DNA from: Aulosira sp. ZfuVER01
Lineage (GTDB): Bacteria > Cyanobacteriota > Cyanobacteriia > Cyanobacteriales > Nostocaceae
Assembly (NCBI GenBank): GCA_034530615.2
Contig: JAVRCV020000040.1
Span: forward strand, 1-64,000
Direction: 5' to 3'
Length of the DNA stretch: 64,000 nucleotides
Shown piece by piece: positions 1-64,000 of the stretch; position 1 is the first letter of the stretch, and each line of letters opens with the position of its first letter. A program made the translations under genes and the position numbers. The notes below the pieces were generated by a model. It had not been told where the DNA came from and ran no database searches. It saw only the letters and a list, made by a program, of their open reading frames with translations.

Positions 1-148
1 GCACTTATCTAATATATCGAGCCTCCAATTGTTTGTCAACTCTTTTTTTCGGAAAAAATTGAGTTTTTTTGATTGCCAATAAAAGCCTTGTGCAGTAAGG
101 GTTTTAGGCTATAGTATTTCTGGAAGTTGAGAAAGAAGCAATAAATTT

Positions 149-1018
149 GTGAGCAAGTTTGGTATTTTGCCACCTTGGTTGGTGCTAGATCCGCTGTTAC
201 ATAGCTGGTTATTAGAGGATATTGGTCGAGGCGATCGCACAACGAACAGCCTACTAGCTAAAGATGTCACACTAGGAACGGCTAAATGGATAGCGAAAGC
301 TCCAGGAATTATTGCTGGTTTACCAGTTGCGGCTAGGGTATTTCAGCTTTTGAACGAAACAGTCAGCTTTGTACCAATTACAGATGAAGGCGCATGGTGC
401 GAACCAGGACAAATAGTGGCGGAAATACATGGGCCATTAGACGCTCTGCTGATGGGGGAACGAGTTGCGCTCAATTTAGCTATGCGTTCAAGTGGGATTG
501 CAACCCTGACTAATAAATATGTAGAGCAAATTGCGGATTTACCTGCTCAGTTGGTTGATACACGCAAAACTATACCAGGGCTGAGATTATTAGAAAAGTA
601 CGCAACCGCTGTAGGTGGAGCGATGAATCATCGTATGGGGCTAGATGATGCAGTGATGATTAAGGATAATCACATTGCGGCGGCTGGGGGAATTGGCGAA
701 GCGATTACCCGCATTCGTTCTCAGATACCTTATCCACTAACAATAGAAGTAGAGACGGAAACTTTAGAGCAGGTGAAAGAAGCGCTACAAAATAAAGCTG
801 ACATTATTATGTTGGACAATATGCCTCTAGATATGATGTCTGCTGCAGTGCAGTTGATTCGCCAAGAACGTAACCACATCAAAATTGAGGCTTCGGGTAA
901 TGTGACTTTGGACACCATTCGCACTGTAGCCCAGACGGGTGTTGACTATATTTCTAGTAGTGCGCCGATTACACAGTCGAAGTGGTTGGATCTGAGTATG
1001 AAAATCCCACTGAAATAA
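149..1018 (+). CDS. nadC: Nicotinate-nucleotide diphosphorylase (quinolinate phosphoribosyltransferase)
   Basis: Motifs EDIGRGDRTT, DTRKTIPGLR, HRMGLDDAVMIKDNH, EVE, IMLDN, EASG; GTG start. Confidence 0.96.
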   Translation: MSKFGILPPWLVLDPLLHSWLLEDIGRGDRTTNSLLAKDVTLGTAKWIAKAPGIIAGLPVAARVFQLLNETVSFVPITDEGAWCEPGQIVAEIHGPLDALLMGERVALNLAMRSSGIATLTNKYVEQIADLPAQLVDTRKTIPGLRLLEKYATAVGGAMNHRMGLDDAVMIKDNHIAAAGGIGEAITRIRSQIPYPLTIEVETETLEQVKEALQNKADIIMLDNMPLDMMSAAVQLIRQERNHIKIEASGNVTLDTIRTVAQTGVDYISSSAPITQSKWLDLSMKIPLK

Positions 1019-1578
1019 GCAGGCTGATGATTTTACAGGAAAGTTAGTCTTCTATTGCAGCTTGCGACAATACATCTTGGGTATCTATATCTAATATATC
1101 AGAATATATCCGACGAAATTGTTGTGTATATTTCTCTAGTTACAATTACATAGTGCAGTAACAGTAATTGTTCGAGCTAAATGAAGCTATTTTGGTTTGG
1201 TGTGGCTACCATTTGCATAGTTGAAAATTCCCATTCCGTAAATGAATATCAGTAATGGGAAATAGAAAAAATCAAAAATAGAGACTACGGTAGATAATTT
1301 TATGCTTTTTGTTACGAAATTATTGTCAATATCAAAATGATATGTATGATGATTTTGTGATTTTAAATTATGCCAATAAATATCAATATTTAATACTTGA
1401 TACCTTGAAAAAAAAGATTTTTAGTGTATTTTTTGAGTTAAAAAATATGCTGAAAAAGAGCAACAATTGCTACAAGTCGATTTTTACAAAAACTAACCTT
1501 CATTACAACTTAAATAAAAAATTATAGGGACAATGAGTGCAGACAAAAATACTGTTGTTTTGCGCTCGGAGACGAAGA

Positions 1579-3297
1579 ATGGTAGCGATCGCAGAGAACG
1601 TTCAGCATCGGCTAACTATACAAACTGTAGAAATTGCCCCTAACACAACGGCGATTCGCTCTCTTGATTGGGACCGCGATCGCTTCGATATCGAATTCGG
1701 ACTGCAAAATGGAACGACTTACAATTCCTATTTAATTAGGGGTGAGCAAACAGTTTTGATTGATACTTCTCACCAGAAGTTTCGTGAACTGTATTTAGAG
1801 ACGCTCAAGAGTATTGTAAACCCCAAGACTATTGATTACATTATTGTCAGCCACACAGAGCCAGACCATAGCGGCTTGGTTGAGGATGTTCTTCAGTTAG
1901 CGCCTAGAGCTACTGTTTTAGCTTCTAAAATTGCATTGCAGTTTTTAGAAGGCTTGGTTCACGATCCATTTTCTAAGCGGATTGTCAAAAGTGGCGATCG
2001 CATAGATATTGGCAAAGGACACGAAATCGAATTCGTGAGTGCGCCGAATCTACACTGGCCTGATACTATCTTCAGCTATGATCGGAAAACTGAAATCATC
2101 TACACCTGTGATGCTTTTGGGATGCATTTCTGTGACGATCGCACTTTTGATGAAGACTTAGAAGCGATCGAAGCTGACTTTAGATTTTATTATGATTGCT
2201 TGATGGGGCCTAATGCCCGTTCGTTGCTGAATGCAATGAAGCGGATGAATGAACTAGGGAAAATTAACATTATTGCTAACGGTCACGGCCCTCTGCTGTA
2301 CCACAACCTAGACGTTCTGACTGAGTGCTACCAAAGTTGGAGCCAAAGACAAGCGAAGGCTGAAACCACCGTCGGCTTGTTTTATGTCTCAGAATACGGC
2401 TTTGGCGATCAGCTGATTCAGGCTATTGGTGAAGGAATTCAGAAAACTGGAGTTGGGATCGAAATGATCGATCTCAGTTCTGCCGAAGCCCAAGAAATTC
2501 AAGAACTTGCAGGTCGAGCAGCCGGTATCATTATTGGTATGCCACCAACTACAAACGTTGCTGCTCAAGCTGGTATTAGTTCGCTGTTAGCTGTGGCTAA
2601 TAACAAGCAACTGGTGGGATTATTTGAGTGTTACGGTGGGGATGATGAACCCATTGATACACTGCGGCGAAAGTTTATCGACTTGGGTGTAAAAGAAGCT
2701 TTCCCAGCGATTCGGATTAAAGAAGCTCCTAGCGCGTCTACATACCAGCTATGTGCAGAAGCGGGTACGGATTTGGGACAAGTACTGATGCGCGATCGCA
2801 ACATCAAGCAGATTAAGTCCCTCGACGTGAATATGGAAAAAGCGTTGGGTCGGATTAGTAGCGGACTATATATTGTCACCACCAAAAAAGGTGATGTAAG
2901 CAGTGCAATGCTTGCATCCTGGGTAAGCCAAGCAAGTTTACAACCCTTGGGATTAACAATAGCTGTAGCTAAAGACCGCGCGATTGATTCCTTGATGCAA
3001 ATAGGCGATCGCTTTGTTCTTAATGTCTTAGAAGAAGGTAATTACCAAGAACTCAAGAAGCAGTTTCTCAAGCGTTTACCTCCTGGTGGCGATCGCTTTG
3101 CTGGTGTGAAAACTCAAACAGCGAAGAACGGTTCCCCCATTCTGACAGATGCGCTGGCGTACATGGAATGTGAAGTGCAAAGCAGCATTGAATGCAGCGA
3201 CCACTGGATTTTATACTGCACTGTTCAAGAAGGTCGTGTATCGAAATCAGAGGGACTGACAGCGGTTCGCCATCGCAAGGTAGGTAATTACTACTAA
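1579..3297 (+). CDS. flv3B: Flavodiiron protein, Flv3 clade (resembles heterocyst-type Flv3B)
   Basis: DWDRDRFDIEFGLQNGTTYNSY, canonical HTEPDH and HWPD iron motifs, flavodoxin and C-terminal flavin reductase domains; ATG at 1579 after GGAGA. The B paralog assignment is from recalled similarity and tandem arrangement. Confidence 0.85.
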   Translation: MVAIAENVQHRLTIQTVEIAPNTTAIRSLDWDRDRFDIEFGLQNGTTYNSYLIRGEQTVLIDTSHQKFRELYLETLKSIVNPKTIDYIIVSHTEPDHSGLVEDVLQLAPRATVLASKIALQFLEGLVHDPFSKRIVKSGDRIDIGKGHEIEFVSAPNLHWPDTIFSYDRKTEIIYTCDAFGMHFCDDRTFDEDLEAIEADFRFYYDCLMGPNARSLLNAMKRMNELGKINIIANGHGPLLYHNLDVLTECYQSWSQRQAKAETTVGLFYVSEYGFGDQLIQAIGEGIQKTGVGIEMIDLSSAEAQEIQELAGRAAGIIIGMPPTTNVAAQAGISSLLAVANNKQLVGLFECYGGDDEPIDTLRRKFIDLGVKEAFPAIRIKEAPSASTYQLCAEAGTDLGQVLMRDRNIKQIKSLDVNMEKALGRISSGLYIVTTKKGDVSSAMLASWVSQASLQPLGLTIAVAKDRAIDSLMQIGDRFVLNVLEEGNYQELKKQFLKRLPPGGDRFAGVKTQTAKNGSPILTDALAYMECEVQSSIECSDHWILYCTVQEGRVSKSEGLTAVRHRKVGNYY

Positions 3298-3494
3298 AGC
3301 TGAGTAGAGATAGACAGGATGAGGGGGACGAGGAAGAATAACTCCCTCATCTCCCCTTACTCTTTACCCCGTAGCAGGATTTCATCAATTAAATGAGATT
3401 CCCTAATCCCCTCACCCGCGTCTTTGAATTCGCTAAAAACTGGGTAAATCTTACCCGGTTTTTCCAAGTTTTTCGTAAATCTTACCCGAAATCT

Positions 3495-5207
3495 ATGAGC
3501 AATTCCAAACCCCGTGACGTACAAGTTTTGCCCATTGCGACAAATACTAAAGTTCTCAGAGCGCGTAGTTGGTCACGTCTGCGGTTTGAAATTGAATATG
3601 CACTTGAAAGAGGAACAACCTCCAATTGCTATTTAATTGAAGGCGATAAAACTGCAATTATTGACCCACCGGCGGAAACTTTCACAGAAATTTATCTCGA
3701 AGCATTACAGCAGACCCTCAATTTGAAACAGTTGGATTATGTAATTCTGGGTCATTTTAATCCTAATCGCGTCGCAACTTATAAAGCCCTACTAGAATTA
3801 GCACCGCAGATTACTTTTGTTTGTTCGCTTCCTGGTGCTGCGAATTTGCGGAATGCTTTCCCTGATGACACTTTGAATATTTTGGTAATGCGGGGAAAAG
3901 AGAATCTGGATTTAGGTAAGGGTCATGTTTTAAAATTCTTACCCACTCCTAGTCCTCGTTGGCCAGAAGCGCTTTGTACTTACGACCAACAAACCCAAAT
4001 TCTCTACACAGATAAGTTATTTGGCTCTCATATCTGTGGTGATGAGGCGTTTGATGATAACTGGGAAAGCTTCAAAGAAGACCAACGCTACTACTACAAC
4101 TGTTTGATGGCTCCCAATGCATTGCACGTAGAAGCAGCTTTGGAGAAAATCTCTGATTTGCAGGTGAGAATGTATGGTGTTGGTCACGGGCCTTTGGTAC
4201 GTACCAGCTTAATCGAACTGACCAAATCCTATGCTGAATGGAGCCACGCACAAAGAACCAGAGAAATATCTGTGGCGTTGCTGTATGCTTCAGCTTATGG
4301 AAATACGGCAACTTTAGCACAGGCGATCGCTCTGGGATTAACCAAAGGCGGAGTAGCGGTAAAATCGATTAACTGCGAATTTGCTGACCCTGATGAAATT
4401 CGTACCACCTTGCAAGAGTGCGATGCATTTATAATTGGTTCTCCGACTATCGGTGGTCATGCACCTACCCCCATTCATACTGCTTTAGGGATTGTCCTCA
4501 GCGTTGGCGACAACAATAAACTTGCGGGAGTATTTGGTTCCTATGGCTGGAGTGGTGAAGCCTTTGATTTAATTGAAGGTAAACTCCGGGATGCAGGCTA
4601 TAAATTTGGCTTTGAAACCCTCAAGGTTAAGTTTAAACCTGATGATGTTACTCTCAAATACTGTGAAGAAGTCGGCACAGACTTTGCCCAAACAATCAGA
4701 AAAGCGAAAAAAGTGCGCGTACCACAACAAGCTGCTACACCTTTAGAACAAGCTGTAGGTCGAATTGTTGGTTCTGTTTGCGTGATTGCAGCTAAACAAG
4801 GAGATGTTTGCACGGGAATGTTAGGTGCTTGGGTATCTCAAGCCACATTTAACCCACCGGGAATTACTGTAGCGATCGCCAAAGAAAGAGCCATTGAATC
4901 TTTGATGTATCCAGGTGGTAAATTTACCTTAAATGTTTTAGAAGAAGGCAATCATGTAGACTACATGAAGCATTTCCGCAAATCCTTTGCCCCAGGCGAA
5001 GATAGATTTGCCAGCTTTAGCACCGCAATCGCTGATAACGGCTGTGTTGTTCTGACTGATGCGATCGCCTATCTTGAATGCTCAGTTAGTCAACGCCTAG
5101 AATGTGGCGATCATTGGGTAGTTTACGCAACTGTTGATAACGGTAAATTACTCAAACCTGATGCGGTAACTGCTATCAACCATCGGAAAACAGGGACGCA
5201 TTACTAG
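3495..5207 (+). CDS. flv1B: Flavodiiron protein, Flv1 clade (resembles Flv1B)
   Basis: RLRFEIEYALERGTT, non-canonical HFNPNR and RWPE sites, YASAYGNT flavodoxin loop, flavin reductase tail HRKTGTHY; likely start MSNSKPRD. Confidence 0.85.
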   Translation: MSNSKPRDVQVLPIATNTKVLRARSWSRLRFEIEYALERGTTSNCYLIEGDKTAIIDPPAETFTEIYLEALQQTLNLKQLDYVILGHFNPNRVATYKALLELAPQITFVCSLPGAANLRNAFPDDTLNILVMRGKENLDLGKGHVLKFLPTPSPRWPEALCTYDQQTQILYTDKLFGSHICGDEAFDDNWESFKEDQRYYYNCLMAPNALHVEAALEKISDLQVRMYGVGHGPLVRTSLIELTKSYAEWSHAQRTREISVALLYASAYGNTATLAQAIALGLTKGGVAVKSINCEFADPDEIRTTLQECDAFIIGSPTIGGHAPTPIHTALGIVLSVGDNNKLAGVFGSYGWSGEAFDLIEGKLRDAGYKFGFETLKVKFKPDDVTLKYCEEVGTDFAQTIRKAKKVRVPQQAATPLEQAVGRIVGSVCVIAAKQGDVCTGMLGAWVSQATFNPPGITVAIAKERAIESLMYPGGKFTLNVLEEGNHVDYMKHFRKSFAPGEDRFASFSTAIADNGCVVLTDAIAYLECSVSQRLECGDHWVVYATVDNGKLLKPDAVTAINHRKTGTHY

Positions 5208-5244
5208 ACTTATTACATAAGTCGATGTTTCGGATATAAAACGC

Positions 5245-5286
5245 AGATAAACACAGATAAATATTAGTGTTTATCTGTGTTTATCT
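5245..5286. terminator. Repeat-derived hairpin after the flv pair
   Basis: AGATAAACACAGATAAA ... TTTATCTGTGTTTATCT inverted repeat. Confidence 0.5.
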
Positions 5287-5704
5287 ATTTATTTTGATAG
5301 TAAATACAGTAGTTATCAATCATTACCAAAAAATCAAATACCATTTTTCAATCAACCTCTGTCAAAAGAGATAAGTTGAAATTAATTACATTAGTCTTGT
5401 GAGGAACTCCTAAAAAGATTATTAATGCTTGAATCATAAATTCCATAAATCTTCGCTTTAATCTTAAAAAGAATCTTAAAAATTAACTAGTCTAATATTG
5501 CGTCTGGTAGCCTTTCAAAAAGGTCATCATCTGTATTTTTTCAGATTTACTTTAGATTTGAGTAAATAACCAAGATAAATTGAATGGCTAAGACTATAAA
5601 AATTTCCAGTATTCACCTGGAAATTTTTGTCGTGGGTAAGATGACGCTCATGCCATAGACAACTAAACTTACATACTGAATGATTTTTGTAATGGAGTTT
5701 TGAT

Positions 5705-8086
5705 ATGACTTTAGCAACTCCGACCCAATCAAAGCCTTTATCAGATGAAGAATTGCAGAAAATAAACGCTTACTGGCGTGCAGCTAACTATCTTTCTGTA
5801 GGGCAAATATATCTCCTCGACAATCCGCTGCTAAGAGAACCGCTGAAGCTAGAACACGTCAAACCCAGACTTTTGGGACACTGGGGAACAACACCGGGAT
5901 TGAACTTAATCTACGTTCATCTCAATCGTGCGATCGCTAAATATGACCTCAACACGATCTACATTGCTGGCCCTGGTCATGGCGGCCCTGGACTAGTTGC
6001 TAATACTTACTTAGAAGGGACTTACAGCCAATACTATCCCAACATCTCCCAGGATGCAGAGGGGATGAAGCAACTCTTCAAACAATTTTCCTTCCCTGGT
6101 GGGATTCCTAGCCACGTTGCACCAGAAACCCCCGGTTCGATTCATGAAGGTGGGGAACTTGGCTATGCTTTATCCCACGCCTACGGTGCTGCTTTTGATA
6201 ATCCTGACTTGCTAGTTGCTTGTGTAATTGGCGACGGCGAAGCCGAAACTGGGCCCCTAGCTGGGAGTTGGCATTCTAATAAGTTTCTCAACCCTGTAAA
6301 TGATGGCGCAGTCTTACCGATTCTCCACCTTAATGGGTATAAAATTGCCAACCCTACAGTATTATCACGGTTAAGCCACGAAGAACTGGAGAGTTTATTT
6401 GTTGGCTATGGTTATAAACCTTACTTTGTGGAAGGCTGGGAACCCGCAGATGTCCATCAGCAGATGGCAGCAACTTTAGATACAGTAGTTACAGAAATTC
6501 AAAGCATTCAAAGGGAAGCCAGGGTACATGGTTTCACCCAACGCCCACAGTGGCCGATGATTATTTTAAGAACTCCCAAAGGATGGACTGGGCCCAAAGA
6601 AGTTGATGGGAAAAAGACTGAAAACTTTTGGCGATCGCACCAAGTTCCTTTTGGGGAAATAGCCAAAAAGCCAGACCACTTACACCTACTAGAAGATTGG
6701 TTAAAAAGTTACAAGCCGGAAGAACTCTTCGACGCCAACGGAATGCTAATTCCCGAACTAGCAGAACTAGCACCTAAGGGACATAGGCGCATGGGTGACA
6801 ATCCCCACGCTAACGGCGGTATCTTGCTGCGCGACTTGAAATTACCTAAATTCGAGGACTACGCTGTTGATGTTCCGCAACCAGGTAAGGTAATTGCTGA
6901 AGCTACCAAAGTTACCGGAAAATTCCTGCGAGATGTCCTCAAGCTGAACCAGGAAAGTCGCAACTTCCGCATTGTCGGCCCGGATGAAACCCAATCAAAT
7001 CGCCTGGATGCTGTATTTGAAGTTACAGAACGCACTTGGACTGGCCAAATCCTACCAGAAGACGAAAAACTTTCACCCCATGGTCGGGTAATGGAAATCC
7101 TCAGCGAACATACTTGCCAAGGTTGGTTAGAAGGATACCTACTTACAGGTCGTCATGGATTTTTCTCCTGCTATGAAGCATTTATCCACATAGTAGACTC
7201 CATGTTCAACCAGCACGCCAAGTGGCTCAAAACCACCCGTCACATTCCTTGGCGCAGACCAATTGCTTCCCTCAACTACCTGCTTACTTCTCATGTTTGG
7301 CGACAAGACCATAACGGTTTTTCTCACCAAGACCCTGGTTTTATCGACCATGTAATGAACAAAAAAGCAGAGATTATTCGCGTCTATCTTCCGCCAGATG
7401 CCAATACACTGTTATCGGTGACAGACCATTGTCTAAAAAGTCGCAACTATGTCAACGTCATCGTCGCAGGTAAGCAACCAGCACTGCAATACTTAAATAT
7501 GGATGCAGCTATCAAGCACTGCACTAAAGGCATTGGCATTTGGGAATGGGCTAGCAACGATCGAGACAGCGAACCAGATGTAGTCATGGCTTGTGCTGGC
7601 GATATTCCCACCTTAGAAACCTTGGCGGCGGTGGATATTTTGCGCCAGCACTTCCCAGATTTAAAAGTGCGGGTGGTTAACGTAGTCGATTTGATGACGC
7701 TACAGCCAAAAAGCGAGCATCCCCACGGTTTAAGCAGCAAAGACTTTGACATAATTTTTACCACCGACAAACCAATTATCTTTGCGTTTCATGGCTATCC
7801 TTGGCTAATCCATCGCCTCACTTATCGCCATACAAACCACCACAACCTTCATGTACGCGGTTACAAAGAGGAAGGAACTACCACTACTCCCTTTGATATG
7901 GTTGTCCTCAACGATCTCGATCGCTTCCACCTGGTAATGGACGTAATCGATCGCGTGCCAAAACTCGGCTCTAAAGCAGCTTACGTCAAGCAAATGTTGC
8001 AAGATAAGCTAATCGAACACAAACACTATATTGAGCAGCACGGCGAAGATATGCCAGAAATTCGCGACTGGGAGTGGCCGTACTAG
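5705..8086 (+). CDS. xfp: Phosphoketolase (xylulose-5-P/fructose-6-P)
   Basis: [40 protein letters not shown] motif, [12 protein letters not shown]. Confidence 0.97.
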
Positions 8087-8136
8087 GGACTTCCAACTAA
8101 AAAAATATCCTATCGCTGTGTAGGCAGGGGGGCAGG

Positions 8137-8196
8137 TGAGTCCACTTGCCGTCTTGGCGGTTTCCGTCACGATGGCAAAGTGGCGAACCCGAAGGG
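8137..8196 (+). mobile_element. Small dispersed hairpin element (TGAGT...CCCGAAGGG family)
   Basis: Hairpin CCACTT-GCCGTC...GATGGC-AAGTGG with a CCCGAAGGG tail; same layout as 19977-20080 and 26058-26104. Confidence 0.6.
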
Positions 8197-8222
8197 GAGC
8201 GGGGGGAAGAAGAAATAACTAA

Positions 8223-9452
<1,230 letters not shown>

Positions 9453-9702
9453 TTAAAAATTGGGCATGGGGCATTGGGCATTTCTTCCCCTGCTCCGTTG
9501 TCCCCCTTGTCTTCCTTGTCCTCCCTGTCCCCAAGTCCCTTGGTCAAACGGCGCATACTTAGATAGCAAAACTGGATAAAAGAGTGATTTTACTGGGCAG
9601 CAAAGTGATATGAAGCACTTGTAAATTTGAGCGCGTTGTACCATTTTTCTAAAATTCGGCAACAGATTAAAATCGACAACCCTAGATTCTGTGTGATTTG
9701 TG

Positions 9703-9728
9703 TAATTACGAATTACGAATTACGAATT
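9703..9728. repeat. Heptamer tandem repeat (AATTACG)n
   Basis: aattacg aattacg aattacg aattg. Confidence 0.8.
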
Positions 9729-9797
9729 GGTATTAGGCGTTCATGTCGCAAGTTATGGAGAACACACCACCAGGCTATTTCTAAACACTCAATCCCT

Positions 9798-11228
9798 ATG
9801 CGTCGAACCAAAATTATCTGTACTGTTGGACCTGCTACCTCTGCTCCTGAAAGGCTGGAAGCGTTGGTAGAAGCTGGGATGAATGTGGCACGGCTGAATT
9901 TTTCTCACGGAGCCTATGAATTCCACGGGCAAACTGCTCGCTATCTCAAGCAGATTAGTAGTCAGCAGCGAAAGCCGATCGCAATTATGCAAGATCTGTG
10001 TGGCCCGAAGATTCGCTTGGGGACTTTACCACCAGAAGGGCTAATGGTTGAAGCTGGTAGCGAAGTTACTTTTGTTTTGCAGGATAAGGGTGAGAGTATT
10101 GACGAACTACCTTTGCCATTGCCGACTTTGTTTGCAATGGTACGACCAGGTGAACCAATTTCGATTAATGATGGTCGCGTGAAGTTAGTTGTGAGCGATC
10201 GCGATGCCGATCGCATTCGTGCCCATGTCAAAATTGGTGGGTTAATTTCCACTCACAAGGGGGTTAACCTGCCAGAAACTCGTTTACCAGTCAGTTCCAT
10301 CACCGAAAAAGATTTGCTGGATTTGCGGTTTGGTATTCAGTTGGGTGTGGATTGGGTGGCAGTATCCTTTGTGCAATCACCCCAAGACTTAGAACCCGCC
10401 CAACGGATGATTGAAGCTGCGGGAGCCAAAATTCGAGTAATCGCCAAAATCGAACGCCCAGAAGCAATTAAGCAATTTGACAGCATTCTTGCAGCTGCTG
10501 ACGGGATTATGATTGCCCGTGGCGATTTGGGGGTAGAAATGCCAATTCACGAAGTCCCCCAGATTCAAAAAGATATTATTCGCCGTTGCAATCGGGCAGG
10601 CAAACCGGTGATTACTGCCACGCAAATGCTGGAATCGATGATTAGCGCCCCCGACCCTACGAGAGCGGAAGCAACAGATGTTGCCAACTCCATTTGGGAT
10701 GGTACGGATGCTGTCATGCTTTCTGGCGAAACTGCTGTAGGTCAATATCCCGTCGCCGCCGTCCAGATCATGCACAATATTGCCGTGCGGACAGAACAGT
10801 CTTTGCAGGAAGGTAGTAGCCATTCTTGGTGTCATGAGGCAGGTAGTTTAAGCGTCACGGAATCTGTGGCAGAAGCGGTATGTCGAATTGCCTACGAAAC
10901 AGGCGCACGAGCAATTCTTTGTAACACTTCTTCGGGAAGTACAGCGCAAATGGTTTCTAAATACCGTCCATCAACGCCAATTATCGCCCTGACTCCTGAT
11001 GAAACCGTTTACCGCCAGCTAGCACTTTCTTGGGGTGTAGTACCTTTGCTAATTCCCCCAGTTCACAATGCGGAAGAGATGTTTATGAATGTGGTTAACA
11101 CAGTTGTAGACATGGGTCTAGCAAAGGACGGCGATAAAGTAGTGATTACCTCCGGCGTCCCAATTGGTAAATCAGGAACAACTAGTTTAATTAAAGTGCA
11201 TTCTATTGGACAGCCGATTTTGGCATAA
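9798..11228 (+). CDS. pyk: Pyruvate kinase
   Basis: RRTKIICTVGP, ARLNFSHG, IAKIE, ARGDLGVE, ATQMLESM, PTRAE, MLSGETA. Confidence 0.97.
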   Translation: MRRTKIICTVGPATSAPERLEALVEAGMNVARLNFSHGAYEFHGQTARYLKQISSQQRKPIAIMQDLCGPKIRLGTLPPEGLMVEAGSEVTFVLQDKGESIDELPLPLPTLFAMVRPGEPISINDGRVKLVVSDRDADRIRAHVKIGGLISTHKGVNLPETRLPVSSITEKDLLDLRFGIQLGVDWVAVSFVQSPQDLEPAQRMIEAAGAKIRVIAKIERPEAIKQFDSILAAADGIMIARGDLGVEMPIHEVPQIQKDIIRRCNRAGKPVITATQMLESMISAPDPTRAEATDVANSIWDGTDAVMLSGETAVGQYPVAAVQIMHNIAVRTEQSLQEGSSHSWCHEAGSLSVTESVAEAVCRIAYETGARAILCNTSSGSTAQMVSKYRPSTPIIALTPDETVYRQLALSWGVVPLLIPPVHNAEEMFMNVVNTVVDMGLAKDGDKVVITSGVPIGKSGTTSLIKVHSIGQPILA

Positions 11229-11495
11229 GGCACCTAGAATAGGGCCGAGGCTCAAGACACTAAGCATACTTGGGCAAAAATTAAGAAAAGTTGCCAGAAT
11301 CAGAATTGTAGGGGTAAGAGAGAGTTTAAAGAAGGCAAGAGGCAGAAAGCAGGAGGCAGAAGGAAATTGATAAAGAAAGCAGGAGATAGCCCCAATGAAA
11401 AAATTTCACCCTTTTGAGGTGACGGAAAAAGCTATCTTCCCTTCTACCCTCTGCCTTTCTTCAGTAAATCCTAAACAAATACCACGGAGCAATTT

Positions 11496-12503
11496 ATGTC
11501 TAAAAATTTACTTGAACAACTGCGGTCAATGACTGTTGTAGTCGCGGATACAGGTGATATCCAAGCGATTGAAAAATTCAAGCCCCAAGACGCTACAACT
11601 AATCCCTCGTTGATTACTGCGGCGGCGCAGATGCCTGAATATCAGGAAATTGTCGATCAAACTTTACTGCAAGCTAAGAAAGATGCAGGCGCAGGTGCAA
11701 GCCAAGCTGAGATTGTGACTCTAGCTTTTGACCGTTTGGCGGTAGCTTTCGGGCTGAAGATTTTACAAATTATCCCTGGTCGCGTTTCTACAGAAGTAGA
11801 TGCCCGTTTGTCTTACGATACTGATGCCACTGTTGCTAAAGCTAGAGAATTAATTGCGCAATACAAAGCGGCGGGAGTTGAGCGCGATCGCGTTTTGATT
11901 AAAATTGCCACCACCTGGGAAGGTATCCGGGCTGCGGAAATCCTAGAGAAAGAAGGTATTCATTGTAACTTGACTTTGTTGTTTGGATTACACCAAGCGA
12001 TCGCCTGTGCGGAAGCGGGCGTTACCTTGATTTCTCCCTTCGTTGGTCGGATTCTCGACTGGTACAAGAAAGATACCGGACGGGACAGCTACCCCTCAGC
12101 GGAAGATCCAGGGGTACTGTCTGTTACCACGATTTACAACTATTACAAGAAATTCGGCTACAAAACCGAAGTTATGGGAGCCAGCTTCCGCAACATTGGG
12201 GAAATTACTGAATTAGCTGGTAGCGATTTGCTAACCATTTCTCCTTCATTATTGGCTGAATTGCAAGCAACCATTGGTGAACTACCACGCAAACTCGACC
12301 CCGCCAAAGCAGCTAGCTTGGAAATCGAAAAAATCTCCATCGACAAAGCTACCTTTGACAAGATGCACGCCGCTGACCGCATGGCATCTGACAAACTAGC
12401 AGAAGGTATTCAAGGTTTCACCAAAGCGCTGGAAGACCTAGAAAAACTGCTAGCAAACAGATTGGCTACTTTAGAAAATAAAGCTGCAACTTCCGTAGCC
12501 TAG
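11496..12503 (+). CDS. tal: Transaldolase
   Basis: [46 protein letters not shown]. Confidence 0.97.
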
Positions 12504-12555
12504 AGCTTCTTCCGACATAGTCAGCACAAAGCGTGCTGATATATTTCACTTCAAC

Positions 12556-12583
12556 ACCCGATTGCTAAATAATCGGGTTTTTT
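12556..12583 (+). terminator. Intrinsic terminator after tal
   Basis: ACCCGATT-loop-AATCGGGT followed by a T run. Confidence 0.8.
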
Positions 12584-12606
12584 ATATCTTTTTTTGTCTA
12601 GCTGTA

Positions 12607-12721
12607 ATACCAATTTGAAAAATGATTGCGACAGATGGATCGTCCAAAAGCTTGGCCAATCAATCTTTTACAATCCAAAATCTAAAATCCAAAATCCAAA
12701 ATCCAAAATCCAAAATGGTAT
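12607..12721. mobile_element. MITE-like element with internal (ATCCAAA)n repeats
   Basis: Terminal inverted repeats ATACCAATTT / AAAATGGTAT (9 of 10 match) enclosing about 6 heptamer copies. Confidence 0.55.
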
Positions 12722-12800
12722 AAGTTGGGCTTAATGCGATCGCCCTGCTAGTTTTATCAAATTCCTATAAGCTTTTGCCTATTTAATAGGCTGTAATTTT

Positions 12801-13520
12801 TTATTTAAAAATATATGACTTGGCTTCTTGCTCTATTGAATCACTAATAATTTCTGTTCCCATCGCAGGTTTCTCAAGATTTACTCTCATAAAATTTGTC
12901 TTGTCTCGTTCAGTAAATTTCTTATCATTATCAGAGTCTTTAATGATTTTGAGAAACAAGACATTTTGACTGGGAACAATCACCCAATTGAGGATTTGAC
13001 TATTATTTGGGGTAACTTGTACAAGATTTTTCCCTGACAAATCAGATATATAGCCAAGTGTGGCATCTTCAAAGTTGATTTTTTTATCTGCGTTTGTATC
13101 TTGTTCAAGAATTTTATATAACCACAATCTTGTAGGTGTCTTACCTACTAGTTTTGTTTCTAAAAAATCGAAGGAATTTATAATTGCTTTTTTATTTAGT
13201 AAAAGATGAGTTGCCCCATCTTGCTTATGATAAAAAATAAAGTTATATAGTTTGTTTTCTTTGCCAGAGGTACGTGAAAGACTATAGTTACTATCTTTAT
13301 CTTGACTTCGTTCTGAGAGAGTAACTGGAATCATCAGATAATCTGATTGTTCTTTAATAATTAATTCGCCATAACCGATATTTTGTTGTGGTTTTTGCTC
13401 TTCGGTGGCTTTAGCTTGCGTTTTCTCTATTCTTTTGTTATCGATTGGCTCACAAGAGAAAGCAAATGTAGCTATAAAAACGGCTATAGTAATTTTCTTC
13501 CACAAACAATTAACAATCAT
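12801..13520 (-). CDS. Hypothetical lipoprotein
   Basis: Hydrophobic N-terminus with lipobox-like FAFSC; two Dx[ND]xDxx loops (DTNADKK, DSDNDKK) resembling Ca-binding motifs; start uncertain. Confidence 0.7.
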   Translation of the reverse strand: MIVNCLWKKITIAVFIATFAFSCEPIDNKRIEKTQAKATEEQKPQQNIGYGELIIKEQSDYLMIPVTLSERSQDKDSNYSLSRTSGKENKLYNFIFYHKQDGATHLLLNKKAIINSFDFLETKLVGKTPTRLWLYKILEQDTNADKKINFEDATLGYISDLSGKNLVQVTPNNSQILNWVIVPSQNVLFLKIIKDSDNDKKFTERDKTNFMRVNLEKPAMGTEIISDSIEQEAKSYIFK

Positions 13521-13583
13521 TAAAATCTCCCAGTCAGATATTTCGCTGTTCTATTGTATTCTTGTATGTAAAATTTATATCAT

Positions 13584-13755
13584 AAAAAAACAAGCCCACT
13601 GATATAGGCTTGTTTATTATATGTAATGTGGGTGAAGTACCTTAACCTCAATGGTATAGGTTTCTTGGGCACACTAACCATTTACTGTTAGTGTTTTCCT
13701 AGTCTTTTAACTAGCTCCTCAAGCGTAAATTCCGGCACTCCTTACCGTACTGAGT
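13584..13755 (-). ncRNA. Candidate sRNA of about 170 nt
   Basis: TATAAT at 13765-13760, several hairpins, and terminator stem AAACAAGCC/GGCTTGTTT followed by a U tract. Confidence 0.5.
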
Positions 13756-13796
13756 AATAATTATATTACCGCTTTTGAAAATTGCCACTATCAAAC

Positions 13797-14073
13797 TCAA
13801 AAACCTGGTCAATGGTGACCAGGTTCGCTTAAATTCACAGTTTTCAAATCGTTAAACTTGTTAAGTGATTGCAAAAATCAACAACTAGGGTGGACATTAC
13901 AACTAGCAACTTCAGCATTTTTCGTTTTTCCGCTTTGGGATTTGGCTGATCTTTCTTAGAAAGACTTTACGCCACTTCACTATGTAAGATGCTGAAACTT
14001 GCTTGGGCTTGTGACGGGAGACACCTGGTCATGCGCCCTTTTGTTTTGGTTAGTGCCTTATCTGGTGTCCTAT
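13797..14073 (-). ncRNA. Candidate structured RNA of about 275 nt
   Basis: TTGCAG-16nt-TAGATT promoter-like motif, 5' stem, long internal stem, perfect 10-bp terminal hairpin followed by Us. Confidence 0.5.
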
Positions 14074-14410
14074 AAACATAATCTAGCACCAGGATAATTA
14101 GCTGCAACTCTTTGTTTACTAAAGTTGATGTTTTGTTGAATTCTGCAATACAGATTGAAATTTTTACACAACCAAGTTTTATTAATGCGATTGTCTGGGC
14201 TAGGATGCGATCCCCAACAGCTGGAATTATAAAAAAATATCTCTTCAGCAGGATGTTTTTATTTATCTATCAAACTAATTGAAACTATTCAGATTCCATG
14301 AAAATAATCTTGGCTACTGTTTTGAGAGTAATTTCAGAGTGAAAAGTCAAGAGTTACTTTGGACTCTTGACTATTTCAACGAAAAATCTGCAATTTAAAC
14401 GTTTATTAGC

Positions 14411-15370
14411 TTACCATTCCCACATTACAGTACTCTCATCCAGGTGGTCGGTGACAATTCGCCCAATGGCATCAATTTCTGACAGTTCGGCAGCAGAAAG
14501 TTTAACTTCAGCAGCTAATGCGTTATCTTTCGCCTGCTGGGGATAACGCGCACCTGCGATCGCATTTGTCTGAGGTTGGGCAATTAACCAAGCTAGCGCT
14601 AACTGGGCAAGGCTGGCGTGATGTTTCTCGGCTATAGGGCGCAGTTTGTCTAAAGCTTGTTGAGCGCGTTCAAAGTTTTCTCCTTGAAACAGCTTATTTT
14701 TAGCACGATTATCTGCTGGATCGAATTTAGTTCCGCGAGCAAATTTACCTGTTAATAATCCCTGTGCTAAAGATGAATAAGCAAGGATGGAAATCTGATT
14801 TTCGATACAATAAGGAGTTAAATCTTTTTCTATCTTTCGCCAAAATAGAGAATAAGGTGGTTGTACACTATCAATTCGCCCATACTTGGACGCTTCTGCT
14901 ATTTGTTCGCGGGAAAAATTAGAAACACCAATAGCGCGGATTTTACCTTGCTCTTTTAGCGAGTTGAGAGCATTCATTGTTTCCTCAATTGGTACAATTT
15001 CACTATTGAAAGCACCAGATGGCCAATGAATTTGATAAAGGTCTATATAGTCGGTTTTGAGGTTTTTCAAAGAACCTTCACAAGCCTCTATCACTTGTTG
15101 ATACTTAAGATGGTTGGCAAAAACTTTAGTAGCATACTCAACGCGATCGCGGACATCAGATAAAGCTTCGGCTACAATACGCTCAGAATGTCCTTCCCCA
15201 TAGACTTCAGCAGTATCAATTGTGGTAATCCCGGCTTCAAAAGCGGCGCGAATCGTTTTAATGGAGTCAGCATCCTCAATTCCCACCCACATTTTTTTAC
15301 CAGCTTGCCAAGTTCCCATCAAAATAGGTGTGATTTGTACGTCTGATTTTCCTAGTGTTCGCTTTTCCAT
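14411..15370 (-). CDS. Aldo/keto reductase
   Basis: IDTAEVYG, ATK, DLYQIHWP, GKIRAIGVSNF, YSSLAQGLLTGK. Confidence 0.95.
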   Translation of the reverse strand: MEKRTLGKSDVQITPILMGTWQAGKKMWVGIEDADSIKTIRAAFEAGITTIDTAEVYGEGHSERIVAEALSDVRDRVEYATKVFANHLKYQQVIEACEGSLKNLKTDYIDLYQIHWPSGAFNSEIVPIEETMNALNSLKEQGKIRAIGVSNFSREQIAEASKYGRIDSVQPPYSLFWRKIEKDLTPYCIENQISILAYSSLAQGLLTGKFARGTKFDPADNRAKNKLFQGENFERAQQALDKLRPIAEKHHASLAQLALAWLIAQPQTNAIAGARYPQQAKDNALAAEVKLSAAELSEIDAIGRIVTDHLDESTVMWEW

Positions 15371-15449
15371 AATTGTTTCCTAATTCATCTCCCTGGATAG
15401 TTTCATACTGTAGCGGTCTTAGGGTGAAATTAAATCAGAGTTAAAGTAG

Positions 15450-16049
15450 ATGTCGATGAATTTGACCACAAATTTTCATGCCCTCAAAGAATGGGCTATT
15501 GCTATCAATGCTTTAGAAAATGGCAATACTATTATGTTGCTCCGCAAAGGCGGTATCCACGAACAAAATGGACGTTTTCAAGTTGCTCATGACCAAATTT
15601 TGCTTTACCCGACATTTGAGCATCAACAAACTTTTCTGCTGAAACCTGAGTATGCTAATTTTGTATGTCCAGTGACATCAGGTTGGCATCCAGAAACAGT
15701 TCGCATCGGTAGCTGGGCTGAAATTACCGATATTTTACCAGTGCGTGACGAGTCAACTGTGAACAGCTTGCTTCCTTTTCATATTTGGAACGAGCATTTT
15801 ATTAGCGATCGCTTGAAATGGAAAGCGCGTCAACCCTTATATATTCTCCTATTGCGGACTTACAAACTACCCACAGAGCAAGAAATTCCTTATCGTACCG
15901 AATATGGTGGTTGCAAGTCTTGGATTGATTTAGCTCAACCTATTAACATCCAAGGTGCAGAACCAGTTTTGTCTGCTTCCAGCTATCAGCAATTAGTGGG
16001 GGAAATTCGCGCTATTGTGGGTGATAAATTGTATGCCCCATCCTTCTAA
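15450..16049 (+). CDS. DUF1802-family protein
   Basis: ALKEW, LLRKGGIHE, LYPTFEHQ, YGGCKSW motifs. Confidence 0.85.
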   Translation: MSMNLTTNFHALKEWAIAINALENGNTIMLLRKGGIHEQNGRFQVAHDQILLYPTFEHQQTFLLKPEYANFVCPVTSGWHPETVRIGSWAEITDILPVRDESTVNSLLPFHIWNEHFISDRLKWKARQPLYILLLRTYKLPTEQEIPYRTEYGGCKSWIDLAQPINIQGAEPVLSASSYQQLVGEIRAIVGDKLYAPSF

Positions 16050-16528
16050 AACTCATCCCAATTCCCTTGAATCTAATGGTCTGTCGCCTGAATTTTGATA
16101 GGTTTGTAGTGAGTACTTTAGTGCTTTCTTCTTCCCTCATGTAGCTTCAAACAGCGGATTGTAAGGATATGTAATAGTACGCACTATAAATATTTCTAAC
16201 TAATGTGACTAGAAAAACAAATCATTTACATCTGATGTCTAGCCAAAAACAGTAGCGATCGACACATACAGTGGTAAAAACCACAAGTACTATTAGAAAA
16301 ACTTCACCCTATAATGATGGGAAAGACGTAGAAGTTGGTTGACGCTGTTTTTGTATCTTACACAAGGTACCCGCTAAGTTATAGGGTTGTGAGTAATTAT
16401 CTGCTCTCAAGCAGTATTGGATTTGACAGTTAACTCTATTAAGCAACAAAATTATCCCACAAGGATGAGGCGGGTATTGACAAAAGTTTGCCAATATGCA
16501 ATATATGCTTAACGCAAAGGAGTTTGCT

Positions 16529-16789
16529 ATGCAGCGACAAATGTGCTGGTTATCTAGCTATGGTGTTGATGGGGAGAAAGTTTTGCATTTGCAGACTGCA
16601 CCCAATCAACCGTGGCGTCCCTACACAGCTTGTAGGGAATATGCCGTTCCCGATTATAAAATCCCAGGTGGCTCTAAAGGTTGGGCAACTTATCAAAAAT
16701 TGCTGAAGGCTGGCTGGACATTAGTGCCTAGCGCTCGTGCAAACGAGTTTGTCAGCAAATATTCAGATTCAATCATCAACAATCAGTAA
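16529..16789 (+). CDS. Conserved small hypothetical protein
   Basis: ATG after AAGGAG; PW.PY and GWATYQKLLKAGW motifs; followed by a hairpin. Confidence 0.75.
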   Translation: MQRQMCWLSSYGVDGEKVLHLQTAPNQPWRPYTACREYAVPDYKIPGGSKGWATYQKLLKAGWTLVPSARANEFVSKYSDSIINNQ

Positions 16790-16820
16790 GTCCACAGTCT
16801 ACTTGAATAACTGTGGACTT
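16788..16820. terminator. Hairpin between convergent genes (possibly bidirectional terminator)
   Basis: AAGTCCACAGT / ACTGTGGACTT perfect 11-bp inverted repeat. Confidence 0.7.
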
Positions 16821-16835
16821 CATTTTATTAACGCT

Positions 16836-18623
16836 TCAGTAACCTATTGACGAACCTTCCCCACGGGGATCGGCTGCTCCCTCTAAGGTGTTATCTGCTG
16901 TCACAACGATCGCATTAGCATTACCCCAAGGAGTTGTTTCCTTAATGTTGTGTCCCCGATCGCGCAACTCCTGTAGAGTGACAGCATCCAAACCCCAAGG
17001 TTCTACTCGCAACTCATCAGGAAGCCACTGGTGATGTATGCGTGGCGCAGAAACCGCTGCACCAGCATCCATACCATATTCCAAGACGTTGAGAAGCACT
17101 TGTAACACTTGGGTGATAATCGTACTACCACCAGGCGCACCCACTGCCATGCGTAAGTGACCGTTTTCGGTGACAATTGTGGGTGTCATACTAGATAGCG
17201 GCGTTTTGCGAGGTGCGATCGCATTCGCTTCGTTACCAACCAACCCAAAATAATTAGGAACTCCTGGCGCAGCTGCAAAATCATCCATCTCATTGTTCAG
17301 CACAATCCCGGTTCCTGGTGTCACCACACCAGCGCCAAAGCCAAGGTTAATTGTAAAAGTCAGACTAACTGCATTGTGCTGTGCATCCACAACTGTCAGA
17401 TGGCTGGTTTCGGGAGACTCATGAAATTTTGGATTTTGAGCTATTGCTGATATTAAACCAAATGGTAAAGTCTGACTAAACTGCTGTAGTGTTTTTTCGT
17501 CTACTGGCTTCACTTCTGTTGAAGGTTTAGCTCTTTCCATGTTGATTTGTTGACGGCGTTTTTTAGCGTATGCTGTGCTAATGAGTTGCTGTACAGGAAC
17601 TTTGACAAAATCGGGATCGCCTAAATATTGCGAGCGATCGGCGTAAGCAATCTTCATCGCCTCTACCATTAAATGTAAACCATTAGGGTGATGCCATCCC
17701 CAGGATTTTAAATCGGTGTCCCCAATAATGTTTAAAATCTGCAATAGGTGAACCCCTCCCGATGAAGGTGGTGGCATAGAGCAGATTTTAGCTTGATGAA
17801 AATTGCCACAAACAGGAGTACGCCAGATTGGTTTGTAAGCTTTCAAGTCTGCCAGAGTCATTAAACCACCGTTTTTTGCCATATCTGCGGCGATCGCTTG
17901 GGCAATACTGCCAGTATAAAAACTTTGAGGATTCTGGGCAATTGCTTCTAAAGTCTTAGCTAAGTCACGCTGCACCAATTTTTCCCCTGGTTGATAATAT
18001 TCGCCATTGCGAATGAATATTTCTCGCGCCGCCGGATTGCTGAGAATTACCTGTTTGCGATTCTCGTAGCTGGGTAAAGAACGGTAGGTTACTACACGAC
18101 TGAGGGTAAAGCCATTTTTAGCAAGAGCGATCGCAGGTTGTACAAGCGATCGCCAAGGCAGCCTACCATAACGACGGTGTAACTCATACATTCCCGCCAC
18201 CGTTCCAGGTGTAGCTACAGCCAAATAACCATTCACACTTGCATTCGGACGCACCTTACCTTGTGCATCTAAGTACATATTTCTTGTAGCTTTTAGCGGT
18301 GCGCGTTCGCGGAAATCCAGCGCTTTCATCTCGCCAGTTTTCTCGGAATGCATCAGCAAAAATCCACCACCGCCAATTCCCGCAGAAAAAGGTTCTACAA
18401 CAGAAATTGCAAAGGTTGTGGCGACTGCTGCATCAACTGCATTGCCACCCTTGCGTAACATAGAAATACCTGCCTCACTGGCTAAGGGATGCGCTGATAC
18501 CACCATCCCTTTTTTGCTGCGTAGAGGTATAGTAAAGGCAGCACAGACAACTTGGCTGTGTAAGAGAACGCTAAGGGAAAAGACAGCGATCGCAACTCGT
18601 TTATTTTTAGTAAAAAGACGCAT
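16836..18623 (-). CDS. ggt: Gamma-glutamyltranspeptidase with signal peptide
   Basis: GGNAVDAAVA, GIGGGGF, DFRERAP, ETSH autoprocessing Thr, NNEMDDF, PLSSMTP, GAPGG, DPR. Confidence 0.96.
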   Translation of the reverse strand: MRLFTKNKRVAIAVFSLSVLLHSQVVCAAFTIPLRSKKGMVVSAHPLASEAGISMLRKGGNAVDAAVATTFAISVVEPFSAGIGGGGFLLMHSEKTGEMKALDFRERAPLKATRNMYLDAQGKVRPNASVNGYLAVATPGTVAGMYELHRRYGRLPWRSLVQPAIALAKNGFTLSRVVTYRSLPSYENRKQVILSNPAAREIFIRNGEYYQPGEKLVQRDLAKTLEAIAQNPQSFYTGSIAQAIAADMAKNGGLMTLADLKAYKPIWRTPVCGNFHQAKICSMPPPSSGGVHLLQILNIIGDTDLKSWGWHHPNGLHLMVEAMKIAYADRSQYLGDPDFVKVPVQQLISTAYAKKRRQQINMERAKPSTEVKPVDEKTLQQFSQTLPFGLISAIAQNPKFHESPETSHLTVVDAQHNAVSLTFTINLGFGAGVVTPGTGIVLNNEMDDFAAAPGVPNYFGLVGNEANAIAPRKTPLSSMTPTIVTENGHLRMAVGAPGGSTIITQVLQVLLNVLEYGMDAGAAVSAPRIHHQWLPDELRVEPWGLDAVTLQELRDRGHNIKETTPWGNANAIVVTADNTLEGAADPRGEGSSIGY

Positions 18624-18736
18624 ATACGTAAATTTTAAACATATTTCCAGAGTACATGGAAATAGTTTCAAAAATGGCTATTGTTCGTCTTAATAAATTT
18701 TACTCAAACTAGATTTAGTCAAGCTCGATCGAGCTA

Positions 18737-19456
18737 TTAATTCTTACTCACCACTACAAATCCGCGTGTTTTACCCGAAGCTTGATCGAGGGTTGCCATT
18801 GCTTTCCACAATTCTTCTGCTTTAACCCAAACAGGTGGATATTTGTAGCGAGAAACATCCAAGATTAAGAATCTATCTGTTTGTTTATTATATGCAGCTA
18901 AAGGAGAAATATGGCCACCTTTTTCTTGTCCAATTGCCTTCCGTAAATAATTAACTATCATGAAATTACCTGGTTGTTGTAAATTCTCTGCTGCTAGTTT
19001 CCGAAAGTTGTCTAAACTAATATCAGCAGCATGATAGACTCCAACTTTTACACCATAACTTCCTAATAATACGCCTAACTGATCTAAAGTCATACCTTGG
19101 CGAGAGACATCCTCAGCTGTTATGACAGCTTTAGTTTTTTCATTGCTAAAAAAATTTTCTTGGGTAAACACTCGATATGGTTTGTATTGTGGTGCTTCTG
19201 GCGCAGGAATTCCCAAGCTGTTCAGCACCATCACAATACTCGCAACGCCACAATAGGCTTGATTATTCTGCGTAATAAATTGGCTACTGAGTGGAAAGAA
19301 ATCTTCCCTGGATTGACTTTCAATTAATAATTTTTCACCTTCTTGGGAGTTAAAATTAATTAAATTAGGCGTTAGAGGTAGTGTTTGAGCTAATACAGTA
19401 CCACTACTCAAACAAATACCTAAGAATAGAAATTTAATAAATGATTTTATAGCCAT
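18737..19456 (-). CDS. Prokaryotic phytochelatin-synthase-like protein with signal peptide
   Basis: Papain-like triad motifs QAYCGVAS, GGHISPL, ILDVSRYKYPPVWV. Confidence 0.92.
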   Translation of the reverse strand: MAIKSFIKFLFLGICLSSGTVLAQTLPLTPNLINFNSQEGEKLLIESQSREDFFPLSSQFITQNNQAYCGVASIVMVLNSLGIPAPEAPQYKPYRVFTQENFFSNEKTKAVITAEDVSRQGMTLDQLGVLLGSYGVKVGVYHAADISLDNFRKLAAENLQQPGNFMIVNYLRKAIGQEKGGHISPLAAYNKQTDRFLILDVSRYKYPPVWVKAEELWKAMATLDQASGKTRGFVVVSKN

Positions 19457-19627
19457 ATTTTTAACCCCTGAATTTTATATAACCAATTGAAAAAATAATT
19501 TTATACCTATCAATTGCTAAGTTGCTATAAAATTGTATTCATATTTTGGTGTCAATATAGGGGATATGTTAGAGATACGCTCTGTACTTAACAATTAATA
19601 TTAAAGTAACATAGAAGGCGATTGTTT

Positions 19628-20352
19628 ATGATTAACGTCATACGTAAACTAGTAACCTGTGAAGATTTTGCAGCTTGGCGGCCTGAAGGCGGAAGGTATG
19701 AACTACATGATGGTGTAATTGTTGAAATGGCACAATCCACAGGAGACCATGAAGATGTGGTTGGTTTTATAGCCAGAAAACTAACTGTAGAATTTGACCG
19801 ATTAAATCTACCTTATATAATCCCTAAAACTGCACTGGTAAAACCTTCGTCTTCGGAATCTGCTTACTCTCCAGATGTGCTATTACTCAATCGCCTTAAT
19901 TTAGTAAACGAGCCTCTGTGGAAAAAAGAATCAACTGTTAGCCAAGCAGCATCAATTCCCTTAGTAGTTGAGGTAGTGAGTCAGTGCGTTGCGCGGGTTC
20001 CCCGCGTTGAAGCAACTGACGTTAGCGTTAGCGAAGCGGTAGCGACGAAGGAGCGTCGGAACGAGCGTCACCCGTAAGGGTGAGTACCAACTGGGATGAT
20101 GATTATTACACAAAACAAGGTAAGTATGAGGGTATTGGAATTCCTAAATACTGGGTTGTAGATTATCTTGGTCTAGGCGCTAAAAAGTTTACTGGCAACC
20201 CCAAACAGCCTACTATCTCTATCTATCAATTAATCGATGGTGAATACCAAGTTACCAAATTTAGGGGCGATGACCGTATCGTATCAACTACTTTCCCCGA
20301 ACTAAACCTGACTGCTCAACAGATTTTTCAGGCTGCTAGTCCTCAGGTATAG
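19628..20352 (+). pseudogene. Uma2-family PD-(D/E)xK protein interrupted by a 104-bp insertion
   Basis: RYELHDG, SPD and LVVEVVS in the first ORF; STNW..DY..K..YE..GIP.YWVVD in the second; removing the insert restores EVVSTNW. Confidence 0.9.
19977..20080 (+). mobile_element. Nested small dispersed repeat insertion
   Basis: GC-rich hairpin, then GCGTTAGC/GAGCGTC modules, then CCCGTAAGGG; GTGAGT at both junctions. Confidence 0.8.
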
Positions 20353-20442
20353 CTACGATCTCATCTCGCATAACTTTTTTCCTTAGTGTCTTAATGGTAG
20401 TATAAATTCATACTTCTTTAAAAGAATTCGACAGATGCATTT

Positions 20443-20465
20443 GTAGAGGCGGGGTTTCCCCGCCC
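20443..20465. repeat. GTAG-headed REP-like palindrome
   Basis: GTAGAGGCGGGGTTTCCCCGCCC. Confidence 0.6.
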
Positions 20466-20483
20466 TTTGCGACTTGATGCCAA

Positions 20484-22718
20484 TTAAGGAACCTCAATTG
20501 GAATTAAAGCATTTTCTGGCAGATAGCTAGAGAATTGCCCGTCATCTGACAAGACAAAAATTAGACGCAGGGGGTAATCTGGTGGCACTTGTAAATCTGC
20601 CCAAGGTACTGCCACTTCTAAACAAGTGTTAAAAGCTACTTGAGCGCGGCTAAACCGAGGATGCCATTGAAAATGTTCTGCTGCTTCCCGAAACTGAATC
20701 GATTGCGTGAGTAAGTTAATCTCTAGATGGTGGTGAAACAGGTAATTAACTGGTGAAATATCTGGCACATCCGCCAAGGGAATTGGACTATTGTGCATGG
20801 TTTTTTCTGGATAGAACCAGAGCAAATTCAACTCTGCGGGAAAACCTCGCCCTGGGACAACGCCGCTTTTCAAGTCCATCCGCAAGTAAAAATTCAGGTG
20901 GTCTACTCCATACCAAAGTCGCTGGATGGGACTGCTGCTATGCATTGTTCCTCGTGCGCCGCCGATTTCGATACGTCCAGCTTTGTCCCAATCTTGTTCA
21001 TCACCCAAACCATCAATCACAGGATGGATAAATCCTTGTGGGGTATGGTCTGCCTGCGCTGCATGGACTTCTACTGGTTGTCTGAGATAAGGTGGTATAG
21101 GTTCATTTAACGCTTTGTAAATGCCATAGAGATGTTCCCGAAACAACTGGTCAAAAATCGCATCTTGATTTGAGGAATGTCCTACACCAAACCACCAGAA
21201 CCAATCGGAACCTTCTGCGGCGTACAAAGCTTCCCATGCTTCCGGGTTATTTTCTTCTGTCGCTTCCGGGTGACTGGCGAGGGTTTCCCTAGCTTGTGTG
21301 AGGTAGTCCCAAGCACGGTTTTTGGCAGGGTCGCCAATCCAGGTGGTAAAACTGCCATCTACCCAAGAACCGCTATGCAATTGTTCTCCGGGGATAGTCG
21401 CTGTGGCGGGAAATTGTTCGAGAAATTCGGAGACAGTGACGAGTTTTAGATGGGGTTCGTTGCTGAGGCTTTGATACAAAGCTTCTAGGAAAGGTTTGCC
21501 GTCTTGGGGATAAAATTCCCAGCAATTTTCTCCATCTAAGGCAATGGTAACTAACCAAGGTTGGTCACTTTGCCTGTCTCTTTGCATTTTAGCGATCGCT
21601 TGCAAGTGTCCGACTAAGTCTGCTGCTGCTTGTTTTGCTGGCATTGCTCCATAAGTAAAACCAATCAAATCTGATAATCTGTGATCGCGAAATACAATTG
21701 CTAATTCACCTGCTGGGGTTTCTAGGCGATAGGGTCGATATAGTAATTCTGGTTCCTCAACATTCCCCGCCCCATCACGATGGAAAAAGTGTTTTAGCGT
21801 CCATCCTAAAACAGCTTCATCTGAGCAAATCCACTTAAAACCTTGTTTAATAATATACGGTAATACTTCCGGACTAACTGATTGTTCGGAAGGCCATAAA
21901 CCACGAGGTTCCTGTCCAAAGCGGTCTGTATACAATTCCCAAGCTTTGTGTAAATGGCGGGGAATATCTTCTGCCCACTGAAAGCGTCGCTCCGGCAAAT
22001 TCATCTGCGGCACAGCTACCCGACCGGAATTAGTATCAGCGAGTAAGGGTAAAATCGGGTGGGTGTAGGGGGTAGTGGTGACTTCTAACTGCCCTGCTGC
22101 TTGCATTTTCCGGTGCTGGGGGATAATGCGGCCGAGAATTTCTCTTTGTTTAGAATAAATGCGCTGGCGATCGCTTAAACTAAAATTTCGACCTTGCTTT
22201 AACCAAGCAGCAATTTCTGGGTCATCCCAAAACAGCGGATCGATCCACGCCAAATTATGCCAAGCTAGCAAATCGCTATAATCTTGCAATTGCCAATTCT
22301 CTAAACACCAAGCTTGACCTTTTTCCTGCCTTTGATGATACAACTGCCCATAGCGGGGATGGGGGTCAATGAGGGTGTGATGATTGGCATCAAAAAAGTG
22401 TTGGACAATAAATTCCCTCTGTTGCTGAGTCAGCTGTTCAACTGGGGTCAAACTAGCAGTGAGATAAGGATCGAAAGCTGTACCCGCAATATAATCTTCT
22501 AGTTGCAATATCAGAGATGGAACCAAATTTACTGTTTGGTGTAACTTAGGATACCGCTCTAGAAGTAACACTAAATCTAGATAATCCTTGGTGCCATGTA
22601 ACCTGACCCAAGGTAAACGGTACTGTTGACTGGATGATAACGAAACGCCGCTGCCAGGAGATTTGTACAGCGGCTGATGTTGATGCCAGATGAAAGCGAC
22701 GTAAAGAGGTTGGGTCAT
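20484..22718 (-). CDS. Glycoside hydrolase family 57 (amylopullulanase-like)
   Basis: WHQHQP, PWVRLH..KDY, HPILPL, GLWPSE (nucleophile), ALDGENCWE (acid/base), EGSDWFWW. Confidence 0.93.
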   Translation of the reverse strand: MTQPLYVAFIWHQHQPLYKSPGSGVSLSSSQQYRLPWVRLHGTKDYLDLVLLLERYPKLHQTVNLVPSLILQLEDYIAGTAFDPYLTASLTPVEQLTQQQREFIVQHFFDANHHTLIDPHPRYGQLYHQRQEKGQAWCLENWQLQDYSDLLAWHNLAWIDPLFWDDPEIAAWLKQGRNFSLSDRQRIYSKQREILGRIIPQHRKMQAAGQLEVTTTPYTHPILPLLADTNSGRVAVPQMNLPERRFQWAEDIPRHLHKAWELYTDRFGQEPRGLWPSEQSVSPEVLPYIIKQGFKWICSDEAVLGWTLKHFFHRDGAGNVEEPELLYRPYRLETPAGELAIVFRDHRLSDLIGFTYGAMPAKQAAADLVGHLQAIAKMQRDRQSDQPWLVTIALDGENCWEFYPQDGKPFLEALYQSLSNEPHLKLVTVSEFLEQFPATATIPGEQLHSGSWVDGSFTTWIGDPAKNRAWDYLTQARETLASHPEATEENNPEAWEALYAAEGSDWFWWFGVGHSSNQDAIFDQLFREHLYGIYKALNEPIPPYLRQPVEVHAAQADHTPQGFIHPVIDGLGDEQDWDKAGRIEIGGARGTMHSSSPIQRLWYGVDHLNFYLRMDLKSGVVPGRGFPAELNLLWFYPEKTMHNSPIPLADVPDISPVNYLFHHHLEINLLTQSIQFREAAEHFQWHPRFSRAQVAFNTCLEVAVPWADLQVPPDYPLRLIFVLSDDGQFSSYLPENALIPIEVP

Positions 22719-22733
22719 AGGGAATGATTGGGA

Positions 22734-22835
22734 AATGGGCAATGGGCATGGGGAATGGGGCATAGGGCATGGGGCATGGGGCATTGGAAACAATTTTGGA
22801 TTTCAATCTAAAATCTAAAATCCAAAACCTAAAAT
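22734..22835. repeat. STRR-type heptamer arrays (TGGGCAT/TGGGGCA and AAAATCY)
   Basis: Visible tandem 7-mers; similar arrays at 9460, 25984 and 28033. Confidence 0.85.
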
Positions 22836-22884
22836 TTCTTATCTGCCTTGTCTCTCCTAGCCCCCAGCCCCTAGTTCCTAGTCC

Positions 22885-23115
22885 CTAAATAACTTGCTCA
22901 ACTTCGGCAATTTCAGGAATCATTTCCCGTAGGCGGCGTTCAATACCCATTCTTAAGGTCATGGTAGAGCTAGGACAAGAACCGCAAGCTCCTTGCAACC
23001 GCAATCTGACCACAGGCCCATCCAGTTCTACTAGTTCCACGTTGCCGCCATCAGATATTAAGTAAGGGCGCATTTCATCTAACACAGTTTCTACGTTGTC
23101 AATTGTCAGTTCCAT
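22885..23115 (-). CDS. nfuA: NifU-domain Fe-S carrier/scaffold
   Basis: [12 protein letters not shown] and [11 protein letters not shown] (CxxC). Confidence 0.93.
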
Positions 23116-23502
23116 AGTTTTAGACCTGTAAGTTAACGGAGTAAATGGGGAATTAGTCTATAGTGGAGCTAAAGCACAACTATAAAGCTATTTCCCAAAA
23201 TTTTATTTTCTTGCTTTGTTAAAACGATCCTAGATCTAATTGCAGCTAGTTGTTAGCGGTTGATAGCCAGTTATCTGTTTGTGATGACTTTAGTCCTTAG
23301 CATAAATTTCTCAATTTAGAGGCTGTATTGAATAATATTTCTATATTGTGCCGCTATGCTGTAATAGTTTCATTGATATTCGAGTTGTGGAACACTGCAT
23401 TGTAGGGACTCGCAATGTAGCCAGAACTGTTTTGTAGTTTTCGTCTGTATTAGCAGATCTATTCTTAAAGCTATTTTATAAATACAAAAATTAGACACTT
23501 GA

Positions 23503-25263
23503 CTAACAAATGCAATTTTGTGAATCGTTGTCACTAGAGGAGACGATTACTGGCTGTTGATACAGAGGCACTGTAAATGTAACTGTGGAGCCAAGTCCTT
23601 CACCTAGACTATAAAAATGTACCTCACCACCCATTGCCTCTACAAGTTTCTGGGATATGGCTAATCCCAAACCTGTACCTCCATATTGGCGGGTGCGAGA
23701 GCCATCAACTTGAGAAAATAATTGAAATAGTTTATCTTGTTTGTCTAAAGAAACACCAATACCAGTGTCTGCTACACGCACTCTCACCATGCCAGGATAT
23801 TCCTGTCCTTGGAGTTTGGCTTTTTTGAGGGCAATATCGGCACAGATAGTTATACCGCCTTCTTGAGTAAATTTAATTGCATTACCTACCAAATTGAGCA
23901 TTACTTGTAGCAGCCGCTGGTAGTTACCTTGAACAATAATTTCATCTGAGGTACTAGGCATTTGCATCCGGAAGCTGAGGTTTCTCATCTCGGCTTGGGG
24001 ACGCATGAAATTGTCTACATCACTAAATAACTCAGCTAGTTGAACTGGCGCACAATCTAAGTCCATTTTGCCAGCTTCGATTTTGGCAATGTCCAAGATA
24101 TCGTTGATGATGTTCAACAGATGAATCGATAAGTGGTGAGCTTCTTGCAGAAACTGATTTTGTTCTTCGGGATCGTCTGCCATCCCCTCCAAAATCAGCT
24201 TCAAAAATCCAATCATGCCATTGAGGGGGGTGCGAATTTCATGGGAGACATTGGCCAGAAACTCACTTTTGAGGCGGGAAGCATCTTCGGCTTTTTGGCG
24301 GGCTGCTTCTAGTTCTTTGTATAAAGTAGCATGAGCGATCGCGGTTCCCAGTTGATCCGCCACCTCTTTGGCTAGTTCAATTTCTGCTTCTGTTAGTGGG
24401 TAGCATTCATCCCGCAGAGTCAAGGCCACCAATCCATTTGCTTGATCTTGATAGGATGTAGCCACCACTAAAATTTTCTGATGTGGACACAAACTATACC
24501 CTGGCACTTCCATAACTATCGGTTCTAGGGTAGCCAAGGCTTGAGCAAAGGCAGGCTCAGTAGCTAAATTTATGTCTACACCTAGTAGGGATTTGCACTC
24601 TGGCTGGTGATACTCTGCTATCACCCGCACTTTGGAACTAGAAGGCTGGTAGGGACAAATAATACAGCGTTCTAGCCGTAGCACTTTCCCTAAACTATCA
24701 ACTGTTTGCTGCCAAATAATGTCTATATCCAAGTTGCGGCGAATATTTTTGGTAATTCGAGTCACCAGTTTTTGGTGTTGCTGTGAGCGTAAAGCCAACT
24801 CCATCTGTGTAGGTGTTTTTGTAATTACATCTACTGTGCTTCTGTTGACTTTGGCTTGGAGTAAGCGTCCCATCACCAAAACAGTGGTAGCCGCTTTACC
24901 CAATTGCGGCATAATTGGACTGATTACCAACTCCAACTCAAACAACTCCTGGCCGTAACTAAACCAGCACTGCAATTTTTCCGGCACCAAATTTGTCAAA
25001 ATCCGGTGCAAGCTCTCCAAATAAGCAACCTTATCGACTGGCTCGAAAGTCGCCTCATCATTAAACTCATCAATTATCTGGTCAGGATTTAACCCCAGAA
25101 GCTCACTGTGCTGCCAACAAAAAGTCAGGTAACGTCCTGACCCATCTTGTGTATATACCAACTCAGATCCGAGAGTTGGTAGCATGTAATCAGTGTGATT
25201 ATTAATAGAGTTTCGATTCTGGGAGAATAAGTTCGGTAACTGAGAATTGGCAGTAATAGTCAT
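23503..25263 (-). CDS. GAF-domain sensor histidine kinase
   Basis: GAF-like region ending [12 protein letters not shown]-box [14 protein letters not shown]-box [22 protein letters not shown]; start uncertain. Confidence 0.92.
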
Positions 25264-25433
25264 TATCGAGTTGGATAGACAAATAGCAGCCGACAACATT
25301 ATTACTAAAGCTGCTTAAAGTGTGGCATAAATTATTACAGCTTTGGAGTCTTTATTGGAAGTTTTGGTTATTATGTCAGCCAAAGTGGCAAATTTTACAT
25401 TTTTTTGATTTGAGATTTACATATTATTTATAT

Positions 25434-25670
25434 TCAATCGTTCCATTCTCCACGAGGTGGAATCGGAGACCGTACAGGGGTACGAGTCAGTTCATCATCT
25501 CTGGGAACTTCACCGCGTAACCATTGCCGAATCGCCACTTCAATGACTTTACTCGGATCGTTGGTTAAATGCTGAATTTGCTCTACTAACTCAGAGTCTA
25601 GGCGGACGGCAATTTCTACCTTATCGGCTTGTCTGTGTTCCGCATCGGCAGCTTTTTCTTTCATATTCAT
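25434..25670 (-). CDS. Small ribbon-helix-helix-like protein
   Basis: VEIAVRLDSELVEQI...SKVIEVAIRQWL pattern. Confidence 0.7.
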   Translation of the reverse strand: MNMKEKAADAEHRQADKVEIAVRLDSELVEQIQHLTNDPSKVIEVAIRQWLRGEVPRDDELTRTPVRSPIPPRGEWND

Positions 25671-25983
25671 AGGTTTATATACTCAGAAATTGTTGTGTCA
25701 AAAGCTTTCTAAAGCAGTACTATTATGAATTTCGGATTAGTTTACTGACAAATGTAAAAATTTATAGTTACATAGTTCCCCGAAATTTTACCAAAGTAAC
25801 AGCTTCTGCTTGCAAGTGGCAATTTTCATAGAAGTCACCGGACAGTAGCTTTCTAGAAGTTTTGTCAGTAAATCAATTGTTACGGGCAATTATGGGTTAA
25901 ATTACCCATGATATCTACACTATGTACTTATACATATTTATTGTACGCTTCTGATTGATCAATACCATCAGCCAAATGGAAAA

Positions 25984-26020
25984 TGGGCATTGGGCATTGG
26001 GCATTGGGCATTGGGCATGG
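25984..26020. repeat. (TGGGCAT)n tandem repeat
   Basis: Five consecutive copies. Confidence 0.9.
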
Positions 26021-26057
26021 GGGACAAGGGAGAAATTACAAAGGACTATTGCCTTTT

Positions 26058-26104
26058 GAACGCCAGTTCACTCAACGGAGGGAACCTCCGCACGTGACTG
26101 GCTC
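26058..26104 (-). mobile_element. Small dispersed hairpin element, same family as 8137 and 19977
   Basis: Reverse complement GAGCCAGTCACGTGCGGAGGTTCCCTCCGTTGAGTGAACTGGCGTTC. Confidence 0.6.
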
Positions 26105-26210
26105 CTCTTGACTCTTGACCAATGACAACAGCCTATTGGCTAAGAAAGCATTAAAATACATTAAGTAATTTGCTCTTATAATTTGGTTGCTTCTTCAGCA
26201 AAAATAGTAT

Positions 26211-28022
26211 ATGACTGACGTTCCCGCAGTTCGCATTCGCAATTTTTGTATTATTGCTCACATTGACCACGGGAAATCAACCCTAGCCGATCGCTTACTC
26301 CAAGCCACTGGTACCGTTGAAGATCGGCAGATGAAGGAACAGTTTCTCGATAATATGGATCTGGAACGGGAGCGCGGCATTACCATTAAGCTGCAAGCTG
26401 CCCGGATGAACTACACTGCTAAAGATGGTCAGCAGTATGTGCTGAACTTGATTGATACGCCGGGACACGTGGATTTTTCTTATGAAGTGTCACGCTCTCT
26501 TGCTGCTTGCGAAGGGGCGCTGTTAGTGGTAGATGCTTCCCAAGGCGTAGAAGCTCAAACTTTGGCGAATGTATATTTGGCTCTGGAACATAACCTGGAA
26601 ATTATTCCGGTGTTGAATAAAATTGACTTGCCAGGGGCAGAACCAGACAGAGTTATCGGCGAAATTGAAGAAATTATCGGTTTAGATTGCAGTGGTGCGA
26701 TTTTAGCCTCAGCCAAAGAAGGTATTGGCATTGATGAGATTTTAGAAACAATTGTCGAACGGGTACCACCAGCCCCCAACAATGTAGATCAGCGCTTACG
26801 GGCATTAATTTTTGATAGCTACTACGACAGCTACCGAGGAGTAATCGTTTACTTCCGAGTGATGGATGGTAGCTTGAAAAAAGGCGATCGCGTCTATTTA
26901 ATGGCATCAGAGAAAGAATATGAAATTGATGAGTTAGGTGTTCTTTCTCCTACCCAAAAGCAAGTTGATGAACTCCACGCTGGGGAAGTAGGTTATTTGG
27001 CAGCGGCAATTAAAGCTGTAGCTGATGCGCGGGTGGGAGATACTATTACGCTTGCCAACGCCAAAGCCGCAGAACCTTTACCTGGTTACACAGAAGCTAA
27101 CCCAATGGTCTTTTGTGGGATGTTCCCCATTGATGCTGACCAATTTGAAGACTTGCGGGAAGCCCTAGAAAAGCTCAGACTCAATGATGCTGCCCTACAC
27201 TACGAACCAGAAACTTCTAGTGCGATGGGCTTTGGCTTCCGTTGTGGGTTCTTGGGTTTGCTGCACATGGAAATTGTCCAAGAACGTTTGGAAAGGGAAT
27301 ACAACTTAGATTTAATTATTACAGCTCCTTCAGTTGTTTATAAGGTGACGACTTTGAAGGGTGAGGAGCTGTACATAGATAATCCAAGCCATTTACCCTC
27401 CCCCAACGAGCGCGAAAAAATTGAGGAGCCTTACGTTAAGGTAGAAATGATTACACCTGAAATCTACGTCGGCACGTTGATGGAGTTGTCACAAAACCGC
27501 CGGGGGATTTTCAAGGATATGAAATATCTTACCCAAGGGCGGACGACGCTAACATACGAGTTGCCTTTGGCGGAAGTCGTCACTGACTTTTTTGACCAAA
27601 TGAAATCGCGATCGCGTGGTTATGCCAGCATGGAATATCACCTGATTGGATATCGTGAAAATCCGCTGGTGAAGTTGGATATTATGATTAACGGCGATCC
27701 AGTGGATTCTTTGGCGATGATTGTTCACCGCGATAAAGCTTACAACGTCGGACGCTCAATGGCAGAGAAGTTAAAAGAACTCATTCCCCGCCATCAATTT
27801 AAAGTGCCGATTCAGGCGAGTATTGGTAGCAAGGTAATCGCCAGCGAACACATCCCCGCTTTACGTAAGGACGTACTAGCCAAATGCTACGGTGGTGACA
27901 TCAGCCGCAAGAAGAAACTTTTGCAAAAGCAAGCAAAAGGTAAAAAGCGGATGAAATCTGTAGGTACGGTAGATGTTCCGCAGGAAGCGTTTATGGCAGT
28001 ATTGCGACTGGATCAAAGTTAG
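26211..28022 (+). CDS. lepA: Elongation factor 4
   Basis: [51 protein letters not shown]. Confidence 0.98.
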
Positions 28023-28566
28023 TCATTAGTCATTGGGCATTGGGCATTGGGCATTGGGAATAAGTTCTTTCTCAGCGTCTTTGTGTCTCCCTGTCCCCAG
28101 TCCTCTTGCCCTCCTTATCTGTCCCTAATCCCATTCCCCATTCCTAACAGGTATAAGTATTTTGACGAACCTGGCTGTAATGGGGTTTTTCCATTAGTTA
28201 AGAACTCAAATCTTGATCTTTGATTTGGCATCCAATCAGAAAATTTTGTTATTTGAACTACTTTTAAAACTCTGTGTTACTGTTAACTTTCATAAAAAGT
28301 ATCAAGAATTGCTGACTATTTTTATGGAGATTTGTATTCTTAGGCATTTATTTAAACTTGCTGTATTATGGCAAGTCATTGATTGTAGATTGGCTGAACT
28401 ATGAAAATTTTATTTTGCTAATTTTTAGAGTTAGAGAATGTTAACCAAAAAAACTGTTAAGATATTTGACAATTTTAGTATATATACTCACTCTAATTGT
28501 CACACTTATACCTTTAGATAAATACAGTTTTTTTAGCTATTTATAAAGCATCGGGGAGTCTCGTAA

Positions 28567-29757
28567 ATGAAGATACTGGTATTGAGTTGGGAGTTTCCAC
28601 CAAGGATAGTTGGGGGTATTGCGCGTCATGTGGCAGAGTTGTACCCAGAATTGGTGAAGCTCGGACATGAAATTCACTTGATTACTGTGGAACATGGTCA
28701 TGCATCAATGTACGAATTAGTAGAGGGAGTTCATGTACATCGAGTGCCAGTAGCTGCTAGTAGAGACTTTTTTCACTGGATAGTAAACTTGAATGACAGC
28801 ATGGGGCATCATGGCGGGAAGTTGATGCTGGAAGAAGGGCCATTTGATTTAATCCATGCTCATGATTGGTTAGTCGGTGATGCAGCGATCGCTTTAAAGC
28901 ATAACTTTAAAGTACCTTTAATTGCGACAATTCACGCTACCGAATATGGACGCTATAACGGCATTCATACAGACACCCAACACTATATTAGTGGTAAAGA
29001 AAAGTTATTAGCTTTTAATGCTTGGCGAGTAATCGTGTGTAGCGAATATATGCGCCGGGAAGTAGAACGAGCGCTACACAGCCCTTGGGATAAAATTGAT
29101 GTAATTTTTAACGGTATTCGGCCAGAAAAGAAACAGCACCATGAAGATTTTCATGCTCCAGCTTTTCGCCGCCAATTTGCTGAAGACAATGAAAAAATTG
29201 TTTACTATGTTGGGCGTATGACTTATGAAAAGGGTGTACCTTTATTACTCAATGCTGCGCCTACGGTACTTAGGGAAATGGGCGGTAATGTCAAATTTGT
29301 GATTGTTGGTGGTGGCAATACCGACCATCTCAAGCGTCAGGCTTGGGATTTAGGAATTTGGCATAAATGTTATTTTACAGGTTTTCTTTCTGATGAATAC
29401 TTAGATAAATTTCAGACTGTAGCCGACTGTGCGGTTTTCCCCAGTCTTTATGAACCCTTTGGTATTGTTGCTTTAGAAAGCTTTGCTTCTCGCGTTCCCG
29501 TAGTAGTATCTGACACTGGTGGTTTTCCAGAAGTAGTCCAACACACCAAGACAGGCATTGTTACCTGGGTGAACAGTCCCGATTCGATTGCTTGGGGAAT
29601 TTTGGAGGTGTTGAAAAATCCCGGTTATCGGCAATGGCTGATTGACAATGCTTATGAGGATTTAGAACGCCGCTTCAGATGGCCGAAATTAGCCTTGCAA
29701 ACAGAAGCAGTATATCAGCGAGTTGTGCAAGAGCGATCGCGAGTAGATTGGTTTTAA
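28567..29757 (+). CDS. Glycosyltransferase family 4
   Basis: WEFPP..GG, HAHDW, VGRM..EKG, PSLYEPFGIVALE. Confidence 0.93.
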   Translation: MKILVLSWEFPPRIVGGIARHVAELYPELVKLGHEIHLITVEHGHASMYELVEGVHVHRVPVAASRDFFHWIVNLNDSMGHHGGKLMLEEGPFDLIHAHDWLVGDAAIALKHNFKVPLIATIHATEYGRYNGIHTDTQHYISGKEKLLAFNAWRVIVCSEYMRREVERALHSPWDKIDVIFNGIRPEKKQHHEDFHAPAFRRQFAEDNEKIVYYVGRMTYEKGVPLLLNAAPTVLREMGGNVKFVIVGGGNTDHLKRQAWDLGIWHKCYFTGFLSDEYLDKFQTVADCAVFPSLYEPFGIVALESFASRVPVVVSDTGGFPEVVQHTKTGIVTWVNSPDSIAWGILEVLKNPGYRQWLIDNAYEDLERRFRWPKLALQTEAVYQRVVQERSRVDWF

Positions 29758-29906
29758 ATTGCACATCCAACGCAGAAAACAGCAGAGAATAAAAGACTAC
29801 TCTGCATTTTCGGCATGAAAAAACAGTACAAGCCTTGTACGCTGGGAATTACACCCCTTCTGGTGAGAGAGTTAGCAATAATTGCTGTTTGCACCAGAAA
29901 GTTAGC

Positions 29907-30971
29907 ATGACCAAGGCCTTTCCAAATATAGCAAAGTGGTTAAAGAATGTAGGAACCATGTTGCTGAAGATGGGAACCTCCTTCATAACCCATATTACAG
30001 CAAACTTAAGAAGTTACTTTCAAGACATTACCGAGGATGTCCATTCTCCTTTAACTCCCTTACCGTCCTTACCGTCCTTACCATCCTTGCCTTCCTTAGC
30101 TGGCCCTGTTCTGAGCTTGGGTGGAGGCGGCCCTGATGTAGAGAACGGTATCCAGTGGATGATTAATCAGGTGAGAGGTTGCACTGACTGCGCCACTAAA
30201 GTCAATGTTGTAGTCATTCGTACTTATGGGAACCATGATTACAATCGGGTAATTAATGCGATGAAAGGCGTTAAATCAGTGGAAACGTTAATTGTTAGCA
30301 ATAGACAGGATGCTAACAAAGCGGAGACTATCAGTAAAATCCGCAATGCTGATGTAATTTTCTTTGCTGGCGGCGACCAATGCCAATACATTCGCAATTG
30401 GAAAAACACTAAGCTAGAGGCTGCTGTTCAATCAGTTTACTCCAGAGGTGGTGGCGTTGGCGGCACTAGCGCAGGTGCAATGATTCAAAGTGAATTCGTC
30501 TACGATGCTTGCGCTTCTTCTGAAGAAGGTATTGAAACCAGAGACGCACTCGAAGATCCCTACAAAGACATTACCTTTACTTACAACTTTTTCAAATGGA
30601 ATTATCTGGCGGGAACGATTGTAGACACTCACTTTGACAGGCGTAAAAGAATGGGACGAATCATGGCTTTTATCGCGCGTCAAATTCAAGATGGCATATC
30701 TAAACGTGCATTAGGGATAGCCATTAGCGAGGAAACATCGGTGCTGGTGGATAAATACGGTATGGCGAAAGTAATGGGGAGGGGTGCAGCGTATTTTGTC
30801 TTGGGAGATCATCCACCAGAGATATGCAAACCCCGCACTCCTTTGACATACTCCGACTACAAAATTTGGCGAGTTCCCCGTGGGGATACCTTTGACCTGA
30901 AAAATATTCCCACACGGGGTTATTATCTCAGAAGTGTGAACCGGGGAAGGTTTAGTTCAGATCCATATTAG
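29907..30971 (+). CDS. Cyanophycinase-like serine peptidase (S51)
   Basis: FFAGGDQ, GGTSAGA nucleophile motif, DTHF..R.RMGR; start uncertain. Confidence 0.85.
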   Translation: MTKAFPNIAKWLKNVGTMLLKMGTSFITHITANLRSYFQDITEDVHSPLTPLPSLPSLPSLPSLAGPVLSLGGGGPDVENGIQWMINQVRGCTDCATKVNVVVIRTYGNHDYNRVINAMKGVKSVETLIVSNRQDANKAETISKIRNADVIFFAGGDQCQYIRNWKNTKLEAAVQSVYSRGGGVGGTSAGAMIQSEFVYDACASSEEGIETRDALEDPYKDITFTYNFFKWNYLAGTIVDTHFDRRKRMGRIMAFIARQIQDGISKRALGIAISEETSVLVDKYGMAKVMGRGAAYFVLGDHPPEICKPRTPLTYSDYKIWRVPRGDTFDLKNIPTRGYYLRSVNRGRFSSDPY

Positions 30972-31086
30972 GGCATTGGGCAAACAAGGAGTGTGGGAGA
31001 ATGGGGGGGAGCTAATAAAGAAAGTGTGGTTCGTTTCTCCTCTCTCTCCCCACACTCCCCCATCCTCCTTGTCTCCCTTGTCCCCC
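30971..31086. repeat. Dispersed purine/pyrimidine-arm hairpin element, copy 1
   Basis: 31007-31066 matches 48066-48125 at 58 of 60 nt. Confidence 0.85.
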
Positions 31087-32253
31087 TCACACCAGGGTAG
31101 TTTGCTTGCGTAAACTTTGAATTGTGGCGATCGCGTGTTTTGCTACAATATCAATCTCCTCGGGGGTATTGAAGCGTCCAATGCCAAACCGTACCGATGC
31201 ATAGGCTAGCTGTGGCGAATGTCCCAAGGCGGTGAGAACATGGGAAGGTGCTGTATTTGCTGAAGTACAAGCAGAACCAGAAGAAACTGCCATGACTGGT
31301 TGTAATCCTAAACCAAGTGCGGCTCCATCTACCCCCTCAACACTAATACTCAGGTTTCCCGCTAACCGTTGGGTAGGATGTCCGTTGAGATGAATTCCTT
31401 CTAGCGGTGAAAGCTGTTCCCAAAGTCTTTGCCTAAGTTCTGTGAGGCGTTGGTTTTCTGTCGCCTGTTCTGCTAAAGCAATTTCCACAGCTTTCCCAAA
31501 GCCTACTATTTGCGGTGTATATAAAGTACCAGAACGCATTCCCCGTTCATGTCCACCACCGTGCTGCTGGGGAGCTAATTGTACTCTAGGGTTGCGTCGG
31601 CGGACATATAACGCACCGATGCCTTTAGCACCGTAAACTTTATGTGCTGTAAGTGACATTAAATCAATTTTTTGCGCCTGCACATCTAAGGGAATTTTAC
31701 CAATAGCTTGGGCAGCATCGGTATGGAAAATGATATTGCGATCGCGGCACAATTCCCCAATTTCTGTCAAAGGCTGCAAAACTCCAATTTCATTATTTGC
31801 AGCCATTACTGACACCAAAATTGTCTCTGGACGCAAAGCTTTTTCTAACTCAGTTAAATCAATTAACCCATCTTTTTTAACTGAGAGAATAGTAATTTCA
31901 AAACCGAGGGTTTTTAAATATGCACAAGGGTCGAGAACAGCCTTATGTTCCGTAGCAACTGTAATAATATGTTGTCCTTTTTGGAAATATGCTTCTGCTA
32001 CACCTTTAATCGCTAAATTATTCGCTTCTGTCGCACCACTGGTAAAAACAATTTCTTCTGGTGTCGCGTTGATTGCTGCTGCTAAAATTTCTCTTGCTTG
32101 TTTAACAGCCGCTTCTGCTTCCCAGCCGTAAACATGACTAATACTCGATGGATTGCCAAACTTTTCTGTAAAGTAGGGTAGCATTGCTGCTAATACCCGT
32201 TCATCAACAGGGGTAGTAGCATGACAATCTAGGTAGATAGGGCGATTAGACAT
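31087..32253 (-). CDS. iscS: Cysteine desulfurase, IscS/NifS group I
   Basis: IYLDCHATTP, FTSGATE, TAHKVYG (PLP Lys), RSGT, SSGSACTS. Confidence 0.93.
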   Translation of the reverse strand: MSNRPIYLDCHATTPVDERVLAAMLPYFTEKFGNPSSISHVYGWEAEAAVKQAREILAAAINATPEEIVFTSGATEANNLAIKGVAEAYFQKGQHIITVATEHKAVLDPCAYLKTLGFEITILSVKKDGLIDLTELEKALRPETILVSVMAANNEIGVLQPLTEIGELCRDRNIIFHTDAAQAIGKIPLDVQAQKIDLMSLTAHKVYGAKGIGALYVRRRNPRVQLAPQQHGGGHERGMRSGTLYTPQIVGFGKAVEIALAEQATENQRLTELRQRLWEQLSPLEGIHLNGHPTQRLAGNLSISVEGVDGAALGLGLQPVMAVSSGSACTSANTAPSHVLTALGHSPQLAYASVRFGIGRFNTPEEIDIVAKHAIATIQSLRKQTTLV

Positions 32254-32269
32254 AAATTAACTTAAATAA

Positions 32270-32896
32270 TTAACTTAAAATTTGACTTAATTTTTTTAAT
32301 ACTCGAAGAACTTGATACAATTCATTTTCTCGCCTTAATAGCGTAAATTGGTCAGAAAAAGCATATTCTATGCGATTTTCTTGTGTAAGTTTCAAAAATA
32401 AAAAATCACTACCGTTCATAACTAATCCAAACACAGGTTTTTCTGGATGAGGGTTAGCCAGCATATAAGCGATTGCTTGTGGTATGGCTTCTAAAAGTGC
32501 AAAAGCAGCCCTTTTAGCTTCAATAACTAACAACCAAAATTGCTCTTGGATAACTAAAACATCAATTCTCCCTCTAATCACTTCTCCCTCATTCTCTACA
32601 GCAATTTCTATAGATTCTTCCGTCGCCAATAAAAATGGATCGCGATAAAATCCTGCTAAATCTAGTAAAGGTGATAATACTACCATTTTTACTGCATTCT
32701 CTAAGATTGGTGGACGCTTCGCCAATCTTAAAAAATTAGTTTTTACCCTGTCTAGATATTGTTTTTCTAAATCTGTGATGTCTGGTAAAGGATCAATCCA
32801 TTCAGAAAAAAAATCTTCGCTTTCAGACTGTCGCAGACCAAATCTTTCTTCTAAATAGGCAAGACCAACATTTTGAGATTGGATGACTTGAACCAT
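32270..32896 (-). CDS. Stand-alone PD-(D/E)xK protein (HsdR N-terminal-like)
   Basis: GRIDVL...IEAK...QAIAYM motif set. Confidence 0.8.
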   Translation of the reverse strand: MVQVIQSQNVGLAYLEERFGLRQSESEDFFSEWIDPLPDITDLEKQYLDRVKTNFLRLAKRPPILENAVKMVVLSPLLDLAGFYRDPFLLATEESIEIAVENEGEVIRGRIDVLVIQEQFWLLVIEAKRAAFALLEAIPQAIAYMLANPHPEKPVFGLVMNGSDFLFLKLTQENRIEYAFSDQFTLLRRENELYQVLRVLKKLSQILS

Positions 32897-33072
32897 GATT
32901 GATATAATAAAGGTGATATTACCATCTCTAAATATTGCTTTTCTAATTCAGTTATCGCAGGTAAATTGTCAAACCGCTCTGTGAAAAATTGCTCGTCTTC
33001 AGATTTGCCAAGAGCAAAGTTTTCTTTTATATATGCGAGAGCGACATTTTGCCCTTGGATAATTTGAAGCAT
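32897..33072 (-). pseudogene. Truncated, internally deleted paralog of the adjacent PD-(D/E)xK gene
   Basis: MLQIIQGQNVALAY...ITELEKQYLE-MVISPLL aligns to MVQVIQSQNVGLAY...ITDLEKQYLD...MVVLSPLL. Confidence 0.8.
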
Positions 33073-33103
33073 AGGTTATGGAAATTGCAACCTCTCCTTT
33101 ATT

Positions 33104-33598
33104 CTAAGATGATGAACTTGATATAGCTGCTAATTCTTGCAATTTAGTTAACACTTGTTGAGCATGATCTTTGACTTTGACATTAGTCCAGGTATAAGCA
33201 ATATTTCCTTCAGGATCGATGAGGAAAGTTGAGCGAACTACACCCATATATTCTTTACCCATAAACTTCTTTAATTGCCAAATACCATAAGTTTCGGCTA
33301 ACTCATGTTCTGGGTCACTTAGCAGGGTAATTGTTAAGTTATGTTTGCTGATAAATTTACAATGAGACTTCCCAGAATCTGGACTCACGCCTAAGATTTT
33401 CGCTCCTAGGGCGCTGAAATCTTGATTTAACTCGGTAAAATCTTTAGCTTCAGTAGTACAACCAGGAGTGTCATCTTTGGGGTAGAAATAAAGGATAACC
33501 CATTGACCGCTGAAATCGCTGAGACTGACGGGACTTTCATGTTGGTCAGGAATAGAGAAATCAGGGGCTAGTTGTCCGACTTGAAGAATGTTGCTCAT
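33104..33598 (-). CDS. bcp: Peroxiredoxin Q / BCP
   Basis: YFYPKDDTPGCTTEA, GVSPD, RSTFLID. Confidence 0.95.
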   Translation of the reverse strand: MSNILQVGQLAPDFSIPDQHESPVSLSDFSGQWVILYFYPKDDTPGCTTEAKDFTELNQDFSALGAKILGVSPDSGKSHCKFISKHNLTITLLSDPEHELAETYGIWQLKKFMGKEYMGVVRSTFLIDPEGNIAYTWTNVKVKDHAQQVLTKLQELAAISSSSS

Positions 33599-33725
33599 AA
33601 TTGGGAAAATAGCGATCGCTTTAGAATTCTACCGAGAAGTGTCCCTAGATTGTGAAACTGCGATCGCCTGGAGTAAATGTAAAATTAATCCTGGGATGTA
33701 GCAAATTCTCAACCAGGCATGAATC

Positions 33726-34799
33726 ATGAAAAAGCTCATCAACAAGCCAGAAGACTTTGTGCGGGAAAGTTTAGAGGGTATGGCGGCGGCTCACACCGAT
33801 CTAATTCAGGTGAGTTACGATCCCACCTTTGTTTATCGAGCCGATGCACCCGTACAAGGGAAAGTAGCAATTATTTCTGGTGGTGGTAGCGGACATGAAC
33901 CGATGCACGCTGGTTTTGTTGGTAGAGGAATGCTTGATGCGGCTTGTCCGGGAGAGGTTTTCACTTCACCTACCCCTGACCAAATGTTCGCAGCTGCCCA
34001 GAAAGTTAATGGTGGTGCAGGTATACTTTATATCATCAAAAACTACAGTGGCGATGTGATGAACTTTGAGATGGCAACAGAGTTAGCTCAAAGTGAAGGT
34101 ATCCGAGTGCTGAATATCTTAATTGATGATGATGTGGCAGTAAAAGACAGCCTGTATACTCAGGGAAGGCGAGGTGTCGGCACAACGGTACTAGCAGAAA
34201 AGATTTGTGGTGCAGCCGCTGAAGCAGGATATGATTTGCGGCAAATAGCAGATTTGTGTCGTCGGGTAAACTTGCATGGGCGGAGTATGGGAATAGCCCT
34301 GACTTCCTGCACAGTACCAGCTAAAGGTACACCAACATTTGCATTAGGCGATCGCGAATTAGAAATTGGTATCGGGATTCACGGTGAACCTGGTAGAGAG
34401 CGCATCGCTTTACAAACAGTAGATGAAATTACTGAGCGTTTGGCGCGATCGATAATTGAAGATACAGGCTATAGCCGTACAGTACGAGAATGGGATGAAA
34501 GCCAAGGAGAATGGGTAGATGTAGAACTGATAGATCCGCCGTTAAAAACAGGCGATCGCTTGCTAGCTTTTGTTAATAGTATGGGTGGTACTCCCATTTC
34601 GGAACTGTATCTTGTCTATCGCAAACTAGCACAAATATGCGAACAGCAGGGATTGCAAATTGTTCGCAATCTCATTGGCCCTTACATAACTTCTTTGGAT
34701 ATGCAAGGATGCTCCATTACCTTGTTGAAATTAGATGATGAAATGCTCCGGCTATGGGATGCTCCAGTCAAAACCCCAAGCTTGCGTTGGGGTTTTTAA
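33726..34799 (+). CDS. dhaK: Dihydroxyacetone kinase subunit K
   Basis: [34 protein letters not shown]. Confidence 0.96.
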
Positions 34800-34809
34800 C
34801 GGTATTTAA

Positions 34810-36834
34810 TTACTTTGGTAGCTTATCAAAACCTGTATATAACAACATAACTACTCCGTTAGCGGTTGATCGGCCTGGAATCTTGTCTCTGGTCATTTTT
34901 CTGGTAGTATTGCCTCTTGTTTCCTCAACCCAGATTTGATAAGTATCTTGATCGAAATATGCCTCAGCAACGCCAATGAAAGAGCAAGAAGAATTCACAA
35001 TCCGAAACAGAGGATCTTTTGGATCTTGCTGTCCTGCTGCATAAATTAAAGCACCGAGAAGTTCAGTTGAGCCACCCTTGATGGTTTCAATTTTTGTTTT
35101 ACCCTGCTCTGTCTTAAAACCAAGAATCCAAAGTTTAGCGCCACTATTAACTATATTAGTCTCAGCACTTCCCTCCGGATTTAGCTGGCGTGCCCAAATG
35201 TATTGATCGGGGTTGAGGAATCTCAGTTTGCCCATGACAGCATCATCAATAAACAGATCCCCTTTTCCTGTGCTTTCTAAGTCAAGGTGAGTGATACTAC
35301 GGTAAACAACAGTGCGATTAGCAACATTTCTCCATTTCACCTTTGAGCCATATTGAATATAGAAGTTTTCAACAATCAAGGTTGGTTGACTGCCGTTTTC
35401 TGCAACTATCTCTCCATTGCCCTCAATCCATCCCTCAGTTCCGGTAAATCTTCGCACTTTACTTCTGAGTCGCAGAGATCCATTAATTGTAAAGTTTCCA
35501 GTTTGTGGCACAAATACTGTAGTTGCACCAGAATCTATGGCGGCTTGGAAAGCAGCTGTATCATCTTCTCGATCGTTGGGTTTTGCACCAAACTTCTCTA
35601 CGCTGACCCAGGTTTTTGGGTTATCCCAACCTAGCTTAGGAAATTGCTTAATCGGCAGTTGCAGCGATGCCTTCTGCAATCTCTTTGATGTCTGCTTTGG
35701 TGAAGGAAATGCAGAAACAATAGGGTGAGAAGTAAATTCATTAATTACAGCGTTGTTGATAATCTTCGTAGCATCTCGCACTTTACTGAAAAGAACGTTT
35801 TTGTAGCCGGAAGATACTACATTTCGGGCATATATAAACCCAGCAGAAGTAATTGCTGAGAGAGTTTTTGCTTTGCCACGACCGATGAGTTTGGCATTCA
35901 ACAGCGTTAACGTACTTCCAGGATCGAGGCCTTCATAAGGATTTGTGCCATTGATAATTGCTGGCACAGAATTAAAACTACTGAAACCCTCAAGACTCAT
36001 GACTTGGCCGCCATTGTAGATACCTGCTTTTTTTTGATCGCGGACTGTAATGTTCTGCAACGTCACGCCGTTAATACCGTTGTTTGTCAGTATCCCGTTA
36101 TCGAATCCGATAATCTCAACATCTTCCACTAGCAAGGGGCCAACTTCACCATGAGTCAGTGCTAGACCAGTTGTCCCCTGTCTATCAGCAGAGATGATTT
36201 TAACGCTGCGTACTGCTCCTTGATTATTAGCAGCAAAATTTAGCCCTTCTGCTCCAGGATTACTCTTCCCAATATTAATAGTGAGATTCCTGACTGAATT
36301 ACCGAAGCGTTGCGCTACCAGACTCGCCTTGAAATCTTCAGATTTGGGATTGATATCTGGGTCAAATCCTGTCGAGATAACTGGTCTAGGCTGCTTGGGG
36401 TTTTGAAATTTAGGAGACTTATCCTGGAGTTGAATAATTACACCGTCTTTACTTTCTCCTTGCAAAATAGTTCGCTTGTAGTCGGAGCGATAACGCTCAC
36501 CTGTTGGCCAATGTAGAGAGTTAGAGACGTTATACACACCATTGGGTAGATAGATAAATCGTCCCCCACCGGGAGACTTACTCAGCGCTTTTTGGATAGC
36601 CTCAGTATCATCCTGACCATCATTGGGTATAGCCCCATATTCTGGGGAGGTTACATTAATGACACTAGAATTCTGCGGATAAATGATTTCCTCTGGAGGT
36701 TTTGCACTGGCAGCACCAAGAGCGACAATCTGATTTTCACTATTTTTGTTAGGGTCAACGCAAGTAGTAGTTAAGAAAGCTATAAAAAATAATAAAGGGA
36801 GTAGTTTAAAGACTAATGCCCGAGGACGAATCAT
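34810..36834 (-). CDS. Putative lipoprotein with two beta-helix (pectate_lyase_3/GH55-like) repeats
   Basis: Signal peptide ending in Cys (FLTTTC); YGAIPNDGQDDTEAIQKAL..IYLPNGVY and FGAKPNDREDDTAAFQAAI. Confidence 0.8.
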   Translation of the reverse strand: MIRPRALVFKLLPLLFFIAFLTTTCVDPNKNSENQIVALGAASAKPPEEIIYPQNSSVINVTSPEYGAIPNDGQDDTEAIQKALSKSPGGGRFIYLPNGVYNVSNSLHWPTGERYRSDYKRTILQGESKDGVIIQLQDKSPKFQNPKQPRPVISTGFDPDINPKSEDFKASLVAQRFGNSVRNLTINIGKSNPGAEGLNFAANNQGAVRSVKIISADRQGTTGLALTHGEVGPLLVEDVEIIGFDNGILTNNGINGVTLQNITVRDQKKAGIYNGGQVMSLEGFSSFNSVPAIINGTNPYEGLDPGSTLTLLNAKLIGRGKAKTLSAITSAGFIYARNVVSSGYKNVLFSKVRDATKIINNAVINEFTSHPIVSAFPSPKQTSKRLQKASLQLPIKQFPKLGWDNPKTWVSVEKFGAKPNDREDDTAAFQAAIDSGATTVFVPQTGNFTINGSLRLRSKVRRFTGTEGWIEGNGEIVAENGSQPTLIVENFYIQYGSKVKWRNVANRTVVYRSITHLDLESTGKGDLFIDDAVMGKLRFLNPDQYIWARQLNPEGSAETNIVNSGAKLWILGFKTEQGKTKIETIKGGSTELLGALIYAAGQQDPKDPLFRIVNSSCSFIGVAEAYFDQDTYQIWVEETRGNTTRKMTRDKIPGRSTANGVVMLLYTGFDKLPK

Positions 36835-36962
36835 AAATACATATTCCCTTGGCTAATTTATACTTCCTACTCTTACATGAACTAAACAATCGTAACCGTA
36901 AAAATTCGGATATATTGCTACGATACCTTGGCCAATATTACCAAACTTAAAAGGGGTTGCAG

Positions 36963-37592
36963 ATGGTAAGTAGAGAGCAGATTTTGCAATGGTTACAAGA
37001 ATTTGCCACCGAACTTGCGCAGCATAAAGAATATTTGACTGAATTAGATGCAGCCATCGGTGATGCTGACCACGGTATTAATATGGATCGCGGTTTCAAA
37101 AAGGTGATTAGTCAGTTACCAAATTTTGCAGACAAGGACATTAGCAGCATTTTAAAAGCAGTCAGTATGACCTTGATTTCTAGTATTGGCGGTGCAAGTG
37201 GCCCTCTTTATGGCACGTGGTTTTTGCGAGCCAGTACAGATACTGTTGGCAAGCAAGAACTGACTGAGCAAGATTTATTGGGATTGCTTCAATCTGGTTT
37301 AAACGGTGTGCTTCAGCGTGGTAAAGCCCAGCTGGGAGATAAGACAATGGTGGATGTCCTATCTCCAGCAGTAGTGGCTTTTGAACAAGCTGTGAGTGGG
37401 AGTGAAGGCACCGTGACAGCTTTGCAGCAAGCAGTAGCCGCTGCCGAACAGGGGATGAAAGATACAACGCCAATGTTAGCGAAGAAGGGACGGGCTAGCT
37501 ATTTGGGAGAACGCAGTATCGGACATCAAGATCCAGGGGCTACTTCTGCTTATTTGATGTTGAAATGTTTGTTGGCGGTAGTGCGAGGTTAA
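36963..37592 (+). CDS. dhaL: Dihydroxyacetone kinase subunit L
   Basis: LDAAIGDADHG, GGASGPLYG, GDKTMVD, KGRASYLGERS, DPGA. Confidence 0.96.
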   Translation: MVSREQILQWLQEFATELAQHKEYLTELDAAIGDADHGINMDRGFKKVISQLPNFADKDISSILKAVSMTLISSIGGASGPLYGTWFLRASTDTVGKQELTEQDLLGLLQSGLNGVLQRGKAQLGDKTMVDVLSPAVVAFEQAVSGSEGTVTALQQAVAAAEQGMKDTTPMLAKKGRASYLGERSIGHQDPGATSAYLMLKCLLAVVRG

Positions 37593-37606
37593 AGAGTCAC
37601 GTCGCT

Positions 37607-37717
37607 TCTCCTGCAGAGACGCTACGCGAACGCTCCGAATTCAAAATTCAAAATTAACAATCCCCTTCCCTTGTCCAACGATGGAAATTTTGCAGAGACG
37701 TTAAATCTAACGTCTCT
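37607..37717. repeat. Small dispersed repeat, (TTCAAAA)n and REP-like palindrome between convergent genes
   Basis: TCTCCTGCAGAGACGCTACGCGAACG; AGAGACGTTA..TAACGTCTCT at 37694-37717. Confidence 0.6.
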
Positions 37718-37723
37718 TGTTGA

Positions 37724-38539
37724 TTAACTGAATATCCGGTGTTGCAAAGAGGGCATTTGACGGCGGACTTGTTCTAGGCGTGTAGGTTTGATTTCTGCGA
37801 TCGCAATTCCTGGTTGTTCGCCAGCATCAGCTAAAATCACGCCCCAAGGGTCGATAATCATGGCGTGTCCGTGAGTTTGGCGTCTGGCGTAATGGGTACC
37901 GGTTTGAGCGGGAGCAATGACGTAACAGGTGTTTTCAATGGCTCTGGCTTGTAGTAATGTTTGCCAATGGTCTTTGCCAGTAAAGGCTGTGAAGGCAGCA
38001 GGCACAAAAATTACATCGGCTCCTTTGTCTGCCAGATGTCGGTACAATTCCGGAAAGCGGACATCGTAGCAAATAGAAAGTCCCAAATTTCCTAATTTTT
38101 CTGAGAAATACACAGGCGGGAGTTGGGTTCCAGCCATGACTGTGCTGGATTCTTGATAGGTGTTGCCGTCAGGGACATTAACATCAAATAAATGTACTTT
38201 GTAATAGCGACAAACTTCTTGACCGCTAGGGTCTATGAGTACAGTTGTGTTATAAAATTTGCCTGTGTTTTCTACAAGCACTGGAAAACTACCGCCGAGG
38301 ATGGTAACTTGAAAGCGCTGGGCCATTTTTTTAAGAAATATTTCGCTTTCACGGGCGATCGCCTCTGCTTGAGCGAGTTTGTCTTTTTCTTCTCCCATAA
38401 AAGAAAAGTTTTCTGGCAAACCAACTAATTCAGCACCTCGACCCACGGCAAGTTCAATTAATTCTTCTGCCTGTGCCAAGTTTTTGTATAAATCCGGCAC
38501 ACTCGTTAATTGGATAGCAGCTGCTAAATAAGGCTTCAT
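37724..38539 (-). CDS. Carbon-nitrogen hydrolase, Nit1-like (probable deaminated glutathione amidase)
   Basis: Catalytic triad motifs LPEN, YYKVHLFD, ICYDVRFPE; ARAIEN, GHAMIIDPWG. Confidence 0.88.
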   Translation of the reverse strand: MKPYLAAAIQLTSVPDLYKNLAQAEELIELAVGRGAELVGLPENFSFMGEEKDKLAQAEAIARESEIFLKKMAQRFQVTILGGSFPVLVENTGKFYNTTVLIDPSGQEVCRYYKVHLFDVNVPDGNTYQESSTVMAGTQLPPVYFSEKLGNLGLSICYDVRFPELYRHLADKGADVIFVPAAFTAFTGKDHWQTLLQARAIENTCYVIAPAQTGTHYARRQTHGHAMIIDPWGVILADAGEQPGIAIAEIKPTRLEQVRRQMPSLQHRIFS

Positions 38540-38740
38540 AGATTCGACAACAAACAATGAATTGTGTGAGGTAGATTCTCAAATATATCGTTACTTAAAG
38601 ATCTGTGGAACTCAGTTAGACAAACGTTAGCGTTGCTTTTCTTTAAGAAGCTCATAATCTTTATAGTCTAAGCTCAATCTTCCTATAGGTGATGGGAAAT
38701 TGCGCACCTTTCAAGGTAGGTTGTTATCAAATGTTGATAA

Positions 38741-39346
38741 ATGCTATCTGCTGTGGATACCTCTGCTCTCGTTCAAACATTCATTGCTGTATTTGTCCTA
38801 GCGGATGCTATAGGTAATATACCGATAGTGCTGATTTTAACCAAAGGCATGACCCCAGAAGACAGAAACAAAGTCATCGATAAAGCGATTATCGTTGCGA
38901 TCGCTGTTCTGTTGCTTTTTGTCTTCACTGGGCAAGTAATTTTGACCTATTTGGAAATCAGCATGGCATCTTTGCGAGTAGCTGGGGGGCTGTTATTGTT
39001 GTTAATTTCTTTACAAATGCTACAGGGAGAACTAAATACCCCAATTACAGAGGAAGGACGTGATGTGGCAATTACTCCTTTGGCTTTGCCATTATTAGCT
39101 GGGCCGGGTACTTTAACAACGGTGATGTTATTAACCTCAAAATCGCCCAGTCCCCATATCGGTGTAGTGTTGGGTATTGTGGCCGCAATGTTCATTAGTT
39201 GGTTGATTTTGCGCCTGGGAACCTACATCGACAAATGGATTGGTGCTGAAGGCGGGGTTATTGTGACTCAGCTTTGCGGTTTTCTGTTGGCGGCGCTGGC
39301 GGTGGAAGTGGGTAGTGGGGGAATTCGGGAGTTGTTCTTCAAGTAG
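38741..39346 (+). CDS. MarC-family membrane protein
   Basis: DAIGNIP, LRVAGG, PLALPLLAGPG; several hydrophobic helices. Confidence 0.92.
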   Translation: MLSAVDTSALVQTFIAVFVLADAIGNIPIVLILTKGMTPEDRNKVIDKAIIVAIAVLLLFVFTGQVILTYLEISMASLRVAGGLLLLLISLQMLQGELNTPITEEGRDVAITPLALPLLAGPGTLTTVMLLTSKSPSPHIGVVLGIVAAMFISWLILRLGTYIDKWIGAEGGVIVTQLCGFLLAALAVEVGSGGIRELFFK

Positions 39347-39487
39347 TCAACTTCAAGCCGCGTCCTCGTGTCTTGCTTTGGGTTAGAAAGGGTGACGAAC
39401 CGCCAAGACGCAAAGGACGCAGAGGAAGAGGAACAGTAAGAGAAGACTAGGTAAGCTGGTTAATTTTTCTCTTTGCCTCTCTATCTC

Positions 39488-42400
39488 TCAATTCAGCCCC
39501 AATAGCTGCTTTAAAGATTCTGGTACATTATTTGCTGTCTCCAAACCTTCCACATCTTCCCAATTTGTATGTTCATCCCAGGTAATGTTTTCGAGGTTAG
39601 CACGGCTGAGGTTTGCACTATTTAAATTTGCACCACTGAGGTTAGTGTGGCTGAGGTTGACGCGGATAAGAATTGCGCCGCTGAGGTTAGCACCACTAAG
39701 GTTGGCACGTATGAGATTGGCACTCCTAAGGTATACGTTCCTCAGGTCTGCTCTACTGAGGTCTGGACTAATGAAGTTGGCACCACTGAGGTTTGCATGA
39801 TTGAGGTTTGCTCCCTTGAGATTGGCGCGGATGAGGTTGGCGCGAATAAGGTCTGCACCACTGAGGTTTGCACGGCTGAGGTTTGCTTCGCTAAGATATG
39901 CACGGATGAGCTTTGTACCTTTGAGGTTAGTGTGACTGAGGTTCGCATGAATAAGGTTGGTGCGCGTAAGGTTAGCACCGCTCAAGTCTGCTCCACTTAG
40001 GTTTGCACGGATGAGAATTGTGTAGCTGAGATTGGTGCGGGCGAGGTTAGCACCACTAAGGAATTGCCCTACTACAGTATTAAACTTCCCAATCTCAATG
40101 GAATTACTGTAGTTGATGATGCAAAGCAGTGTGTCTGTGAAACGATTTTTCGCATCCAGTTGACCAGATGGATAGAAATTGATGTCTTGTTTGAGTTCAT
40201 CTTTTCGTTGGGCATAGCGATGCAATTCTAGTAGCAAAATCAGCACATTCAGTCCTGTATATACATTGACTTGACGCTGACCTAACTGAATTCTTTGCTC
40301 TCTTAGTTGCCGCATCTTTTTTTGAGGCAGGTTTTCTGGCGGCGCATCAATAAATTCCCCCTCACACCAACGTACATAGAAATTTTCTAGACGCTTAAAT
40401 AACTGTACTGGTCGAAATTCTTTACTATTAATTAACAAACTTATAAGATATTCAACAATTTCTGGTGTTAGTCCGCCATAGCCAAGTAAATCATAAATTT
40501 CCTCATATAATTGCTTATCATCTGTATTGAAAGTCTTACCCCGCTTACCAGGTTCTGTCCATTCCTCCAACCTTTGTTTTAGCTTCTCTGCACAGAGAAA
40601 TTCTTGAAAAATTTTATGAAAAAACTCAACTCCATTACTACTATTTGACTTGATATAAAAAGCACCTAATGCAGTTTTTAGCGCTTCTTCTCCCAGTTCT
40701 TTCTCGGCTCTTGCAATTAATTCTTTCAGTTCATCATCTTGCTGTAAGCGTGCTTTTACCATCTGCATAGAAGCACTTTCTCCACCGGACTGGACTACAC
40801 ATACTGCTGCTTCTGCTAAAAGTCGCCGTAATGCTTCTGGGTTTTGTCGGGTTAATTCGTAATTTAAATCAGGGTGACGAGAATCGGAGCGTTGTCTGCT
40901 TAATACCCAATCTAGTGCTTGTTCGTAAACTAATATTTTTGCTGTTGTACCAGTAGCTTGCTCAAACTGACTAATATCTAATTTGTCATCTCGATGCATT
41001 GCCACCAACATATACAGTAATAGTGGCTCTTTCGCTAGCTCTTTAACTGGCGCTGGACAACATTTATCGTTTTGTAAGAATTCCTTAAAAGTTGTAGTTT
41101 TATCGGTTGGAAATTGCTGATGCCAGTTGTCAAACCATTGGTTTTGCAAGTCCGAATCCATTTCAGCAATTTCTACTCTTGCCAAGTTTGGTGGTAGACG
41201 ATCAATCCCATGTAAAGCCATTTCTCTACCTGTAATTAATACTTGATGCCCCATTACTTTACTTTCTTCAGCATCATTTTGAAATGTACCAACTTGGCGA
41301 AGAAATCTTTCTACACTTTGGTTATTACTGCGCTCAATTCGTAACTCATCAAAGCCATCTAAAATAAATAAAAATCGAGTATGAGCATCGGTCAGCCAGC
41401 CATCATCGCTTTGAGCAAAATCTGCTTTAACTCTTGAACGTAAAGTTTCTTCTAAGCTGGACTGGAATTCATCGATATCACGAAGGCGAATCAAAATTGG
41501 CGTCCACATGGGATGTAAATACTGCCGTACCCAATCAGCAAACATCCGACAAAAAACACTTTTACCCCTACCTGGGCCCCCTTGAATGAACATTACTTGT
41601 CGTTTTATATGGGGATTATTGTTTAAGAGAATACTTTTAGCCCAGGTTTCTAAATTGAAGGGATTTGTTTGAGTATCAATTTTACCATTTTTATCAACTA
41701 GTCTAGCTTGTGGTGTTACATAAATATCCTTGAAAGAGAAACTTTCGTTAAAAACTTTTTCTTCTGGTTTTGTGGCAATTTGTTCTTCTAAATACTGGTC
41801 AATGCTTACATCTTGTTGAATTGCTTCTATGCCTCCATTTCGGTATAATTCCGCTAATTGCTTAACAGAATCACCAGATGCTGCCAAAGCTTGGAGGAAG
41901 TGAACTTCGATGTTGTGGGCAACTCGCTCAGTTAAAACTTGTGCTTGATTGTAGCTGACTCCTGCCTGTTGTAACCATGCTAATAATAGTTGATTAAGTG
42001 ATTGTCCTAATTGTGAGTCTGGGAATGCGACAATAACTCTTCTAGCTGCTTTTGCATCTAATTCAATTTCACCTAATTGTTTAAGTTGCTTTGTTACAGC
42101 TTCATTATTTGCTTGGGTATTCCAGTTAGCTAATATTTCTTGATATTCAGGTAAAGATAGAATTTCTTTAAAGCTTTCTAAATAAGCGGCTTGACTAATT
42201 ATCGCTACGCATTCTTCTAGGGTTGGTTCATTATGAGTCTTTTCGCGGTAAAATTTCAGGAGTGCGATCGCGATTGGCACAAAAGGCAATGCTGCACCAA
42301 CTAGTTGGATTTCTGGACTACACAATATTTCTATCAGTGAAGACGACTGTTCTAATATAGGTTTTAAATGTTGTAGTTTTTTACCTTGTTCTTCTAGTGT

Positions 42401-42520
42401 TTTTGCACCTTCTAAAACTGCCTTGCTAGACTCTGCAAATGTTTCTACCGTTTCTTGAGAGAATAATTCTCTAGTCCCTGTTTTAAACTTGTGCCAGATT
42501 TGCGATAAGTGCTTTTTCAT
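39488..42520 (-). CDS. NACHT (STAND) NTPase with C-terminal pentapeptide repeats
   Basis: Walker A GGPGRGKS, Walker B FILDGFDE, LITGR, EPLLL, FFHKIFQEFL; about 30 A(D/N)Lxx repeats. Confidence 0.92.
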   Translation of the reverse strand: MKKHLSQIWHKFKTGTRELFSQETVETFAESSKAVLEGAKTLEEQGKKLQHLKPILEQSSSLIEILCSPEIQLVGAALPFVPIAIALLKFYREKTHNEPTLEECVAIISQAAYLESFKEILSLPEYQEILANWNTQANNEAVTKQLKQLGEIELDAKAARRVIVAFPDSQLGQSLNQLLLAWLQQAGVSYNQAQVLTERVAHNIEVHFLQALAASGDSVKQLAELYRNGGIEAIQQDVSIDQYLEEQIATKPEEKVFNESFSFKDIYVTPQARLVDKNGKIDTQTNPFNLETWAKSILLNNNPHIKRQVMFIQGGPGRGKSVFCRMFADWVRQYLHPMWTPILIRLRDIDEFQSSLEETLRSRVKADFAQSDDGWLTDAHTRFLFILDGFDELRIERSNNQSVERFLRQVGTFQNDAEESKVMGHQVLITGREMALHGIDRLPPNLARVEIAEMDSDLQNQWFDNWHQQFPTDKTTTFKEFLQNDKCCPAPVKELAKEPLLLYMLVAMHRDDKLDISQFEQATGTTAKILVYEQALDWVLSRQRSDSRHPDLNYELTRQNPEALRRLLAEAAVCVVQSGGESASMQMVKARLQQDDELKELIARAEKELGEEALKTALGAFYIKSNSSNGVEFFHKIFQEFLCAEKLKQRLEEWTEPGKRGKTFNTDDKQLYEEIYDLLGYGGLTPEIVEYLISLLINSKEFRPVQLFKRLENFYVRWCEGEFIDAPPENLPQKKMRQLREQRIQLGQRQVNVYTGLNVLILLLELHRYAQRKDELKQDINFYPSGQLDAKNRFTDTLLCIINYSNSIEIGKFNTVVGQFLSGANLARTNLSYTILIRANLSGADLSGANLTRTNLIHANLSHTNLKGTKLIRAYLSEANLSRANLSGADLIRANLIRANLKGANLNHANLSGANFISPDLSRADLRNVYLRSANLIRANLSGANLSGAILIRVNLSHTNLSGANLNSANLSRANLENITWDEHTNWEDVEGLETANNVPESLKQLLGLN

Positions 42521-42743
42521 ATTCTGATAAATGTAAAATTACTAGTTATTTAGAGATTAGCTAAACAACACCATGTCCTGGAAATTAAGTAATAATAAAT
42601 CAGTGAGTCTTGCTGTAATGATTAGCTAACCTAAATAGGTGTGCCCAGAAAAATTTGACACGAAGACACAGTGACGAAATGGCGCGAAAAAGTCTATTTT
42701 TTATACTCTCCGCGTCTCTTCAGTCTCTCCATCTCCACTTCTA

Positions 42744-44495
42744 TTAACTCAGTCCTAACTGCTGTTTCAATTTTTCTGGCACATTTACAGCTGTCTCTAA
42801 TCCCCGAACAGTTTCCCATTGCTGTGTTTCACCCCAGGTCATTTGTTCTAGGTTGGCTTCACTAACATCGGCATTGCTCAAAATGGCGTAGCTGAGGTTA
42901 GTGTGGCTGAGATCCGCACCGTTGAGTAAAGCACCGCTGAGGTTACTACCGCTGAGATTGGCTTTGTTGAGGTTGGCATAGCTAAGGTCGGTGCCGAAAA
43001 GCATGGTATCGCTGAGGTCTGCTCCACTGAGGTCTGCTTCACTGAGCATGACTCCACTGAGGTCGGCATCGTTAAGAATCACACCACTCAGGTCTACACC
43101 ACTCAGGTCAGCACCTAAGAACATCGCGCCGTTAAGTTTGGCGTAGTTGAGCTTGGCTCCATTGAGTTTGGCATAGCTGAGGTCGGCGGCAACAAGAATC
43201 GCGTCGCTGAGGTTGGTGCTGAAAAGAATTGTGTCGCTGAGGTTGGTGCCGTTAAGAATAGCACGGCTCAAATCTGCTCCACTGAGGTCAGCGCGGCAGA
43301 GGTCGGCATGGCTGAGGTTAATGCCGATGAGTTTGGCTTCACTGAGGTTGGCACCAAAAAGGATTGCATGACTCAGGTCAGCACCGTTGAGCTTCGCATC
43401 TTTGAGATTGGTGCTGCTGAGGTCGGCACTGCTGAGGTTAGCGTTTTTGAGGTTGGTGCTGCTGAGATCGGCACTGCTGAGATGAGCGCGGCTGAGGTCG
43501 GCGCGGTTAAGACTAGCGCCGCTGAGGTTAGCACTGTTGAAGTCAGCGCGACTGAGGTTGGCATTGTTAAAGTTAGCACCGCTGAGGTTGGCATCCCCAA
43601 AGTTGGCGCTACTGAGATTGGCGTTACTAAAGTTGGCTCCAGTCAGGTTGGCATCTCCTAGGTAAGCACCACTGAGGTTGGCACCGCTAAAGTTTACGCC
43701 TGTTAAGTTGGCGTTACCTAGATAAGCACCCTGAAAGTTACCACCTTTCAAAAATTCTCCGACGATGCTACTAAAATTCCCAATTTCAATGGCATCGCTA
43801 TAATTAATTATTCGTAATAGTTGGGATGTAAAAAAGCTTTCTTTATCCGGTTGACTTGATGGATAAAAGGTAATTAGCTGCTGAAGTTCAGGTTGCCCTT
43901 GAGCGTAGCGGTGTAACTCTAAAAGTAAAATTAAAACATTAAGTCCTGTATATATATCTACTTGTTTCAGTCCGATAGCTATGTTTTGTGCTAAAATATC
44001 TAACATTTTTTTCTGAGGCAAGTTATCACTAGGTGCAGCATCCAGAAATTCACTCTGACACCAGCGGCGATAAAATTCTTCTAGACGTTGGAACAGGAGC
44101 AGTGGATGAAATTTTTTTCCAGCAATTAGCAAGTTCATTACTTGTTCAACTATGTCTGGTGTCAATGCTCCATGACCTAGTACATCGTAAATTTCTTCAT
44201 AAAATTGGCGATACCTCTTGGCTAAATGCTGTGCGTTGGGCGTCACTCCTGGGAGATCTGGCAAACCGTTACCTGGTTTTCCCCATTCCTCTAACCTTTT
44301 TTGCAGCCGTTGGGGTAATAAAGAGTCTTGTAAATTCTCTTGAGAACATCTATGGTTTTTATCTAAATCTTGAGAAGTGTTGTCCCCATGCAAAAATTCT
44401 TCCGCTTCTGGAGATGTTATCTGTGACATCTCTGGTAACTTTGTACCTCTGGCATAATTGCTTAAACGCTTCCAAATTTGCGACAAGTATGACAT
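42744..44495 (-). CDS. Pentapeptide repeat protein homologous to the C-terminal part of the neighbouring NACHT protein
   Basis: Shared NLPQKKM and YTGLNVLILLLELHRYAQ; about 60 pentapeptide repeats; no Walker motifs. Confidence 0.9.
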   Translation of the reverse strand: MSYLSQIWKRLSNYARGTKLPEMSQITSPEAEEFLHGDNTSQDLDKNHRCSQENLQDSLLPQRLQKRLEEWGKPGNGLPDLPGVTPNAQHLAKRYRQFYEEIYDVLGHGALTPDIVEQVMNLLIAGKKFHPLLLFQRLEEFYRRWCQSEFLDAAPSDNLPQKKMLDILAQNIAIGLKQVDIYTGLNVLILLLELHRYAQGQPELQQLITFYPSSQPDKESFFTSQLLRIINYSDAIEIGNFSSIVGEFLKGGNFQGAYLGNANLTGVNFSGANLSGAYLGDANLTGANFSNANLSSANFGDANLSGANFNNANLSRADFNSANLSGASLNRADLSRAHLSSADLSSTNLKNANLSSADLSSTNLKDAKLNGADLSHAILFGANLSEAKLIGINLSHADLCRADLSGADLSRAILNGTNLSDTILFSTNLSDAILVAADLSYAKLNGAKLNYAKLNGAMFLGADLSGVDLSGVILNDADLSGVMLSEADLSGADLSDTMLFGTDLSYANLNKANLSGSNLSGALLNGADLSHTNLSYAILSNADVSEANLEQMTWGETQQWETVRGLETAVNVPEKLKQQLGLS

Positions 44496-45000
44496 TTTGT
44501 ATTTTCTATTACTTTTTAAGTACTGTTTTATTCGAGATGCTCTGCAAGTTTCTATGGAATCGGGTGCTTTTTATTCAAAAATGGGTGTGTATAATATAGA
44601 ACTAGTAAAACGCCACTAACTTTCAGTAGGAGCTAAACTATAACAGCCTGACGATTTTTCTCCGTATAAATCTAAATTGGTAGCTTGAGCAGTGGTTCAT
44701 GTTCTAGTAATTTCCTTGATTGCTTCCAAATTGTTAATACTTTCTTCCCAGCAATTTTACTAGCTAGATGTAAAAATAATACGTACTGTTTGCTACAGAT
44801 ACAATTGTTAGCAAAAATCCTACAGCAAAAGCGTGCAATTAGATTGAAAAAATAGTAATGATAACTTAAATGAAAAGTTTGCTGCTGCATATCAGCCAGC
44901 TAATAGGATTTTTAGTTTAGCTCACTTAGATAACAGCAAAGCTGCTTGACTTTCCAAATAATAAAAAATTAACTAGTGATTGTTGTTGGGGGTAGATTTG

Positions 45001-48000
45001 ATGAATAGATTAACTTTTTATGTAATTTTGTTGCATAGTTTGTTTTTAGGAGTAACAACCGCCAGTGCTAAGTCACCACCTGGGAGTGGACTGAATACTG
45101 AGTTACGCACCCTACAGAAGGTAGTAAAAGCAGGAGTACAAAAGCCTTCTGATGCTCGCCAGCCAACCCTGGAACCTTTAAAGAAGGTGAACGCTGATTC
45201 AGAAAAAGTCGCTGCTTCTCTAGGACAAAGTTCTAAGCAAGTTTGGGTAATTAATCAAAACCAACAAGCACAGCCCCAAGGATTTAAGTGGATAGTTCAA
45301 GATCCCAAACAAGCGGGACAGCAACCATTTTTGCAAGCGGGAAAAACCCCAGATAAACCAAATGAAAAGCCTAACTCAACTAGTAAACCATCTAAAAAGG
45401 ATGATTTAGAGGCGTTTGACGAAGTTGTTAAAGAAACTGACAAGCAGCAAGGATTGTTCACCCTTTATCGCCAGAAAGAAAAGAACAAAATTTATCTTGA
45501 AATTCAGCCAGATCAGCTGAATAAAAATTACCTAGCTACATCAACCTTAGAATCTGGCATTGGCGAACAAGGCATTTATAGCGGTATGCCTCTGCAAGAT
45601 TTCTTGTTTTATTTCAAACGGGTGGATAATAACTTACAATTTACTATCCGGAATGTCAATTTTCGTACCCGTGAAGGAGATCCCCAGGCGCGATCGCTTG
45701 TTCGCTCTTTTAGTGACTCTGTACTCTACACTATTCCCATCAAAAGCATTCATCCCGAACGCAAAACTCTGCTCATCGACTTAGCCGATCTGTTACTCAC
45801 AGACTTAGCTGGCTTATCTTTAAGTTTGGGCGTCCCTGGCAGTACAGACCAATCTTATTTTGGTAATGCTAAAGTCTTTCCCGAAAACTTAGAAGTTGAG
45901 TCGATTTTAAATTTTTCTGGTGGTGGCAGTGGCGGTCGCGATAAGGAAGAGCTAAACTTCGAGTCGTTACCTGACAGCCGTGGTTTTACTCTGCGGGTTC
46001 ACTACAGTCTCTCCCAACTGCCAAACAATAAATACCTACCACGTGTAGCTGACGATCGCGTTGGCTATTTTATCACTGCCTATCAAGACTTATCTAAAGA
46101 CGATCGTGGCGATCCATTTGTGCGGTATATCAATCGCTGGAATTTGGAAAAAGAAGACCCCAAAGCCCCCATATCTCGACCTAAAAAACCGATTGTGTTT
46201 TGGATAGATAACGCTGTGCCTTATGAGTACCGCGATGCTATTAAAGAAGGAATATTAATGTGGAATAAGGCCTTTTTAAAGGCAGGATTCAAAGATGCCA
46301 TCGAAGCCCGCCAAATGCCAGATAATGCCACATGGGACCCAGCAGATATTCGCTACAACACAATTCGCTGGATTAATACAATAGATGGCTTTTTTGCTAG
46401 GGGGCCATCCCGCGTTAACCCCTTGACTGGGGAAATTTTGGATGCAGATATTATCGTAGATGGCAGCTTTGTACGTGTACTGAAGAATGAGTATCGACAA
46501 ATAGTACAACCCAACCAAGTATCTAGCCGTACTTCCTTAACAGAGTTGATGCAAAATAATCAGCTTTGCGTCAATAAGTTAGGCGGAAAATCCCAAGATA
46601 ATCAACAGAAGCAAAAGCCGATGTTGAGCCGTCTGGCGCGACTCGCTGGTGAGTCTGATTTATGCTATGGCATAGAAGCTGCTAACCAGTTTGCTTTGGG
46701 TGCAATGTCGATGACACTTCTACAAGACAACACATCCACTCAAGACCAATTGAAAGAGTATATTAATCAATACTTACGTTTAATTATCGCCCATGAAGTT
46801 GGTCATACTTTGGGGTTACGCCACAACTTCCGTGGCAGTAACTTATTAGCACCAGAGGATCTGAACAATAAGCAGATTACTACTAATAGAGGTCTAACTT
46901 CTTCGGTGATGGATTACATTCCCCCGAATATTGCACCCCAAGGTACGCAGCAGGGAGATTATTTTCCGAATATGGTAGGGCCTTATGATGATTGGGCAAT
47001 TCAGTATGGCTATATGCCAACTCAGGCCACAACTCCCATAGCCGAAAAGCCAATTTTGGAGGAAATAGCTAGCCAATCTGACAAACCAGAGTTGAGTTAC
47101 TCGACAGATGAAGATCGGTATGACCTCGACCCAACATCCAATGCTTGGGATAATAGCGGTAATGTACTGCGTTATTCTCAATGGCAACTAGATAATTCTC
47201 GCGTCATGTGGGAGCGTCTAACTAGACGTTACCCGGTTGCTGGTGAAAGTTATAGCGATTTGAGCGATCGCTTTGGCTCAGTATTGGGTAACTATTTCCA
47301 AAATATTTTTTACACTACAAAATATATTGGTGGGCAATCCTTTTATCGAGTCCGTGCTGGCGAAACCTCAACCAACAAGCTAGATATTCGTAAACGAAAA
47401 TTTCCATTTGAACCCGTACCAGTGGAGCAACAACGACAAGCATTAGAGACTTTGCAAAAGTATGTATTTGCAGAAGATGCTTTTAACTTTTCACCAGATT
47501 TGCTGAATAAGTTAGCACCTTCCCGTTGGTATCATTGGGGTAGCTATCCTTTGGTTGGGCGTTTAGATTACCCAATTCATGACTTAGTTTTGACTCTGCA
47601 AAGTGCAGTTTTGGTGGATTTACTTTCAGGCGATCGCCTTTCTCGTCTCAAGGACATCGAACTCAAGAGTCCTCATGGAAAATCACTGAGTATACCAGAG
47701 TTATTTGATACCTTACAAAATGGCATTTGGACAGAAGTTTTAAAACCCCAAGGCAAAGCATTGAAGATTTCCAGCCTGCGACGAGGCTTGCAGCGGGAAT
47801 ACGTGAATATCTTAAGCGATATAGTCTTACGCAAAGAATACGTACCAGAAGATGCACGCACATTGGCCTGGTATAAAATCCGGCAGCTAAACGAAAAACT
47901 TGCAGGAGTAAATTCCGAAGATGAATACACCAAAGCCCACATTCTCGAAACACGCGATCGCATTGAAAAAATCTTGAGTGCGCCGTTAAGGAGTAATTAG
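45001..48000 (+). CDS. Secreted zinc-dependent metalloprotease (metzincin, DUF5117/DUF4953-type)
   Basis: Signal peptide, DDRVGYF, GEILDAD, HEVGHTLGLRH, Met-turn SSVMDY. Confidence 0.9.
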   Translation: MNRLTFYVILLHSLFLGVTTASAKSPPGSGLNTELRTLQKVVKAGVQKPSDARQPTLEPLKKVNADSEKVAASLGQSSKQVWVINQNQQAQPQGFKWIVQDPKQAGQQPFLQAGKTPDKPNEKPNSTSKPSKKDDLEAFDEVVKETDKQQGLFTLYRQKEKNKIYLEIQPDQLNKNYLATSTLESGIGEQGIYSGMPLQDFLFYFKRVDNNLQFTIRNVNFRTREGDPQARSLVRSFSDSVLYTIPIKSIHPERKTLLIDLADLLLTDLAGLSLSLGVPGSTDQSYFGNAKVFPENLEVESILNFSGGGSGGRDKEELNFESLPDSRGFTLRVHYSLSQLPNNKYLPRVADDRVGYFITAYQDLSKDDRGDPFVRYINRWNLEKEDPKAPISRPKKPIVFWIDNAVPYEYRDAIKEGILMWNKAFLKAGFKDAIEARQMPDNATWDPADIRYNTIRWINTIDGFFARGPSRVNPLTGEILDADIIVDGSFVRVLKNEYRQIVQPNQVSSRTSLTELMQNNQLCVNKLGGKSQDNQQKQKPMLSRLARLAGESDLCYGIEAANQFALGAMSMTLLQDNTSTQDQLKEYINQYLRLIIAHEVGHTLGLRHNFRGSNLLAPEDLNNKQITTNRGLTSSVMDYIPPNIAPQGTQQGDYFPNMVGPYDDWAIQYGYMPTQATTPIAEKPILEEIASQSDKPELSYSTDEDRYDLDPTSNAWDNSGNVLRYSQWQLDNSRVMWERLTRRYPVAGESYSDLSDRFGSVLGNYFQNIFYTTKYIGGQSFYRVRAGETSTNKLDIRKRKFPFEPVPVEQQRQALETLQKYVFAEDAFNFSPDLLNKLAPSRWYHWGSYPLVGRLDYPIHDLVLTLQSAVLVDLLSGDRLSRLKDIELKSPHGKSLSIPELFDTLQNGIWTEVLKPQGKALKISSLRRGLQREYVNILSDIVLRKEYVPEDARTLAWYKIRQLNEKLAGVNSEDEYTKAHILETRDRIEKILSAPLRSN

Positions 48001-48002
48001 GT

Positions 48003-48144
48003 ATTGGGCATTGGGCAGTAGGCAAACAAGTAGTGTGGGAAGTGTGGGAGGATGGGGAAGACGGAGGGAGCTAATAAAGAAAGAGTGGTTCGTTTCTCCC
48101 CTCTCTCCCCACACTCCCCCATCCTTCTTGTCTTCCTTGTCCCG
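48003..48144. repeat. Dispersed purine/pyrimidine-arm hairpin element, copy 2
   Basis: Core near-identical to 31007-31066. Confidence 0.85.
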
Positions 48145-48209
48145 TTTGCTCTTTCCTAGTTCCTAGCAAAATATATTTAAAATGCTCACACAGGCTGAGA
48201 AAAAAGTTT

Positions 48210-48629
48210 ATGTCAGCTAGAGATAAATTTCACGACCTCGTGAAATCAGCATTACAGAAAGATGGGTGGCGAATTACTCACGATCCCTTATTAATTCGCA
48301 TAGAAGGTATTCCTGATATGTACATTGATTTGGGAGCAGAGAGAATTATTGCAGCAGAACGAGAAGGACAAAAAATAGCAGTTGAAGTGAAAAGTTTTAT
48401 AGGCACTTCAACTATTTCTGAGTTTCATACTGCAATCGGGCAGTTTATTAATTATCGATATGCTTTAGAAGAAATAAATGCTGGGCGAGTTTTATATTTA
48501 GCAGTTCCATTAAACACTTATAATGATTTTTTAAATAAACCGTTTATTCAAACTATTATCAAGCGTAGTCAAATAAATCTGATAGTTTACAATGTAGAAA
48601 CAGAGGAAATAATTCTATGGCTGATTTAG
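48210..48629 (+). CDS. xisH: XisH-family protein
   Basis: ARDKFH..VK.AL.KDGW.ITHDP, IDLGAE, IAVEVKSF, GQF.NY, LYLAVP. Confidence 0.93.
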   Translation: MSARDKFHDLVKSALQKDGWRITHDPLLIRIEGIPDMYIDLGAERIIAAEREGQKIAVEVKSFIGTSTISEFHTAIGQFINYRYALEEINAGRVLYLAVPLNTYNDFLNKPFIQTIIKRSQINLIVYNVETEEIILWLI

Positions 48630-48952
48630 AGAAATACCGGGAGTGTATTCGGCAATTAATTACAGAATATGCCCAAATGGCTGCATCTAATGATGAAATA
48701 GAAGCCCAAACAATTTTTGATGTAGAAAAAGACCATTACCAACTGATATATATTGGTTGGCAAAATAAACGTAGGGTTTTTGGGCCTGTGATGCATTTTG
48801 ATATCAAAAACGGCAAGATTTGGATTCAATGTAATGGTACAGAAGAAGATGTAGGTGAGAAACTAGCTACGATGGGAGTACCAAAACACGATATTGTCGT
48901 TGGCTTTCACCCGCCTTATATGCGTCAGTATACAGATTATGCCGTGAGTTAA
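48617..48952 (+). CDS. xisI: XisI-family protein
   Basis: DHYQL..IGW, HFDIKNGKIWIQ..GTE, GVPK.DIVVGF; overlaps the xisH 3' end. Confidence 0.93.
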   Translation: MADLEKYRECIRQLITEYAQMAASNDEIEAQTIFDVEKDHYQLIYIGWQNKRRVFGPVMHFDIKNGKIWIQCNGTEEDVGEKLATMGVPKHDIVVGFHPPYMRQYTDYAVS

Positions 48953-48995
48953 TTATCTAAAAAATTCCAAATTCTTGAATATGATTGCTAAATTT

Positions 48996-49028
48996 AGATC
49001 CCCGACTTCTACAAGAAGCCGGGGATCT
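48996..49028. terminator. Palindromic repeat / probable bidirectional terminator
   Basis: AGATCCCCGACTTCT-ACA-AGAAGCCGGGGATCT between convergent genes. Confidence 0.65.
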
Positions 49029-49057
49029 GGACAGTAATTTGCTACTTCTGCTTTTTC

Positions 49058-49795
49058 TTAACTACTCAATGCCTTTAAGAACCGTTGCAAACCTTTAAAT
49101 ACACCAGGCTTTTTCGCAGCAGGTGTAGCTTCGGTTGTTGTTTGGGCTTGTCCTTTCATGAGAATGAGATCCAATTCATCGCCTGATGGTTTTTGCGCTA
49201 ATTCGGCAATTATTTGATACTCGCCGTCTGTTTCTACCCAAACTTGCCATTGTCCAGGGTAGCAACGAAAGACAGCAGTTTGATCGTCTACAGGGCGTAA
49301 GTAGTAGCAAGATTCGATGTTACCAATGAAACGTTGGCGGACTTGTCTGGCTGCGTAACCAATACCGACAACGCCGAAATCTTCTAGGCGAGGGTTCAAA
49401 AGAACTACGGGGCGATCGCCTATTTCTTGGCAGAGTTTTTCCATCTGCGCTACTTCGACGGAACTAGGTGCAACAAACAGAAAAATTTCGTCTTCTGGCT
49501 GAACTTTGGAGCCGACAGCAGTTGCCCTACCTGTCCCAATATCCTCAATTTTAAATTTTGCATCTGCCCATTCACGGCGGGCAAGGGCAGCCGCGCCAGC
49601 ATCAGCAAAGAAAACCTTCAAGCGGGAATCGTATTCAGCAAGCGCAGGCAGAAAGTCTTCCGCCACTAGCATGTATTTGAGTTCGGGGAATACAAACTCA
49701 ACTTGTAAGCGAGTCTGTCCATCTGCCAAAGCAGCTTGGGTAGCTGTGCGAGATTGGGCGATCGCTTCTTCAAGACTCTTAGGAAGTTCACTCAT
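49058..49795 (-). CDS. DUF1995-family protein
   Basis: FADAGAAALARREW, LLNPRLE, GIG, YYLRP, RCYPG.WQV; start uncertain (alternative 49828). Confidence 0.85.
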   Translation of the reverse strand: MSELPKSLEEAIAQSRTATQAALADGQTRLQVEFVFPELKYMLVAEDFLPALAEYDSRLKVFFADAGAAALARREWADAKFKIEDIGTGRATAVGSKVQPEDEIFLFVAPSSVEVAQMEKLCQEIGDRPVVLLNPRLEDFGVVGIGYAARQVRQRFIGNIESCYYLRPVDDQTAVFRCYPGQWQVWVETDGEYQIIAELAQKPSGDELDLILMKGQAQTTTEATPAAKKPGVFKGLQRFLKALSS

Positions 49796-50023
49796 AGTCG
49801 GCATTATTACTTTGGTGTCTACTTCCATTGTTTCAGGATTGGCTCTCCGATCTGTATGGAAAAAAGGATTTTCCCAACTTTTTATTTTGAAAAGTTCAAA
49901 TGCTGGTTACTGCTAGAGATTTCCTCCACCGCGAATAATTTTATCTATACTAATAATTAAGAACTAATTTGTTAAGTCACCTCAGTTAGCAAAAATGGAG
50001 TTTTTAAACTCCTGTGAGGTCTT

Positions 50024-51265
50024 ATGAATCCCAATTTAAATTTATACGATTTAGTCATCAAAGATGGCTGGGTAATCGACCCTAGCCAATCTTTAAATGG
50101 ACATTATGATATCGCTATTAATAACGGCAGAATTGTAGGGTTTGCTCATGAGTTACCTGCCTACAAAGCTAAACAAACACTAGCAGCTAAAGGTTATTTA
50201 ATTTGTCCTGGCTTTATCGATCTACACGTTCATGTTTATGAGTGGATGACTACTTTTGGAATACCTGCTGATGATGTGGGGATAAATGCTGGTGTCACTA
50301 CAGTTGTCGATCAAGGTAGTAGCAGTGCTTTTACTTTTCCTGGCTTTAAATTAAATGTTGTTGAGCAAGCAAAAACCGATGTACGTTGCTTTCCTTTGGT
50401 TAACCATTTAGCGGCACAAACTTTAGGCGATAGTGAATCAGGTTTAGAAAATCCGCAAAAGGTAGAGATAGAACCACTAATTCAATTAGCCAAAGAAAAT
50501 CCGCAGATTGTTCGCGGCTTTAAAGCTCATGCAGAATCGGGAACTATATCTCGCTGGGGTATGGGTGTTTTAGAATTAGCTCGTAAACTTGGCGATCGCA
50601 CTCATTTACCTTTATATATTCATACAGGAGAATTATTTCCTGTAGTAGCAGGCAACCGACCCAAACCTGAAAAAATAGTAGAAAATGTATTATCCTATCT
50701 GCAAGCTGGAGATGTCATCGGTCACTGCTATAGTTGTCAGCCAGATGGGGTAATGGGAACACGTACCAAAGTCCCAAAATGGCTAATTGCAGCGATTGAT
50801 CGAGGTGTGCTTTTAGATTTAGGACATGGACTACAATTTAGCTTTGATATTGCTCGACGGATGATGGAGCAAGGAGTATTACCTAATATTGTGAGTAGCG
50901 ACGTTCACGGTGACTTTAATAACGTTCACGATGACTCGCATTTGAACTACAGTCTGTATGGTGCGCTTTCTAAACTCATGGCTTTGGGATTAGATTTAGA
51001 AAGCGCGATCGCTACTGTTACAATTAACCCAGCTCGTGTTTTAAAAGCTGAAGCAGAAATTGGCACTTTACAAGTTGGTTCAGTTGCAGATATCTCCATC
51101 CTCGAGATAGTAGAAGGTGATTGCATATTTTTTGATTCTCTAGGTCAGCAAGTGATAGCTAAACAAAAACTAGTGCCAAGGTGGGTAGTGCGTTCAGGAG
51201 AATTAATACAACCACATCGGCGTTTGCTAAGAGATTTAGAAATTTATACTCTGAGCAACGCATAA
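50024..51265 (+). CDS. Amidohydrolase (dihydroorotase-like/deacetylase family)
   Basis: PGFIDLHVH, GVTTVVDQGS, carboxy-Lys candidate GFKAH, IH, HC, SSDVH, VT.NPA. Confidence 0.88.
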   Translation: MNPNLNLYDLVIKDGWVIDPSQSLNGHYDIAINNGRIVGFAHELPAYKAKQTLAAKGYLICPGFIDLHVHVYEWMTTFGIPADDVGINAGVTTVVDQGSSSAFTFPGFKLNVVEQAKTDVRCFPLVNHLAAQTLGDSESGLENPQKVEIEPLIQLAKENPQIVRGFKAHAESGTISRWGMGVLELARKLGDRTHLPLYIHTGELFPVVAGNRPKPEKIVENVLSYLQAGDVIGHCYSCQPDGVMGTRTKVPKWLIAAIDRGVLLDLGHGLQFSFDIARRMMEQGVLPNIVSSDVHGDFNNVHDDSHLNYSLYGALSKLMALGLDLESAIATVTINPARVLKAEAEIGTLQVGSVADISILEIVEGDCIFFDSLGQQVIAKQKLVPRWVVRSGELIQPHRRLLRDLEIYTLSNA

Positions 51266-51289
51266 TTTAATTAATTGAATAGTAGCCCA

Positions 51290-51368
51290 TAGGGTGTTTT
51301 ATCGACTTTAGTTCTAACGCACCGAAAATCATTGGTGGTGCGTTGCGCTGCGCGACAACACACCCTAC
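51290..51368. repeat. REPIN-like nested palindrome
   Basis: TAGGGTGTT...ACACCCTAC outer arms, AACGCACC/GGTGCGTT inner arms. Confidence 0.65.
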
Positions 51369-51432
51369 TTGCTAATGACAAATGCCCATTTTTAAAGCAG
51401 GTCTAGCGATCGTCGGATAACACAAATTTACT

Positions 51433-54177
51433 TTATCGCTGATTACCTTGATTTAATTTTTGTAGAATTTCCTCCAACTCTTGCTGATACTTACCATACT
51501 CAGTCCAATTTCCTTGTTTGAGGGCTGCTTGTGCTTTTTGATAAGTTGCTAAGGCAGATTGAGCTAAAGTTGAAGTTGTGCTGGTTCCTGAACTCGGTAC
51601 TGCTTTCTCTACCTGTTCGCCGCCAAAAATCGCTGCTAGAGATTTATCTAGAGTTTCTTCCATGACTACTGCTTTGTCATAAGCCACAATTACTCGTTTT
51701 AATTCGGGTAATTCACCCTGTTCGGCTCGCAGATATACTGGTTCTACATAAAGTAAAGATTGCTCAATCGGAATCACTAATAAATCTCCGCGAATTACCT
51801 TAGAACCGGACTGACTCCACAAGGTAAATTGTTGGGAAATTTTCGGGTCTTGGTCAATTTTCGCCTCAATTTGTCTTGGGCCAAAGACCAGTTTTTGTTT
51901 GGGAAACTCATACAACAGCAATTTACCGTAGTCTTTACCATTAGAATGCGCCGCTATCCAAGCAATCATGTTGTCTTTGTTAGCAGGTGTAAACGGCAGA
52001 ATCATCATAAATCCTGCTTTCTCCTCTCCTGGTAAGCGCATGATTACATAGTATGGTTGCATTACTTGTTCGTTACCCTCGTAAGTCTGGATGGGAAAGC
52101 GCCACAAGTCTTCCCGGTTGTAAAATGCTTCTGGGTCACTCATATGGTAAGCCAGATACATTTGCGCTTGGATTTTTAACAAGTCTTGGGGGTAGCGAAA
52201 ATGCGCTTTTACCTCAGGGGGAATTGCTGTTTGAGGTTGAAACAAGTGCGGAAAAATTTGACTGTAGGTATGTAGTACGGGGTCGTTTGCATCAATCGCA
52301 AAAAACTGCATTGTACCGTCGTAGGCATCAACTACTACCTTAACTGAGTTACGGATATAGTTGATATCGCCGTGTAAAAGTTGCTCGTTATTTTCTCCCT
52401 TGAGATTGTTGGTTGCATTTTGACTGTGGGACAATGGCTGAGAATAAGGATAGCGATCGCTCACTGTATAGGCATCGACAATCCACTGTAATCTACCCTT
52501 GATAACTGTCAGGTAAGGGTCGCCATCAAACCGCAGAAATGGTGCAACATGTTCCAGCCTTTGCTCAATATTTCGGTAGTAATGGATACGCGACTGTTTA
52601 TCAAAGTAATTGGAGATTAAAATCTGGAGGCTGTTCAGGTCATAGGCATAAGCGAGTCTGTGCCAAAAGGTTGGTATCCGTACACCACCTTGACCGTTGT
52701 AGCTAGTAAAGGCATTTGTTCCACCGAGGGGATAGTCAAACTCTGGGGTTTTAGTACCAGTAAAAATATAGTTATTAGTTTCTTCACCATAGTAAATTGC
52801 AGGTTGGCTTACCTGAAGATCCACTTGGCTTACAGGCGGAATATCTTTGATATACAGTTGGGGTAAGCCATCGGACGTAACTTGGTTTACCGGACTCATC
52901 ACCAAGCCGTAGCCGTGGGTATACTTGAGACGTTGGTTTACCCAGGTACGTGCTTCTTGAGGTAACTGAGAGTAGGACAACTCCCTTCCTGAGAGCATTA
53001 CTTGTTGATAATTACCATTGAGAGTGTAGCGATCTACATCTACACTGTTAAATTTGTAGTAGAGGCGAATCTCTTGAATTTGGCGATAAGTGCTGAGAAG
53101 TGGACGGTAATCCCACAAGCGAATATTACGGATAGTTGGCTGATTTAACTGCAAATTTTGGCGATTGAGTTGGTTTTGCGCAGCGTAGTTCTGCTTTTCT
53201 ACCTCATTTAAACGATAAGCATTCTGAGTAAATTTAATATTGTTGGCAATGTAGGGCTTTTCTTTAATTAATTCGTTGGGTTCAACGATAAATTGTTGCA
53301 TAAACCAGGGGTAGATGCCGATGAGTGATATCAGGGCAATTACATATAAAAGAATTCCATTAAATAAAAGTGAAAATCTACTGCGTATAACGGAGAAACC
53401 GCACAAAAATGCTAATCCTAAAGTCAAAAGACTCATTACCGAATAAGCAAAAATTCGGGCATATACATCTGTATAGCCAGCACCAAAAGCTGCACCATTA
53501 GTTGAGTAAAGTAAACCGTAACGGTTGAGCCAAAATTTCACAGCAATCAATGCCAAAATTCCTGTTAAAAGCCAGCTTAAATGGCTATTTGCTTGCAGAT
53601 TCGGAAAATTTCGACCTTTGCGCCCTTGGGTTAAGCTGTCTTTCAGGAAATAGACAATAACTGAGATAATTAGCCCCAACACCAACAGAGATAATAACCA
53701 GTTACAGATAGCTTGATAAAGCGGTAACTGGAAAACGTAAAAACCAATATCTTGTTGAAAGATTGGATCGCGATTAGCAAAATTAGTAGTATGGAAATAT
53801 TTTAATATAGTTTCCCAAAGCGAAGTACTTGCACTGGCAGCACCTAAAGCTGTAAGAAAAATTAAAACGAAAGCTAATAAATTGATAAATATATCAGCAT
53901 AGTCAGCCAAATTACTGTCCGTCAACAAGCGAATTGAGCCGTAACGGGTACGATACATGGCAATTTTGTAATTGACCCAAAGAAATATTGCAAAGCAGAC
54001 AAAAGTGAATATCCAAAGAAGAATTTGCCAAGTTAATCTTGTCCAAAAGACTTCAGCAAAGCCAACAGCCTCAAACCACCATACTTCGGTGAGAATATGC
54101 ACTAGAATTTTAGATAGAGGCAGACCAATAATCACAATTAAAATGATTAGTGTCGTGCCTCTTTGTTGCAGGTTCAT
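51433..54177 (-). CDS. UPF0182-family membrane protein
   Basis: WF..VGF..VF, DPIF..DIGFYVF.LP, NIRLWD, YTHGYG, NYIRNSVK, HFRYP, LYVEPVY. Confidence 0.93.
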   Translation of the reverse strand: MNLQQRGTTLIILIVIIGLPLSKILVHILTEVWWFEAVGFAEVFWTRLTWQILLWIFTFVCFAIFLWVNYKIAMYRTRYGSIRLLTDSNLADYADIFINLLAFVLIFLTALGAASASTSLWETILKYFHTTNFANRDPIFQQDIGFYVFQLPLYQAICNWLLSLLVLGLIISVIVYFLKDSLTQGRKGRNFPNLQANSHLSWLLTGILALIAVKFWLNRYGLLYSTNGAAFGAGYTDVYARIFAYSVMSLLTLGLAFLCGFSVIRSRFSLLFNGILLYVIALISLIGIYPWFMQQFIVEPNELIKEKPYIANNIKFTQNAYRLNEVEKQNYAAQNQLNRQNLQLNQPTIRNIRLWDYRPLLSTYRQIQEIRLYYKFNSVDVDRYTLNGNYQQVMLSGRELSYSQLPQEARTWVNQRLKYTHGYGLVMSPVNQVTSDGLPQLYIKDIPPVSQVDLQVSQPAIYYGEETNNYIFTGTKTPEFDYPLGGTNAFTSYNGQGGVRIPTFWHRLAYAYDLNSLQILISNYFDKQSRIHYYRNIEQRLEHVAPFLRFDGDPYLTVIKGRLQWIVDAYTVSDRYPYSQPLSHSQNATNNLKGENNEQLLHGDINYIRNSVKVVVDAYDGTMQFFAIDANDPVLHTYSQIFPHLFQPQTAIPPEVKAHFRYPQDLLKIQAQMYLAYHMSDPEAFYNREDLWRFPIQTYEGNEQVMQPYYVIMRLPGEEKAGFMMILPFTPANKDNMIAWIAAHSNGKDYGKLLLYEFPKQKLVFGPRQIEAKIDQDPKISQQFTLWSQSGSKVIRGDLLVIPIEQSLLYVEPVYLRAEQGELPELKRVIVAYDKAVVMEETLDKSLAAIFGGEQVEKAVPSSGTSTTSTLAQSALATYQKAQAALKQGNWTEYGKYQQELEEILQKLNQGNQR

Positions 54178-54541
54178 GGGTTATATCGTATTTGGTTAAA
54201 GACTTATCATTAAGCCAGCAGATGGCAGGGTTAGAAAAGATTTTTATGTTTGTAAACAGATAAAGGAATTATAGCTAATTACTCTCACTTGAGATTATTA
54301 ATTTATTTGACAACAAACCCCTTTTTATTGATGCCCTCTGCCTTTTCATAACGACAATTTTAACGCCTACATGAATTGAAAATACTTTGTGCCTCTGTGT
54401 CTTACTGGGAAAAAATATTTAACCACAGAGACACAAAGACACAGAGAAAAATTTTCATTAGTTGTGGTGTACGCAGTTCACGATCTTTACCTAGCACAAT
54501 CTTGAGATTAGAAAACAAATTTGAGGAACTTGTGAGGAATC

Positions 54542-55741
54542 CTAAGTTAATAGATGCTGGCTGTTTTCATTACGATGTTTCTTTAGATACTCCATGAATG
54601 GTGTACCGCCTGTGCCAATATCGGTGTCGTTGTTGGATTTTGGAGTTTGCTGATGAATGTAGGAAGCCGCAAATTTGAGATGCTGAGTCCGGAATTGTTC
54701 TATGAGAGAAACGCAGTCATTATATAAATCTCTCAATTGAGGAACTGTATCTATGTGATTTTTGACGAAATCCCGCAGTGTCGATCGCTTTTCTACTTCT
54801 CTAATTAAGGTGCGGTGTTTAGGTGGCATATAATCCCGCATTTCTAGCAGGTATTCCCACAAAGGATCGTTTTGGTGGGCAATATTGAATAAAGCATCCA
54901 TCGTCGGCACGATCGCACTTTGCGCACCTGTCTCACCACGAAACTGCTGGGGTTGTTCGCCGTAAGCTTCTACGCCTTCATAGATCAGTCCTTCTGGTAA
55001 TGCAGGATTGTTTTTCCAAGCGTGAATGTAAGGACGCACGCGATTGTAGTAAATGTATGGATCGCAGGCTTCCGTCATCCGACTCATGGTGGTGTTAATC
55101 GTTGTCCATGCTTGTTTGATACTCTCTAAAGCATTGATGACAGTGGTAGTATTGCCTTGAGCAATTCCTTCTAAAATATTGGGAATCACCGCTAGCGCTG
55201 GTGCAGCTTTGGCTTCAATTTCAATGTGAATCAGGATAAACCAGTCTTCATCCAATCCACCTAAAAAGTTTTGCCAAATCGTGATGTTACCGATTTCGAT
55301 GGTTTCGGTTTCGTGAATTCGTACCCAGTTGTCTAAGGCGTAGGACGCATAAGATAATACAGGAGGCCTGCCCAGTTGTTGAGAAATCTTATAAAAAGGT
55401 ACAGCAATATTCCGTGGTAGCACTTTCACGGGTATGGGTTCACCCCAAATATATGCATGGGTTAGGTAAGCATACATCTGCATTGCTCTACGCAACTGCA
55501 TTTGATTCAAATTTTCTCGCTCTACGTCCACTTTGAAAATGTTCTCGATCGCGGAGCGAATCTTCCGCGTCGTCAGTAACTTGGGTAGCATCATCGCGGT
55601 TTTTTCGACTTGCCAAAAAATATCCGGCAATTGCGCCTCGGCTGGAGATTGCGTTGGTAAAAAACCAGTTTCTAGGCTAACTTCATAATCCTCCAGCTTG
55701 AGAGGATAGACAATTTTGTCTTTAGGTACAATTGCAGTCAT
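54542..55741 (-). CDS. Indoleamine 2,3-dioxygenase family heme enzyme
   Basis: GFLP, PPVLSYA, DEDWFILIH, RVRPY, GETGAQS, MRDYMPPKHR, FRTQH (proximal His), GTGGT. Confidence 0.9.
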   Translation of the reverse strand: MTAIVPKDKIVYPLKLEDYEVSLETGFLPTQSPAEAQLPDIFWQVEKTAMMLPKLLTTRKIRSAIENIFKVDVERENLNQMQLRRAMQMYAYLTHAYIWGEPIPVKVLPRNIAVPFYKISQQLGRPPVLSYASYALDNWVRIHETETIEIGNITIWQNFLGGLDEDWFILIHIEIEAKAAPALAVIPNILEGIAQGNTTTVINALESIKQAWTTINTTMSRMTEACDPYIYYNRVRPYIHAWKNNPALPEGLIYEGVEAYGEQPQQFRGETGAQSAIVPTMDALFNIAHQNDPLWEYLLEMRDYMPPKHRTLIREVEKRSTLRDFVKNHIDTVPQLRDLYNDCVSLIEQFRTQHLKFAASYIHQQTPKSNNDTDIGTGGTPFMEYLKKHRNENSQHLLT

Positions 55742-55752
55742 AATTCTTTGCC

Positions 55753-57768
55753 TCAGACTAATTTGTAACTTGCTAAAACAGCCTGATAATGTTCGCGCAG
55801 TACGCGACGCATGACTTTATTCGATGCAGTACGCGGTAATGTATCAACGATTACGAGGTCTTGAATTTTAAATAAAGGATTGAGTTGCTGGCGAATTGCC
55901 GTTTGTAAAGAATTTTTCAGTGCTTCTTTGTTCTGCTGGAGATGATTTTCCAGCACAGCGTAAATCACCAACTGACTTGGCCCGCCCTCAGGAGGAGAAA
56001 AAGCGATCGCCACAGCTTCGCAAATTCCCTCTACAGAATTGACAATTTGCTCAATTTCCACCGAGCTAACTTTGATACCGCCTAAATTCATTGTGTCATC
56101 AACCCGACCTTGAGCGCGGTAGTAGCCGTTAGGTAAGCGCTCAATGCGATCGCCATGACGGCGCAGGGAAGAGTCAGGAGTATGAGCGAAGTAAACTTGA
56201 TGGTGGTCTTTGTTGAGCAACTCAGTAGAAAGCCCAATGGAAGGAGCAACGATGAACACTTCGCCTTTATCGGCAGGATGTCCTGCTTCATCAACGATCG
56301 CTAAGTCTAAACCTAAAGCTGGTGTAGTAAAAGTTGCAGGTGCAGAAGGTTGTACCAAAGTACTAGTAATATATGCCCCGCCAATTTCCGTACCACCGCA
56401 GTACTCTACAATTGGCTTGTAACCAGCTAGAGACATCAAAAACAGCATATCTTGGGAATTAGAACACTCACCCGTAGAACTGAAAGCTTTGATACTGCTC
56501 CAATCAAACCCTTGCATACAGGCGGTAGTTTTCCAAACGCTGACTAAACTTGGTACTACACCCAGCATTGTCACATGGGCATCTTGAATAAATTCGCCAA
56601 ATCCCCGTTCTGTGGGTGTGCCATAGTAAAGGGCAATAGTTGCGCGATTAATTAAGCTGGCATAAATCAACCACGGCCCCATCATCCACCCTAAATTGGT
56701 TGGCCAAGCTATCACATCACCAGCATGAATATCTTGGTGTAAATGCCCATCCACAGCACATTTGATTGGGGTGGTTTGCGTCCAAGGAATTGCCTTCGGG
56801 ACTCCCGTTGTACCTGAGGAGAAGAGAATATTAGTGTAAGCCGCAGGATGGGCGGAAAAAGTAGCGAATTGTTCGTCGTTGCTAAGAAATTCCTTCCAAG
56901 TTAGATCGTTAGAACGCAATTCCACAGAGGAACCTAAAACGATCGCTCTTGGTGCCTTGGCATCAACTACTTTGGAATAAAGGGGTAACTGTTTACCAGA
57001 ACGCCAAATATGGTCTTGCGTAAAGATAGCTTTCGCCTCAGATATATGCAACCGCATGGCAATTTCCGCCGCCGCAAAACTATCAGCAATGGAAACTACT
57101 ACACAGCCAGCTTTGATAATACCTAAATAAATTGCTACCGATTCAGCAGTCATGGGCATAGCAATTGCGATCGCATCCCCAGGAACAAAGCCAGCTGTTA
57201 CCAATCCATTGGCGACTCGGTTAGTTAAACTGTGGAGTTCTTTATATGTCAGGGTACTAAGCGTACTGCCTTCTTCTTGAAAGATAATGGCGATCGCATT
57301 TTCGTCTGCCAAAAAACAACTCTCAACTATATTTAGCTGTGCATCTACCAGCCATTGAGGAGACTCCACACCCTGCGACAAGTCAACAATTGTGGTGTAT
57401 GGCTTGTGTAAGCGGATACATAATCGTTGAATCATCATCTCCCAGAACTCACCACGATGCTGAGTTGACCAAGCGTGCAGTTCTGCGTAGGAATCCACCT
57501 TTAGCTGTTTCATCAACGCTGCAATGTTGGTTGACTGAATTTGCTCCTCCGTGGGGAACCAAGCGGGAAGCTGTCCGGTTGCTTTATAAAGCAGTTCGTG
57601 AAAGCTAAAAGGTTGGTCAGGTTTGAGGATGTGGCGCGTGAATTGCTGCCAACACTCTGCGGCAGGCAGGGAGGATAACCACTGATTGATTTGTGGTAGC
57701 ATTGCAGCAGCCGTTTCTGTTGCTATGCCGCAAGCGATTATTTGTTCTAGCGATAACTGCTTTGTCAT
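55753..57768 (-). CDS. AMP-forming acyl-CoA ligase (acetyl/acetoacetyl-CoA synthetase-like)
   Basis: ILFSSGTTGVPK, WPTNLGWMMG, STGE, YCGGTE, HGD, GRVDD..N.GG, LPRTASNK. Confidence 0.9.
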   Translation of the reverse strand: MTKQLSLEQIIACGIATETAAAMLPQINQWLSSLPAAECWQQFTRHILKPDQPFSFHELLYKATGQLPAWFPTEEQIQSTNIAALMKQLKVDSYAELHAWSTQHRGEFWEMMIQRLCIRLHKPYTTIVDLSQGVESPQWLVDAQLNIVESCFLADENAIAIIFQEEGSTLSTLTYKELHSLTNRVANGLVTAGFVPGDAIAIAMPMTAESVAIYLGIIKAGCVVVSIADSFAAAEIAMRLHISEAKAIFTQDHIWRSGKQLPLYSKVVDAKAPRAIVLGSSVELRSNDLTWKEFLSNDEQFATFSAHPAAYTNILFSSGTTGVPKAIPWTQTTPIKCAVDGHLHQDIHAGDVIAWPTNLGWMMGPWLIYASLINRATIALYYGTPTERGFGEFIQDAHVTMLGVVPSLVSVWKTTACMQGFDWSSIKAFSSTGECSNSQDMLFLMSLAGYKPIVEYCGGTEIGGAYITSTLVQPSAPATFTTPALGLDLAIVDEAGHPADKGEVFIVAPSIGLSTELLNKDHHQVYFAHTPDSSLRRHGDRIERLPNGYYRAQGRVDDTMNLGGIKVSSVEIEQIVNSVEGICEAVAIAFSPPEGGPSQLVIYAVLENHLQQNKEALKNSLQTAIRQQLNPLFKIQDLVIVDTLPRTASNKVMRRVLREHYQAVLASYKLV

Positions 57769-57997
57769 CGCCCTTACCTCTTAATATAATTTTGGATTTT
57801 AGATTTTGGATTTTGAATTAAAAATCTGGCGTTGCATATTAGTGGGATGATTTGTCTCACGCAGAGACGCAGAGGCGCAGAGAGGATAAGGAGTTTTGGA
57901 TCATTTCTAGCAAATTGAATTTGAAAACACTCTGCGTTACTTTGCGCTTACTTTGCGTTCCTCTGCGTTAAAAAAAACTAACTTACACAAAGCACTA

Positions 57998-58918
57998 CTA
58001 AGTAAAAACTCCATTTACTCTGTCTTCGTTAAGACCATCCCAGAAAACAGCGATCGCATCTAAAATTTCTCGCCCGCCTTGGATAAACTTATATCGCTCA
58101 AAGTTAGATTGAAAATATACTTCTTCGAGTTCTTCTAAGGTATGTCCGGCGTGCTGTCCTTCAACGCGGTTGTGCCAAGTGAAGAACGCTAAATGCAGCT
58201 GCGGATGTCGTGTTTTTTTAATGCTGATCAGTCCGTCTTCTAACTCTTGCCAAAAGCCTGCTGCTGCCCAATTCTCAACAGCAAAGCTAGCACCCTCGGC
58301 TATGTGCGGGTCATCGCTACCATAAAGGCGTTGCAATTCATCGCAGAAGTGTAAGGTGCTGGGGCTACCGTGTTTGCGCTTACCCATTTCTTCGTAGTGT
58401 AGCCCCAACCCTTCAGCTACACCTAACAGCCATTCAAAATGAGCAGCCCGAAAGCGGCAGATACCACCGTCTACAGTACCTTCTGTACTTACTAGTTCGG
58501 GGTCGCCTTCTGTGTCTTTATCTTCCTCTGTTTGAGCTAAATGAGTGCTTACATTCTGTCCAGACTGACGATAAATGACGCCCAATTCGTTTAATAAAAT
58601 CTCTCGACTAGCCCGCGACTGCTTGAGGGTAGGTGAGTTAATCGCTTTCAGTAAAGCGGCTATTAAAAATTGGTTGGAAAATACAGAGAATTGTTTGATG
58701 AAATGGCGCAATTCTTCATCTGTCGCCGTACCATTGCTAAACCACCGAGTATAGGTGTTATTCGTAATGACGCGGTGCTGCAAAAATTCCCGTTCTACTT
58801 CAGTAAGGAAGTCGCGGAAACTATCCACTTGTGCTTGAGTCAACTCACCTCGCTGCAAGCGTTCCTCAATGCGTGAGGAAATAGGTAAATTGTTTGGTGT
58901 TGCTAAAACTTGAGTCAT
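57998..58918 (-). CDS. Heme-oxygenase-like (CADD/PqqC/TenA superfamily) putative diiron enzyme
   Basis: QFSVFS, NELG, AAHFEW, FAVENW, FFTWHNRVEGQH (HxxxExxH) give an E/H/E/H/E/H ligand set; RBS GAGGTGA. Confidence 0.7.
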   Translation of the reverse strand: MTQVLATPNNLPISSRIEERLQRGELTQAQVDSFRDFLTEVEREFLQHRVITNNTYTRWFSNGTATDEELRHFIKQFSVFSNQFLIAALLKAINSPTLKQSRASREILLNELGVIYRQSGQNVSTHLAQTEEDKDTEGDPELVSTEGTVDGGICRFRAAHFEWLLGVAEGLGLHYEEMGKRKHGSPSTLHFCDELQRLYGSDDPHIAEGASFAVENWAAAGFWQELEDGLISIKKTRHPQLHLAFFTWHNRVEGQHAGHTLEELEEVYFQSNFERYKFIQGGREILDAIAVFWDGLNEDRVNGVFT

Positions 58919-58994
58919 AAACTCACCTCGTTTGCGAAACCAGTTTGATTTGAAGTTGAAATACCTAACTCAAACTGTCTTCAATTTTTAATTG

Positions 58995-60176
58995 TTAACC
59001 GTGTACAGGTTCTCCTATATGAGACATCCAACTGTAAGAATAGTTTTTATCTTCTAAAGCTAAGGCATACTTCGTTAGTTTCAACGGACGGAAAGTATCA
59101 ATCATCACTGCCAGTTCATTAGTCCGTTCTTTCCCAATTGAACCCTCATACATTCCTGGGTGGGGGCCGTGGGGAATACCGCTAGGATGAACGGTAATTG
59201 ATGCCCGATCGATTCCTTTGCGGGACATAAAGTTGCCTTCTACGTAATAGATGACTTCATCTGAATCAACGTTGGAATGGTTATAAGGAGCCGGAACTGC
59301 TTGGGGATGGTAATCGAACAGGCGCGGTACAAAAGAACACACCACAAATCCTGGCGCTTCAAAGGTTTGATGTACAGGTGGTGGTTGATGCAGTCGTCCT
59401 GTAATTGGCTCAAAGTCTTCGATGTTGAAGGCATAAGGCCACAGATGTCCATCCCAGCCAACCACATCTAAAGGATGATGACGATAAAGATAACTGGTAA
59501 TTTGATTTTGCGCTTTAACTCGTACCTCAAATTCCCCTTCTTCATCGTGAGTAATTAACTCATCAGGTGGGCGAATGTCACGTTCGCAGTAGGGAGAATG
59601 TTCTAGGAATTGACCGTAACGATTGAGGTAACGGGCTGGTGGGTCGATATGTCCGTAGGCTTCAATTACTAGCATCCGTTGCTCAATTCCAGCATCGGGA
59701 ATTATCCGCCACATTACACCTGTGGGAATTACCAAGTAATCCCCCACGTTGTAACGCAGGATGCCATATTGGCTTTCTAATATACCGCTACCGTCGTGGA
59801 TGAAAAGTACTTCATCACCGTGAGCAAAGCGATACCAGTAATGCATCGGTTGGGTAGGACGAGCAACCGAAATGCAGATGTCTGCATTAGCCATCAAAGG
59901 AATCCGAGATGCGATCGCATCCCCACCCAAGTCTACTGTTGCTGTCCGTAAGTGTCGATGTAATAAAGCACCTGGTTCTTCATAAGGAATCTCTACCCTT
60001 TGTTCCAGCAAAATCCTCTCAATCTGCGTAGGTGGACGCAAATGGTAAAGCAGAGATTGCACGCCAGAAAAGCCGCGAATACTAATTAACTCTTCGTGAT
60101 ATAAAGAACCGTTGGGTTGCCGAAATTGTGTATGTCGCTTGTGTGGTAGTTTCCCCAACTTATAGTAGTAAGTCAT
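58995..60176 (-). CDS. hmgA: Homogentisate 1,2-dioxygenase (short bacterial type)
   Basis: P.KRH, HPLDVVGWDG, HQPPPVHQTF, PYNHSNVDSDE, HPSGIPHGPHPG, ELAVMIDTF. Confidence 0.93.
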   Translation of the reverse strand: MTYYYKLGKLPHKRHTQFRQPNGSLYHEELISIRGFSGVQSLLYHLRPPTQIERILLEQRVEIPYEEPGALLHRHLRTATVDLGGDAIASRIPLMANADICISVARPTQPMHYWYRFAHGDEVLFIHDGSGILESQYGILRYNVGDYLVIPTGVMWRIIPDAGIEQRMLVIEAYGHIDPPARYLNRYGQFLEHSPYCERDIRPPDELITHDEEGEFEVRVKAQNQITSYLYRHHPLDVVGWDGHLWPYAFNIEDFEPITGRLHQPPPVHQTFEAPGFVVCSFVPRLFDYHPQAVPAPYNHSNVDSDEVIYYVEGNFMSRKGIDRASITVHPSGIPHGPHPGMYEGSIGKERTNELAVMIDTFRPLKLTKYALALEDKNYSYSWMSHIGEPVHG

Positions 60177-60191
60177 AATTCCGCCCCGTTT

Positions 60192-61298
60192 CTAGACGCT
60201 TACGAGATTTCCCCGCCGTGCTTGTTCGCGTTCAATAGCTTCAAACAAGGCTTTGAAGTTTCCTTCACCGAAACCCCGCGCCCCGTGTCGTTCAATCACC
60301 TCAAAAAACAGTGTTGGTCTATCTTGTACGGGTTGAGTAAAAATTTGCAGCAAGTACCCATCTTGATCTCTATCGACTAAGATGCCTAACTCTGCCAACT
60401 TATCTATAGATTCGTCAATTTTCCCTACCCGTTGTTCTAAGTTCTCGTAATAAGTTGGTGGAGCAACTAAAAACTCCACACCTGTTGCTTTCATGCGGGT
60501 AACTGTCTCAATAATATTTTCAGTTGCCAACGCTATATGTTGAACTCCAGGCCCATAGTTATATTCTAAATATTCTTCAATCTGGGATTTGCGTTTACCA
60601 GTAGCAGGTTCGTTAATTGGGAATTTAATTTTGCCTGAACCATCCTGCATCACTTTGGACATTAAGGCAGAATATTCTGTAGCAATGGTTTTATCGTCAA
60701 AATGTACTAAAAGATTAAAGCCCATTGTCTCGGCAAAAAACTGCACCCAACGTTCCATTGCACCGAGTTCGACGTTACCAACTATATGATCGATGGCTTT
60801 TAGCCCCACTCCTTGACTGGTGAGGTGTGTCTTAGTTTGAGCCTCAAAACGAGGAGCAAACACACCTGCATAATCACTGCGATCGATAAATTTAATTAGA
60901 GTGTCACCGTAACCACGAATGGCAGAATAACGAAATACCCCATAAGCATCTTCTTCTTCGGTGGGAGTAATTACTCCTAAAGCACCTCGGCTAGTTGTTT
61001 GTTTGTAAGCGCTAACAGCATCCGGTACTTCTAGGGCAATAACAGCAACACTATCACCGTGTTTCAGTACACTTTTAGCAATGGGATGCTCTGGATTCAA
61101 CCCTGTACTTAAAACAAAGTTGATATTTCCTTGTTGCATCAAATATGATGCTGTATCGCGGTAGTTGGTTTCTAAGCCTCGATAAGCTGTGTTAGTAAAT
61201 CCGAAACACTTGGCATAAAACAGCGCTGCTTGCTTGGCGTTCCCAACATAAAATTCCAAGTGGTCAATGCGCTTAATTGGGCAAAAATCGTTCATCAT
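60192..61298 (-). CDS. hppD: 4-hydroxyphenylpyruvate dioxygenase
   Basis: IDHIVGNV, SALMSKV, FPINEP, SQIEEYL, GVQHIAL, LLQIFT, FFEVIER, GFGEGNFKALF. Confidence 0.97.
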   Translation of the reverse strand: MMNDFCPIKRIDHLEFYVGNAKQAALFYAKCFGFTNTAYRGLETNYRDTASYLMQQGNINFVLSTGLNPEHPIAKSVLKHGDSVAVIALEVPDAVSAYKQTTSRGALGVITPTEEEDAYGVFRYSAIRGYGDTLIKFIDRSDYAGVFAPRFEAQTKTHLTSQGVGLKAIDHIVGNVELGAMERWVQFFAETMGFNLLVHFDDKTIATEYSALMSKVMQDGSGKIKFPINEPATGKRKSQIEEYLEYNYGPGVQHIALATENIIETVTRMKATGVEFLVAPPTYYENLEQRVGKIDESIDKLAELGILVDRDQDGYLLQIFTQPVQDRPTLFFEVIERHGARGFGEGNFKALFEAIEREQARRGNLVSV

Positions 61299-61731
61299 AT
61301 ATTACTCCTTCTAAAAAGCTTCTAGAAATGCTGAACTTCCTGGTGGTTGAATAGCAATTTCAAAAAGCTTAAATGCAGACAGTTTCAGGTCTTTCCCTTT
61401 TCTTCTACACTGCCTGTGCTAACAATATAGGCACAGTCTCCTAAAGAAGGAGATTTATATAGATAAACATCTCCCCTTTGGCAGGTTCACCTGATGCCTT
61501 TGCAAAAATCTGTCTTTAGTTATCGAATTCTGAGTTTAGATTCTTAACTCTAGTCTCCTAATTTAGATTATAAATTTTACTTACAAGCATCTACAAGTGT
61601 AAAATATTAACTTTTAAAATAAATTTAGAATGTAGTTTTAACTACCCTAGATAGGGATATTCTGAAAAATAGCAACAAAAAATGCCATTTCCTTCTACGT
61701 ATAGGAGGAAAGTTGCTTGATGGCTTTCATT

Positions 61732-61835
61732 AGTGCTGAGTACCGAGTGCTGAATGCTGAGTGTTGAGCAAGAATTACCACTCATTACTCATAACTCAGC
61801 ACTCAGCACTGATAAATGACTCAGCACTCAGCACT
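61732..61835. repeat. Inverted heptamer arrays (TGCTGAG)n / (ACTCAGC)n
   Basis: Tandem 7-mers in opposing orientation just upstream of the Lrp gene. Confidence 0.8.
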
Positions 61836-61846
61836 AACAGGAGAAC

Positions 61847-62347
61847 GTGAAAGTGAAGCCTATACTAAAGAACTTTGAACAACTCCAACATTTAGATGAT
61901 ATAGACCGACAACTGTTGTGTTTATTGCAAGAGAACAGTCGGATAACTTTTGCCGAATTAGCCCGTCACGTTAATCTCTCCACGCCTGGGTTGCAAAAGA
62001 GATTGCGCAAGCTGGAAGAAAAAGGTGTGATTGACCGCTATGTTACTTTAGTGAATCGAGAAGCGCTAGGTTTAGACTTGCTGTGTTTTGCTCAAGTTAC
62101 CTTGGTAAATCATCAACCTGAATGTGTGGGGATGTTTTGCGATCGCGTCAAGGAACTACCAGAAGTTTTAGAATGTCACCATCTCAGCGGCGAATTTGAT
62201 TATTTATTGAAAATGGTTGTCCCTAACCATCAGCACTTAGCAAAGTTGTTGTCAGAAAAAATTACCCGCATTCCTGGTATAGATAGAATCCAGACTAATA
62301 TTGTTCTTGATGAGATTAAAGCTTCAACCTCGCTACCATTAGATTAA
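61847..62347 (+). CDS. Lrp/AsnC-family transcriptional regulator
   Basis: LDDIDRQLL..LQ.NSR, HTH ELARHVNLS...KRLRKLE..GVI, EVLECHHLSGEFDYLLK; GTG after AGGAGA. Confidence 0.95.
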   Translation: MKVKPILKNFEQLQHLDDIDRQLLCLLQENSRITFAELARHVNLSTPGLQKRLRKLEEKGVIDRYVTLVNREALGLDLLCFAQVTLVNHQPECVGMFCDRVKELPEVLECHHLSGEFDYLLKMVVPNHQHLAKLLSEKITRIPGIDRIQTNIVLDEIKASTSLPLD

Positions 62348-62366
62348 ATACAGCAGGTGAAATCCG

Positions 62367-63236
62367 ATGGTTGCATCATTAGAAACGCTGCTTTCATCAG
62401 TTGTGGACTACGCTGGATTGTTTCCGCCAGCCAAGTTGGAATTACAGCCAGCAATGGCGAATTATGCGCAATATCAGACAACTCCCTACACTTGGATGTT
62501 AGGTCGCTTTATTTTGCCAGTTTCTCGGTTGCAAGAGTTTGAGCAACTTTTACCAGAGAAATCAAGACAATGGCTACTGAGTGTAATTATGACTGGAGAT
62601 GTCAAAGAAGCGATCGCTCAACTACAGTCACTCAACAACGATAAAATTGCGGTTGCATCTTTGGAATTCCCCCCACTTCCACCTACTGAAATCGAAAAAA
62701 TACTTTCCTACCTCCCGGCTGAGATAGAATCATTTTTTGAAATTCCGTTTAACAACGACTTCAAAAGCTATTTATCTGTTTTGCAACATACTGGTGCAGC
62801 CGCTAAAATCCGAACTGGCGGTGTAACAGTCGATGCATTCCCGAGTATCTATCAGCTATGCCAGATTATCTTCGCCTTTGCAGAAGCTCAAGTTCCCTTT
62901 AAAGCAACCGCAGGACTGCATCATCCATTACCAGCGAAACATCGATTAACCAGTGAATCAAATAGCCCTAGTGCTGTTATGCACGGTTTTTTGAATGTTA
63001 TTGTCTTGGCAGCACTGGTTTATCACCAAAAATTAAAGCCAGAGACAGCCTTAGAACTACTCCAAGATTCAGCGAGTGATAATTTTAAATTTACAAACGA
63101 CAGTATTTCTTGGAAAAATCATCAATTAAATATTTCCGAGATAGAAGCAACTAGAAAGCGTTTCTTTCGTTCCTTTGGTTCCTGCTCATTTCAAGAGCCA
63201 ATAGATGACCTCAAAGAATTAAGATTATTAAAGTAA
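62367..63236 (+). CDS. Conserved hypothetical protein (DYAGLFPPA family)
   Basis: Motifs VDYAGLFPPA, FFE, AKIRTGG, PFKATAGLHHP, HGFLN, SFGSCS; 19 nt after the Lrp gene. Confidence 0.85.
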   Translation: MVASLETLLSSVVDYAGLFPPAKLELQPAMANYAQYQTTPYTWMLGRFILPVSRLQEFEQLLPEKSRQWLLSVIMTGDVKEAIAQLQSLNNDKIAVASLEFPPLPPTEIEKILSYLPAEIESFFEIPFNNDFKSYLSVLQHTGAAAKIRTGGVTVDAFPSIYQLCQIIFAFAEAQVPFKATAGLHHPLPAKHRLTSESNSPSAVMHGFLNVIVLAALVYHQKLKPETALELLQDSASDNFKFTNDSISWKNHQLNISEIEATRKRFFRSFGSCSFQEPIDDLKELRLLK

Positions 63237-63330
63237 TGGCTATAATGCTTGTCTGAGAATTTGTCAAGCTAGATTTCTACAGGCGATCGCATCCACAATG
63301 ATGTAATTGAGTTGCATCGACCTGCAATTG

Positions 63331-63432
63331 ATACCAATTCACAAAACCTTGATACAGATAGATTTTTCGTAGGGGCACGGCATCCACAATCTTTTGGTGC
63401 ATACAATAATTTTACTGGTGCCGTGCCTCTAC
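63331..63432. repeat. GTAG-headed REPIN-like element
   Basis: GTAGGGGCACGGCA (63369-63382) / TGCCGTGCCTCTAC (63419-63432), preceded by ATACCAATT...ACAGAT. Confidence 0.7.
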
Positions 63433-63441
63433 CTACTGTCA

Positions 63442-64000
63442 CTAACGCGCAACCGTCGATTCCATTGTCAAATCTTGGAACATCAAGGTGCTGAGATAAC
63501 GTTCGCCAAAGGAAGGCTGAATCATGACGATGAGCTTTCCTGCGTTTTCGGGGCGTTGAGCTACTTGCAGTGCAGCACATAAAGCCGCACCAGAAGATAT
63601 CCCAGATAATAAACCTTCTTCTTTTGCTAACCGTCGCCCGAATACCATCGCCTGTTCATCGCTGACGCGAATCACTTCATCAACCAATTCCAGCTTGAGA
63701 ACATCAGGAACAAAGCCAGCACCAATCCCTTGAATTTTATGGGAACCAGCTTCACCACCCGATAATACAGGACTGTTGCTGGGTTCAACTGCGATCGCCT
63801 GAAAACTTGGCTTACGTTGTTTAATTACTTCGGCAATACCAGTAATTGTTCCACCGGTACCCACCCCAGCAATTACAATATCTACTTCACCATCCGTATC
63901 CGCCCAAATTTCTTCAGCAGTGGTTTCTCGGTGAATTTTGGGATTAGCTGCGTTGCGGAACTGTTGCAGCATATATGCGTTGGGAGTCTTAGCCACAATT
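63442..64000 (-). CDS. cysK: Cysteine synthase, 3' part (5' end outside window)
   Basis: [39 protein letters not shown]. Confidence 0.95.

What the first reader, a model, noticed from the sequence alone, without database searches (positions are those of the whole stretch)
57998..58918. Uncharacterised heme-oxygenase-like diiron enzyme directly after hmgA, with a long acidic insertion
Seen: candidate ligands E (NELG), H (AAHF), E (AVEN) and HxxxExxH, with 48 residues (including TEEDKDTEGDPE) between the first E and that H. Known: this ligand order matches CADD-type HDOs, where those two ligands are only a few residues apart. HDOs such as CADD, UndA, BesC, SznF and cyanobacterial AetD (which acts on brominated Trp) perform unusual O2 chemistry. 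Inference: a new aromatic amino acid oxygenase, for example a pterin-independent stand-in for phenylalanine hydroxylase or a Tyr/Trp side-chain-cleaving enzyme.
Basis: partly seen in the sequence, partly recalled or inferred. Interest (0 to 1): 0.8.

Follow-up and report, generated by a model that had tools for sequence, protein, structure and literature searches.

The report
Diiron stand-in for phenylalanine hydroxylase
This gene encodes an unstudied protein with a predicted heme-oxygenase-like two-iron site that sits in tyrosine-breakdown gene clusters and, in related bacteria, swaps places with the textbook phenylalanine hydroxylase gene, so it likely turns phenylalanine into tyrosine by unrelated chemistry.

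Summary
The 306-aa ORF follows hmgA and has a heme-oxygenase-like (HDO) fold (model pLDDT 91; BesC/HrmI/FlcD/CADD Z 19-20). Its six candidate ligands (E111, H160, E215, H249, E253, H256) are nearly invariant in 239 homologues. The 48-residue insertion is a conserved ~21-residue hairpin plus a dispensable acidic loop.

The family travels with hppD/hmgA/fahA/maiA in cyanobacteria, planctomycetes and proteobacterial-type contigs. No PhhA (PF00351) was found in at least 80 HDO-bearing genomes, against 15 of 26 hmgA-positive, HDO-negative controls. In 301 Planctomycetia, 29 have the HDO, 47 have PhhA, none both. The two genes fill the same slot before hppD. In one genome pair 8 of 9 neighbouring genes are syntenic and only phhA/HDO differ, and the HppD tree rejects one origin of the PhhA-led clusters (AU p=0.00045).

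Best reading (0.65): a non-homologous phenylalanine 4-hydroxylase. No activity is shown, 'pterin-independent' is untested, and proteobacterial genomes could not be checked for PhhA. The scan noted this family before on other DNA, once with the same reading.

The parts
57998..58918 (-). HDO-fold putative diiron oxygenase, 306 aa; proposed phenylalanine 4-hydroxylase analogue
   Evidence: (BesC 18.7 bits, cut-off 500)
58586..58588 (-). E111, first predicted metal ligand (end of helix 98-111)
58442..58585 (-). 48-residue insertion (112-159): predicted beta-hairpin (114-117, 148-154) with a conserved Gly-rich core, plus a variable acidic loop/helix (118-140)
58439..58441 (-). H160, predicted metal ligand
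58274..58276 (-). E215, predicted metal ligand
58151..58174 (-). H249-x3-E253-x2-H256, predicted metal ligands on helix 244-268
60192..61298 (-). hppD, 4-hydroxyphenylpyruvate dioxygenase
   Evidence: TIGR01263 435.9 bits, cut-off 277
58995..60176 (-). hmgA-like homogentisate 1,2-dioxygenase (short type; below the TIGR01015 cut-off)
   Evidence: PF20510, PF04209; TIGR01015 55 bits
55753..57768 (-). AMP-forming acyl-CoA synthetase, likely activating acetoacetate (inferred; best match acetoacetate-CoA ligase, below cut-off)
   Evidence: in 48 of 80 related loci
54542..55741 (-). indoleamine 2,3-dioxygenase family gene, an occasional add-on
   Evidence: PF01231 330 bits; 7 of 80 loci
61847..62347 (+). 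Lrp/AsnC regulator, divergent; likely controls the cluster (inferred)
   Evidence: in 28 of 80 related loci plus the window
62367..63236 (+). 289-aa protein of no listed family that travels with the cluster, usually beside fahA
   Evidence: no Pfam/NCBIfam hit; 48 of 80 loci

Best explanation
The protein has a predicted heme-oxygenase-like fold with a conserved 3-His/3-Glu set, takes the place of phhA in homogentisate gene clusters, and likely uses a diiron centre, O2 and two outside electrons to hydroxylate L-phenylalanine to L-tyrosine. Shown by calls: the ligand conservation, the link to hppD-hmgA-fahA-maiA, the absence of PhhA from the genomes searched, and the swap with phhA at one orthologous locus. 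Predicted: the fold. Inferred: Fe(II)2 loading, a peroxo-diferric or higher oxidant as in other HDOs, para attack on the ring, and a substrate lid formed by the conserved hairpin. The tyrosine would then go by transamination to 4-hydroxyphenylpyruvate, then HppD, HmgA and FahA (elsewhere in this genome, C34) to fumarate and acetoacetate. The electron donor is unknown.
For: (1) Fold and ligands. (2) Context: a pathway gene (hppD/hmgA/fahA/maiA) is present in 63 of 64 genome loci and 19 of 21 metagenome loci with at least 3 kb on both sides. Proteobacterial-type loci hold all four downstream enzymes, so none of those is the missing job. (3) HDO and full-length hmgA mark the same 12 of 41 relatives. 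(4) PF00351 was found in 0 of at least 80 distinct HDO genomes, against 15 of 26 hmgA+/HDO- Cyanobacteriota and 9 of 14 HppD+/HDO- Planctomycetota. In 301 Planctomycetia the overlap is 0, expected 4.5. (5) Same slot: HDO>hppD in 22 of 25 loci; phhA>hppD in 13 of 17 PhhA genomes examined. L087 and L283 share 8 of 9 genes in order, and only phhA/HDO differ. (6) PhhA-led and HDO-led HppDs interleave: 3-4 changes, at least 2 forced by supported branches, AU p=0.00045. L093 (HDO>hppD) and L202 (phhA>hppD) are sisters, support 100. (7) A distant homologue (L273) also heads hppD-hmgA-fahA. (8) One clean HDO-HppD fusion, P0418.
Against: No activity data. The HDO review has no passage on free-arene hydroxylation ('aromatic' 0 hits), and Trp-using HDOs (AetD, SktA) act on the side chain. 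Eleven of 26 hmgA+ Cyanobacteriota and 5 of 16 HppD+ Planctomycetota have neither gene, so the pathway does not demand a hydroxylase. Genomes are kin, so the P value of 0.0056 overstates, and many are MAGs of unstated completeness. Proteobacteria, where PhhA is common (recalled), could not be tested at genome level. Some homologues are unlinked to hppD (L094, L188, L272, L204). G170/G181 have no TIGR01263 match, and G393 has neither HppD nor PhhA. The genomic evidence cannot separate Phe from phenylpyruvate as substrate. No dedicated reductase travels with the gene: the quinone-oxidoreductase and flavin-reductase neighbours occur in PhhA loci too.
Confidence: 0.65

Rival explanations
1. The same ring hydroxylation, but on the keto acid: phenylpyruvate to 4-hydroxyphenylpyruvate, handed straight to HppD.
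For: It explains the PhhA swap equally well. It fits the HDO-HppD fusion as consecutive steps (P0418), and the Phe/Leu-dehydrogenase-family or aminotransferase neighbours (5 and 12 of 80 genome loci; 7 of 80 metagenome loci with the dehydrogenase).
Against: Characterised HDOs mostly act on amino acids or fatty acids (PMC13108848, part 1; PMC13185094, passages). Those neighbours are a minority and serve Tyr equally well.
Confidence: 0.12
2. An accessory factor for HppD (iron loading, re-reduction or repair), like fungal HmgX, rather than a pathway enzyme.
For: The closest linkage is to hppD, and there is one fusion. In Aspergillus, HmgX sits beside hppD and is needed to convert HPP to homogentisate (PMC3203155, abstract and passages).
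Against: It does not predict exclusion of PhhA or exchange with it. Closely related HppDs (79% identical, L087/L283) occur with PhhA and no HDO. The HDO pairs with both deep HppD clades. 37 of 41 relatives have HppD, but only 12 have the HDO.
Confidence: 0.08
3. Another O2-dependent reaction on an aromatic amino acid: oxidative deamination of Tyr to HPP, or AetD/SktA-like side-chain cleavage of Tyr or Trp.
For: Known HDO chemistry favours attack at the amine or side chain. IDO/TDO genes lie near some loci, including this one.
Against: There is no reason for such an enzyme to exclude PhhA or take its slot. Trp genes are near only 7 of 80 and at most 9 of 80 loci. AetD is a distant fold match (Z 14.4 against 19-20).
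Confidence: 0.1
4. A CADD/NePabS-type self-sacrificing 4-aminobenzoate synthase.
For: CADD is the top Foldseek match (E 3.5e-5) and NePabS the top profile match in the PDB (E 0.0025).
Against: 16-18% identity only. No TIGR04305 match at E 0.1. No folate gene among the recurrent neighbour families annotated.
Confidence: 0.02

Closest known systems
HDO superfamily: BesC (7TWA), HrmI (9N1A), FlcD (8W1Q), CtCADD (8VA9/1RCW), UndA (6P5Q), NePabS (9PJ4)
   Same: Seven-helix HO-like fold (Z 19.9/19.5/19.4/19.1/17.4; rmsd 2.5-3.4 A over 211-226 residues) and the 3-His/3-carboxylate order.
   Different: 11-18% identity; no family model met. It has a hairpin insertion between the first Glu and His (spacer 20-53 where all ligands are kept, against 9-16 in four CADD-like proteins). 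It sits in a catabolic cluster rather than a biosynthetic one, and the proposed reaction is not among those read in the review.
Phenylalanine 4-hydroxylase PhhA/PAH (PF00351, EC 1.14.16.1)
   Same: Same gene slot before hppD, complementary distribution, and the same proposed reaction.
   Different: Unrelated sequence and fold (no PF00351 match). PAH uses one iron and a tetrahydropterin (established knowledge); here a diiron site is predicted and the donor is unknown.
AetD and SktA (tryptophan-using HDOs)
   Same: HDO fold; aromatic amino acid substrate; AetD is cyanobacterial.
   Different: They break or rearrange the side chain in secondary metabolism; AetD is a weaker structural match (Z 14.4).
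Aspergillus HmgX (AFUA_2G04210)
   Same: An extra gene beside hppD in a tyrosine-degradation cluster.
   Different: It is needed for the HppD step and its best matches are in ascomycetes. Homology to this family was not tested, as no sequence was in hand.

Membership tests
HDO superfamily | Heme-oxygenase-like seven-helix fold | tested here: met
   AlphaFold2 model pLDDT 91.3, pTM 0.88; top structural matches are HDOs, Z 19.1-19.9; Foldseek CADD E 3.5e-5
HDO superfamily | 3-His/3-carboxylate ligands on the three core helices, in order | tested here: met
   E111/H160/E215/H249/E253/H256 conserved, aligned with CADD-like proteins, on the expected helices
HDO superfamily | Side chains converge on one dimetal site | tested here: inconclusive
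   The tools return no coordinates; inferred from fold and register only
HDO superfamily | Binds Fe2 (or Fe/Mn) and activates O2 | not testable with these tools
   Needs reconstitution and spectroscopy
CADD/NePabS (TIGR04305) | Family HMM score | tested here: not met
   No match at E 0.1; a CADD-like protein from L105 scored 86 bits on this model, itself below the cut-off of 200
CADD/NePabS (TIGR04305) | Folate-gene context | tested here: not met
   Recurrent neighbours are homogentisate and amino-acid catabolic genes
BesC (NF042919) | Equivalog score of 500 or more | tested here: not met
   18.7 bits
PhhA/PAH (PF00351) | Biopterin_H domain | tested here: not met
   No Pfam match at E 0.1; helical HO-like fold. 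Not a member; proposed analogue only
PhhA/PAH (works like) | Converts L-Phe to L-Tyr | not testable with these tools
   Only indirect genomic support
Fungal HmgX | Sequence homology | not tested
   No HmgX sequence was returned by a tool

The most novel reading that the evidence does not exclude
A second, independently evolved phenylalanine 4-hydroxylase: a diiron heme-oxygenase-like enzyme that hydroxylates a free arene without a pterin cofactor. It is spread over thousands of proteins in several bacterial phyla, with likely eukaryotic relatives (one fused to cytochrome b5), and has traded places with PhhA repeatedly in evolution.
Probability: 0.55. Interest if true: 0.9.

Novelty: new variant of a known kind. 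Interest (0 to 1): 0.82.

Why it matters
Phe-to-Tyr is a textbook step credited to one pterin-dependent family. A non-homologous enzyme would fill that gap in cyanobacteria, planctomycetes and some proteobacteria. It would add arene hydroxylation and amino-acid catabolism to HDO chemistry, which the review read here ties to natural-product and cofactor synthesis. It could also offer a simpler biocatalyst for tyrosine production or phenylalanine removal. The claim can be tested at once with one complementation and one LC-MS assay.

Tried and rejected
Replacement of FahA or MaiA was rejected. fahA lies in 46 of 80 genome loci and elsewhere in this genome, and maiA lies in 44 of 80 metagenome loci.

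The acidic loop is not a functional hallmark: it is absent from many ligand-complete relatives.

A single-sequence PDB search found nothing.

A role as the only source of tyrosine was not supported: 4 of 5 HDO genomes have a TyrA domain. A phenylacetate route (PF05138) was found in 0 of 5 HDO genomes. That is compatible with the best reading, but the sample is small and the control did not list E. coli.

PhhB-family genes are in 5 of 5 genomes of both kinds, so they do not discriminate.

Genome-level PhhA status of proteobacterial holders (named hits include Moritella, Alkalimarinus, Methylocaldum, Pelomicrobium) stayed open. No such genome could be reached, and the Moritella PE36 row of Table S5 in PMC5343134 lost its columns. 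The 'Alcaligenaceae' genome G320 shares its class sample with the planctomycete genomes.

The promoter and terminator scan did not exceed shuffles by much (23 vs 18.0 +/- 4.3; 6 vs 8.4).

One metatranscriptome run held only contigs of a relative (most 90-95% alike) over parts of the cluster; this shows neither transcription nor one transcript.

Viral scans gave one ligand-less homologue and none for P0215. Fusions P0420 and P0421 look frameshifted, and P0417 looks like an over-long gene call.

Full report
Observation. The ORF at 57998-58918 (-) encodes 306 aa. It lies in a same-strand run: hppD (60192-61298), hmgA (58995-60176), this gene, an acyl-CoA synthetase (55753-57768) and an IDO-family gene (54542-55741), with gaps of 15, 76, 229 and 11 bp. 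A divergent Lrp gene and a 289-aa unknown lie upstream. The candidate ligands are E111, H160, E215, H249, E253 and H256, with 48 residues between the first two. The protein has no Pfam match and a faint BesC match. 4,722 clusters at 90% identity match it among 6,574 candidates. Close hits are named from cyanobacteria.

Fold and ligands. A profile of 85 homologues finds NePabS, BesC and a CADD-like protein in the PDB at E 0.0025-0.013. It aligns to four CADD-like proteins at probability 98.5, with five ligands in register and E215 close. The AlphaFold2 model (pLDDT 91.3) matches BesC, HrmI, FlcD and CADD at Z 19.1-19.9, tied. The six residues are 97-100% conserved in each set of 239 full-length homologues, picked by length 270-345 aa from the top hits. 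In a wider set, 27 of 35 rows keep all six. Metal-site geometry could not be measured. The insertion is modelled as a beta-hairpin (114-117 with 148-154) carrying a lower-confidence loop and helix. The hairpin core is kept in relatives with 20-23-residue spacers; the acidic part is not.

Context. Of 80 genome loci (best 80 of 139 relatives), 74 hold hppD, 75 hmgA, 46 fahA, 48 the synthetase, 7 IDO, 0 maiA and 0 phhA. Of 80 metagenome loci of the proteobacterial-type clade (best 80 of 470), 31 hold hppD, 40 hmgA, 46 fahA, 44 maiA, 7 TDO, 2 IDO and 0 phhA; many are short contigs. With at least 3 kb on both sides, 63 of 64 and 19 of 21 have a pathway gene. Relatives at 56% and about 40% identity lie beside hppD or fahA-hmgA (L093, L095, L096), and a distant one heads hppD-hmgA-unknown-fahA-synthetase (L273). 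Among 41 near relatives the HDO and full-length hmgA mark the same 12 genomes; a thirteenth has an hmgA fragment at a contig edge. HppD, HmgA, FahA and MaiA all occur beside the HDO in proteobacterial-type loci, so the unfilled steps are upstream of HppD.

Exclusion of PhhA. PF00351 was not found in this genome (99.99% complete), in 50 of the 80 locus genomes, in 5 further HDO genomes, in G335, or in the 29 HDO genomes, 6 of which repeat. That is at least 80 distinct genomes; 11 relatives may overlap these. Controls: of 251 sampled Cyanobacteriota, 31 have hmgA; 5 of these have the HDO and no PhhA, and 15 of the other 26 have a PF00351 match, 5 of them long split-match types. Ten of the 11 with neither were searched again with the profile and stayed empty; the 15 were screened with the single protein only. 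Of 201 Planctomycetota, 16 have HppD: 9 with PhhA, 2 with the HDO, 5 with neither. Of 301 Planctomycetia, 29 have the HDO (3 split or partial) and 47 have PhhA, with no overlap (expected 4.5; hypergeometric 0.0056, overstated by kinship).

The swap. In Planctomycetia hppD follows the HDO in 22 of 25 loci, and follows phhA in 13 of the 17 PhhA genomes examined out of 47. L283 (PhhA) and L087 (HDO) share, in order, an epimerase-like gene, a gmd-like gene (both labels are mine, from sequence appearance), a hypothetical gene, a quinone oxidoreductase, hppD, fahA, hmgA and a flavin-reductase gene. Identities run 35-83%, HppD 79%. Only the slot before hppD differs, and L087 has one extra gene there. 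On an HppD tree of 22 HDO-led, 13 PhhA-led and 4 cyanobacterial rows, the PhhA label needs 4 changes, at least 2 forced, and one branch of support 97 joins L087 with three PhhA-led rows (quick tree). Six loci with truncated HppD and duplicates were left out. Without the long-branch and cyanobacterial rows, 3 changes are needed and one PhhA clade is rejected (AU p=0.00045; the labels come from gene order, but the test was run after I had seen the first tree). In a broader quick tree the HDO pairs with both deep HppD clades, and L093 (HDO-led) is sister to L202 (PhhA-led). Repeated exchange at one locus is the usual sign of non-orthologous displacement (established reasoning). It points to the same input and output as PhhA. 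The direction of the exchanges was not determined.

Mechanism (inferred). A diferrous 3-His/3-Glu site binds O2, forms a peroxo-diferric or higher species as described for HDOs (PMC13108848), and hydroxylates the para position of Phe. Two electrons come from outside. Ferredoxin is a guess for cyanobacteria. One homologue, probably eukaryotic, carries a cytochrome b5 domain (P0124), and MboA has a dedicated reductase (PMC13185094). A pterin donor is not excluded. Ferritin-like diiron arene hydroxylases give chemical precedent (recalled); the HDO review passages give none for free arenes.

Against and open. There are no activity data. Phenylpyruvate cannot be excluded. Some homologues are unlinked to the pathway (L094, L188, L272, L204), and 8 of 35 distant rows lack ligands. 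Many hmgA genomes have neither enzyme. Proteobacteria were not tested for PhhA at genome level.

Literature. Searches (listings only, with 20 of 66, 30 of 49 and 25 of 85 shown for three of them) gave no paper on this family or on an HDO phenylalanine hydroxylase; the library lacks most subscription papers. What I read: PMC13108848, part 1 of 6 and passages; PMC3203155, abstract and passages; PMC5343134, passages, a supplement search and supplement part 19 of 19; PMC13185094, passages; PMC9522330, passages. Sequence-network supplements of HDO papers were not seen and may list these proteins without a function.

Earlier scan notes. Three saw the family's link to tyrosine breakdown, and one (found after my tests) reported exclusion of PhhA. 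They are not independent support.

Verdict. A real, widespread, uncharacterised HDO family; a new variant of a known kind; most likely a non-homologous phenylalanine 4-hydroxylase (0.65; about 0.77 for ring hydroxylation of Phe or phenylpyruvate). Interest 0.82.

Noticed in passing
window 62367-63236 (+); L273 4694-5717: A 289-aa protein with no Pfam/NCBIfam family travels with fahA in 48 of 80 loci that never hold maiA. It is a candidate for the missing maleylacetoacetate isomerase step (inference).
   Followed up: partly
P0124: Homologue with all six ligands fused to an N-terminal cytochrome b5 domain, probably eukaryotic; it hints at the electron donor.
   Followed up: partly
P0419; L024, L031, L037, L046, L048: A UbiA-family prenyltransferase lies next to or near the HDO in 5 of 80 loci and is fused to it once; a possible link to homogentisate-derived prenylquinones.
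   Followed up: no
L186 6001-6786; P0169/P0292, P0215: A giant-virus MAG contig carries a homologue that has lost several metal ligands; its cluster has 72 marine members.
   Followed up: partly
P0145, P0149, P0170, P0217, P0230: Ligand-less homologues resembling the proteobacterial clade; possibly inactive paralogues or partner subunits.
   Followed up: no
L095 6466-7245, L096 7558-8334: Genomes G170/G181 have fahA-hmgA, the HDO and a 259-aa protein with no Pfam match, but no TIGR01263 HppD; possibly a divergent HppD substitute.
   Followed up: partly
G000 C31 43355-44425; C34 110529-111833: This genome has a second hppD (50% identical) and a stand-alone fahA away from the cluster.
   Followed up: partly
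L204 9001-11896; L037, L041, L042, L056: A 2OG-Fe dioxygenase (PF10014) and a cysteine-desulfurase-like gene recur near the HDO, and follow it on a Gloeothece plasmid without hppD.
   Followed up: no
window 57769-57997: The 229-bp gap after the gene holds short CGCAGAG-type direct and inverted repeats, typical in appearance of cyanobacterial intergenic repeats.
   Followed up: no
L047, L050, L061, L069, L073, L034, L045: Threonine/serine catabolic genes (epimerase-fold dehydrogenase, class II aminotransferase, threonine and serine dehydratases) are appended to the cluster in several cyanobacteria, suggesting an amino-acid-scavenging island.
   Followed up: no
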